Notes: generated by a model from the letters alone, not told the origin. 64,000 bases of DNA from Marsupella aquatica (GCA_973895155.1 OZ316891.1:29499611-29563610), one strand, 5' to 3'; shown: positions 1 through 64,000, counted from the first letter of the stretch. Numbers and translations: made by a program.

Positions 1-1870
1 CCGGTCTGCTGCCCGGAACCTCGACCCGGACTTTGCCGACCCGGCCTTCGTCGACCCGGCTGAATTTCCGGATGCACCCGGCCATGCCTCCCTAGACACC
101 CTAGTTGATTTCCAGATCATCTCAGACACATTCTAGAAGGTGAAGAGGAAGACCACTGTGATGGAGAAGGCCATCACTGATATTTCTCAAAAGTTAGGAG
201 TGAAACCAGGGCAGATTCTTGAAAAGATCTCCACCATGAGTGATGCCACAGATAAGAGGAAGTTGGAGAAGGAGAATGAGTTCCTCAAGAAGAAGGTATC
301 TAAACTCAAACAACAGTTGGAAAGGAGTAAGAAGAAGAATGAGCTTGAGCATACTCTCCAACTCAGTATCACTCAATCTTTGGATCTGATTGAGCCTTTG
401 ACTAAGATAGCTTCTCTGGATCTTCTTAAGGCCCAAATTTATGATGAGTATTTGGCCAAGAACACCACACCCATCCTTTTCTCCAAGATTAACCATTTAG
501 TGGTAGATGTGAGTACCAAGATGGATGATGCACTTACGAGTCTCTCAAAGACCTGTGAAGCCTTAAGGGAGATGAGTGACTTGACTACAGAGGAGCTATT
601 AACTGATATTGAGATTCCTCCCTTTACTACCAGATCTTTCTCTCCTAGTCCTCATGAAGGAGTCTATTCCACTGGCCCCTCATCACCCCTCAACCCTCCT
701 GGTTTCCCCACTCCCAGTACACACTTCCACTCCCATTCTTACACTTATTCTCATGACCCAAGTGCCCATCAGGAGAACATGGATATTGACCCGTCCATCC
801 CTTTTACCACTGGCCAGCAGGAAGTTTTCCTTCGACCAGAACCCCTTGCCATGGCTAACCCTGAGGAGGTTCCTTCCCAAAAGCCAGGACCAGAATAGAG
901 TTATATTTAGAGAGTTAGAGCCACATTAGTTTAAACTTAGAAATAGCTATATAGATTAGTATATGAGTAAGTAGACTCCAATATTTTGTTGATGTATCCA
1001 TTGGAGACTCTACTCCATTTTTGACTAGGATAGTTCACTTTTATTTACATATTTCTTTAGACTTGGGTTTTGAAGAGGCATGTCTTTTCATAATCTCCAC
1101 TTTTAGTACAAAAGGAGGAGAACCCAAAGTCAACCTTGAGAGAGAAAATATACATTTTGATTTCCTCATTGTCTTTAAAGGAATCTATGTCTTTTCTTCC
1201 CTTCTTTTTACCATGGTTGAGTAAAAGGAAGAAGTTTTAGCAACCCTTGAGTTGTTGTGAAGTGTTCAATGAATGCTAGAGTGTGCCTTAATGATATTGA
1301 AAGATCAATGAGATTTGTGATCAATACATTTGGAAGATTCACCAAAGAGGAAATTGACATTTACATAGAACTCAAACAAACAATCTTAAGGATTGTAGGA
1401 GAAGTAAACCAATTCGAGTATCCTAGTACCGTCTTAAGCAAGACCAAAAAAGTGTCCCGGGTTGATTTACATTGTTGTCTTCTAAATTCAATAGATGGAG
1501 AAGAGTTGCTACGAGAAATCAAAAAGTATAGAAAATGTTGATTTCTGAATCTTAAATTAGGCCATAATCCTTATTGAAAGAGTGGTGATGGTCAGAAATT
1601 CAATTCCCTTGCACTTTGAAAACTCCTATCAACTCTCTCTCTAGTTTCAATCTTTATTAATTCTAGTCTTTATTATTGCACTGTGAATCCTAAGGATTAC
1701 CCACTTGAGTTTGTGGTTAAACACTTATGTTAAAGAGATCATTAGAAATCTCTCCAACCTAAGAATGTTGGTGTAAACTTCTCAAATCGTGTTAATTAGG
1801 TCTTTTCGATCTTATCCACTCCTAACCGGAACGAAATCGAGTTGTTAAGGAGTAAATAGTCATTTATCTC
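1..1870 (+). mobile_element. Probable 3' part of an LTR retrotransposon (coiled-coil ORF 140-898, purine tracts, AT-rich LTR-like tail) interrupting the downstream transposase
   Basis: CGACCCGG repeats at 1-60. 252-aa coiled-coil/Pro-rich ORF of no recognisable cellular family. AAAGGAGGAG purine tract near 1110. Abrupt junction into transposase-like sequence near 1870. No gag/pol seen. Confidence 0.35.
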
Positions 1871-1879
1871 TTTATCACC

Positions 1880-4715
1880 TTGCTACATAACCTAAACAAG
1901 AGCAAGGAGGGATATAGGTTTAAGCCAGGGACAAAGCTTTTGTGCCAGATACTATTCTTGCATGGTGGTCGGCGCATTGTTGATTGCCTTGCGAGTAATG
2001 GAATAGGCCCTAGTCTAAACACCCTGCAACGAGACAAGAGAGGTATGATAGTATTTCGAGTTGGTGTCCATGCTGAGCAGTTCCAGTTTATTGCTGAGGT
2101 GTACTCACAAATCAAAACTTGACTGAACATATCAGGGCCTATACCTTGTTATTTGGCAGAGGATGAAACCTGTGTAAAGCGAACAGTCAGGTGCTTTGTT
2201 CTTCCTTTTCTCTCTTGGGTAATGATGGTCTGCCATTCTGTCATTCAAAATCGTAGAGTTATGTGTGAGCACTGAATGTAAGGGCAGTTCTGCCGTTGCT
2301 TGCAGATGGTTGTCAAAACATGATACACTCATAGGGTTTTGCAGTCGCAAAGTCAACCATGAATGTAAGGTCGGGCTGGAGATACCAGTGGGGGAAGGAG
2401 AAGGTGGCTTCAACAACATTGTTGATGCTTTTGGTAATTCCATTGTAGGGCATCAGGCAAGGTGTATCATAGTGAGTCCCCTGGCTGAAGGGTTTCCTCA
2501 CTTGTGTGTTGTGGCCAGTACAACATGCAATAAATTTGATGCTCATTGGGTTAGAAGTGGGTGGGTGGAAGTAGAGGACTTGTGGACTACTCATTGCCTT
2601 GAGAAAGTGGGTCCTATCTTGGGGCATGCAAGTGATGGAGATTCTCGAAGGAGAAAGCTCATGTTGCAGGATTATGTAGGGAGAGGTGTACCAGGCCCAA
2701 GATAGAACCTCAGGTGGGAAGGTTGGCAACTGACACATTCAATGACCACCGATACACCCTTAATACACGCTGTGGGGCTACACGATCAAGATTATATTCA
2801 CAATAGGAAAAAGCTAGTGAATCCATTGGATTCTACTTCCAGGACTTTGAAGTTAGGATCACAAATGGCAAATTTGAGTCACCTAATACACCTAGAGGAG
2901 TTATATGATGTAAGTGAGCATGGTTTGAATAAGGTTGACATAAAACGGATTGATAGGCAAAATTGGGCTAGTGCACAAAGGCTCTAGCCGAAAAGTGAGT
3001 CAGACACTGAGGGCAATGCGGATGCGTTTGGATGCAAGAATAGAGCTTACTCTTGGGACAGAGGTTTACACTCGAATATGTGCAGATTATTTGGACATAT
3101 TTCTGAATACTTTGCGAGAGCGGATTGTGTTGTGTGCAAAAGTGGGCTTCTTTTTGAGGCTTTGGCGTCTGTGGTGTTTTCATGGGAACCATGCAGTGGG
3201 GGGAAACACTCAACGAATAACTTTTTCCAAAAATTGCATACCCATGCAAACTTTCCTTGACATTCAAATGTCTGTTCATTTTGTAGTCCTCTTGATAATC
3301 CAATTTAGGGATAATTTAAGACATCTTCCAGTGCCTTTGTACCTAACAGGGTCAGATGCTTGCGAACAGTTCTTCTCCAAGGTAGGAGGCATGAGGGGCA
3401 ATGAGCGAAGCTATGACATAGCAGAATTAGTGGACTGTGCTACAAATCTGAACCGATTGGTTGCAATGGATCTGGCTGAGGGAATGATGGGTGTTGGGAA
3501 GAGCCATAAGAAACACTCAACCATCTGGATGGATCTTCATCCGGTAGCCAATCATAGGGAGGAAGATCACATGAATTATACTGGAATTGAGAGTAATGCA
3601 AAAATCGTGAAAGCTCTACAGGAGGGCTTTGTATTGGCCCAAGGTGCTGCAATTGAGTTAGAGATGAATCCCTCCACATCTTGCAGGGACCAGGTGTGGT
3701 GGAAAACGCCTTGGAAGATTGAAGCAAAAGGGGTAAAGTTTGGTGGATGGTGTGATATCAATGTGGATACTTTGGTATCTTCTTTGGATCATTCTTTGGG
3801 TCCAAGATTGGGTGTAGTGGTTGCAAATGAAGGTGAATCATCCGCTGCTGTTGTGAAAGAGGGTGTAGTAGTTGCGCAAGAAGGTGAATCAGCTTCTGCT
3901 CCTGTCGAAGAGGAGGCTATTCCTGAGGTCTTTACTGGTGAGGACATAGAGACAGCGTGCGCTCAGGTGTCCGCTACTATGAACATTCTGCATTATGCCT
4001 GCTGTATGGGGCACCAAGAAAGGATGTGAAACCAACTGTAAGTTACCAAGATCGACAGATCTACAAGAGCACATTGGTTAGTCAATTAGTTGGGAACCCT
4101 CTTCTTAGTAAGGATCGCTTGACCCGTGTACGACAAAGTATTTACTTCAACAATTTAGTGGACAAACCAAACATTCGGGAAGGTGTTCAAACTATGTTCA
4201 TGACAGTAGGCAATGACTGTGGAGTGTTTTTTCTTGATGAAAGTGAGCAGGTGACTAGGACCACCAGGAACACAATGGCGTTATCACAAAGTAATAAAGG
4301 GAAGGGAAAAGGAAAGAGGTTGGCAGAGCCAAGCAGTCAAACATCAAAGAGGCCAAGAGGTGAACTTGTACAGGTTTCTTCTATTTCTGGGGGAAAGTAT
4401 GTCTGGTGGATTGGGAGAGTGCAAAGCATCCATAGAAAATATGGAAATAATTTAGCCAGGTCTAGGGAAGCATTAGATTTGCTTGATAGGCCTAGTGCTG
4501 AAGACTGTTGTCAAGTGGTTTTCAATTGGTTTACTCCGATTGGGAGCAGTAAGCACAAATTTGCCTACAATATGGTAGATCCACAGTCCATTGACCTGGA
4601 TTGTGTGATATCAACAGTGAATTTTACAGTTGATCCACTGTACCCAACAGTCTTCAAGTTGCATCCAGATGATGTAACTACTCTGGACAATTTTGTCACA
4701 AACAAGATTGTGTAA
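1880..4715 (+). pseudogene. Decayed P-element-like (THAP9-related) DDE transposase, 5'-truncated, with stops, frameshifts and a probable intron at about 2191-2306
   Basis: Ordered motifs across frames: LAEDET, DTLIGFC, GHASDGDSRRRKLM, QDYIHNRKKLVNPL, DRQNWASAQRL, GFFLRLWRLW, GSDACEQFFSKVG. These fit the D / SDG / D(2)H / DxxN / CExxF pattern of P-superfamily transposases. Confidence 0.65.
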
Positions 4716-7659
4716 TTATCATCATTTGCGTAAGGCTACACCAAAGTGTGTATCATCTGATGGTTACATACTTAGTTTGAGCTTGCTGCAACTTTGTATT
4801 GGTAGGATACCAGTTTTTAAATGTAGTGTAGTATGTATGGCGATTGTACTTGTAATTCAAACTCTGATATTCCTACTGCTATTGATACGTGCTTCCTTGG
4901 TCTACTGTTGGATCAGTTTGATTTGCTTGCTAGAATGGCTTCTAACAGGTACATGATTGCTACTTGCAATAATGGCTTGGAGCCTGTGGTCGGGCCTGTG
5001 GATTCAATTCTAAGTCAAGTGGCAACAACAAAGGATCCTGAATTGCATAGGATCGATGATGAAGCAAAATGGAGCAACATGGAGAATGACGTGTAGATGG
5101 ACGTGCAGACAAATGGATCCTATGGGCTCCTTCTTAGGCCAATCGGGAGTCCAGTTCATGGGTGTGGAGGTGAACATGTTGTCTCAGATGAGGTTCGTGT
5201 ATTAGAAGTGGCAGGTGTGGAGGCCCCAGTGGAGGCGAGACTAGAGGGGTTCTTCAAAATTGTTCCTGGTTTGGATTCCAATTTGATGACTAGTGTTGTA
5301 CCAACACACTTCCTGCAACAAATATTTTGGCGAGCTGGATTGCCTCCTGGGTGGCCTGCAATCTGTTGTCCTACAAACTCGCCTACAAACGATGATGAGG
5401 ATGGGGATGGGGATGAGGTTGATTTTGATGAGATTCTGTTCAATTTGTGTGATGATAGTTCTGTAGCCCATTCTGTAGTTGGGGGAACCCACTGGATACT
5501 TTAGTGTCCCAAGTGAGTCCTTCTGTTAGTACCTATACCTGCACCTAGATTAGTTGTATCTTAGCTATCTGGTTTGTAACCTCGTTAAGTTTGTAATAGT
5601 CTCTCCAGGCCAATGTACCGTGCAGGCCTTGTGCAGGTGGTGCCCATGCTTGTGTGGGTGTTTCTACTGCCTACCTATCTTGCCCAGTCTTGCCTATACG
5701 AGTTTAGCCATATTGGTAAAACATATATGCATTGTATGCATTATTGTATGCCCCACTGGGGTCCCGCTGTAAGCATCATTATTTTGCAAAATTTTGTATC
5801 TTGTATCTTGTAAGTTAACCCTATCTTGAGGTTTTCTACTTATAATTCCTGAATGTGTTTTTAAATATAGATTTTATCAGTTTTATAATGCACTTAAGGG
5901 TGCCAAAAATTATCAGCAATTAAGTTTTTAGATATAATAAGGGTAATGTAAATGAAGGAAAAAAATACTAAGAAGGGGTAGGCAAGAGGGCTCCGGTCAC
6001 AGGGGGGTACACTTAATATACATAGAGTGAGGGCCCAGGGGAATTCGCAGCCCAAGGGAATACAGAACATAACCCCACCAGCACTAGCGTTTTGCAGTCT
6101 GTTTTTTTCTGGCAAAACTAGCCAAATACCATGTTTATGGAAAGTAAATTGAAGCCAAAATGGACCCAAGTTGTCAATTATACAATCTCTAAGGACTGGG
6201 ATCCCCTTTATAGTTTAGCCCACTCACAGTAGTTTGGCTTCCAAAAGTTTTTGGTCAGCAAGTTTTTACAATCAATTTTCCCTTGATCTGCACTGATCAG
6301 GTTCTCACTTGATATGCAGTGGAACTGTCTGTTCTTGGGATTGTTAGAAGTAGAGTTGAAAGATCTTTCCAACTAGTTTAATGCAGTCAACCTCATTACA
6401 AATTAGAGGGAGCCAAAAATTTTCAAAGTGTATCCCATCCATGGGGTCTCACATCACCTCCAACCTTTTAGTTGTCTTACACCCCAAAAATTTAAGAAAT
6501 TAGTTTGGAATGTCCTTGGAATGCTGTAAATTCTGGTTTCAAATTCCCATCTTTTTCTTTAAGTCTCAGAATTGTATTTAAGAGACCCTAACATTCTTAC
6601 ACATAAATTTGTAAGTTCTCCCTTAGAACTAATAAAATTACAATATGCATGTGTTGTGCTGTTTTCACAAAAGTCAGACCAAGCCAGAGCTCTTTACTTG
6701 CTGTACACCCTTCCTGCTTCTAAGATTTTTTTCTTGTCAAACTTTGACATTCAAATTCTCCCTGGATAGAGTGGAATAGGCGATTTTTGGATTCATTAGA
6801 AGTAGCTTGGAATTATCTGTCCACTAGTCTTATGTAGTCAATTTTTGTTAATCATTGCTAGAGCTACACTTCAGTCAAAGTGACAGTGAAATTGTAGCCA
6901 ATTTGGTCAAATTATTCATCATGGAATGCTGAGGGGTAAATTTTACTAGACTAATTTTCAGTGCATTAATATAAAGCATTAGTGCTTTTGTTTTGTCATG
7001 TCTCCTCCTTCTCTACTCGCCTTGCAGTTGAAAAACTAAAAATTATTTTAAGACTCACAATTATCAACTTTTAAACCCAAAACTCCGATGGACCACCAAA
7101 ACATGGTCCACGGGAACAATGTGTCCAACAGGGAGGTCCATCCAGGCTTCATTTCCCTCGGGTGGGGTTTTTGTTCTTTGGCACTGCGATAGCTTATGTC
7201 TCTTTGATTAACAGAGCACTCTGTCTCATTCAAGTCATTCTGTAGGTTGAAGCATTTTCCATGCTTCTCCTTCTCTCGCTTGGGAGCAGTGCTTGTGCTT
7301 CTTTGAGTTGTCAATTTGTTTGCCACTACAGTCTAGTCTATAGTGTCTAAGTGTAGGCTCCTGGGAAGATACCCCAAGCCTGCAGTTGTTGACATTATGC
7401 ACTTCATCATAAGTGCATGTTGCACATTTCCATATGTGCTTGTTGCACTTTCCCATAAGTGCACAAAATTGCATATGCACTTCCACAAATGTCTTGTCAG
7501 GTCATAGGCAGGACTCATACCCAGAATCTTCATAGTGCACCATTCAACTGGATAAGTGCATGAATCTACAATGTGTAGAACTTGTCTGTTGTACTGGATA
7601 CAAATGCTTCTAACATATGTGATGCAATAGTTGATTAATGCATCTCTACTCTTACATAA

Positions 7660-8470
7660 ATGCTCTTATGTAGTTTAGTGATGGGCAACCTGCACTTACA
7701 GATGATACATTTATTGGTGCATACAAAGAAGTTTGCTGTATCATTGAGAGATTACAGCCTTACAGGACCACCCTGCACTTACCCAAGGAATGGAGTGATA
7801 CACACTTGTAAGTCTGCTGTATTATTGAGGGATCACAGGACCACCCTGCACTTACCCATTACTGAGGGATTACAGGACCACCCTGCACTTACCCATTACT
7901 GAGGGATTACAGGACCACCCTGCGCTTACCCACGGAATGGAGTGACACACCCTTGTAAATTTGCTGTATTATTGAGGGATTGCAGGACCACCCTGCACTT
8001 ACCCATGCAATGCAATGATACACACTGCACTTATCCACGTTAGCTTTGATACACACTGCACTTATCCATGTTAGCTTGCAGGTAGGCATCTTGTGGAAGC
8101 CCTTATGTATTTGTGGTTTAGTGATGGGCAACTTGCACTTACAGATGATATATTTAGTAGTGCATTTATTGGTGCATTTACAAAGTAATTTGCTGTATTA
8201 TTGAGGGATTACAGGACCACCCTGCACTTATCCACTGTAGATTACACACTGCACTTATCCACTGTAGATTACACACTGCACTTATCCACGTTAGCTTGTA
8301 GTAGGGTAGGCATCTTGTGGAAGCCCTTATGTATTTGTGGTTTAGTGATGGGCAACCTGCACTTACAGAAGATACATTATTAGTGCATTTATTGGTGCAT
8401 TTACAAAGTAATTTGCTGTATTATTGAGGGATTATAGGACCACCCTGCACTTATCCACGGTAGTGATTGT
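7660..8470. repeat. Nested tandem/subterminal repeat array: 37-bp unit CAGGACCACCCTGCACTTACCCATTACTGAGGGATTA, 24-bp unit CACTGCACTTATCCACTGTAGATT, and larger about 130-bp duplications
   Basis: Repeated CTGCACTTA core seen directly more than 15 times. Probably subterminal repeats of the DNA transposon ending near 8700. Confidence 0.85.
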
Positions 8471-9190
8471 AGTAGGGTAGGTTGCAGCATCTTGTGGAAG
8501 CTCCGCGCAGCAATTTAGCAGAGGTATTTGCTTGATAGACCCTCAAAATGAAACTTGTTACTTGATCCACCTCTGAGGTCTATGAACGGCCCAGATCTGA
8601 GATTGAAAGGTCCATCAATGGTCCAGATTGGGGAAAAATATCGAGGGGGTTGATGAACCAAACTTTTTCCAGAGGGTCTCTTCTAAGTATATCCCTCAAT
8701 TTTAGCGCCATCTATGTGTGAAAATCGTTCTTCTAGTCGTTTGCAACTAGGTCGGAGCGTTTTCTCTATCTCCCGCCAACAAATCTCAGTTCTGCTGATT
8801 CTCTGTCTCGTTTTCGCTCGACACTGCATTTGGTTTAGGCATTCTGTCCGAGCTCGCTACTGCATTTTGGCTTAGGCATTCTGTCGAGCTCAGCGCAGAC
8901 ATGTGGGCTTTGCAAACCCTCTGTCTGTGCGCGACGGGGGTTTCGAGCATTGGAGGCTCTTTGAATTCGACGTACTAAAGTTTCTGCAATGACTATGGCT
9001 CCTGCAGTTCACTTGAACTTCTCTGCGGCAATCGCGACTCCCGGTTATCGTGGTGTAACAAGCAACTGAAGGAATTAAGAATCTCTGGCCCGGTTCTTCC
9101 CCTCTCTCGGGCGATTTCATGCTGCGGACAAGGGTCCTGCTGAGGGACGGACAACGATTTTAGAGAGAGGGATTGCGCAATTAGGGTGCA

Positions 9191-10576
9191 ATGAATTTCC
9201 AAGTAATCGTGCTGGCTTCTGGAGGAGGAAGTCAGTCCAAGGAGCTGTTTCCTCTCGTGAATAAAGATCTGCCCAAACCCCTTCTGCCGGTCGGGAATCG
9301 CCCGCTTATAAGCTATGCTTTGGAACTCTTGGAATCCAGTAGCATCAAGGATCTCATCGTCGTCGTTCCTGGTGATGATGAAGCTGCCACTCAGGTACAC
9401 AACTGGATTTTGAATGCCTTCGACGACCGCTTGCACGTGGTGGTGGAATCTGTTCCAGAGGACTGCGAGACTGCGGATGTCCTGAGGAAAATTGGCCATC
9501 GGCTCACGGCTAATGATTTTGTGGTTGTCAGTGGTGACCTTATCAGTGATGTCCCCCTAGGCACCGTGGCAGCCACACACAGACGACAAGGAGCTGTTAT
9601 GACTGCTCTTTTGTGTCACCGGCCCAACTTTAGCTCTTCTGACGTTACTACGAGTAGTCCTGCAAAGGACAAGCTGAAGCAACCAACTTCCGATATAATT
9701 GGTCTTGATTCTACACATCAGTATCTCTTGTTTTTAGCATCTCGTGGGCAAGTCGAGAAGGATCTGAAGATTAGACGGTCTTTGCTGCAAGCAGTTGGTC
9801 AAATGGAGATTCATACTGATCTGATTGACGCACAGCTGTACGCCTTCAACACGAAATTGGTGCAGGAAGTGTTAGAAACGAGGCCAGGCATCAAGAGTAT
9901 CAAGCTGGATCTGGTTCCTTACCTCATCCGATCACAACTTAGAGTGGGGTCTGGTTCCATCCCTCCTGCTGTGTCCTCAGATGAATCCCCAGATAATCTT
10001 CCAGGTGGATTGGTGGGAGACAGAGCACCACAATCACCCAATCCTGCAGATGAAGTTGCGACTTTGTTGGGCCGGGTATGTTCTGTCTCACCGTCCCCTT
10101 TAAAGTGCTGTGCATATGTGGCAAGTCAAGCCAATTACTGTGCAAGAGTGAGCTCCTTGCAAGCGTACATGGACATCAATCGGGCCGTAGCTGGCGAGGT
10201 CGTTCATTTGACTGGTCACGAGGTGTCGAAACAAAATAATGTGGTCCATGCAACTGCAGTTCTTGGATCCAGAACTACTGTCGGAACCTGTTGCATCGTT
10301 GGCGAGGGTTCCCAGATGGGTGATAAGTGCAAAATAAAACGTTCTGTCGTTGGAAGGCATTGTAGAATTGGCTCGAATGTCACCATCACAAATTCAGTAG
10401 TCATGAATTATGTCACTATCGAAGACCACTGCTCAATTCAAGGTTCAGTTGTTTGTAGCAATGCGCACCTGCAACAACGTTCCTCATTGAAAGATTGTCA
10501 AGTTGGTGCTAGTTATAATGTGGCAGAAAATACGGATCATAGGGAGGAGGCATTGGTGAAGAAGGAGAAGAATTGA
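9191..10576 (+). CDS. EIF2B3: Translation initiation factor eIF2B gamma subunit (461 aa, intronless CDS)
   Basis: N-terminal nucleotidyltransferase-like fold (FQVIVLASGG...PKPLLPVGNRPLISYALELLE, VVSGDLISD) plus C-terminal hexapeptide beta-helix (SVVGRHCRIGSNVTITNSVVM). Confidence 0.93.
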   Translation: MNFQVIVLASGGGSQSKELFPLVNKDLPKPLLPVGNRPLISYALELLESSSIKDLIVVVPGDDEAATQVHNWILNAFDDRLHVVVESVPEDCETADVLRKIGHRLTANDFVVVSGDLISDVPLGTVAATHRRQGAVMTALLCHRPNFSSSDVTTSSPAKDKLKQPTSDIIGLDSTHQYLLFLASRGQVEKDLKIRRSLLQAVGQMEIHTDLIDAQLYAFNTKLVQEVLETRPGIKSIKLDLVPYLIRSQLRVGSGSIPPAVSSDESPDNLPGGLVGDRAPQSPNPADEVATLLGRVCSVSPSPLKCCAYVASQANYCARVSSLQAYMDINRAVAGEVVHLTGHEVSKQNNVVHATAVLGSRTTVGTCCIVGEGSQMGDKCKIKRSVVGRHCRIGSNVTITNSVVMNYVTIEDHCSIQGSVVCSNAHLQQRSSLKDCQVGASYNVAENTDHREEALVKKEKN

Positions 10577-13500
10577 CCCACAGTTTCCGTTATCATGTCC
10601 TTAATGTCTTTTGTTCTGTGTTAATTTGGGCCATTATTCTCACGGGATGCTGAAGAATGCAGTCGTCCACACTCATAGGCTAGGCTGAGTCATTGGTACT
10701 GTTCTAAATAGAGCCATTCATTTTAAGATTGGTTTTAGTCTTTTGTATACGTTTGGTACTGGGGCTTAAGGTTACGCTTTGCCATAGATTCGGTCTGTGT
10801 TTACATCAGCTGATCTTAGACTGCCAGTGTGGTGTGGGTGCCCACAATAAAAATTGGACAATTGGAAGCAAGAAAGAGATGTCTGGCGCTGATGACTGAC
10901 TATGTGGTAGGTGACTGTCCGTGTGTTTTAACTTTAATCACAGGACCTTGAATTGTGTGAAACAGCTCCTAAGCTGTGATTATCCAGACTATTGCGATAT
11001 GAGTTGAGCAAGGAAAGGGAGTGTCTGCAGACTGCATAAGATTTAGGGACTGCTCCCCAACTTTCACTTGCAGAGATATTACAGTAGTAAGAGCCCTCTA
11101 CGTGATAAGAAATGGTAGTCTACTAGGAAAAGAGAAATGCAGAGTATGAATATTGCAGCGGGTACATTCAGCTTGGAAATGACAGTCACTGCTATCCAGG
11201 AAAATCAAAGTACTGCAACCTGAAATTCTGTTTTCCTGGGCTAATCCTCTCGGTCCCCAATTTACAACATTACGAAACCCACATAGGTTCACAATTTGAC
11301 ATGTCCAAATAAGGTCTGAAAATTCCACGGCCACAAGCATCCCCATGCGCTTGTCAGAGGCAGTGTCTCTTGCCGTGCTCTAAACAATTAGCATTGAGTG
11401 TTCAATTTCTCCATTCTGCAAATTGTCTCAATTAAAATACGGGAAAGATTTGCATGGTGCAAAACGAACTACAGTAATGTGACGACCCTGTCCATGATTA
11501 TCAAGTGACACATAAATTGTTGACTCGGTTCAGGTTATGTGGTTGGCAATCTTTGATACACGACAAAAATTGCTGCCAAAAACTTCTCCAACGATAAACA
11601 GACTACCACAAAGGGTGTCACTTGACTCAAGCTGCTAACGAACACCAAACATACCAACCACAAATGCAGCAAAAGAGTATTATTTTTGCAGTGATCGATT
11701 AGTGTCAAGAACAAAACCTGCACAAGACGAACACTACCTTTGAAATCCCTGGCCACTTCCATGCAGAGAATGTGGGCTACTTACACCAGACTCCAACTCC
11801 TATAAGGCTTTCAGAATATCATTTGACGAGTGAGTTGCCATACTGTCAGCTCCAAAAAAGGACTCCAGTGATCGTATGGAGAGCTAGTGTAGTTTCTGGA
11901 TGTGGTCTCTGTGTCACTATAGGTCAGGGGTTTTGCTGAGGTTTTTTTACCTGTACAGTTTTTGGCAAATCTTTTCCCAACATGGAAGAAAATTCTGGCA
12001 GACCTTACCTGACACAAATCTTAAGCATCAAATTTCTGGGTGAATGAATGAGAACCGTCAGATCTTGCAAATGGGATTGGGACCTATTTAATATTTGGCT
12101 AATGAAGTCGTAAAATCTCTAATGTTTTTGCTTTGTATGATTCCCAAAGGCCACATTGGGCAGTAAGGAACTCTGTGAGTAATTTGTGAGGCTTTGTTGG
12201 CAGTCCCAATGTTTTCAGGACATCCCTAAGCTGCCAAGTGAGCAAATAGGATGTTCCCAATAGTGTTCCAATAGATGCTACTAGGGGAAGGAGCTTGAGA
12301 TGATACAAATTGATTTCTTAACAGTTTTAGTGACTTATTTGCCAAAATCAACTGTCCAGATGTGACTATTCATAGATCTAACCGTCAAAATGTGACCGAA
12401 CAAGTCAAGTGCAGATTTTTTGGCTAAGTGCAAGCACACTTGTTCTCATTAACGGTACTACCATTATAAGGAAGTGGCATGATAGAGCTTGCTACTTCAG
12501 GCAAGACTTATTTTATACCTGTTTAGCCACACTACAGTTTCAGTGAGTCTCTAAACCAACCTTTGGGTTGGTGGGCGATCACTCTTTAAGTTTTTCTCAA
12601 GAAGTTGCTGTTTAAAAATATATACCCTGTTGGTTCCCCTTACTTGAGGGATCAACTCAAGGCAGAAAAGGGTGTCAGAATAAAAATGAAACAACTAAGA
12701 AGCTGAGGTACACTCCAAAGGGGGTGACCTCAATACATAGGAGGAAATACCAAGTACAATGGCAACCATAAGTAGTTCCCTTGTCAAAATCAACAGCCTT
12801 AAACAACCACTGGCCATATAGAAGGAGGAAGCGTCCAAGACTTCCCCTTGTTTCATGTGCCATTCACTCCTCTTCTCTAGTGTGGCAATTTGTTTTACAA
12901 TTTCAGAAAAGAATTACTTTTAATGGTGAAGCTTGGTGGATCCAGATAGTGTCATGGCTAGTGGTGATTTGAGATTGTAATTACAGGTAGCCTAACTCAA
13001 CAGTGCCAAACAGAATCATTACCCAAACCTAGGTAACCACAAAAGTGAAGAAGGTAGAACCCCAATTGAACTCAAAGGCAAGTCTATCTATCTATCTATC
13101 TATCTATCTATAATCTGCCATAGAAGTCTATCTTCTCCATGAGTCAAGCATAATTTTTCTAGTAACAGAATTTTCTTGACATTTAGACCATGCTTGTGAG
13201 TTGATACCCACATGGGGAGTCCGGGTACAAGGAGCCCTTCTTGCGCAAAAGCATGGTAACCACAGGTATTTGGGCTACTAGAACATAAAGATACTAGCTC
13301 GAGTGTCCATGTTTTGAATATAAATAGAAGTGAGTACATTCAAGCCTGCTGCGCCATGTGCAGAGACTCACCCTCACTCTGCCCAGGTGAGAGAGGGGGG
13401 GGGGGGGGTAGGGGGTGCATGGGTAGACTATTTTTGGCAGATCAAAAGGTGACCAGTTTTTACTTTCTAGAGAAGGCTCAGGATTTAAGATGACATTTTG

Positions 13501-13831
13501 TGGACAGGTGATGGCCTAGAATAGGCTGGGTCATATATTATAGTGTTCGATTATTAATGAACCTCTACACTAGTTAGCCGGTATGGAAATAAACTAACTG
13601 CTGCACTAAACGTGATTAAATTGACCAGAGGCATCATCAGTCGTGCCCTAAGATGGACGATCTCGATCTCGAGCGGGCCGCTGAGATTGTACCGATCTGA
13701 CGGCGTAGATCGAGCGAGGATGGATTCTCGGACGAGAGCTTTCATTTCCTCTTCTCACTCTCGAACTCTCTCTTTTTCGTTTCTTCTCGTCTCTTTTCAC
13801 AGAGCTCCGTTTCGGTCTTCGTTCGAGGGCT

Positions 13832-13839
13832 TAGGGTTT
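13832..13839 (-). promoter_or_regulatory. Telobox (AAACCCTA) upstream of the fibrillarin ATG
   Basis: TAGGGTTT at 13832-13839. Teloboxes are typical of plant ribosome-biogenesis genes. Confidence 0.65.
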
Positions 13840-13995
13840 AAGCACAGACTCAAACCTGCGTTGGGAGGAGGAGAAGGCGGAGCACGAAGGATCGAGACGA
13901 AGAAATTTCTCGATTCCGAGCACCAGGTTGCTCTTCTGCTCAGCTCAGGTCAGCTCGGCTCGGCTCGGCTCGGCTCGGCCAGGGAGTTTGTAAAG

Positions 13996-16632
13996 ATGGG
14001 TGATTATGGAGGAGGTGGCATGAAGCGCAAGTTCGACGGAGGAGGAGGAGGTGTGGTCCTGTTCTTTTCCTGCTTTCATTCTCGCATTCTGCCTCTCCCT
14101 CTGGTACGATTTTTGTGTTGCATTCCTTCAATGTCTGCTGGCCAAGGTGCAAAGCTGGTGGGTAGGTTGTATCCTTGGGTTTGGCTCGCATTTGTAGCTG
14201 GTGCAGCGAATTGAGGGATGTGTGCTCTTTTGTTTGCCTTCTTTCAGTCTCTCACTCTGTCTATTTTTCTGGTTCGTTTTCTTTAATTGCATTCCTGCAA
14301 TGTCTGCTGGCCAAGGTGAAAAGGTTGGTGCGTAGTTTGTATCTCGTTTGGGTTGGCTCGTATTTGCAGCTGATGCTGCTAATGGATTGTCGGAACGAAG
14401 AGATATCGCGTTATACAATATCCAGTGGCATTGGTCTCGATGGGCTTCGATGTGTAGTCAAGGACACTGCATCTTGGATGAAGAGAGTTCACCTCGGAGT
14501 CTAACCCCTAAACCCTAAACCCTTAAATGCAATTCGCGTTCTTGACTTTCTGGGATCGCATTTCGTTGCAGGCGGAGGCCGAGGTGGTGGAGGAGGGTTC
14601 CGGGGTGGAAGAGGAGGCGGAGGTGGCAGAGGAGGCTTCGGAGGAGGAGGAGGCTTCGGAGGAGGTGGCAGGGGAGGCCGTGATGGTGGACGAGGAGGAG
14701 GCAGGGGTGGACGAGGCGGTGGAAGAGGCCGAGATGGTGGTCGAGGAGGAGGCCGAGGGGGAGGCAGAGGAGGGCGAGGAGGTGGAATGAAGGGAGGAGC
14801 CAAGGTCATCATTGAGCCTCATCGACATGAAGGGGTGTTCGTTGCTAAGGCCAAAGAGGATGCTCTGGTCACGAAGAACATGGCTCCAGGAGAGAGTGTC
14901 TACGGAGAGAAGAGGATCAGCGTGGAGGTATGAAACGCTATTGCGTTTCCCGTCGCTGCGCTGGTTCACTGGATTAATTTTCACTGTGCTTCAGTTGACA
15001 TGGATGATCCTAACTGGTGACGTTTATGTTGTGCTCGTAGGGTGAAGAAGGAGCTAAGACTGAGTACAGGGTTTGGAATCCTTTTCGTTCCAAGCTCGCA
15101 GCCGCCATTCTGGGTGGCGTTGACAACATCTGGATTGTATGTCTTAGTGACCTTCTATTCCTCGGGGATTTGCTGACGTTTCTTCAATTCTTGACCTTTT
15201 TTTGGCGTTGCTATCAGTTCCGTGAAGCTGTCATCTGACTTTGACTGCTTGCTTGATTATTGCCTCCAGTCAATGTCGTTGAATCCGTGATCACCTCGCC
15301 CTTGTGCAGAAACCTGGCTCACATGTCCTTTATCTCGGAGCTGCGTCTGGTACCACTGTTTCCCATGTCTCCGACATTGTTGGACCGGTAATCACCGTGT
15401 CCCTATCGAACGGGTATTTCAGTTGTGGATATTACATAGATGCCTCATGGGCGTTTCTATGGTTCTTTACAAGTTTGACCTCCTGTAAACTATGGGATAG
15501 TTCTAAATATCATCTTTCCGGTCTCATTTGATGCATCTCTGGCAGACTGGAATTGTTTACGCCGTCGAGTTCTCTCATCGGAGTGGGAGAGATTTGGTGA
15601 ATATGGCTAAGAGACGTACCAACGTAATCCCAATTATTGAGGATGCTCGACATCCCAATCGCTACCGCATGCTCATGGGCATGGTAGACGTCATTTTTGC
15701 GGATGTTGCCCAACCTGATCAGGTAATCCTTAGTCCTCGCTGTCGTTTTATTACGTTTGTCAGTGAATTCAGTCTACATCATAGAAACCCTCCATACATA
15801 TGGACGAATGATTTTAAGCGAGTGAAGATTTCGTGGATTCCCCTTCACTCTTCAGTGAGTGACCAATCCTTTTCTGACGCTATCTATTTTCAATTTTTTC
15901 GGGTCCTCATATGGAGTTAGGCGCCGTAGTGCATGCATCGTTTACTTCAGCCAACAGAGCGAATGATTATATCACTTGGATTCCCCTTCTCGATATTCCT
16001 GAGAGAGCAATCCGATTCTGACGCTACTGTTGGCTATTTCTTCTAGATTTCTTCGCCTCCTCTTGTGACTGTAGATGGAGATGGATGTTAATAGGAAGAG
16101 AGATCTTGTATATCCATGGATCCGTCATTGGTGCAGGCACGTATCGTGGCGCTGAATGCTCACAACTTTTTGAAGAATGGGGGACATTTTGTCATCTCTA
16201 TCAAGGTAGACTTTCCGGGGTTATCTCACCAGTATCGCCCTGTTTGCCTTGTACTGATGAATGTGATGACTGTGTTGATGAATTTTGTGCATATTCTCAA
16301 TTCGGGTCGTGCTTTAACATCTTTGAAATCGAAGTGTCCTGGAGTGATGTTGACCAGTCTTAGCTTCTGAGTACCTGTTCCTCCTGAGTCCCTCTCCTGT
16401 GGTTGACACTCTAGTGCCATTATCGTCTGTGAGGCTGAACCTGTTTCGGGTGCAGGCCAATTGTATTGATTCCACTGTCCCAGCAGAGGCAGTATTTGCT
16501 GCAGAGGTGAAGAAACTTCAGAAGGAGCAATTCAAGCCTACTGAGCAGGTTACATTGGAGCCCTTTGAGAGAGACCATGCTTGTGTGGTGGGCGGATATC
16601 GAATGCCAAAGAAGCAAAAAGCCGGCGCATAG
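13996..16632 (+). CDS. FIB: Fibrillarin (rRNA 2'-O-methyltransferase), 7 exons: 13996-14050, 14572-14927, 15041-15136, 15310-15387, 15546-15722, 16137-16205, 16456-16632; 335 aa
   Basis: GAR/RGG domain, [65 protein letters not shown]. All introns GT-AG and the exon lengths sum in frame (1008 nt). Confidence 0.97.
14506..14523 (+). promoter_or_regulatory. Telobox / short interstitial telomere repeat in fibrillarin intron 1
   Basis: CCCTAAACCCTAAACCCT. Confidence 0.6.
15817..15881 (+). ncRNA. Box C/D snoRNA, U60f/snoR60-like copy 1, in fibrillarin intron 5
   Basis: Terminal stem AGCG/CGCT, box C GTGAAGA (15822), C'-like TGAGTGA, box D CTGA (15874). Guide GGATTCCCCTT is antisense to 25S AAGGGGAAUCC and guide CCAATCCTTTT is antisense to 25S AAAAGGAUUGG (rRNA recalled from memory). 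Confidence 0.85.
15958..16025 (+). ncRNA. Box C/D snoRNA, U60f/snoR60-like copy 2, in fibrillarin intron 5
   Basis: Terminal stem AGCG/CGCT, box C ATGATTA (15963), same GGATTCCCCTT guide (15978-15988), C'-like TGAGAGA, D guide GAGCAATCCGATT, box D CTGA (16018). Confidence 0.85.
16251..16374 (+). ncRNA. Putative orphan box C/D snoRNA in fibrillarin intron 6
   Basis: GTAC...GTAC termini, perfect box C GTGATGA (16263-16269), C' GTGATGT (16344-16350), box D CTGA (16367-16370). D guide CAGTCTTAGCTT has no rRNA target I can recall. Confidence 0.65.
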
Positions 16633-18969
16633 ATCATTGCCATCTAATCACTGTTGGCCTATTTTCAGGCCCAGGCCTCAAGGAACATCGAGTAAATGAT
16701 TTCCTGGTCTGCTTCCAAAGGGAAAAAGTTTTGTCCGCCAACTGTATACGAAATTCGTGCACTTGGGCCATGTATGCTAGGGACCGACTATGACAATGTT
16801 GGATAGGGCCGCTATTTTATAAAGAGAAGTGGATCTTCCCACCTGTACAGTAAAGTAAATATCCGAATTGGAGCCAAACAATTTTGTCCGGTTAGTCTGT
16901 CTCGGTAAATTTCAGAATGCGGAAGGGTATAGAAGATGAAAACCCGGAAAAGTTGAAAATTCACCTACTACAACATTCGTCTACGAAACTGATGGCGGAG
17001 AAATAGTATTCATGGCAATGATGCAGGGTTCTGGACGGATGTCGAAGGGAAATCCAGTTTGCATCAACAAGATAACTTCTATACTGGCAAAGTTTTCCAT
17101 CTCCCATCTAACACCCGAACGTCACTGGATGAAGTCTGATCTAGACGTTACCATGGGATGATTTACATATTTACATTGTTCGCCCTGATTAGTATTATGC
17201 ACGAATTAGTGTTATAGTAGGATTTTGGTGATCGAGTGGATTTCCATCTCCCATCTAACACGAGTGGAATTCGTGTTACTTTTATTAAGAGTGTAGTGAA
17301 CAATGTTTCTACAACAGTCTCTAATTTTGGTGAACGTGATTTGCCTGCAAAGTAACCCTTGCCCAATTCTCCGGAGAGTTTCTTTCCACTTGTGTATACA
17401 GTGCTAGTTTAAAATAGGGAAACTTGATTCAACGAACATTCATTCTTGAGTTTTTTAAACAGTTATTTGCATTATTCTCACTCTTGAGACCAAAACACCT
17501 GTTCATGAGTACAGCCCTAAATTTCTTCAAGATTAGTGTGAGTAGCAGTAATGTTGGTGAAAGTGAGTGAGTTGTTGGGTAGAGCCTGAAACCGTCTTCA
17601 CACCAGATTAGTGTGAGGTAATCTTGGTGAACAGTTAACATGGATCAGGTGTAAGTAGAGCCTGAATGTTTTTCACCAGATAAAAGTGTAAAATTTTTCA
17701 CCAGATCAGTGCGTAATCGTGGTACAAGTAACACTAATGGTAGTGTAACTGAACAATAATAGCGGTACGGGTAACACTACCATCTTCCCCTGAACACAAG
17801 GCCCGGGTGCTATATTTGAATAATACACCTGATCCATGTTAACTGTTCAAATATTTTGAAATATAGCGCCCAGGGCGCCATGCTTGAATCTGAAGTCATT
17901 ATTTTCATTTTTTGGATTTGTGGAGTTGTGTTCAAAATGTGACTTTGTGTTCAAATTTAAGGTAATGTGCTTAAATTTTGGCATTGTGAGATGCATGTAG
18001 GGTGTAAATAAGAATGATAGACATAATAGTTATGTGTATTAGAGAAGAGTGTATTCAAGTTTAGGTTTTTTTACTTCTTAACAATATTTGCTCAATCAAA
18101 GGATGTGTAGTTAAATAATTGAACCACTGAAATTACACAAGGAGAGAAATCAAATTTGCAATAGAAAACAAAACCTGACAAACCATATGTACCAAGTGTA
18201 CTATTTATTACTTAGTAAAACATATTACTCTACTTTTCACAGTTGTTCGGTTGATTGTGGTCAATTTGCTTGTTTCTATTATTTAATTTTTCTTCATGCA
18301 ATCTAGAATGTTCATGAGACTGCTTTGTTTCTATTGGAGTGGCTCGATCTTGAGGGCAATAAATGGAAAATTGGAAATAGAGAAGTGAGTCATCAGACCT
18401 AATTATGCACGTAGGTACTATGGGTTTCTTTGACGAGACCCTGGCGTCAGTTGGAGGTTGATGTGAAAGTATGTCAAAAGTTCACACAACAGAACAAGAT
18501 GTAGATACTTCCAGAATGCTGCTTAATATTTTGGAAACAACACACTCTTCTCTGAGAATGAAAGATTTTGAAATTAGCCTACATTTGTCAAAGGACGATG
18601 GATTTCATCAGTTGAAAGAGCGGATGTGTTGGATAATTTTAAGTAACGTATTGTAGTAAGTTGCAACCCGGTTACCTTTCTCCTATAGTCACTTGTGCAC
18701 ATTTTTGAACACAAAGTCAATTTGAAACACAGCGCTCCCTGTGTTAATATGGCGAGCGAAAACGTCATTTTTGCCTAAAGTCCCTGTTTTGACCATATTC
18801 GAATACAGCGCCCGGGGGAAGACAGTAGTCCTAGTGTGACTGAACAATAACAATAATCTTGGTGAACACTCTCTGAGTAACACTAGTCCTAGTGTGACTG
18901 AACAATAATTGCGGTGAATAGTGTTGGTAGTGTGACTGAACAGCTAACAGTGTTGGTTCTGTACTGTCA

Positions 18970-19260
18970 TTTTTTACTAACCTACCCCAAACCTGAACAT
19001 TATGACTAACCTGTCCCCCTAACTATTTTAGTTCCTAAGTCGTCATGACGGGAAGGAGACCACCCAGGTTAGGTAGAACAGGCAAGGGTTTGGCGCAACC
19101 AATAGTGCCTTGCCATGTGTCATGTGACCTTGGGTGAAGCACAAGAGTTAAAGTAAACCCATGTATAAAAGCAAGATGAAAAGGTAATCAACCTAGGAAT
19201 TGCAATAGTTTGGGGACAGGGTGTTAATTATGATCAGTTTGGGGGATAGGTTAGTAAAAA
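18970..19260. mobile_element. MITE with about 55-bp imperfect terminal inverted repeats
   Basis: TTTTTACTAACCTACCCCAAAC...CCTGTCCCCTAACTATT versus AATAGTTTGGGGACAGG...TTTGGGGGATAGGTTAGTAAAAA. A related single end is seen near 26270-26350. Confidence 0.7.
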
Positions 19261-19700
19261 TTGTTTGCACTGTTATGTACCCACTGCCTCGTCAATTGCT
19301 GCCCAAAGTGTCTGCGGGGAAGACTGGCTAAGTACTAAAAATGCTTCCATGCTTCCCTGCAGGAAGCCCTGGCATAGTGATAGCTCATTTGAGTGGGGAT
19401 TCTGCGGTTAGTTCGAACCCCCCTGTATACGCAATGATTTACACAAACTCCACTATTGAATCCTGTCTCCGCCATATTTTATGCCTCTCCATATTCATCC
19501 GGGCAAGAAATTTATAGCTGCAAAATTATTGATAAGTCAACGCAATTTTTTCACAGGATGCAAAATTCCCCTGCATGCGCAAAGTTTTACACAACAGGTA
19601 CCCAAAAGTGGGGTTCAGACTAAGCTTGTGTGACAGTTGGAAAAATAATCTTATTTTGGCTTTGTGTTAAGTTGCAAGACATTAATCATTTTCCAGTGAA

Positions 19701-20252
19701 TATATAGTCTCCTTGAATTTAGTGTTCAATCACTTTGAACACTTCAATTTTTAGAGTCAGGTTTCACAATATGAAAGTGCTTCAGTTCATTCTTATAACT
19801 ACATGGTTATATATAGACTCCTTGAATTTAGTGTTCAATCACTTTGAACACTTCAATTTTGAGCGTCCGGTTTCACACTTATGAAAGTGCTTCAGTTCAT
19901 TTTTATAACTACATGGTATAATATATAGACTGCTTGAACTTAGTGTTCAATCACTTTGAACACTTCAATTTTGAGCGTCCGGTTTCACAATTATGAAAGT
20001 GCTTCAGTTCATTTTTATAACTACATGGTATAATATATAGACTGCTTGAATTTAGTGTTCAATCACTTTGAACACTTCAATTTTGAGCGTCCGGTTTCAC
20101 AATTGTGAAAGTGCTTCAGTTCATTCTTATAACTACACGGTAGTATATAGACTCCTTGAATTTAGTGTTCAATCACTTTGAACACTTCAATTTTGAGCGT
20201 CCGGTTTCACAAATATGAAAGTACTTCAGTTCATTCTTATAACTACTTGGTA
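19701..20252. repeat. Tandem array, 5 copies of about 110-112 bp
   Basis: Unit ATATAGACTCCTTGAATTTAGTGTTCAATCACTTTGAACACTTCAATTTTGAGCGTCCGGTTTCAC...ATAACTACATGGT starting near 19701, 19811, 19923, 20035 and 20145. Confidence 0.95.
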
Positions 20253-23200
20253 TTAGTCCTGTCCCACATAACGTTTGCCACATGATTTACCTACTAATGG
20301 AGCATTGATATGCCAAAGTCCATCCTAGCTGGCGCTATCGAGTAAATGTTAGATCTGATGTGAGACAGTCTTGCTTTTCGTGACGGGGATCTGTATGTCT
20401 GGGGACTGGACCTGAAATCAGGTTCAAGTACAACATATGTTTCTACATCGATGCAAGAGGCTTTTGTAGTACACGAGCAGCGGTGTAATTGTACACGAGA
20501 CACAAATGTAGCTCAGTTTTCGGAAGAGTATTTTCGCCAAGGGGAGGGTGACGGAATTCTCGACAGAAAGTCTCCCAACTCACTCTGGGAACTACTATCA
20601 TTCAGACCCTTTCAATACCAAAATTCTCCTCCAATTTCTGCATCGACGCGACTGTGATCTCGAGACCGGGCTCGAGACGAAGTAGAGTTCTATACAGCAG
20701 AAGTCCATTCGCCCAAAGTCAGAAAATACCTCTTAATGAGGTCACTGCGGCTTCTAGATGAAGCAAATGTCGTCCCACACAGAATCCAGAATTCTTCCCA
20801 TAGTCATAAGGGTGTTTTCAACAACCCGAAGCTTTTACTGTAGCAGCCTTTTTCAGTCCAACTCTGGAATCTGACATTCGCTCTAACGACAACTATGACT
20901 TCTGGTCGCACGACATCGATACTTGTGCACGCGACTTTGGGTTCCTGGCAGTAAACGTGAACTTTCCCGCACCCCCAGCCAGAGCTTCTCCAGCTGGAAA
21001 TTCGTGGTCCATTTCAGATCTCACTGGAGTTCTTCCTCCCCAGGAAACTACCACACTCCTACAGTACTGTATAACTGATAGGTTTACAGGCAAAGACACA
21101 ATCCTGAAGTCCCGAGCGCCATGCTCTGCGGACCTCGGATGATGTCTTTTTGCGAAAGCACGAAACGACGACACCCGTGCACGGCAGAATTAATAGCAGG
21201 TCAAGAGCAGAGCTGAGTCATCGAGTCCAGACAGGGCTCTTTCCGGATCGATTCAACGATGCACGCAATAAGCTCGTTAGAGTTCGACACTTCTGGTCGT
21301 TCTGCGAATCGATGTCGCTCGGTGATTCGGTCATCCCGATTCCGAAAAATTCGTCTGCCCCAGAAAACTACCTCTACAGTAGAACTAGGACTGTACAACT
21401 GATAGAGTGACAGACGAAGACACAATCCTGAAGCCCCGAATAACACCACCGCTCTCAGCTCCAGCGGCTCCCACTGTAATGCTGTCGTTGCGAAAGCACG
21501 AAAGCACGAAACGACGACACCCGTGCATGGCAGAATTAAATAATGGAAGCACGAGAGGTGAGTCATCGAGTCCAGGTTTGCTGTCCCGGTTGATTGGGCG
21601 ATCCACCCAAAAATAAACAAAATCGAAAGCTGCCTCGTTGAAATTCGATTATACTACCTCGACGTCGGTCGTCGGGACTTCTGGTGCTCCTCCGAATCGA
21701 TGTCGCGCGGTGATTCGCTCGTCCCGATTCCGCGCACCGTCGCGTCGCGGCTGATGAATGTCGAGAGATCTTGCTGCCACGCCACTTCCCAATTATTGAC
21801 GTCTAATCAATGGCGTTTGCTCGAGCTGCGAATTTAGGCTCTCATGACGAATTGACAAAACATGGGCTTTCGCTCGCTGCTTCGTCACCTTTTGGTCTAC
21901 GTAGACGTATCTCATCAGGACCAATGGCGGAAGCACACGTGTCATAAGGCACGTATACACCAATTGGAGACTGCCACATGGGCATTCCGGGTATGATTCA
22001 TACATACGGAGTACGATGTATCGCATGCAGACGCTTCGTACAATTGTACGGTCTCCCTATGGTTTTGGTGGAGGAGCTCAGATGTGAGTATTTTGGCATC
22101 TCCTCAGTTGCACATCAAAATAAATATTTAGAATATTCAGTGATTTAATTAAGCAAAGTAAAAGGAGATAGTGCAGAGTATATTGTTGTCACATTGGGAT
22201 GTGTGATTATCTGGATGCGGTACATTTTAACGAGTCGAATTGCAAGTACTCCTGAATCATTGGGCACTTTAGGCTAAAGTTGCCCTTTTTTTGTTGGGGG
22301 GGGGGGGGGTTGTATCTCTAATTTGCCAATTTCACACCACACGGAAGGGCCCATAGCTACAATCTCATGGTTCTTCTCAAATCTAGGGAGGTGTAATGAT
22401 GAGGAATGAATCTAAGAAACTTATGTAAAGAATAGTCTGGGCTCCCCTCCCTACCACTCACACACACACAAATGAGACCCTGGTCTGTAATTGTCCATTA
22501 TGGTCTGGTAACAGGAACTTATTATACTTCAAAGCCTAAGACATTTTGGATTTTTTAGTATTGTGTAAACTTCATGATGAGTTGTCCAATCTACAGTAGG
22601 TTGTGAATTCTGTTGCATAAATGCCCTTAAATTTACACAGAGAAAGAAAAACGTAAAGGGCATTTAGGATTCAAAAGTCCTTTTTTTATGAACACCAAAG
22701 CTAATCTTGAGGGCAATTAATGCTAATCTGCATTAATTGCCCCATAAGTGCTGCCCGCTGCCCAGATCTGTAGAAAATGTTTTTTGGGCTAAATACCTGG
22801 TGCGAGCCTTTGTTGCCATGAACTGGTCACAGGCTGAGTGGTAGCTGTGCTCAGTGGGGCCCGAGAATCTGTGGGTTTGAATCCTGCCTTGGCCCATTCT
22901 CCTTTTAACATTCACCCTACCCAAAAGTGGAGTTCATTCATGCTCTTTAAAACTCAAAAAATGTAAAGGGACTGGCAGCAGGCGCGGGCAGCTATGTACT
23001 CAAGTCTCTTAATGAACCTTGTGATTGACTCTAGTGCTGAATTTTTTTGTGCAGGGCGTTGTGGTTCCAACATACCAGGGCTTTAGCCCAAGTTTGGAGG
23101 GGCATTATTGCCCATAGCACCATTGGTAATAAATAGTTATTACACTTTAATCAGTGGATAATTTTCACTCCTGGTAAAATCAGTGGATAATTTTTCACTC

Positions 23201-26200
23201 CTGGTAATTTTGGCCATTAGTCACACTTCAAGACAAACAGAAGTTTCATGAAAGTTTCTGTTTCATGCATGTTGAGATTTTACTCTTCCTACCGAGAGGC
23301 AAGAAGAGGACAAATCTCAGAATGCCTTTGCGTAGTCAGCCATGAGCATTCTCTTCCATAAAGTTTGCAATGGATGTCAATGTTGAGGTTCATCATGAAC
23401 CTGAATGAGCCTTGTGCCTCCCAGTCCACCGCTCTTGTGTCTAGTGTGTCTATCATGTTTTTCTAAGGTTCAGTGCAAAGATATCTATCACACTGCCAAA
23501 GGGAAAAGACGCCAAACCAAGAGACATGATACCAATGGCAAAACAGCCCAATGAAAGGAAGGGGGGGGGGGGGGGGGGGGAAGGGGCCCCAAGAAGACCA
23601 AAGGGTCCAAAAAGCTAAGCAGTCCCCAACAAAAGCCAACAAAGGAATAGAGACACAACTAAGTAACCTACAAAGAAGCAGAGAAGATTACCATCCAAAG
23701 AGCTTCTAGTGTGTGTATTAAACCACCAGTAGCCATGTAAAAGGAGAAGGGTCCAAGACTTCTCTTTTTTAACATTCCTCTCCTCTCCCTTGACCTTTAG
23801 CTCCACAATTTCAGGAAAAGAGTACTATTATGGTGAAACCCGGCGATCATGGCCAGTGCTTTTAAAGGTATCAGGTGCACCTGGTGAGGTCCAGCTCCAA
23901 GCAGACCTGTGTCTTCCCACATAGATGAACTCCCACAAGGCAGATTCCAGTAATAAAATAGAAATATACCTTTCTAAGATATTGTAATAGATGAGGTAAG
24001 ATGTTGGGGCGAGGCAAGGAAATGCAAGCAAGCCAAAGAAACATAGACAATGAATAGAAATGCCAGTGAGGCAAGAATGTTGTTTAGAAGTCATCTCAAA
24101 TGTTGTTGCGACATGTTATCATTATGGGGATGCAGTCATTCTGGTCATGAGGGTGTTGCTTATTGCAGTATGACATGCACTTCTTTAGCTCACCTCATTG
24201 TTTCTATACAATGCTTTGGTATTGGACTTGGCAACAACATGATGTTGTTTTACTGTGTTGGTGTAGTGACACTATGGTTGGAGAAGTCTCATTGTTTTGA
24301 TTGAGTGGTTCTTGCTGCCCAAATATTGTCACTAAGTTTGTTACTACAACCTTGACGTTGGTCGGGGAGGGTGTGAGTATGGGAGGGGAGATGAGCGCAA
24401 GATGGGCAAAGGCAATGGGGCATCGTGGGGTCAAGGCGCATGTCCACACTGGATCTGGTGGTGCTACTGGAAGGGACAATTATTTTCTTTATTCCCCTCC
24501 CCAGTTTTATCTTTAGTTCCTACCCCACACCCTCTTGATCCTTTGCCCCACCCTGGCTTTGCTTTGACTGCCCTCTTATCTTGCTCATCATACAAGTGTT
24601 GGGGCCTCAAGGGGGGCGTTTGACAGCGGGAGGAGGCATGGATGGCAAGCCAAGGCGTATAGGATGAGCAAGGAGGGCAGGGAGGGGGAGATTGATCAAA
24701 AGGGTTTTCAGGTGTATCAAACTGAAAATATTGGATTTCAATGAGTGGCCATGGTTATTTCTTGCCCTGAAATTAAAGGAAGTTTAGATGGAATAACAAA
24801 TTTGGGACCGGTTTTTAAAAAGGTCAAATGAATAAAAAGAAACAAAAAATGTAAAAATAGTCACCTTCACTTTAAGTCATGGAACTTGACTACCCTACCA
24901 CTTGGCTGAGTTCCTCTATGGTCTAGGCCCCTGGGGTGGCCATCCTGAGGGGACTAAGTATAGGGAGACTTATGAGCAAGAAGACATTGCACTAGCAAAG
25001 GCAACGCATTGAGCTAGTGGCACACACTAAGGACTTATACTAACGTTAAAAGTTAGTCGGGTCATGGGAAGAGTCGAGCTTAGGGTCGACCGTCCAGACC
25101 CCTAGACCAACTTCGAGTCCCAAGGCCAAAGAAGTTTAGTTCATGCGGACGGACGCTTGGTGGAGGAGAGGCATTGCTCGGGTGTAGTCATTCGGGACCC
25201 CCAACTGACAATGAGTTAAGAGGCCAGGGCCAGACATGAGCACCGCATTGACCCAATCACAACAAGGTCAGGCACTTACCTATAGACGTCTAACTATACA
25301 GTTATGGGCCTAGCAAATTAGCTTTGTGTCCAATTGATTGGGTTGCAGTCTAGGTAGAAGGCCAAAAATAGGGGACCATAGTTGATCTAGGGGTGGTAGG
25401 TCTTCAGAAGCATATATGAGGGGAATGGTGTCTCCCAGTGAGACAAGGGCAAGCCCAAGTTGTGAAGCGCGGCGATTGTGCTACTAAGGCGAAATGACAA
25501 ATGGAAACAACGATGTCTTCTCAACAGAAAGTCCATTGGAGGACTTCCGAGAAGACTTCTTGGATGCGTTGGAAAGTAGTTGCGGAACTTGACCACCCTA
25601 CCACTTAGCTCCGGCGTGCTGACTCTAACGTCAAACACTCTTTTGCATTTTATTTTATTTTGGAAAAATGTGTTGTTGTTTTCAAAGCAATGTTATTGGG
25701 GAGAAGGAGGACATGGGAGAGTGAGAGGGAACGCAAGAGAGGCCATAGCCCCGCAAAGCTTTGCAAGGTCAAGGTGCAGTCACACAATGCTATTGGCAGG
25801 AGAAAATTTCAATTTTTTCCCACCCCCTTGCCGCACCCTTCTTCGCCCCTTTTCTTCCCTTCAGCACCTTTAAATAAAAGAGAAACAATAGCTCCTTTAA
25901 ATAAAAGAAAAAAAGCGAGTGGAAAACACATTATTCTTCGTTCTGAATTCTCATACTATATGCCAAATTCAAAACGTTTCTCAGCGCCAAAAGATTCTGC
26001 TCCCAATGTGTGTACTTGTATAAAACGACACATTTTAGTCATGTCACACAAAAGTCATCACATATAGTATGTATTCTAACATAAAAATTAGTATATCTTT
26101 GGACACTCATGGTCAATCAATAAAAGAACCCAAAAAAGTGGTGACTGTAGGCTCCTGCTGTGGGTTTGTCTAGGGTTTGGGGGGAGAAATTGTGTCTGGC

Positions 26201-27899
26201 CGCATGACAGTGGGCCAATCACGGAGAACTTGCGCTAACTACAGCAGTTTAGCTAAATCCATACACTAAATGGGGGCCAGCTAACAATTAAAATGATTTT
26301 TGGGGGCATGCTACAAATCTGGATCAGGTTGGGGACATGTTAGTTAATAATGGGTTTTTAGTATGGCCATTCTAGGTCCCCACACGTGGCGTTGTCTTTT
26401 CTGTGTTCTTTGAGAAGTTGTTTACTACTTCGTTTCATTACAATTTTATCAAATGAGCTTGTCATGGCTAGCTCAACGGTCAATGTTTTAGTAGAGCCAA
26501 TATCCTCTCCTACAGTCGACCGCTAGACGTGAATATACTATACAATGGCGGGGTTCAAGCTAGGGATATGACTGAGCTTTAGGTGGCATCAAAGAGGGGC
26601 CACATTCACTACACGTCACTCAAGATTGACACCTACAGGTCTCTTTGGAGTCACACCTTGAAATTGTAAAATGGCAAATGGGTTGAATCCACCATTCCTT
26701 TTGGATCCTTGCATTGATATGGTCAGAGTTTCTTTTCCAGGAGACCCGGATATCATGCTCATATTTCAAGACCACAGGGTCAATGAAATACTTCTAAACT
26801 GAATTTGAAGTCTGGGAATATATTTTTTTAATAAAAAGAGCAGACACGTCATCCCATGGAATGTTACAAAGTTAAAGCGTCACAACAGAACTAAATAAAA
26901 CTGTAAATTAAAGCCAGCTCAAAAGGAAACTTGGCACCGGTTGCCCTACAGTAGTTTTTTTTCCTGGTTACTTTCGAATCTCAACAAAAGATTATAGTCG
27001 TGACCCTTTGGCACCAAAACACAAACAATTAATTTCTGTGAAGCTGATTCTACCCACCAACAGCCATGGGAGTAGAATTGACGTAAGGTTGCTTTGTTAT
27101 CACTTGGAAATGTACTTAATCAATTGATCATGTAATATAACCATTTGCTTCAACCTTGAGTGAACCATAGTGCTATAAGTTGTTATCTATGACCTCTGAT
27201 GATTGGCAGAAACTAAGATGATAGTTTCATTGATAGTCACTAGGTGCTTTACAAAGTTTGCATACTAAAGTCCATGCAAACAACAAATTGAAACAGATGC
27301 ACATTTAATGGCAATGACATGGAGGAGCTCCTCCCATGTCATTAAGTTCATAGGTACTTTGTGCATTACAGTAATAGGATGGTGCTAATAAACTCAGGCA
27401 TTTTTTGTATCTTCTTAGTGAATGTTACACAAACCCATACAGCAAATTGATTTCTCAATTTACTTATTTCATCCCTTGTGTGTAACCCCCAAGAAACAGT
27501 CACTAGGGTATGGCAAGTCATACCCACACAATTTACAGTTTAGGGGTTCTACTTAAGGATCTCACCTGCTAGGATGATTGTAACACCAATATTGACCATA
27601 GAGGGATCAAGTACCACGATGAATGGGCCATGCGAGAGACCAAAGAACCAGGGACATCAAGCAGTCAGGGCAGATCTTATTTCTTTCTTGGACAAGAAAG
27701 AAACCATTCAACATACAAAACAGTGCACATGGATCTCAGGTGTCACTTCCACAGAATTGTCACATTATGTGCAACAAAGTGGAGGTTCTTTTAATCATTT
27801 TGAGAAAGACATTAAATTATGGTAGTGGAAAGACAAGGGTTTTAAAATGAAAATACCATATGTCATTGCATATTGATGCCATACAACTTATTTAAAGTG

Positions 27900-29000
27900 T
27901 TTAAAGGGACTTCACTTTAGAGAATATCGGGGGCCATTTCTTTCTCAACTTCCGTTGATCCTACATGGACTTCAGTAGGGCCCAACTTTTGCATACGTGA
28001 ACTGGTTTTTGGCTTAAATTTTAGACCATCTCCATTAGAGGTTCCTTAATCCAGCGCGCTTGGTCCCTCTTCTGTGCTGGTTTCATTAAATGTGGACTGA
28101 CAAATACCGTGGTTGCTGCAAGATGGCGGGTTTTGTGCAAGAGAGACCGTGAGTGAATTTGCAGATTCAAATTTGTTCAACTTGATGAAAATGGGCACCA
28201 GTGGAGCTACTTCACAAAGCTCTGCTTACTCAGCCAGCATTATAGATTCGTCAGATTTATGAGGTTCTCAAAAATTGGTTCACAACCAGGTTGATCTGCA
28301 CATTTCCATGGAAGGATATGTCAGCTTGGCAACAAAATTGTCAGCTACAGGGAATGGAGTTTCAGCGCAATCTTTCTAGATTCACAATCAAATTATGAGT
28401 ATGACGGGGAGGAGACTCCTCTCTACCAGGGATGTCAATGAACTTCTCCTCCAATGATAATTTTGAGAGGGCGATGAATGAACCACACTACCCAGCTTGT
28501 TCATTTCATGGTAATGCTGCATGGGAACCATGCACAATCATTTCAATTGTCCCTATTCCATTATCTGTCTCTTCCCCCTGCTCCACAGATGCCCACAAAA
28601 AATTGATATGCCCACCCAAAGGAAGAGGGCAGGCAAGAATCCCCGTGCAAAGAAAGGCAAAAAGGTCCAAAAGGTGGTGCAGTCTAGTGACAAAGACAAA
28701 GAAGAGGAGGAAGGAATTTTCACTGAGCTGGGCAGACCCAGAAGTCATCCAACTCATTGCTTTCCTTGGGGAGATGGATGACAAATTTGAAAGGAATGCC
28801 AAAAACAAGATAATTGTTTTTCTATTCTTGCATTGTCCATGATTGCAGTCCATCATGTGGGTTGCCTTTATGTCAAGTCACTCAACAAGCTCCATTTGCA
28901 TTTTGTTTTGCTAACTTGCTTCAGTAGCGGTGTCCGGTGCAATTTCATTTTGCAGGTCACTTTTTCAATTTATTTTCCAATCCGTCCTGAGCTCTGTCTG
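27900..29000 (+). mobile_element. Remnant Myb/SANT-like ORF, probably from a PIF/Harbinger element
   Basis: WADPEVIQLIAFLGEMDDKFERNAK at about 28730-28805 resembles the start of a Myb/SANT-like domain. Surrounding frames are broken. Confidence 0.4.
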
Positions 29001-31596
29001 TCATTTTGTTTTTAGACCATATAAACTCAAACGTCTTGTATGTAGTTGGCTCTCAAATTTGTTGCTGCTGAACACTCCATAAACTGCCAGGAAAAAATGA
29101 TTTGTGATGGATCACATAATCTAATGGTCCTGTTAAGTGTCAACTCACACTTGAGAGATCGGAACCCAAAAAGTGTCTCATGCGTGCTCCATCACCTGAA
29201 TGTTTCTCAAAGGTTGGGATTGCAAAGGCAAGCATGTTTCCTGCCTTTGCTCTTGAATTAATTTCCACTATGTCATGCCTTGGGTGGGGATTTTGGCATG
29301 AAATCTTCAGTAATCAAATGATGTCATCAGTTAAATTGAGGACCACCAAATGACAGGGCTGCCAAGACTAAGTAACTCTCATATCTTGCAGAGGGTAAAG
29401 GGCTAACCTCTTGATGGCGGATGGATTCTACCCTGAAGGAGCAGATTTGGGCCAGTGGTCCATAGCTGACAAAGGGTGACAAGCGGCTCCTATCTTGATT
29501 GTCAGAGACTAAAGGGCTAATCTAGCCTCATTAATGGTCGATGGAGCCCATGGAGCCCATCCACTCTTGCTTTGAAATGCAAAGGTTTTCCTAAAGGAAG
29601 AAATGAGATATTGCAAAAGATTCCTGGACACTAAAGGCTAACTTCTTTGAGTGCTCATAGAACCTGAAGACAAGTTTTGGGGCAGGGTCACAATCTCTTA
29701 CAAAGTGACAAAAGATGCTTCTTTGAGTGCTTATAGAACCTGAACACACAGGTTTTGGGACGGGGTCACAATCTCTTACAAAGTGACAAAAGATGGCAGA
29801 TTCAATGGCTCTGACCTTGATTGTTGGAGACTAAAGGACTAACCTCTTTAAGGGCTAATGGAGCGCATAGAGCCCATCCACTCTTGATTTGAAACCTGAA
29901 GGCTTCGCTAAAGTAATTATTGGTTCAGATCTTGCACAAGAATCTTTTCTGAAGTGATAGCAAGAAGGCAAAATATTTTTTAAACCAAAGGCGGCAGAGC
30001 ACCTGTTTATTCCAGAGACCAACACGGCAAAGACCAGCAGGGCACAAAGAAAAACAAACCCAAAGGTCCAAAGCACAAAACAACTACACTCGAAGCGGGC
30101 AAACCACCCAAAGGAAACCACCCCACACACCAGGATAATGGCAAAAACAAGGGCCAACCACCCAACAAAGGCAAGAGGCCTGAAACAAAACACTTCCCAA
30201 AACAGGAGTTGGTTGTACACCAACAACAGCAAGTCAGACACCCCAAAAAAGGGACTAAAGGAGAGCAGTGTCACCGCCTCTCCCGTTCAATCATAATAGT
30301 AATGTCAGTAAGTGTTCGACTCAAACATCAAGCCTTCTGGACACTACTAATATAGTTAAACGTAGCGTGCTCCATTACTGGAGCCCCATGCAAAATGAGA
30401 TACAATGAGAATCTTGGCAGCTAAAGGGCTGACCTCAATGAGTGCCCATGGACCTGCCCTCTTGAAGGAACAGGTTTGGGGGTGGGTTCAAAAGCTCTTA
30501 TTAAATGACAAAAGATGACAATAACTCCCACCTTGATCCAGAATTTATTCCATACAATGAATGTATGTCACTATTGGGGTGAGGAGAGTACACTAAGTGT
30601 TCTTCCTCATCTCCTTTCAAAAGAAAAGAAAGGGTCTCCATAAGTGCACATCAACATATGACATATGGGTTGTACAACATCCATCCGTACCATGATAAAC
30701 TTAGTTATTTTTATTTAAATCAATATATTCACACCATATACTAACACATTTTGATGTGTGATTACCTGCCCAGCAAAAGAAACCCTTGCCCAAGATGCCT
30801 GGATGCTAGAGGGCAGACCTCTTTGACTGTCCATGGAACCAGCCCTCTTGAAGAAAGCAGGATTGGGGGTCCTAAGCTGGAGGAGAGGAGAGGAGACGGC
30901 GATGGAGAGAGAAAATGTGAGAAGGGAGAGATTTATGATTTTGCCGCTTTGAAGAAAGAAACACTTGGCATGAAGTGGCGTCAGAAATCCGGCCGTGCAA
31001 GTATGTAACAAAGATTTGCGAGGCGGATGATGCAGCTATGCTAAACTGACGACCTCGGTGATCGCTCGCCGATGCGCCCAATCGCTCGCTGATGCGCCCA
31101 ATCGCTCGCTAGCTGGGTGGCGATGATGGTGCATTGCTGGGCACTGTTGCTGAGTGTAGAGCTGATGATGAATCACACTTCTCTTCTCCCTCGAGCTCCT
31201 GCGTCCGGATCAATCTCCTTGTCAGCGAGCGAGGAACAAAGCGGATCTTGTCGGAGACGGTAGAAGAACGCATGCTTCATGGAATGAGAAAGAGAGTGAG
31301 GAGAGCGAGCTAGTTATTAGATTTTTAGTCGTTGTTGTCTCCTATATGTGGAGAGTCATGAGACAAATCCCACGGGAAGAAGTAATATACAGGAGGAGAA
31401 AGAACGCGAAACGTGGGTTGGAGATTCATGGGGAAAGTAGATGCTCGAGATCGATGCAGTCTGAACATAGAGGGAGTGGCTTGCATGCGTGGGATGCGAA
31501 GCCATAAGAAGTCAGTATGAGAGCTTGTGCGCTAGCTACATTCTATGAATCAACCTGCTGAGCGGCAAAGCGAGGCAAAAAGGTAGCGTTCTCTTT

Positions 31597-31630
<34 letters not shown>
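31597..31630. repeat. (CT)n microsatellite
   Basis: About 15 CT units. Confidence 0.95.
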
Positions 31631-31632
<2 letters not shown>

Positions 31633-31664
31633 AGTTTTTCACTGTCTTGTTGTCACAGATCAGT

Positions 31665-31925
31665 GAAGGAGTTTGACTTATTTTCTCACCTGTTTCTCAT
31701 GTAGATTGAAAGGCTGACGTCCTTGATCACTTGTTTCTCATGTAGACTAAAAAGACTGACGTCGTTTATCATTTCTCTCAAGCCATAGCTTGAAGGACTT
31801 ACTCACCACTTGTTTTGCATAGATTGAAGAACTGCCAGTTTCTTGATCACTTGTTTCTGTCGTAGATTGGAGGTCTGACTTCTTTCATCACCTGTTTCTC
31901 ATAGATTGAAGGGCTGACTTCTTTT
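31665..31925. repeat. Degenerate tandem repeat of about 41 bp, about 6 copies, upstream of the MFT-like gene
   Basis: Unit approximates CACTTGTTTCTCATGTAGATTGAAAGGCTGACGTCCTTGAT. Confidence 0.8.
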
Positions 31926-32539
31926 GTTTGACATCGGGGGATTCGCTTGGCCTGCAGCGAGCAACAGTATTATTAGAAGAGGTGGTGCTCGTCGCGCGGG
32001 AGTATTGTCGTAGCCGTTGGCTCGGTGAGGCAGGTTAGCGAGCGAGGGATAGAGCGTGGGGTGCAGTAATGTGAATTCAGTTAGTGCAGCCAGATACGGG
32101 TCAGTGACGGAACGGAACTTACAAACAGAAGTTCTGATCGAATCCATCATTGCTTCAACAGGTTGGGGCCACCTGGGAAAGGAAGGCTAACCACATTGCT
32201 TCCAAAGGCTGGCTGTCAGCAGAGATAGCGAAGAAGGAGGGGGGCGCGCACGATAATCTTTCATCTCTTCAACAATAGAGTGAACAAATTCAACTCACAT
32301 ACATTACTTTCCATCACACCGTGGGACATTTTAGACCAGCGGTGCTCTATTGACCAGGCAAGAAAGTAGTTCAACGGATTGATAGAAGAATTCTGAAAGA
32401 AATCTAATTCGACCGATCTGCTTTGGGGAGGGGACCAAAAATAAAACACGGGTTTTACAAGTAGGGGGCAGTCATTGATAACCAAGATTCGCCCAAGTCC
32501 CTCGCCTTTGGAGGGAGGAAGCGTCGGCGAGAGTCAGCC

Positions 32540-35494
32540 ATGACGCGTTCTTCAGATCCGTTGGTGGTGGGACGGGTAATCGGTGATGTGCTAGAACCGT
32601 TTGTTCCTTCGGCGGAGCTAACCGTCCAGTATGAAGCCCGGCAGGTTAAGAATGGGTGTGAGCTGAAACCCTCCGCCGCTGCAGCAGTGCCAATGGTTCA
32701 AGTGGGTGGACTAAATGCCGAGGATGCTCTCTTCACTCTTGTCAGTTCTCTCTCCTCTCCTCCCCTCTCCTCTTTAGCTCATGTGTCGTATCGATGGAGT
32801 AGGTGTCGAATAGGTGAAATTCACACTACCTGCAACATGCGTGGGGTTCCGATTCCCTTGAAGTAATATTCCTGCCAATGTATATAGCTGGGGCCTTGAG
32901 CAACGATGAAGTGCTCGCAGCATCGGACCTGTAGATCACGGTTGACACCGTGGAAACTAGCGGCTCCTTGGAGCGCCTGCCTGCAAAGATATTTTGTTTC
33001 TGACTGAGTGACGTGAGGAATGTCACTTCAAGGGCACTGTTTAGAAGGGTTCCAGACTTCATCATCATGAGGTCATGCGTTCTTAAAATTGAGAGCTGTT
33101 CAAAATCACTTCTCCTGAGTATGTTTTGACTCGTGTTCTGATGGGCCTGTTGGCTAGCCTATCTTGCGGGATTTAAGTTCCGCTGCCCAAGAATTTGATA
33201 CTAGGATTGGGTATTAAAAGTAGGATTGGGTTTTAAAAGCCATGTTGACATTTTAAATCTACTTTCACATCGATCTGATCATCAACATTTCTGTCGAGAT
33301 CCGAACAATTTTGTACTGTTGGAAACTTAAGGCACCGACGATTGAAGGTTTCGTATCTGTGCATAACAGGTGATGACGGATCCTGATGCGCCTAGCCCCA
33401 GCGAGCCGTCCCTGCGCGAGTGGCTCCACTGGTATCATCTCTCACTCAATCTCTCTCGACATCCAGCATAGAGGCCTTCTGACAGTGATGGTTGCAGCCA
33501 ATTGTTTTCTATAGTTCTGGTACTGTCCTCTTAAATCACATTGCGATGACATTGAAGCAAAGTTTCTCGTATGGGAATTCCCTTAGGATCTCATGGTCAC
33601 CGTAGATGATCTCCTAAACTTGTGAGGCCTCAACAAAATGGCGTGGAACAATCCGGGCTACTATGAGCACCTGGCAGGAGCGACCTACCTGTTGAGCGTT
33701 AGAACCGAATGTGCTTTTCTAATTTGTTTCCCTTGGCTGCAGGCTTGTAACTGACATTCGGGGTGGTTCTGATGCCAGACAAGGTAGCCTCTCCAGACAG
33801 TTCTTACCTCCGCAGTTCTTTCGTCAATTTCTCACAATTAGCCTGCAAGTCCGTCCCTACGCCAGACAAGGTATCCGCTGTCTCGAGATAGTTCTTACGC
33901 CTACAATTCGTTGCTCAATTTCTTCACCGTTGAGCTTTCAAGTCCCGCGAATTCTTCGTCGCGATACATCCCTTGGTGGGCATTGACTTAAGCATGTCTT
34001 GCCAAAGCGATAGGACCTCTCCTTGGATGAGGTTGATGTCGTATACCTGTCTAGTAGACTATTTCATTGTATGTGTTTGTGCCCATAGTTTGAGTCTGAG
34101 GAAGTTTGTCGAATTCGGCAGCGTCATTCACCTAAACATGTTTGAAAGGGAGACAAACCGCAACGGTGTACATTATACTCGCGTAGAATCAACTGGTTTC
34201 ACATTTATCGTGAGGATATCGCTTTGGAGGATCATACTTGGATGCTGACGGGATCATCCTCGCGACGTGTCCCTTGTCTTTGAACTAAGCCCATGATCTT
34301 TTCTTCGATTGTGTCGGGCATGTGATGACCAAGCTCATGTGATGTCGGGCATGCGAGATGTTTCTTTCTTGCCGTAGATTACGAAGCTTATACTGGTATC
34401 AGATCTGCCGATCGTGTTAGTTGGTTGCGAAGTTAGATGACTGTCTGCCTTTCTGGAGACCCGTTGTACGAGTTAATCCAAATCGAGTGGGTGCAGTATG
34501 GTGTTTCTCCCTAGTCGTGTCCTTGTGGTAAGATTGGTCTTCCAGTGGATTGGGTGCACTGATCGATTTCGAATTTCAGTGTTCAGTCCTTACAGATCGT
34601 TTAACCTGCGCCTCAAATCGATGGCTTCAGAATTCTTAACTAGTTTTATCAGTTTTCTCGGTATATCTTCTGATTCGAGAGCAAGATTAGCTGAGGTTTT
34701 TACCTTAACCACCACAAGTCCTTGACATTGGACGAGGGCTTGGCGATCATTCTCATCGTGTTCACCATGGTACATGCGTCTCCGAGCAACTGGTACTGTC
34801 AGCATCAGCTTTTTGGGCATCTCGTTAAAGAAGCTGATGCTAGCCACCTGCCCTTTGCCACCGCGATGGCCGGATTTGTGTACACGTGTGCTTACATTTT
34901 GGGCTGGCCTTTCTCAGCAGGTGGCAGTGTGTGGCCAGCATGTTGTTGCATTTCTGCCACGGTCTTGGACGTAACACTATTCTAAGGAGAGAAATACATG
35001 GCAAAATTTGGATTTGAATTTGAGTCCGGTGAACTGATTGGGGAGTTCTGATGGCAAAGTTTAAATTTGGATGTAGAATTTGTATTCTGTTTTCTTCACT
35101 GCCAGATACCCTCGAGCCGTTGGAAATTGCTTTCTCCTATCGTGACTCGATCTTTGATCAGTAATGGCGGTCACCGCTTTTGCTGAAGTTTCGTGGCGAG
35201 CGGTGATCTGATATTCTATTAGAAGATATTCTTATACTCAACCTTTTGGGTGTTTGCTTGTGTATGCTTGCAGGACGGGAGGTAGTTCCTTATACAGGCC
35301 CTAAACCGCCTATTGGAATTCACCGATACATATTTGTGCTTTACAAGCAGCAACGTCCATTGCCACTTGCACGACTACCCACACGCCACAACTTCAAGGT
35401 CAAGAACTTTGCCGAACAGCATGGGCTCGGCTTGCCCGTAGCTGCCGTGTATTATAATTCCCAGAAAGAGTCGGCAGGAGCTCGACGCCGTTGA
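32540..35494 (+). CDS. MFT: PEBP family protein, MFT-like; exons 32540-32740, 33370-33431, 33743-33783, 35274-35494; 174 aa
   Basis: [29 protein letters not shown]. Canonical 62-nt and 41-nt middle exons. Trp in REWLHW at the FT-Tyr/TFL1-His position indicates the MFT clade. Confidence 0.92.
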
Positions 35495-35756
35495 ACTACA
35501 GACAAGGAGGAGTCTCTTTACGATCAGATCACCGAAATGCCATGTTTCAAAATGGCTTCGACACCAGTTCATGTTGAAAATTGTGAAAGGTGGTGATCGA
35601 TGTCTACGTCTTTGTAAGGTTGGGACACCAGCGTGGTCAGCACAAAGCAGGCTTACAGGTCCTGATCATGTGACAAAGTTGAGTCGAAGTAGTCAAGACT
35701 AGTGATTTTGTTCATGTGTCCTCACCTACAGAATTGGTATGTACATAGGATATATG

Positions 35757-37110
35757 ATCAGCACATTATTCTTTGTAGAGAGAGAAATAAGCTCCATTGA
35801 CTGACATTTTCATACCCCTCTGGGGAAGCACATCAAATTACGCTCTGATTGGGCAGCCGAAGCTTTAGATCCTCGTGGAGTCGTCTCATTTAGACAATCC
35901 CACACTTTTCGTGACAAGTCTGAAGAAAAGATGTAAAGGCAGTCTCTGCAGCGAATGGAGCTGCTTAGGAACTTAGAATCTGTCGGTGCAATTTCTTTTT
36001 TAGTTCAATAGCCAAAGAATAGCACCGTCCTAGTTAAATTTCCTGGAACTTGATCTCTGAAAACGTTCTCGTCCAAGCTTGCATTCAATTCGTCAGTGGT
36101 AGAGAGGGAGATGTAGTCGATCATTCAAGGCCCTTACTCCAGAACCTGATTGTTCTCTCCTAGCTTGTTAAACTGTTAATTTGATAGGCAACAAAAGTGG
36201 GGCAATTTAGTTAGTTTCCTACACTCGTCTCGATCTTTTGGTCGTCTAAGGTGGTGTGCACCTTCATGGAGAGAGGAGCAGGCAGATTTGTGTCAAAGAG
36301 TATTAACCTTGAAATTCCAATGTCCAATTCAGAATACTCTCAAATGGGGGATACCCGAACAGGGCTTCCTTGCAGAAATGGAATTCTCCTCTCCTTTGGA
36401 GCAAATGTTTTTTGAAGTTATCTTCTGAGCATCTGATGATGACAGTAATTTATGCAAATGTTCTGTGCTTACTTCCCATCAGATCGCCAGTGTACTGAGT
36501 TCCCACCAGTAGGCATGACATGTTCCTCCTCACATTCGACTAGGAATTTTTAACAACATGACTAGCTAGAAAATTGAACAGAAGATTTGGATGCTCTACC
36601 ACTGAGTTACGGGCCAGTGTACTAGCACCTTCATGGGTTCTTGTGTTCGAGTTTGGTTCATTTGCAAGACCCTCCCTTGAGCCACATTGGTGCCACATTT
36701 TTTCATTAGAAATTATAATCTGTTGGCCCTGATACCATGTTGGAGCTTTGACAACAAGACCTAGCTAAGAATTGAACTGAGGACATTGTATACATTGTAG
36801 TGCTCTCCCACTGAGCTATAGGTTGAGTATACCTGCACTTTAATGGGTTCAAGTGTGTTTCATTTCTAACAATCAAATGGGTTCAATGGGCGGTTCATTT
36901 CTAAGAATCAAATGGGTTCAATGGGCTGAGTGTGCTTCATTTCTAGCAATCTAACACTGAGCTACAGTGTAGGTTGAGTATAGCTGCACTTTAATGGGTT
37001 CAAGTGTGGTTCACTTCTAACAATGAAAATGCTACTGTTTATTGTTCCCATCAGAATGCCATTGTCCTTGGTTGCTGGCAGACCCCCTTTTTAATTCTTC
37101 CTCCCATCTG
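35757..37110 (+). repeat. Segmental duplication, copy A; paralog at about 43401-44700 (and about 38930-39192 matches about 48220-48480)
   Basis: Both copies begin ATCAGCACATTATTCTTTGT and stay collinear (GTGGAGTCGTCTCATT, GCACCGTCCTAGTTAAATTTCCTGGAACT and so on). Confidence 0.9.
36538..36871 (-). mobile_element. TRIM with tRNA-like LTRs (Helenus-type), copy A; extra partial LTR pieces extend to about 37022
   Basis: Minus strand: 134-bp LTR TGTT...AACA (36871-36738), PBS TGGTATCAGGGCC (iMet type), about 70-bp interior, PPT AAGGGAGGG, second LTR. LTRs contain TAGCTCAGTGG and GTTCAATTC. Confidence 0.8.
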
Positions 37111-37384
37111 AATGTCTTGTTCATTCTACTGCAGCCACGTGTCCTTTTTGTTGCTCACAAGGAAGAGCTGGCACTTTTTAGGCTATGGCTGTTTTTGAAG
37201 AAGAGGGTCACTTTTTTGGTAGGGCAAGGACCTGGAATGCACTGTGTGATAAAAACTTCAAAAAATTAGGACTTTAGTCCAAGTTCGAGGGCCCTCAACC
37301 CTTGAGTGAACTTTACAGATTTGAGTAAGTATACCAGAACGTTAGCTTAACGTGCGTGAGTTTTGAAAATTGAAAAGAAAAAAT

Positions 37385-37830
37385 ATGAAATGCCCCCAAA
37401 ACTAATTGTTTGTGCAAAAAATAAACAAGATAATATATAATGCCCCCAAAACGAGGCTTTAGCCCAAGTTTGAGTGTACCATGGCCCACAATACAAGAAG
37501 TTCACTTTCTAGGAAGAAACTTAGCAAAGTTTGAGTGTACATTGACCACAACACCAGAAGTGAACTTTCTAGGAAGAACCTGCAAAAATAATGTCCCCCA
37601 AACGACGGCTTCAGCCCAGATTTGAGTGGAGATTATGGCCCACCATACCAGAAAGAATGTGAGTTTTATAAAGAAAAAACAAAGAAAATAAATTACTGTG
37701 CCCCCAAAACCAGGGCTTTAGCTTATGTTTGAGTGGACATTATGGCCCACAACGCCAGAACTTTCAATTTCTAGCAAGAAAGGAGAAATTGAATGCCCCT
37801 AAATCCAGGGCTTTAGCCCAAATTTGAGTT
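37385..37830. repeat. Degenerate subterminal-type repeats (TGCCCCCAAAA...GGCTTTAGCCCAAGTTTGAGTG...); a related unit lies at about 23070-23120
   Basis: About 5 imperfect copies, probably the end of a DNA transposon. Confidence 0.6.
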
Positions 37831-39850
37831 TTTCAAAGAAACCCAAAACAGCCTGAAATTAGTTCGTGGACCCCTTGGCTAATAAAATCAGGGGGAAGAG
37901 TCGATTTGAGCCATCTCCATTTCTTATCTCCGGAAATCTCGTCCGTCCATCATAATGGCTAATCTATGGCTCAAAAGAAAGATCTCAAATAGATCTATGG
38001 ATGGGTTCTGTCCGTTTTGCAAATGGGTTAATATTTTTCAAATGAAAAATTAAACAAATCCAAGCCTTCCTAGCCGTCAATTTTGTTGATTTTACGATCT
38101 TTGCCATCCATTTTGTAATGCCTCTAGAAATCTTATTCATCCATGTTAGAAGGCGATCTAGGGTGCAAAAGAAAGATCTCAATGAGATCTACGACTGGGT
38201 ATTTTTTGTTTTGAGAATGAGTAAATAGTTTTGAGTATAGAATTCAATGAACTTTCAAGATTCCAGCCATTCCTCCTCCCCAATTCTGGGTTTCTATGTG
38301 CTCTTCCCAGCATTAATGGCCATACAATATGAGAGGTCCTTACATACCGGGAGTTGCGGTTTAACAAGGAAGTTATCAAGTTAGTTATTAGTCATTATTT
38401 ATTATATGAAATATTTTTTATAAATCTTTGAATTTAAGTTTTAAAATTGGAAATGTAACTAAAACGGTTATATAGTGACAGTTTTAGCCGTCTTGCTCTT
38501 TGCATTTCCAATGTTTTTACTTTTCTTTTTACGGCATGGCATCCCAAAATTTACACCCAAATTGACACAAACACGAATGAAAACTATAAGTTTGATTCAC
38601 AAAACCAACGAGTCTTGTTTGTTGCGGTTGTTGTTGACGTGGCACGCTGTGGTGCCAGGAATTTTGGAAAGTACCTCTAGTGGGGTCCGTAATCAGAGTC
38701 ATGCAATCCGGGCGACTAATTGTTATTTAGGCATGCATCTAGGGTGAATTATGCATAGTCTCACAGTTGAAGTACTCGAGATTTGAATAGGAGCTGCAAC
38801 TGCCAGAAGGGCTTTGGCATGTGCTTCACTCTAAATCACCAGCAGTTTTGCTTGAGCAGAATTAGACTACTTCGAGTTCACTGCTCCACCACCTCAACCA
38901 GAATTTCATGAGTCAATATCTCTCACTTTGAGAATTTACAATTACTTGTTATTAAGGTTAACAGCAGTGATCATCCTTCATATCACCCCCTCCTTTAAGT
39001 TAGAACTCTAAACTCAACCAGAGTTTCATGACTCAATCTGTTTGAGAATTTAAGATTACCCATTTTCAGGGCTAAGAGCAATGATCATCCTTAATTCGCC
39101 CTCCTCTTTAACATATAACTCTACCCTCAACCAGAATTTCATGAGTCATGCTTTCTCAATTCGAGAATTCAAGACTCCTCATTGTTCAGGGCCTTTCCAG
39201 GGAGTTTGCAGTCATGAACTGGCTTAAGGGGCGCTTGGAGCCAAGCTCAAAGGTTTCCCTTTCTTGGAATTGGAATATTTAGTACCTAAAAACTTTCCTC
39301 GGCCAGCATTCACACATCTGCTTGGAGCATTACACAAGTACAAAACAAACGGGGGGGAGGGGCATATTTTACTAAAAACGAGCAAAAGTCCTTAAAAAGT
39401 CGTGCACTCATGCTGGAGTCAACCGAGGAAGTGAAGTGAAGTTGTGGATCTCGATGCCTATCTATCCAAGCCGCCCGGTCAAATGTGGGGGCCACCGTCT
39501 CCACTCGAGCAAACATCCACAAGGCAGCAAAATGAGTCAAATGGGGACGAAACATCGAAGAAGGGATTACCAGTAAAGAATTCTGAAGAAAAGTCTCTTT
39601 CTCCAATCTTTGGACCGTTCTATCCGACTGGAAACCTGTCACAGAAGCTGACGAGAGTGCAACTTCAAAGTTGTAGAGAAACTGAAGAGGGAGGACTGCG
39701 GCAATCTGCTTGGGTGCCACCTACGGACTCGAATGTTCATCAGCTATCAGAACTACTGTAGCTTTTCTCTGGGACGTCTAGGCTCGTCGACAGTCCCATG
39801 ATATCAAGCATTACAGTGAATTGCGTTGCCACAAGTTTTTCCCCAGCAGA

Positions 39851-42800
39851 ATGGCACAAGTTCTCTTCATGTTTCGGTTCCCGGGGCCCGATGTGCTGTG
39901 CCGGTGGACATGTTTGATCTCAACAATCCTTGTGTTTTGCAGCTGTTGCTGCGTAGGGGTCTCCGGACAGGACAGACACTCCATTTGTGAGAAAGACCGA
40001 TGGTGTGAAAGTCCGAACAACCCAATTCTAATGGAACAGTCGGATCTGAACCAGACAGGGCTTGGATCGTCCGATTCAGCGACTTGGTCTGGAAGGACAT
40101 GGTCTGGAACGTTCAATGCCGAAGACGCCCAATTCAGTGCCTGGAAATCTGGGCCCTGGATCGAACCGGATAGTGGTCTCAAGGACAATGTCAGTGTCAA
40201 GGTCAAGGTCAGTGTGCAATGAAGTCTATTACGCCCAGCTGGGCTTGGAGTTGAGTATTTCTTCAGGTATAAATTTTGCCATGAACCAACGCCCTCAACG
40301 TCCTTTCTATTACGTCTCGTTTGCCACAGTCCGAGGGGTACTGTCTAACCGAACGGATCGGTTCTGTGCCACGTTCTGCCTGGGTGAGCCTGACGACGGT
40401 GAGGATCGTATGGAACGTTCCATGGGGCTTGCTCGATTAGCGTACAGAATGGAGCACCCAGAATCCACCACTTTTCCTGACACTCTTGTGGCACAAGATT
40501 GTGAAGTTCACATCGAGCTCCACCTTCCTAAGGTGAGCACCATTGCGAATCCGTTGGTAAGCGGCGTGCTGACAAGCCTGAGGTCCCCAGATGATCCTTC
40601 GTATTTCCATCCTCTCAGCATCGCTTCACTCTCCGAGGAGCCATACGAGTTCAACAGGTCGGTGCAAGAGGAAGCACAGATTTTGGCTTCAAGCGCAATG
40701 CCCGATATCTCCAGGGCTGTTCATAGAAATCTCAAGCCGTGGTCCGACGGTCCACCACTTTGCTCTAAAGATCAAACTACGCGTATGGAGTATGCTGTGA
40801 AGATATATGCACCCACTCGGAACTCTTCTTGTGGATCCAGCGAAGGTGGTCTCTGCAGCCCATTTCCTAATTCCGATATCTCTCCTACTTTCAGTGCACT
40901 CAAGACTGGAGAATCAGTGCTGCGTTCCTGTTCGATTTCACACCGCAACGTGTTTGGCTGGACTCAAAGGCCGACGAATCTTCGTCTACAGCCACAACGG
41001 AGTTTCTTCTCGTTGCAGAGGGGTATTGGAATTTCTACAAGCCAGGACAATTAGTCATGGTGGCGCACTGTCTGGCGAGCGATGGTACACTTTTGGATTC
41101 CAAAATCCTGATAACCCTCCAAATGCCCATGGCTCGAACTCTTCATCACCGGTATGGAATTATTGGTCATGTCCGTAGCACAAGAGAAGCATTGGACCCC
41201 CTGTATTTTGCTTCCATCAGCTTTGTGGGAGATATTGAATTGTCCAGTATTGGGGATATTGATGATCGTAAGCGCGCCACATTGATGAGCGAACAAGACT
41301 TTTCTTACGATTATGATGATAGCATCTATACCAAAATTCAGCCTCTGTGCAGTCTGGCTGCCGACGCTTACAAGGTTCACAAAAATGCCAGATTTCCGGA
41401 TGGGTCTACAGCTGCGGACTTTGAGGCATATTTTCTGTTCGCCATGCCAGGGGAGGTAAACTCAACTGAACAGATCTTCCGTCTTTCGAATCTAGCAATT
41501 GATCAGGAATTTTTTGAAGATTTTAATCCATTTCCTGGCGGCAACAAGAACGGGAAGCCAAGTGTCCATTCTCCGAGGCAGTCTACTTATCCGGAGCACA
41601 TCCCGGTCAGTTTCAGGCTCAGTTTCAGTGGGTTCCGTTTAACGCTTGCAATGGCTTCCGTAGAATTGGAGGGCTTTTACGATAGCATCACTGGTCATCT
41701 CTGTCTGTTGGGATGTAGAAGAAGATGGGAGGATGTGGCTCTACCATACGAGGGGGAGGAGAATACATCTCAATGTGACTTGGTCTTCAGCATCCAGTAT
41801 CCACCCACAAACCCAAGGCTATGGTCAACTCGTCCCTTCATCACAGGGACCATCAGAAGCCTCAATGATGCAGGCCATCCGCTCTACTTCGAGCCCATCG
41901 CCATCAATAACTCTTTGCGCACTGCTTACCGTGTACACACGCAATGGATCTTCTTCCGAAGAAATGCGGAAACCATCATGAGTTTGGTGAGTCTATCGCT
42001 TGTAGCTTTCGTCACCGCTGTTCAGGTTGGCTACAGCAGTCGTGTGTCGAACTCCCGGAACCTCAGGTTCGTGTCTCTGGTGATGCTGACTGTTTTCACC
42101 TCGGGCCACTTCTTTCCGCTGCTGCTTAGCTTAAATGCACTCTGGACAAAGGTTGTCCCATTCGACGAAATGGAAAGGTACGCAATGTTTAACGGATGGC
42201 CGGAGACTCATGAGGTGATCGTGCGGGGCAACACAATGGTATCTTTGTTGCTAGCATTAAGGTTAGTGCAGCTGGTGTGGAGATCCAGAACTCGTGCAAA
42301 TAATTCCAATTCTCAAATCGAGACCGATCCAGCTCCATCAAATGTGTCTGACGTCTCAGTGTTGAAAGCTTGCCTTCCAATGTATGGTACGATGACAGTT
42401 CTGATAGCATATGTACACTGGCTGGGCCCATATCAGGCGCAAGTCCACTATGTTGGCGGTGGAGAACTGTTGGCTTACGTGTGGGCTGATCTGCAAGCGT
42501 TTTCGGGTGTAATTGTCGACCTGTTCCTGTTGCCACAAGTGATTGCGAATATCTTGTGGGACACCGAGGAGAAAGTCGCACCGCTGTATCCTCTGTTTTA
42601 CCTGGGCATGACTGTGGTCAGGTCAGTAGCGCATTTGTACGATGCTGCACGAGCATGGAACTTTGTCCCGGAATGGCTGTCCTGGAACTATTACTACGCT
42701 AACCCGAACTGGGATCTGTATTCCACGACATGGGACATTGTCATTCCCTGTTTCTCAGTTTCCCTAGCCATTGTGCTGCACTTGCAGCAGAGGTACGGAG

Positions 42801-42874
42801 GTCGTCGTGTCATCCCGAAGCGATTTCGGAGACAGAAATATCAGCGAGTTGAAAGTCAAGAGGTCGATCTTTAA
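39851..42874 (+). pseudogene. DUF2921-family multi-pass membrane protein with two frameshifts (about 40210 and about 40870); pseudogene or sequence error
   Basis: Signal peptide, LVAEGYW...GQLVMVA, LEGFYDSITGHLCLLGCR, C-terminal TM block DLFLLPQ / FYLGMTVVR / YSTTWDIVIP. Coding frame switches 2 to 0 to 2. Confidence 0.8.
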
Positions 42875-44155
42875 AAGTTGCAGGAGAAAAACAGCATCAC
42901 ATCATGCTTGCTTGCATCGTATGGCATTTTTGTGGCTTGTGGGCAAGTTTCTGGCATCGCAATTCATGTGTATCAATTGTACAGCATACAGAACCTCGAC
43001 CAAGACATTGTCAGATGAAACTAGTATAGACTAGGCCCTCACTGGAATAAAAGCTCGTCCGGTTCTCAGTGCACATATTTCCAGAAACTTCTATAATGCT
43101 GATTAAACGCTTGCGTATGGAGATCATAAACTCACCTTGAAGCTCCCAGCTGTCCCAGCATTGATAATCACGTGGACAGATGGAAAAGGTCATCAAATAG
43201 GCCAGAACCTGCCCAACGTGGGTCACATCATTTTGTTCAGATCAAGGCAAATAAGCCGTTATTGGATGTCTCGGTTGGATCAATTGATACGTCAGCCACT
43301 GAGAAATAGAACGAGATGGATCCTCATAAGCGTCACGAAAGAATTGACTTGTGAAATTGACCGACGAAACACAATCATAGTGTACATCTCATCCTTGCGG
43401 ATCAGCACATTATTCTTTGTGGAGACAGAAATATGGTCCATCGACTTCACATATCCCTCTAGGGAAGCACATTAAATTACGCAATTGGGCAGCCCAAGTT
43501 TTAAATACTCGTGGAGTCGTCTCATTCAGACAATCCCCATTTTTCGTGACGAAGTCTGAAGAAAAGATATAAAGTCTCTGCAGCGAATGGAGCTGCCTCA
43601 GAGCTTAGAATGTGTCGGTGCAAATTTTTGTTTAGTTCAATAGCCAAAGAAGAGCACCGTCCTAGTTAAATTTCCTGGAACTAGATCTTATAATTCAGGC
43701 CCCTGATTGTCCTCTCCTAGCTTGTTGAACTGTGAATTTGATCGGCAGCAAAAGATGGGCAATTTAAGTTAGTTTCCTACACTCCTCTGGATCTTATGGT
43801 CCCCTAAGCTGGTGTGCACCTTTCAGGGTGAGAGGAGCAGGTAGCTCTGTGTTAGCGAGTGTCTAAATTGGAATTCAAATGCCCAATTCAGAATACTCTC
43901 AAGAAGTGGATACCCTAACATTTGACCCCACATTCTATGTGTTTCTTGCAGAAATAAAACTCTTCTTTCCTTTGCAGCAAATGATTCTTTGAGTTGATCT
44001 TTGAGCTAGTACCTGATGATGACAGTTTTTGTCAAGAGTGTGCTATTGTTTCCTGCTTACTCCACTCCCATCAGAAAACCATTGTTAATTCTTCCTCCCA
44101 CCAGAACGCCAGTGTTCTTAGTTCCCACAGAAGCCATCATTCTTCGTCCTATTAG

Positions 44156-44568
44156 AGTTGGAACTTTCAACAACATGGCTAGCTAGGAATTGAAACTAAG
44201 ATTCATAATGGTCTACCACTGAGCTACAGGCTAGTATAGGATCACCTCATGGGTTCATGGGTTTGAGTGTGGTTCATTTGCAATACCCTCCTTTGAGTCA
44301 CTTTCTCTTCATTACAATTCCAAATCTGTGGCTCCAATACCACATTGGAGCTTTGGTGTGGTTCATTTGCACCACCCTCCCTTGAGCCACAATCTCTTCA
44401 TTAGAAATTTATAGTCTTTGGCTCTCATACCATGTTGGCCCTTTCAATAACATGGACTAGTTAGGAATTGAACCTAGGATTTCCGGTGTACATCATAGTT
44501 CTCTACCAGTGAGCTATAGGCCAATTATACCTGCACTTCATGAGTTCTTGTGTGGTTCATTTCTAACA
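44156..44568 (-). mobile_element. TRIM with tRNA-like LTRs, copy B (tandem LTR-int-partial LTR-int-LTR)
   Basis: LTR 44568-44433, PBS TGGTATGAGAGCC, two PPTs (AAGGGAGGG). tRNA-like core GGCCTATAGCTCACTGGTAGAG...TAC...GGTTCAATTCC. Flanks ATTAG/ATCAA may be a decayed 5-bp TSD. Confidence 0.8.
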
Positions 44569-44869
44569 ATCAAAATGCCGTTGTTCTTTGTTTCCATCAG
44601 ATGCCATTGTTAATTGTTCCTCCCAATCATAACAGCATTGTTCTTTCTTCCCATCAGAATGTCATTGTTCTTGGTTTCCATCTGACCCCATTTTTCAATC
44701 TTCTTATCTTCTTGTTAGGCATTATATTACTCTTGAGTCTAGAGTTACGACATGTAACCATAGTTAGACTAACTATAATCAGAGACGTGGTTAGGTTAAC
44801 TAAGTTGCACACTATATCCTAAGTGATGTGTGCTTGGAAAGTGAAACTAAGAGCTTGCAGTGGCCAGTA

Positions 44870-47720
44870 CTAGCAAGGATCTTGCATGCCCTCACCCCCG
44901 TGAAAAGGCCTCCCGCAATAATATGCCACATGAAGGTCTTGGCCCGAGATGACAGATCGGAGCCCCACAGTGCAATCCATCCTATGCTCCACTCACTCTC
45001 AGATCACATGATTGACCAAATATGATTCAAGCGCTCGTGCCCTGTGAGCTTGGGTCTGAGAAATTGGTATATCCGACAATTCTCAATTCAAAAATCTTTG
45101 AGTGGCTCAACTCGATCCGCCCATCGCCACTGATGTGCGCAGGTGACCAGATCATTTTGGCAGGAGTGCGCACTCCTTAAAAATCTCTAGGAAGGACTTA
45201 GCCAACTCACGTTGCACAGTGGAGAAGCCCCGCAGATGGTGCCACCTGAGAGGTAAATCCTTCCAGCATCCCTCCGCCGAGGACCAACCATCTCTGATTG
45301 TCCGCAGTCCTGCCACAAATGGCTGCCACCCCAGCAATGTCCTCATTTGGAAGGGAATTGAAATCCACCATACAATGCAAAGTGTCAGAGATACTCAAGC
45401 GACCAGGACTGCCTAGCCTGCCCGGCGCGAAAGACAGGTGTGCACAGATGAGCTCCCAAGCTTTCCACAACCCCCTTGTAATGGTAGTCCCCCACATGAC
45501 CTGGGAGAGTAAAGAAGTAACTGCTCACGGAAGGAGTATTGGTTCTGACGGATGACCTTATAGTTAGTCCATCCCATTAGAGACAAATTTTGAGCCAGCA
45601 ATTTGGACCATTCTCCCTCCAGTGAGTTCAATCCCTTAGTGAACCACTGTGCCAAAAGCGCATTTGAGTGGCTCTTGAAGTCTTTGAGCCCAAAACCACT
45701 CTCAACTTTGGGCAAAGCCAAAGTGGCCCAAGCCACCAGGGGGATCTTCTTTCCACCCTCTGGGTTATATCCCCACATAAAATCTCTGCATAGAATTGTA
45801 AGTTTCTTTGCCAATCCAGCCAACGCCTTGAGATACATCACGTGATAAATGGGAATAGTTTGGAGCACATACTTCACTAAAAGGGTTCTGCCAGCAAAAG
45901 ATAGCATCTTGTTTGACCAGGACAACAAACGTGAACTAATCTTGTCTAGACAAAAATTGTGAAGTTGTTCTGTCCTCAATCCGATCTCCAAAGGGGCACC
46001 CAAGTACTTGTGAACCTCACCCGGCTCGCTGATGTGACAGGGGATCACCACAGATTTTTCCAGATTCAGGTTTGCTCCTGATCCTTTCTTCTTCAAAAGC
46101 TTCCTCTCTGGCAGGGATGAACATCCCAACATCATCCGCAAAAAGACGGTGGCATAAAGAGAGAGACTCAAAGATAATGAGCCCGCTCAACCGGCTCTCT
46201 TGCATTTCAGTATCCAAGAAGTCCATGAGTGGTTGTGTAAAGATAACAAACAGCAGAGGCGACAAAGGGAAGCTTTGTCAAAATCCTTGTCGGAGTTCAA
46301 TAGGGCCAGACAGGAAACCATTGACCATTGCTCTAGAATCAGCATGAGATAGCAAAGCTCTTACCAACTTGACTAAATGGCTGCACATTCCCAACAGGAG
46401 CATGGACTCCCACATGTAGTCATGATTTTACCCAATCGAAAGGCTTTTTTGAAATCCAGCTTCAAGAAGAGAACTTCCTTTTGCTTGCAGTTAGCCCAGT
46501 CAAATGTTAGCTAGGCCAGGGAGATGTTCTCTAGGATATGGCAGCCAGGTATGAATCCAGTTTGCTGAGGGCTAATGATCTTCTGCAATGTTGGCAATAA
46601 TTTTGTACACCGTGTTCAACATTGTGAGTGGCCACCAGTCCTTAAGAAAGTGCTTATCATGTTTTTTGGGGATGAACTTGATTATCCCTTCCTTAATACC
46701 CCATCCAGCTCCCCTGCCATCCAGAAGGCTTGTATCATCTCCACCATATCATCTGCAATAAAATCCCAGCATGCCCTGTATACTTCTGTTGTCAGACCAT
46801 CCGGGCCCGGGGTTTTGTCAAATGGCAGCATCCACAAGGCCTCTTTTACTTCCCTCGCATCTGGGAGAGCTTCCAGCGCAAAGATTTCTGTTGCTGACAA
46901 AGCAGCTCGCATATGGTTTAGTAGCCTCTTTCTCTCCCACAGCTGCTCTCTACGAGCCTCCCCTGAGGTCTCCTGTGGTGAGTAAAGGGAGCAGCATAGG
47001 GCCTCAACCTCCTGGATAATCCTGCTTGGCACAGTGATTACACTTCCGTCTTCTCTTACAAGCAGATTCATCGCCTCTCGATTGTATTTACCTCTTATCG
47101 TTGCAAAGAAAAATTAGAGGATTCTTCCCCCAACCATTTGACTTGGGCTAGTCTACGCCCCTTGTTAGCCTCCTCAAATTCCGCCGTATGCAGCAAATCT
47201 TTTCTCTCCATAAACTCCCAGATCTCTGTCTCAGAGTGGGACTCAAGTATCGACACTTTCAGTACGCGGAGTTGAGCCCTGAGAAAGGACATCTCTTCTT
47301 CCGCTCTCCTGGGCTTCGACTGTAATTCCTTGTAGGTACGCCTCAGTTGCCCACTTGCCTTGGCAAAGCGAAGGTGAGGGTCCTCATACCCTGCCTTCCC
47401 AATCTCCCATGCCTGTTTTAAAAGTACCATGTCTTCTCAGTTTCTTAGCAGCATAGGGTTTGCAATAGAAAGACGGGCTTTACCTCTTTCTTTCCCCGTC
47501 AAATTTCCACCTAGGCAAACCGTCAGCAGAATTGGGTCCTGATCAGAAAGCGCTGACCCTCCATCGTGTATGAGCTCCACAATTTCACCGAGCCACCTCC
47601 CATGTTCACTGAGGTAAAATCTGTTAAGCCTAGATTGCAGCATAGTGGCAAATCATTTTCGTCTCCATGTAAAGTGTGCTCCCATGACCTTTCCCTGCAG
47701 TTCAGCAGCGTCTTCTAGAT
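44870..47720 (-). mobile_element. Degenerate 5'-truncated L1-clade LINE ORF2, same family as 52101-58857
   Basis: SRLNRFY/SDQDP endonuclease end, KTPGPDG, HRLFADD, KYLGAP. Many stops and frameshifts. Peptides are collinear with the 52357-55677 ORF. Confidence 0.9.
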
Positions 47721-49413
47721 CCCATATTTGTGTATGCAATACTCTATTACACAAAACTATGCTCCATCACAATATTGAATATGTAGCATGTGAGTATGTA
47801 CAATATTTTGCCATGGATTATGGAGGGAGTATCCTCCTCGTGCATTGTGTTAAAGCCTTTCACTTTTTTGTTGGTGTCCAGCGTGATTATTTCTTGCTTG
47901 TCTTGGACATTGGTGCAACACTTTGTGACTCACACTAAAGTCAAATTCACACTTTGGCTTTATTACATGCCTTTGACCAAATTTTTTCATTTTTGTGACC
48001 TGCAAATTTGAATGATGAACACTCTAAAAAGTGGCGCAACCTTGTATTATTGTTTAGGATATGTTTCTGTTTAAGAATTTACAATTACAGCCCAGAGAGG
48101 CATGGCTGGGTGGTGACTCACCTGAGTTGACTCATAGACCTAGAGTTCAAATGTTGTGACTGACTGGTCCCTTTCCCAGGGCTTTCACATATGTCCCCTT
48201 CAAAAATTTAAATGAGCTATTTTACAATTTACTCATTTTGGGGGTTAACACTGATGATCATCCCTCATTTCATCCCTTCCTTTAACTTATAATTCTGACC
48301 TCAACCAGAGGTTCATGACTCAATCTGTTTGAGAATTTAAGAGTACCCATTTTCAGGGCTAAGAGCAGCGACCATCCTTAACTCACCCTCCTCTTTAACA
48401 TATAGTTCTACCCTCAACCAGAATTTCATGAGTCATGCTATGTCAATTCGAGAATTTAAGACTCCTCATTGTTCACGGCTAAACACCACTGATCATCCTT
48501 CATTACACCTTTCTTTAAGGTATAACTCGAACTTGAACCAAAGTTCCATGAAGCAATTTGTGTCATTCTTGATGTCACCTCGTCTTTATAAAGTAGAATC
48601 AATTATGGGGAACGGTTTACAAGCCCAGACCTGTCATTTCCGTCCATAACTGAGCGAACGAGGTTTCTCAAATCCATGGTGATACGAAGATAATCATCAG
48701 AAACACAGCTCTCTATGCCGCAGAATCTCCAATGCCATCGAGTGCGGTGCTTCGCCAATTGGGCCAAGGATTTAGTTTGGAAGTAAATGTGTACATTAAG
48801 TTAATGTTAGATCGTTTTATTGTGAAGAGTTTTCGAAGGCCTCTGGCAGGCTTCGCACCACACCAACTGAGTTCAAGATGGCCTAGTTACTATTCGAATT
48901 TTGAAGTAAGTTTTCACAATACCAGAACTTCAAGCGACTAATGCAGACAGGCCCAGAAAGGTTCGGCCAGGAAGGGAACTTTGTAGCAAGATTCGACTTC
49001 AAGGTGAGCTCGGGGGTGAGCTCGACAAGTATTTGTCAGCAAGCTCATTCGCGTAGCCTCAGCTGTCAATTGAATTCAATTCGTAGAGTCAAATCTGATA
49101 GAAAACTTCCAAATTGGATACATGGTATCATGTTCACGTACATCCGTCCAGCATTGTCAGCTACGACTTCAATTCTATTCCCGATAAACGTAAAACTAAC
49201 TCCGATAGACGATGACCAAATTGGGCATCTGTCATCGTGTCCGTGTAGTGCATTCAACAGCTTTCGATTGGCATTAAGAATGAAGATACATCTGATAAGG
49301 AACGTCTGTCACTGCAATTCTGCAATGATGATGACTTATAGAAAAGGCCTACTCACATCATGACCATAGACCGACCACTGGCAAAGCATTCGATTCGATG
49401 ACACATTCTGCTC

Positions 49414-50415
49414 TCAAGCCAAACCGACCATCTTTAATGAGTCGGTCCACAGGTGATCCTCTTTTTCCTCGTCGTAAGCATGCTCTGCATACCCAGGATC
49501 GGTGATCGCACCCCCCTCCTTCACCGGCAGGCTAACCTGCACATCCTCCAAATACTTGCCGCCTTTCCCCTCCCACTCCTTCCCCACAGCCGCCCAAACG
49601 GTCGTCGCAGCCCCCTGCTCCGTGCTCTTCGTAATAGCCTCAATCTCGGGCGAGTTCAAGACTTCCTTCAAGTCCTCTGGCAAAAAGTTCACCAGCGGCG
49701 TCCGGATGCACCCCGGGTGCAGGCTCGTCGCGTGAAGGCCCTGCTGCCCGAAATGCCGATCGATGTAATTGGCCATATAAATGTTTGCCGTCTTGCCTTG
49801 CGCATATGCGAGCATGGGATTGTAGTCTCCTGTTTTGAAATTGTAGTCGTCGAAGCGAATGCCAGTGAGGCGATGGCCGGAAGATGCGACTGTGACGACG
49901 CGCGAGTTGAACTCCGGCGTAGACGAAGCGAGCAGACTGGGTTTGAGGAGGTTGAACAGCAGGAAGTGGCCGAGATGATTGGTGGCGAATTGAGTTTCGA
50001 ATCCGTCCACAGTTGCGGTCCCGGGGGCGGGGATGCCCATCACGCCTGCGTTGCACACGAGGACGTTGATCGGTTTCTCGGCGGTCTTGGAGAGGAACTC
50101 CGCTGCTGCAGCTCGAACGCTCTCCAGGGAGGAGAGGTCCATGAAGAGGAGATCGACGCGGCCGGGCTCCAGGAAGTCCGCTAGTGCCGTCTTGCCCTTC
50201 TCAATGTTTAGTACCCCGCAGTACACCGTCGCTCCTGTGGTCGCGATGGCACGAGCAGTCTCGACTCCAATTCCTGAACAGCAACCGGTTATTAGAAAGG
50301 TTTTGTTCTTTAATTTGCCTTCCAGCCCCTCGTCCTGAATGATTTGCAGAGCGGTAGGACGGGCGTCGCCTGCTCCGTGAGGATTCACATGGACTGCTGC
50401 GTATTTGGATGTCAT
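49414..50415 (-). CDS. Short-chain dehydrogenase/reductase (retinol-DH/WWOX-like subgroup), intronless, ascomycete-like
   Basis: ITGCCSGIG Rossmann motif, CNAGVM, QFATNHLGHF, VASSGH, YAQGK catalytic motif, HPG. N-terminus HxNPxGxGDARPTALQII is typical of fungal SDRs. Confidence 0.92.
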   Translation of the reverse strand: MTSKYAAVHVNPHGAGDARPTALQIIQDEGLEGKLKNKTFLITGCCSGIGVETARAIATTGATVYCGVLNIEKGKTALADFLEPGRVDLLFMDLSSLESVRAAAAEFLSKTAEKPINVLVCNAGVMGIPAPGTATVDGFETQFATNHLGHFLLFNLLKPSLLASSTPEFNSRVVTVASSGHRLTGIRFDDYNFKTGDYNPMLAYAQGKTANIYMANYIDRHFGQQGLHATSLHPGCIRTPLVNFLPEDLKEVLNSPEIEAITKSTEQGAATTVWAAVGKEWEGKGGKYLEDVQVSLPVKEGGAITDPGYAEHAYDEEKEDHLWTDSLKMVGLA

Positions 50416-52001
50416 TGTCGGAGAACGAACCCGAAGCGTAGCTAGGAGAGCGTGGAGTGTGCGAAGTTTACGGTATGCTTGCTCCGTGTTTGGCGCTGAT
50501 GGTATTCTGAGTGTGGACTTGTGGAGATTGCAGAAAGATCCGAGGAATGTTTATATTGTTTCGATCTGCCAACTCTTGTTCAGAGGTTTGGTATCATGGA
50601 GGAAGGTTCTTTTTGAGACTTCAAAAAAACATAAAACGAAGAAATGGACCACGACGTTTCGCCATCATTGTGTCCGGGCACACCGAAAGATGTTTCGCCA
50701 TCATAGTGTCCAGTAAGTAACATTTCTCAATTTAGGGGTCCATCAAGAATATCTCTGCAAGTTTATTGTAAAGCTCATGTAAGCTGTGTTAACAATTAGA
50801 TTTTCATCTTTCAAAGAATTGTCGTAGAAACTGTTCCCTTTGTTTCTTTCGTCGGGCCTAAAAAATCGTTTTCTGGGTTCTCAGACAATTCGTGGTGGTC
50901 CTGTAGTCAAATATGTAGTCCCATTTGAGGCTTTAGTGGACCATAGCTCATCGCCCTCATCTATTTGAGGTCGGTGTTGTCTCTTACTTATTTACTCTTA
51001 CTTCTAAATTAGGTAAAGTGGTTAGGCAAAAAAACATGTTTGGTACAAAGTGGTAGGGTACAATAAGGTGGTTAAGTACAACAACGTGGTAACCAGGTAT
51101 AACAACATGGTTGACCTAACAATGCGGTTAGGTTAACTACAGTAAGTAAACACATTATATCATAAATGGTGTGTGCTTTGATAAGAGGGAGTAAGGTTCA
51201 TTGTTATGAAGTCACTTCATTATTATGAAGCCACTTGAAAAATACGGAGAACTTACATTGTGGAGATTCGGTATGGTCGATGGGCTTAGAATTCAGTAAA
51301 GTTTTTTTGTATGTTCCCGAGTATATAGCTTTCAGGAAGTGAACCACATATCTTTTGTGTCAACTACTTGCACATAGGATCTGTCGTGTGCTTACCGTTA
51401 TGATTATCGTCTATGCTCAACATTGTCCTCTTTAAACTCTTTCTTTTATTCCATCGTACTTTGTTCGAGGCTTTGTTTGGGTTTTTTGTAAATGGGTCAA
51501 CCTCCCCTATTTAGTGTCATTTCCTTAACTCATTTGTTCAGCAAGCCATGAATTGGCTATTGAATGGATTTGACCAGTTCCGAAACCTAATGGAGTGGGT
51601 ATTGTATACATTTTAAAATCACAAATTACTAAAGAAAAGTGTAATCATGACTTTTGCCTTAGTTAAGTATTAAATAGATCTTTGATGTTCATGAAATCCT
51701 GAAGGTGCACTAGAGGCTTGGTCATTAGTCCTTCCTTTGCACTACAAAAGGGGCCTATCACTAAGGCCCATGTTCATTTGCATGGGTGACCAGCAGACTT
51801 GTCTTGTTCACTTAAGTGAACAAATACCCCTCATAGGACCACTATATTTTGAGCCATAGATTGCCCACAGTGGTAAATTAATGAGATTTAGGAATTGGGA
51901 GGAGTCTAATGTAGCTATAGTAGTTTTCATGAAGAATCGAAATAGCTATAAATTTGTAAAGATTAGTTACTCAGTCACTTCACTTCACTCTCCGCACTTT
52001 C

Positions 52002-52092
52002 GTACTTTCAGAAGTCAGTTTTAATTCTAGCATACTTTCAGAAGTCAGTTTTAATTTTAGCATACTTTCAGAAGTTAGTTTTAATTTTAGCA
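52002..52092. repeat. 30-bp tandem repeat x3 abutting the LINE insertion site
   Basis: TACTTTCAGAAGTCAGTTTTAATTCTAGCA. Confidence 0.9.
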
Positions 52093-52356
52093 TATATTGA
52101 ATGGGAACATTTTTATAATTTTTGGTTCCCCCGCGAAAAGCCCCACGGGGAGGGCAAACAGACAGACCAGAAGGCCAGACCAAGCGACATAAAACAAAGC
52201 CGAACACACAGCGCACAGGCACACATCACCAGCGCATATCCCACAGCCCCCCGACCACCAAACAGTGGAAAAGGGAAAATCAATCACCAACACAAGCCCA
52301 AGCCCAACATAAGAGGGCATCCAACAGTCAGATCATCCAGGAAGCCACGGTCCCCC

Positions 52357-55300
52357 TCAAGCAAAAGAATTGACAGCAATGCTGCCACTGCCTAGCCAAA
52401 CCCTACGCAGGTCATCCATCCATGCCTTTGCCCGAATCAGGCGGGTGCACTTCCTGCCCGGGGGGCAGCGTCGACTAACAGCAAAAGCGTTCTCCGCTGC
52501 CTCATTCAGAACAAGTCCCAAGTCAAACACCCGTCTCCCCCCCACCTGAAACATGTGAGTGTTCCTTCCCGTCCAGAGTCGCCACAGAATATGGTGCAAG
52601 ACGAAGATCCGGGCCACTTGCACAGGCTCCTTCCCGCAGGCCGCCTCTAAAAGAGCCATCAGACCTCGTCCCATTGGCAAGCCCAGAATCTGCAACGAAT
52701 CCTGACAGAGTAGCCAGCAACGGACCGCATGTGTACAGTGGAAGAACACGTGGGGGATCGTCTCCAGCCATCCTTTGCAAAGTTTGCAATCTCCATTACT
52801 CACCTCCATTCTGAGCGCACGTGCCCCAGTGAAAAGGCCCCCTACAATAATCCTCCACACAAAGGTCTTGCCTCTAATCGGAAGATCAGACCCCCAAAGC
52901 TTAGCCCAACACATATTCCAGCGCATCTCAGGCCAGGACAGTGACCAGATCCGATTGAGGCGGTCATGGGATGCAGTCTTAGGCCTTAAGAAATCATACA
53001 CTCTACAATTCTCGATTCTGAAGTCCTTCAGCGGCTCCGGTCTGTCTGTCCATCTCCACTGCTTGGCATACAAGTAGTATTCAGATCGGCAATTGTCTGC
53101 CCGCCAAAGGCACTCCAAGAACGAACGAGCCATCGTTCGATGCTCATCAGAAAAGCCACGCATATTGTGCCATCGTAGCGGTAGGTCCTTCCAACATCCA
53201 TCCTCCGTCGACCATCCATCACCAATAGACCTCAATCCCAGCCTGCCACAAATCGCAGCAATCTCTATGAGGGCTTTATTCGGAAGGGAATTGAAGCCCA
53301 CCATACACCTGAGGGTATCCATGATGCTCCACCGGGAAGGCGGCCCCGTCCGTCCAGGATCGAAGAATAAGTGGGCTCTCACTAGCTCCCAGCTTCTCCA
53401 GAGACCTGTCGTGTAGGGGAGCCCACTAAATGAACGAGGCGTGCACAGTAGCAGCCGGTCCTGGAAGGAGTATCCATTTCGCCTAATAATTTTGTAGTTC
53501 GTCCACCCCATCAATTTCAGGTTGGCTGCCAACATCCTAGACCATTCCGTCTCAGGCGCGTTAAGTGCCTTAGTGAACCATTGAGAGAGTAATGCATCAG
53601 AGTGACTGCGGAAGTCCCGGAATCCCAGCCCCCCTTCCACACGTGGCAAAGCCATCCGATCCCAGGCCACCAGGGGGACCTTCCGTCCTCCAGTGGCATT
53701 ATATCCCCATAAAAATTCCCTGCTCAGAGCAATCATCTTCTTCGCCAGGCCTACAGATGCCTTGCAATACATTACATGGTAGATCGGGATAGCAAGTAGT
53801 ACCTGTTTGACCAGTAGTGAACGGCCAGTAAAAGAAAGAAGTTTGTTGGACCAAACAGAAAGTCTGGCACAAATCTTATCCAAACAGAATTTGTGCAGTT
53901 GTTCCGTGCTCAAACTCTCCCCAAAAGGTGCCCCCAGGTATTTCTGTATCTCGCCTCTTCGGCTGATAAGGCAGCCTGTGTTGTTCAGCCACTCTGGGAT
54001 CCTTTCCAATGCCAATGGGATCACAACGGATTTCTTCAGATTCAGTCGCGCCCCACTAGCCATCTCATAGCATTCTAGAGCAGTGGTTGCTTCCTCAAAG
54101 GCACGCTCTGTGGCCGGGATAAACATCCCAACATCATCCGCAAACAGTCTATAGCAGATAGTGAATCCAGGGGTGATCTGCAGTCCACAAAGTCGGCCCT
54201 CCGCCATCTCAGTATCGAGAAAGTCCATAAGAGGTTGCGTGGAGATGACAAACAACAATGCTGACAGTGGACAGCCCTGTCTTACCCCTCGTTTAAGCTC
54301 AAATGTGTTTGATAGTAATCCGTTCACCAAGGCCCTGGAAGATGCCTGTGCTAGCAGGGCCCTGACCAGCATAGTGAAGCGTCCGCTGATGCCCAGTAGG
54401 TGCATGCATTCCCATAAGTAGTCATGTGAAACACGGTCAAAGGCCTTCTCGAAATCCAGTTTTAGGAACAATGCCTCTCTCCTCTTGTTGTGCACCCAGT
54501 CACATGTAAGCCAGGCTAAGGAAATATTTTCAAGAATGTGTCTTGTTGACTCGTCTCCTTCACTTAACCACTTAATTCTGGCTAGCCGTCGTCCTCTGTG
54601 TGCTTCCTCCAACTCTGAAGCATGTAGAGTGTCTTCCGCGTCCATGAACTCTGCAATGTCTCCCTCTGAATGGTGTTCTATAATGGCCATCTTAAGAACT
54701 CGCAACTGAGCTCGCTGAGCTGCCATCTCCATCTCAGTTGTCCTTGGTTGGGCTTGAATTTCCTTCAATGTTTGACGCATTTTCCAGCTGCCCTTAGCAA
54801 AGCGCAGCCGCGGGTCCACAAAATCTCCTCGTCCCACCCTCCAAGCAGCCTCCAGCCGCAGAATGTCCTCCCTTCTCCGCAGAAACGCCGGGTTGGCCAT
54901 GAAGAGACGCACTTTGCCTCTCTCCACCGTCTCTGTCAGTCCAGAGAGCTGCACATTCAACATAACAGGATCATGATCCGAAAGGGCTGAGCCCCCGTCA
55001 TGCAGGAGTTCCACCTCACGAAGCCATTCTCCCCTTTCACTAACATAAATCCTGTCGAGTCGAGACTGTGACATCTCTCCATTCTGATTCCTTCTCCACG
55101 TGAAGCGCAGGCCAGCAGCTCCTCCCCTAATGTCCCACGCGTCTGTCAAATTAAATCTCATCTTCAAGAATCTCCAAAACTCCGCCTCTCTACCGCGGAT
55201 CAGCGGCGATGTACCAGTCGAGTCCGTTCTGCGTTCCGTCATATTGAAGTCACCACACAGCACCCAGTCATTGTGTGGTAGCATCACCTTTAGATCATTC

Positions 55301-55677
55301 CATAGCAGAGCTCTTAGTCTAGCTGAATTGGGAGCATATATACACGCAACTCCGAAGGTCACCGCTCCCTTCTCGATCACAGCCCATACCGCCCTTCCCA
55401 TATCCAGTGTTCCCGAGCCCACCACCCTCAGCTCAGGGTGTACCAGTAGTGCCGTTCCTCCCTTTCCCTCCTCCGGCTCAGAAGAAAAGTGTTGATATGA
55501 TGGGAGAATAGCCCGCAGAGCCATATCAAGTCTAAATTGATCAGCTTTCACTTCTTGAAGGGCCAGAATCCCCAGCGGTACCTTCAGCGATCTTACCCAA
55601 TTCTTAACAATATGCTTACGGTTAGGCTCACAAAGTCCACAAACGTTCCAGGATGCCACCCTGAGCCTTCCGTCCAT
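52357..55677 (-). CDS. LINE ORF2 (APE endonuclease, internally deleted RT, zf-RVT)
   Basis: SWNVCGL, LQE, YAPN, GDFN, SRLDR, SDHDP; LDFEKAFD, RQGCPLS, FADD, YLG; CKLC...ETIPHVFFHC. Confidence 0.92.
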   Translation of the reverse strand: MDGRLRVASWNVCGLCEPNRKHIVKNWVRSLKVPLGILALQEVKADQFRLDMALRAILPSYQHFSSEPEEGKGGTALLVHPELRVVGSGTLDMGRAVWAVIEKGAVTFGVACIYAPNSARLRALLWNDLKVMLPHNDWVLCGDFNMTERRTDSTGTSPLIRGREAEFWRFLKMRFNLTDAWDIRGGAAGLRFTWRRNQNGEMSQSRLDRIYVSERGEWLREVELLHDGGSALSDHDPVMLNVQLSGLTETVERGKVRLFMANPAFLRRREDILRLEAAWRVGRGDFVDPRLRFAKGSWKMRQTLKEIQAQPRTTEMEMAAQRAQLRVLKMAIIEHHSEGDIAEFMDAEDTLHASELEEAHRGRRLARIKWLSEGDESTRHILENISLAWLTCDWVHNKRREALFLKLDFEKAFDRVSHDYLWECMHLLGISGRFTMLVRALLAQASSRALVNGLLSNTFELKRGVRQGCPLSALLFVISTQPLMDFLDTEMAEGRLCGLQITPGFTICYRLFADDVGMFIPATERAFEEATTALECYEMASGARLNLKKSVVIPLALERIPEWLNNTGCLISRRGEIQKYLGAPFGESLSTEQLHKFCLDKICARLSVWSNKLLSFTGRSLLVKQVLLAIPIYHVMYCKASVGLAKKMIALSREFLWGYNATGGRKVPLVAWDRMALPRVEGGLGFRDFRSHSDALLSQWFTKALNAPETEWSRMLAANLKLMGWTNYKIIRRNGYSFQDRLLLCTPRSFSGLPYTTGLWRSWELVRAHLFFDPGRTGPPSRWSIMDTLRCMVGFNSLPNKALIEIAAICGRLGLRSIGDGWSTEDGCWKDLPLRWHNMRGFSDEHRTMARSFLECLWRADNCRSEYYLYAKQWRWTDRPEPLKDFRIENCRVYDFLRPKTASHDRLNRIWSLSWPEMRWNMCWAKLWGSDLPIRGKTFVWRIIVGGLFTGARALRMEVSNGDCKLCKGWLETIPHVFFHCTHAVRCWLLCQDSLQILGLPMGRGLMALLEAACGKEPVQVARIFVLHHILWRLWTGRNTHMFQVGGRRVFDLGLVLNEAAENAFAVSRRCPPGRKCTRLIRAKAWMDDLRRVWLGSGSIAVNSFA

Positions 55678-55731
55678 CCTCCTACTATGCCAAAATTATA
55701 TCCTGGCACAGCCACCCCCCATCCTTGCGTC

Positions 55732-57789
55732 TCATAGTCTATTCCGTCCCCCGGGAGACATCCCCGTCACATCTCGACCCATAGGTCCACTCAAATATCC
55801 ATTAATAGAGCCAGCAGGAGAGACACGCATGGGGGATGCTATATGCGCCACTCCACCGCCAAAAGGAGCATTCCCCTGGACCCTCGCATCACAATCGCTC
55901 CCTCTAGGAATGGTGAGCAGCAGTCGCTTGTGCATTGTAATCCCGTCCGCACTTCCTGCATCAGACATGGCACCACGTGAGAATCTAATTGATCTTTGCT
56001 TCTTAGCCTCACCTTTGGCCTTCTCAGTCCTTTCAGAGGGCGGTGTGCGAAGTTCTTGCTTGCGGGCTCTAGCTTTGAATTTGCTGTGTGAAATATAAGC
56101 TTCATATTCAGACATCTCCGCATCAGATTCTTCGTGAAAGGAGAAGGTCTCATCATTTCCATCACGCGAATTGGGAGTAGTAAGGGCTTCAATTCCTTGT
56201 TCCACTGAATTTCTCTGAGTAGTCCGTCGCCCAATTGACGGGACAACGACAGCCAGTAGTGGAATCCTGGCAGCCACCGTGTCTTGTGAGTCCTCCATGC
56301 AGCCAGCCCGCCCAGGCGTCAGGAGAAAATCAGCACTTCTCTCCCTGGTTCCCAAAGAGAAAGCCGCCACCCGCAAATCCGGGTTCTCCCGCAGCAGCGG
56401 CCCCGAGTCCCGCCCTGCCATCTCCCCAGGAACCGGACTAACAATTAGCAACTCCACCTGAGCGATATCCTCCTCCACTGAAAAGGGTACCTCCAGCACA
56501 GGAGGCACCATGGCTCCCCGAAAAATAGCACGTGCTTCAGCATTTTCTTTAGCCCTCAACACCTCCTCCTGATCAGCCTCAGAGTGTCTCTCGTCATCTT
56601 TCTCGTCCGGCGGGTCCGCTCCCGTCCGTAGAGCACCGGCAGTCTCCAAGATTACTTTACATTCACGGGCCAGGTGACCTCTTTGGTTGCATCGAAAGCA
56701 GTGATAGGGGATATTTTTAAACGTCACCGGTTGCCAGATAATAATGTCATCACGAATTCGAATCTTCACACTGGCAGGGACTTCCCTGTCCGTGTCCCAA
56801 AGGATGCAAGCCCGATCGTGGGGATATGAACTGAATTCGTTCCCCTGAATGTAGTACAGCAGAGTCCCTAGAGAGCACGCAATCTTTCTTCTGCAGCCCT
56901 CTAGTGCAAGGTCCCTAAACGGTATCTCAATCCACACTGGGAGCTTTGTGAAGTTCTCACATTTAACATCAAAGGATGGATCCCATGGGAACGTGTATAT
57001 AAATCGTCTCTCCATAAACCATGGTGCGTAGTTGAGTGCCAGATCCCTGTGATTAGGATCCTCAAACACTATCATGTAAAAGTTCTTCCCTACGAATTTA
57101 ACCTGAAGTACCGGCCATCCCTCCTGGTTTGTCATCACTTCGTCTACCCATGCTCTAAAATCATTGAGGAGCGGCGTTCTTCCCGTGAAGTAGCATATGA
57201 GCGCGCAATTATATAGTTGTCTCACATTACGAGCTGCTTCCGGTAGGTTCCATTCCACTTCTGCAAAGAGTCTCTTGTCAAGATCACCTTTGGACCTGAT
57301 CGCAATCTCGCGCAGGATCTTGATACACTCTTCAGATTCGTCATCCTCCACGGGCGCGTCCTGCATCTCCACATTTTCTTGTGGCAACTCACTCCCCACC
57401 ATTGCATCCTGGTTAACCTCATTCGCCCCTCTTCCAATTGTTCCACGCCCCCAGTGCAGAGCTTCGCCTTCCTTCTCCCCTGCTCCATCCCCCTCCTGCA
57501 GGTTCTGAGGCAATTCCATTCCACTCACCGACTGCACCTTAGGTCCAGGTCCATTCACCGGACGCTCATTCCCATTCAAGTAATACAACTGAGATCTGGC
57601 CTCAGTTGTCTCCCCCAAATTCGGGTCGTTCCTCCCAGAGCGCGCATCTTGCGCAGAGAATCCAATAGCAGGTCCACTGACCATAACACCCCGCGCAGGT
57701 GATCGCCCCACAGCTTCACCGGGTATCCCCCCCACCTCAAGCCTTGCAGCAGGCTCCCCTTGTGTCCTCCGATCTACTCGTTCGTCCAC
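55732..57789 (-). CDS. LINE ORF1 (DUF4283-like region plus CCHC zinc knuckle)
   Basis: ALNYAPWF...WDPSF...PVWIEIP and CFRCNQRGHLAREC. Confidence 0.88.
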   Translation of the reverse strand: MDERVDRRTQGEPAARLEVGGIPGEAVGRSPARGVMVSGPAIGFSAQDARSGRNDPNLGETTEARSQLYYLNGNERPVNGPGPKVQSVSGMELPQNLQEGDGAGEKEGEALHWGRGTIGRGANEVNQDAMVGSELPQENVEMQDAPVEDDESEECIKILREIAIRSKGDLDKRLFAEVEWNLPEAARNVRQLYNCALICYFTGRTPLLNDFRAWVDEVMTNQEGWPVLQVKFVGKNFYMIVFEDPNHRDLALNYAPWFMERRFIYTFPWDPSFDVKCENFTKLPVWIEIPFRDLALEGCRRKIACSLGTLLYYIQGNEFSSYPHDRACILWDTDREVPASVKIRIRDDIIIWQPVTFKNIPYHCFRCNQRGHLARECKVILETAGALRTGADPPDEKDDERHSEADQEEVLRAKENAEARAIFRGAMVPPVLEVPFSVEEDIAQVELLIVSPVPGEMAGRDSGPLLRENPDLRVAAFSLGTRERSADFLLTPGRAGCMEDSQDTVAARIPLLAVVVPSIGRRTTQRNSVEQGIEALTTPNSRDGNDETFSFHEESDAEMSEYEAYISHSKFKARARKQELRTPPSERTEKAKGEAKKQRSIRFSRGAMSDAGSADGITMHKRLLLTIPRGSDCDARVQGNAPFGGGVAHIASPMRVSPAGSINGYLSGPMGRDVTGMSPGGRNRL

Positions 57790-59739
57790 CAGCTAAGCGT
57801 CCCCCCCTCGTGCTCCTGCGGCTCGAGGGTCCATAATAGTCTATCCCCTATTCCTCCATGATACAAGTGGCCTTCCTTGACTCTACAGCCTTTGCATCCA
57901 ATTAGGAATAAAATAGTCAAGGTCTTCTTGTACTCACCAGAAGATTCGACGATGGCTCGAAGTCCCGCTGCCACTCCACACCTCCTCGTCTCCAAGGCGC
58001 ACCAAGGTCAGTCCTTCTTCTCACCGCTGTGTATGCCCGCCCATCCTTCTATTCGCAGGTTACGACGTTGAAACAGCTCTCAGCTCGTCCCTATTCTCTC
58101 TCCTCTCGCTGCCAAACCTTCATACAGAATCGTCTCACCGCTCCATCCCAGGTTATGAGAAACGGAGAGTGGCATCAAAAAGTCTCCACGCCGTCAATGA
58201 ATAAGCCACGATTGTCGAGGACGTCCCACTGTCCCGTGCTCCTTCGATCCTCTTCAGCTAAAAGGCCTTCCCTCACACCTCCGTAAGCGATTACCTCCCA
58301 TCAAGTCCCCGCAGCTCCTCCCCTCTGGAAGGGACCATTCTTGGTCACATCAACCAGCCAGCACAGCCACATACGGAAAATTGATCCTCCCAATCCCATC
58401 TACCATCAGTCCGCTTACGCTCCGGTCTCCTCAAAGCCCATCCTGGCCCTTTCACTCATCACTTTTCCGCCACTCTCGGTTATAGTCGAGCACAGAATCG
58501 GATCCACCCAACACTCACCGATTTATCCACCAATGTGTAACAGTTAAGACTCTCCTTCGCCATCGCTTGTATCTGAGGAAACATTCTCCATCGAGCAAAC
58601 TGCCCCCGTACCCACCATGCCCGTGTCTGTGTACACACAGTGCGTCGCCCTTCTCCTACACCCTAAACCGCCCTAAAACCTTCTAAAATCTCCCGAGCCG
58701 TCCAGAGCGTGGAGATGTCGAGAGTGAGCAAGAGTGGGTTCATTCGCATGCGGTGTCTCCTGCGTATCAAAACCTTCCCCCTCGGGAAGCAACGCCCACA
58801 CCCGATCCAGGTGTGGATGATTCCAAGCTCTTGAGAGAGAGCACAAGTCAGCGCCCGTAGCATATATTAACTACGAAAAGGTATCATCAGGTATACACTT
58901 GTTCAAGAGGAGAGGAGGTAACAGACAAAAGCAATGTCTAGCTGCACATATAGACATCATTCAATCCTTTAGTCGAATTCCAAACTCCAAGCTTGGATCG
59001 GTAGACATAGCACTGCCAATTATGGAAAGACACATAGATCCATATCTATTTGGGGAGCTGCACACGGATTCATACTTTTAATGTATGTGTTCATTACCAC
59101 ACATCTTAAATGTTTAAGACCAATGTTTAAATGAAAGTTATGAAAATTCGCCACAAACCATGTCGATGAGGTGTGGACCTCTGAAAATATAGAAACTAAT
59201 CCAATGAACAAAAGGTGCCATAGAGGGAGACAGGATCCCGAAGGCAACAAACCCCAAGAAACCCAATGATGGAGGGAAACACTTAGGCGAACAACACAGA
59301 AGACAGAAGACCCAAAACGCCCAAGAATCCGCAGCAACTGGCTAAAGAATAAAAACTAGATTGAACCCTAATCAGCAAAAAACCGAAAAGCCCACTGAGC
59401 GCCTACAACCAGGCAGAATTATTCTAGCGTAGATCGAAGAAATGCCGTTTGTCTCAGGTCTCCGGCAGCAGCCTTACATTTATAATTGCTAAGTACTGCC
59501 CGGAGTGAAGAATTCCTGCATCCCTGCTGAGTCTAGCTAAGATGGCATTTTCACAATAAAATCAGGCTTGAAACCAAATGCCTGTACGAGAATGTAGAGC
59601 CCCCAAGTTCGAATTGAACGAAGTGCATCTACAGACAGCTTCACTACAGACCTATAAGAATCTGCGAATCCGTCTTTTGGCCAATGCTCAAGCCAGTAGC
59701 TCGTCCGTCAATTGTGTAACATTAACCAGATTCAATCCA

Positions 59740-60064
59740 CTACCATGTTAACGTGACGTTGTTCCTCATCGCAACGGACTGCTTGACCTGGTCTATTTCC
59801 TGGTTGTTGCCATTGACACCAAAGGCCGTGCTGAGAACATTGTCGGGGAGACCTTTGCCACCGGCGGTGAAGAGAGCTTTGGCAATCAGGAGCGTTCCGG
59901 GGTTCTCACTGGAGAGCGCAGAGAAGCCTGATCGAAGCCGGTGTCTTACCATTATTGCACTGCCAGTGCAAAGTACCCTTGGGAAACACAAAGATGTCGC
60001 CCGCCAGCACGGTTGTCTCGAATAGCTCGTTTGCAGTATCGACAAATCCCACGTCAAGTGCCCC
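59740..60064 (-). pseudogene. Orphan last exon of a germin-like protein with one frameshift
   Basis: After acceptor TTCCAG the frame reads GALDVGFVDTANELFETTVLAGDIFVFPKGTLHWQ (germin box), then shifts to SALSSENPG...PDNVLSTAF. No upstream exon found. Confidence 0.85.
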
Positions 60065-60314
60065 TGGAACAAAAATAAACCACAAGAATCACCAATTCAG
60101 TCCTCATTATAATCATCACGGGGGAACCAGGATTCTCAATGTTTGGACGTACCGAAGCATATTTTCTCTAGCACGACGGCACCAGCAGCTCGTCACATCA
60201 TCTAACGATCCTAATGAAACACAGCTGCAGGAAATTAAACGCTAGCTAAGTGCGATTACTGACGAGCCGCCGGTCCTTCAGCACGTAAGAAATGCAGGAC
60301 TTAGTTTGATTACA

Positions 60315-62126
60315 TCTCGTTGCAGAGGGGTATTGGAATTTCTAAAAAGGACAATTAGTCATGGGGTGGCGCACTGTGTGGCGAGCAATGGTACTCGTTT
60401 GGATTCCAAAATTCTGATAACCCTCCAAATGCCCATAAGCTCGAACTCTTCATCACCGGTATGGTATCATTGGTCATGTTCATAGCACACGAGAAGCATT
60501 GGACGCCCTGTATTTTGCTTCCATCAGCTTTGTTGGAGATATTCAATTGGCCAATATGAGTGAAATTGGTGACCGTCAGCGCGCCATATTGATTAGAGAA
60601 CAAGATTTATCTTACGATTATGATGGTGGCATCAAATCCAAAATTCAGCCTGTGTGCAGCCTGGATGTCGACGCTTACAAGTTTCACAGATATGCCAGAT
60701 TTCCGGATGGGTCTACAGCTGCGGACCTTGAGGCATAATTTCTGTTCGCCATGCCAGGGCTGGTAAACTCAACTGAAAAGATCGTCTTTCTTTCGAATCT
60801 AGCAATTCATCAGCAATTTCGTGAGTCTTTTAAACCATATCGTGGCAGCAACAAGAACGCGAAGCCATGTGTCTATTATTCTCCGAGGCACTCTGCTTAT
60901 CCGGAGTACATCCCGGTCAGTTTCAGGCTCAGTTTCATGCGTCCATACCTCCCGTAGAATTGGAAGGTTTTTATGACAGCATCACTGGTCATCTCTGTCT
61001 GTTAGGATGTAGAAAAAGGTGGGAGGATCTGGCTCTACAATACGAGGAGGAGGAGGATACATCTCAGTGCGACTTGGTCTTCAGCATCCAGTATCCACCC
61101 ACGAACCCCAGGCTACGGTCAACTCGTTCCTTTGTCACAGGGACCATCAGAAGCCTCCATGATACTTCGAGCCGCTGGCCATCAATTCCGCTTGGCCAAT
61201 CGCTTACCGTGAACACATCCCACGGATCGTCTTGCGAAGAAATACGGAAACCGTCATGAGGTTGGTGAGTCTATCGCTTGTAACTTTCTTCACCGCTACA
61301 GCAGTCGTGTGTCGAACTCCCGGAACCTCAGGTTTGTGTCTCTGGTGATGCTGACTGTCTTCGGGCCACTTCTTTCCGCTGCTGCTGAGCTTAAATGCAC
61401 TCTGGACGAAGGCCGTCAAAATGGAAAACTACGCAATATTTAACGGATGGCCGGAGACTCATGAGGTGATCGTGCGAGGCACCACAATGGTATCGTTGTT
61501 GCTAGCATTAAGGTTAGTGCAGCTAGTATGGAGATCCAGAACGCTTGCAAATAATTCCACTTCTCGAATCGGGAGTGATTCAGCCCCATCACAGGTGTCG
61601 GACGTCTCAGTCGTGAAAGCTTGCCTTCCACTGTATCGCACGATGATAGTTTTGGTAACATGGGTATACTACTTGACCCCATATCAGGAGGAAGTCCATT
61701 ACCTTGACGAGGGAAGAATGTGGGCTTTCGTGTGGGCTGATCTGCAAGCTTTTTCAGGTGTAATTGTCGCCCCATTCCTGTTGCCACGGGTTATTGTGAA
61801 TGTCTTGTGGGACACCGAGGAGACAGTCCCACTCCTGTATCCTCTATTCTACCTGGGCATGATTGTGGTCACGTCAGTAGCGCATTTGTTTGATGCTGCA
61901 AGAGGATGGAACTTTGTCCCGGAATGGCTGGGCAGGGACTACTGCTACGGTAACCCGAACTGGGATCTTTATTCCACGACGTGGGACATTGTCATTCCCT
62001 GTTCCTCAGTTTTTCTGGCCGTTGTGCTGCACTTGCAGCATAGGTACGAAGGTCGTCGTGTCATCCCTAAGCGTTTTCGGAGACAGAAAATATCAGCTAA
62101 TTGAAAGTGAAGAGGTCGGCATTTAA
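60315..62126 (+). pseudogene. 5'-truncated duplicate of the DUF2921 gene (matches about 41008-42874; 3' flank matches to about 62320)
   Basis: Collinear, highly similar sequence with premature stops, deletions and frameshifts. Confidence 0.92.
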
Positions 62127-62953
62127 AAGTGGCCCGAGAAGCAAATCACCTCTCCTGACTCCATTAGCTATTATCAAAGTGAAAACAGGAGAAAAGCAGT
62201 AACACATCATGCTTGTTTTCCAACATGGCATTTGTGCCACTTGTGGACAAGTTTCTGGTATTGGAATTCATGTCTATCAATTGTACAGCATAGAGAAACC
62301 TCGACGACGCCGTTGTCAAGCAATGTCGTGATTGTACTCTATAAACAAGCAGTTCCTTACATCTACTTTCGGCAATCACTTACTGTGCAGGTGTAGTTGC
62401 TCACAAACGATGATCCCTCGTTAACTGATTCCAGAGTTCTTAGGCGAGAATCACTTTCGATTGTCTATCTTATTCAATCCTGCTTGCGAACGGTTCCAGT
62501 GTTAGTCAGTGCAATGATCAACGGACAACACAACTCAGTGAACAGGTCGTGGAGTTAACTGATTAAATGTGCTTTGGCCAACCATTCCAGAGTACTAAAG
62601 CCTGATATAGGCTACATCATCATCAAAGTAGATCCATCAATTTCCTACTATCATTTTCTCATTTTCCCAGACATATTTGCAGTTAATGTACTACGGATAC
62701 AATCTGCATCGGATCGCTCACAAGGCCAAATTCATGCCTCTGAGACATTTGGACATGGATCAAAATTTCCAAACAGATAGATGCGGAAGTAGAGCATGCA
62801 CGCAAAGGAGTTGGAACCAAAAGATGCCCATGTGCCTCTACTTCTCCACCCCTGGATATCCTTTGGGATACCTAATCAATGTAAACCTTTGGTCCTCCTT
62901 TTTCACAAAACTCTACGTCAAATAATTGCAATTTCAAAGTTATGTCCCTCAAT

Positions 62954-63917
62954 CTAGAGGGCACTCAGATTCCGTTCACAAAGATAGTCAAAAACCTTGG
63001 GTACCATATCAGTGAGGGCGTTTGCAGCTGTAGACAAATTCTCTAGAAACTCCTCTGTTGTGGGCCTATCTCCGTCAACTATATCAGTGACTGCCTTCAA
63101 CAAAACTAATGGAACACCAAGAATATCTGCAACATAGGCGACTGCCGCACCCTGAAGGAACAAACACATAAATCAATGCGGGACACCATTAAATATTTCA
63201 AGCCCATGACAAGGTCGGTTCATATTAAATACGCCAACTTATCATCTATCCCGCAGGTAAGAGACAAATAGTGATACAAACCTCCATGTCCTTGAGTGAC
63301 GCATCGTTGCTCAGAATAATTTCCTCGTCTTTGGGAGTGATATCAAGTGAATTTCCAGTGGACAGTTTACCTTCCTGAGAGGTCCAGACGAGACCGTGAA
63401 CAAATTCAGTCTCCAAACCAAAGTAATGAAATGACCACCTTTGCTGGTCACATTTGACACATTTTTTAATATGAAAAGTCTGAATCTGTATTTAATAATG
63501 TAGCGACTCAATCCACAATTTACTCAGATTTTGTTCTCTAGAGGAGGACACACCTTTAAAGTAAGCTCCTTCACGAGGTTTGGTGCAGGAGTTGCTACCA
63601 AAGCACCAATTCCATATCCTACAAAATTCTGCAATGGCCAAATGAATTCAGTACACTGCAAGATACAGTTTGCCTTGTCCGGTCATACCAGAAAACTATT
63701 GTCAACTTTTTATGTTGTACAGAGAACGTTGTTGAAACTTGCAAAGGACCCCTCCCAGTAAATCTCCCCAAAAAGGTTAATCACTTGGTCAATAGAAGTT
63801 ATTGACAAAAGAGAAAGCAGTAGGGAGGTCAGAGAACAGTACTCCAATGGGTATCCTCCGATCATGATTGGCAGTCTCTGTAACAAGGAATACGTCACCA
63901 ACTTTAGCCCCCTTCCT
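62954..63917 (-). CDS. MTN: 5'-methylthioadenosine/SAH nucleosidase, last four exons (63917-63843, 63628-63554, 63374-63282, 63151-62954); the 5' end lies beyond the window
   Basis: GAKVGDVF...HDRRIPI, YGIG, GKLSTGNSLD...KDME, GAAVAYVA...KAVTDIVDG...EEFLENL. GT-AG introns. Confidence 0.93.
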
Positions 63918-64000
63918 CTGAAAATGCACAGAAGCCGTTAAGGACAACCGAAAATAACGCACCACCCAAAACTGAAATTGAAAGTTTGTCATTGCAATGC

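Follow-up and report, generated by a model that had tools for sequence, protein, structure and literature searches.

Balance among the proteins of the C/D snoRNP is known mainly from mammalian SNORD86 and its host NOP56. SNORD86 is an orphan C/D RNA in an intron of human NOP56 (Lykke-Andersen 2018, via excerpts of PMC11028025 and PMC7038934), is restricted to Eutheria, and alternates between two folds of its own that select flanking splice donors; those excerpts describe no duplex between its guide and an exon. In the type represented by SNORD2 and EIF4A2, an intronic C/D RNA pairs with its host transcript through adjacent conserved intron sequence, with masking of the branch point, and 30% of detected human snoRNAs pair with the host transcript (PMC10324135, in excerpt). 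SNORD32A and SNORD51 direct a 2'-O-methyl group (Nm) into the coding region of PXDN mRNA and lower its translation; in the part of that report available, the target belongs to another gene, is conserved from fly to human and was shown experimentally (PMC7038934). In plants, introns of fibrillarin (FIB) are already known to carry U60, or snoR60 (RF00339; PMC8053127, in excerpt).

The locus described here lies in a 64-kb window (the whole stretch of DNA that was analysed, 64,000 nucleotides). As with SNORD86, a putative orphan C/D RNA has a gene for a core C/D protein as its intronic host, may be clade-restricted and could report core-protein abundance; its alternative predicted pairings, too, exclude the snoRNP form. 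Unlike SNORD86, the fibrillarin element has a guide complementary to coding sequence that lies 1.3 kb upstream, and neither an alternative donor nor an NMD isoform was observed. A duplex with the host transcript is predicted, as in SNORD2-EIF4A2, but in fibrillarin it would involve a distant exon, paired in D+5 register. The uninterrupted D+5-paired duplex in coding sequence that characterizes the PXDN case is present, at 12 bp over U15055, whereas the target predicted here is a wobble base in the mRNA for the methyltransferase itself. If functional, the pairing would combine a SNORD86-like purpose, a SNORD32A-PXDN-like mechanism and a host duplex of the kind in PMC10324135, without fully matching what defines any of the three in the excerpts. 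A fibrillarin-intron guide matching its own mRNA was unreported in the literature searched, which covered few subscription papers.

We put the probability that the guide pairs functionally with its own message at roughly 0.4, and regard a chance self-match as about as likely. If the pairing is functional, a plant fibrillarin enzyme would mark the mRNA that encodes it, by means of a D+5 guide of the ordinary kind directed at a coding exon, and the locus would allow 2'-O-methylation of plant mRNA to be tested at one natural site. What is predicted is narrowly defined, comprising a single RNA, a single nucleotide and a single hairpin in competition. If it is false, the liverwort gene still offers a C/D-like orphan RNA that has not been described before and an unusual hairpin between an exon and a donor. 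Feature coordinates are collected in the table below.

Table. Coordinates of the fibrillarin gene, its intronic C/D elements and the predicted pairings, counted from the first letter of the window
Feature	Coordinates	Strand	Basis or detail
Fibrillarin gene, 7 coding exons	13996..16632	+	frame intact; every intron GT-AG
Coding exons 1-4	13996-14050, 14572-14927, 15041-15136, 15310-15387	+	gene model
Coding exons 5-7	15546-15722, 16137-16205, 16456-16632	+	gene model
Exon 3, 96 nt	15041..15136	+	phase 0 at 5' and 3' ends
Predicted hairpin over guide target and intron-3 5' splice site	15046..15156	+	folding
Target of intron-6 D guide	15051..15062	+	11 Watson-Crick pairs and 1 G:U; predicted Um at 15055
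snoR60/SNORD101-type copy a, intron 5, D' guide to 25S	15816..15882	+	Rfam E 2.7e-4, below gathering
snoR60 copy b, intron 5	15957..16025	+	Rfam RF00339, 41.9 bits, above gathering
5' flank of intron-6 element	16247..16255	+	complement of 15063-15071; GTAC 16251-16254 can pair GTAC 16371-16374 instead
Three tandem C-like boxes	16254..16281	+	16254-16260 (1 mismatch), 16263-16269 (perfect), 16275-16281 (1 mismatch)
C' box GTGATGT	16344..16350	+	1 mismatch; 16 nt upstream of D
D guide (antisense element)	16355..16366	+	adjoins box D
Box D CTGA	16367..16370	+	ends 85 nt 5' of 3' splice site

The fibrillarin gene and its intronic C/D elements

The exon-5 peptide of the gene has 100% identity to Calypogeia fissa and 98% to Marchantia and Riccia, so the gene is read, by inference, as a leafy-liverwort-type plant fibrillarin. 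Contig joints in run X6, from a relative (organism C) and presumed to be RNA, agree with introns 2-6. Among the 15 listed of 19 joints in these contigs, there was no exon-3 skipping and no alternative joint; skipping of exon 3 would stay in frame, deleting a conserved 11-residue stretch. In intron 5, two snoR60 copies served as positive controls for the target scan, in which their guides give 11-13 bp, with rRNA duplexes of 12 bp for copy a and 13 bp for copy b. The D guide of copy a (15863-15877) has, in addition, a perfect 11-bp match in 25S rRNA at position ~1931 of contig L136, and the Arabidopsis Nm table lists no 25S site between U1892 and U2114 in the excerpt available (PMC8053127); this match could be either a lineage-specific second guide or one more chance 11-mer. 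Intron 6 of some angiosperm-like FIB genes (L004, L027 and L032) holds an extra snoR60 copy.

Intron 6 of the liverwort gene probably gives rise to a third C/D RNA, one restricted to its lineage. Boxes C, C' and D are present where the original prediction placed them, the perfect box C reading GTGATGA and the first C-like box CTGATGA, and the spacing from C (RUGAUGA) to D (CUGA) falls within the 50-130 nt of a box C/D snoRNA. The configuration of perfect C, C' and D was reached in 37 of 10,000 intron-6 shuffles and occurs only once in the window across both strands, while at least three TGATGA hexamers arose in 26 of 10,000 intron shuffles. As the perfect-C filter misses both snoR60 copies in the window, it is a strict one. 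The distance from box D to the 3' splice site matches the usual intronic placement of C/D RNAs. These observations weigh against the alternative that intron 6 holds no RNA gene at all, only a UG-rich sequence with box-like motifs, such that the one real structure, if any, would be the exon-3/intron-3 hairpin described below. That alternative draws on the architecture of the element, which also counts against a functional pairing. D' box candidates were degenerate, none with a guide of 10 clean bp, and a canonical terminal stem was not found for the perfect C box. The terminal stem (K-turn) of C/D RNAs has a 3-nt bulge; here GUAC can pair with GUAC in a stem of 4 bp, which gives a bulge of 1 nt next to the first C-like box and is placed outside the perfect C box. 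Folded by itself, the element does not stand out (z -1.06), an Rfam search gave no match at E<=10, let alone at gathering, and when one C mismatch is allowed the window contains 8 relaxed sets of C, C' and D, 5 of them on the minus strand. On balance we consider the absence of an RNA gene unlikely, and the boxes predict that the intron-6 element is probably a real orphan C/D RNA.

Two further ideas about the element were rejected. Compared with snoR60, it lacks the snoR60 D' guide and is ~40 nt longer, and neither Rfam nor nhmmer with a 37-sequence profile gave a match; a box-preserving shuffle placed its similarity to snoR60 at p ~0.10, with 3 of 37 single comparisons below 0.05, and a degenerate snoR60 paralog was set aside. 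A split K-turn formed by an intron C box and the CTGA in exon 3 would have a 1-nt bulge and was ruled out on geometry.

The frame of exon 6 stays open into intron 6 over 54 codons (16116-16370) and ends exactly at the TGA of box D, and the C-like boxes at 16254, 16263, 16275 and 16344 lie in one common frame; the chance of such an open frame is ~9%. Read-through-peptide searches found no relative of this tail peptide among 120 listed of 170 matches, nor among 146 in another search. Run X6 has depth 0 in the bin 16253-16363, with intron 5 covered, and two of its contigs jump from 16204 to 16444 and from 16207 to 16449, possibly representing a paralog like record 7 of run X1; these observations were given no weight as evidence. 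That record, aligned over 15546-16535, is a second, diverged fibrillarin copy of which only the exons align, with no alignment over the snoR60 copies or the intron-6 element.

Pairing of the intron-6 guide with exon 3 and other RNAs

The 11 nt at 16355-16365 are the exact reverse complement of 15052-15062. This match holds as originally described, but the guide was said to stand directly before box D, and U16366 intervenes. As U16366 can pair G:U with G15051, 12 pairs are usable. The D+5 rule, which sets the site of C/D-guided 2'-O-methylation, points as predicted to U15055, the 15th base of exon 3 and the third, wobble base of an Ala codon, GCU. Synonymous positions within the target are 15052, 15055, 15058 and 15061. 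Two longer pairings had also been proposed. An extension to 14 nt does exist, but it needs C16367 and U16368 of box D. Likewise, 16247-16255 does complement 15063-15071 with one G:U, but this 9-mer overlaps the first C-like box, contains the GTAC that can alternatively pair with a GTAC just past box D, and cannot form part of the guide duplex. Since both extensions use box nucleotides, they are incompatible with an assembled C/D motif and would instead belong to a non-snoRNP fold; in a co-fold all arms pair, at a net -22.5 kcal/mol.

A match as good for this particular guide was found in 6 of 5,000 pre-mRNA shuffles (~1 in 830), 2 of 5,000 CDS shuffles and 6 of 5,000 synonymous recodings, which, together with the rarity of the box set, favours a functional pairing. 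Against it stands a high background. Any intron-exon 11-mer appears in 28.5% of intron shuffles, a second one exists in the same gene (intron 5 with exon 2), and window-wide 11 nt are reached by 2 of 151 relaxed and 1 of 17 strict C/D pairs. The gene contains 18 inverted repeats of at least 14 nt, four of which, at 93%, are as good as the guide match. Given several guides per gene and the post hoc noticing of this one, the guide-exon 3 match taken alone is suggestive only. By our estimate, some ten 11-mers would match by chance in a transcriptome of 40 Mb. Elsewhere in the gene, 16337-16351 complements 14877-14891 in exon 2 (15 nt, 87%) and 16373-16390 complements 14035-14052 in exon 1 (18 nt, 78%), both probably background.

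The search for other targets used a D+5-anchored rule on angiosperm-type rDNA contigs (18S, 5.8S and 25S) and a U2 5' fragment, together with Arabidopsis reference RNAs (Table S3 of PMC8053127), in which the snRNAs U1, U2, U4, U5 and U6 are whole and the long rRNAs comprise ~400 letters only. Anchored in this way, the guide pairs with exon 3 over 12 bp, compared with 8 bp for LSU (25S) rRNA and 9 bp each for SSU (18S) rRNA and U2, which include 4 and 2 G:U pairs, respectively. Exon 3 is its best partner among all RNAs tested, a point in favour of a functional pairing. No duplex of at least 10 bp was found for it in angiosperm rRNA or Arabidopsis snRNAs, which are proxies for the liverwort RNAs. 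Its description as an orphan is upheld within these proxies, where no canonical rRNA or snRNA target appeared and none was better than its own exon 3. An interrupted duplex at 25S ~1210-1227 (-16.0 kcal/mol, equal to a control) was rejected, as it has no continuous D-proximal helix; the Arabidopsis 25S has no Nm between A1143 and A1263 in the excerpt of PMC8053127. In the same scan the downstream CTGA at 16384 had no target, and a U6 motif scan found nothing.

U2 was the top-scoring non-host partner, and among the five Arabidopsis snRNAs the complement of the guide core occurs once, in U2, and is absent from U1, U4, U5 and U6. The element could then be a scaRNA-like guide pairing with the U2 5' stem region, and Arabidopsis U2 Gm26 is without an assigned guide in the available part of PMC8053127. 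However, the U2 duplex reaches only -11.8 kcal/mol vs -20.5 for exon 3 and stays below 10 bp. Its D+5 position falls on U23, which is not among the Nm sites in Table 3 of PMC8053127 (Arabidopsis, in excerpt), and G26 would be D+8. A role in U2 modification is thus very improbable.

Another alternative is that the element is an ordinary orphan or decaying C/D snoRNA, hosted in the same way as the neighbouring snoR60 copies, which targets some other liverwort RNA or no longer has a target, the exon-3 match being due to chance or a small local duplication. Orphan C/D RNAs are numerous in plants (PMC8053127, in excerpt), 11-nt self-matches arise at appreciable rates, the targets scanned were proxies rather than liverwort rRNA, snRNA, tRNA and transcriptome, and fibrillarin introns repeatedly host snoRNAs, intron 6 included, with another set of C, C' and D there in 5 of 49 sequences from other lineages. 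The per-guide chance of ~1e-3 and a second rare pairing on the same target stand against it, as do the candidate origins: descent from snoR60 is unsupported, and derivation of the guide by duplication from the intron-3 donor was rejected (intron-3/intron-6 similarity p 0.27, not significant). We regard this ordinary-orphan reading as a real possibility.

A plant rDNA primer matched 56 prokaryote genome contigs (L121-L176), many of which are eukaryotic rDNA. Rfam identified eukaryotic rRNA genes in six of the seven contigs examined, a sign that the assemblies are contaminated.

A predicted hairpin between exon 3 and the intron-3 donor

The exon stretch that matches the guide also enters a second predicted pairing, with the intron-3 donor, which is a feature new in this analysis. 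The predicted arms are 15046-15051 with 15151-15156, 15053-15060 with 15141-15148, and 15064-15068 with 15136-15140. The local fold has z scores of -3.6 and -3.95, the lowest among 42 windows of the gene, and its strength was reached by 0 of 500 intron-arm shuffles and 0 of 300 in a second shuffle set. The same test gave p 0.56-1.0 for the remaining five donors of the gene, and, when 365 of 470 donor-like sites were tested, this donor gave the strongest result (z -4.2, followed by -3.8 and -3.4). Synonymous recoding equalled the donor-arm pairing in 350 of 5,000 cases, and both this and the guide pairing were reached in 3 of 5,000. The two pairings share a 7-mer and are therefore correlated, not independent. 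With that limit, a second strong pairing of the same exon stretch would make pure chance a less comfortable explanation, and the unusual strength of the hairpin argues for a functional pairing.

Folding also supplies evidence against it. In a fold of 15000-16480 the pairing probability of the exon-3 stretch with the intron-3 donor is ~1.0 and that of the guide pair ~0, so that naked RNA favours the hairpin. When the guide site was made unavailable, with or without the flank, the intron-3 donor was still mostly paired in the fold model. As guide-site occupancy leaves the donor paired, a simple switch in which the guide frees the donor is unsupported, and with it the earlier suggestion that fibrillarin could re-splice its own transcript; a splicing switch through competition with the hairpin appears quite unlikely. 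In the model, 8.6-10.3 kcal/mol are needed to open the target while intron 3 is present and 5.4 once it has been removed, vs -18.9 for the guide duplex, and this lower cost after intron-3 removal favours the spliced mRNA as the substrate. Of the two routes, binding or methylating the spliced mRNA is the more probable, though still less likely than not.

The explanation that we propose is that the C/D guide binds exon 3 of its own gene, such that particles containing fibrillarin would damp expression of the fibrillarin mRNA. Before splicing, the predicted hairpin with the intron-3 donor would keep the target locked. Assembly of the RNP would depend mainly on an ample supply of core proteins; the RNP would engage the message mostly after intron-3 splicing, and would bind or 2'-O-methylate U15055, such that translation is modestly lowered or the mRNA held. 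In the excerpt of PMC6409545, one Nm is enough to inhibit translation at any of the three positions of a codon, with the strongest effect at the second, and this counts against a functional effect of a predicted Um at a wobble base. A host that encodes a core C/D protein, as for SNORD86 in the excerpts cited, speaks for it. Taken as a whole, a self-limiting loop in liverworts is rather unlikely; in such a loop, a guide released from the last fibrillarin intron would direct the enzyme to methylate or clamp the fibrillarin mRNA, with a donor hairpin gating the site until splicing.

Relatives and additional observations

A metagenome scan yielded 119 fibrillarin loci, none liverwort-like, and viral contigs yielded 0. 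These loci provided 49 distinct complete intron-6 sequences, labelled by exon-6 peptide as 27 angiosperm-like, 3 bryophyte-like and 19 other. The guide 8-mer was found in 0 of the 49, all of them non-liverwort, which weighs against a functional pairing. Among 19 non-liverwort loci with exon 3 and its donor, the exon-3 hairpin reached p<0.05 in 0 in the full-fold test and appeared in 2 in a shorter duplex test, and CTGA-anchored matches to exon 3 extended over 4-7 nt. Neither the intron-6 element nor the hairpin was found in the moss-like or angiosperm fibrillarin loci scanned, and this lack of conservation in mosses or angiosperms is in keeping with intron 6 holding no RNA gene.

Closer to the gene under study, relative B (two studies, ~96% identity) carries the intron-6 element without indels, in a comparison of indels only, which is consistent with a functional pairing. 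Record 22 of run X5 has 0 gaps, and record 13 of run X3 has 9 gap letters, all outside the element. The peptide encoded at the target varies even within liverworts (GAKTE, GAKVE and GEKVE), a further point against functional pairing. For intron 3, a peptide compatible with the hairpin register occurs in one Marchantia-like read-through (P0366), and likewise in 3 of 39 distinct starts, which is too degenerate to count.

Several smaller observations accompany these results. Intron 1 contains a tandem duplication of ~100 nt (14118-14214 and 14287-14386, 79-95% in blocks) for which Rfam returned no match. Telo-box-like motifs, typical of plant ribosome-biogenesis genes, lie at 13832 in the 5' region and at 14510 in intron 1. 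Finally, in three fibrillarin loci of a non-plant lineage (L011, L054 and L070), an element with C, C' and D is conserved in the intron after the ISIK codons; in L011 and L070 it has no Rfam match at gathering and is a candidate undescribed snoRNA.
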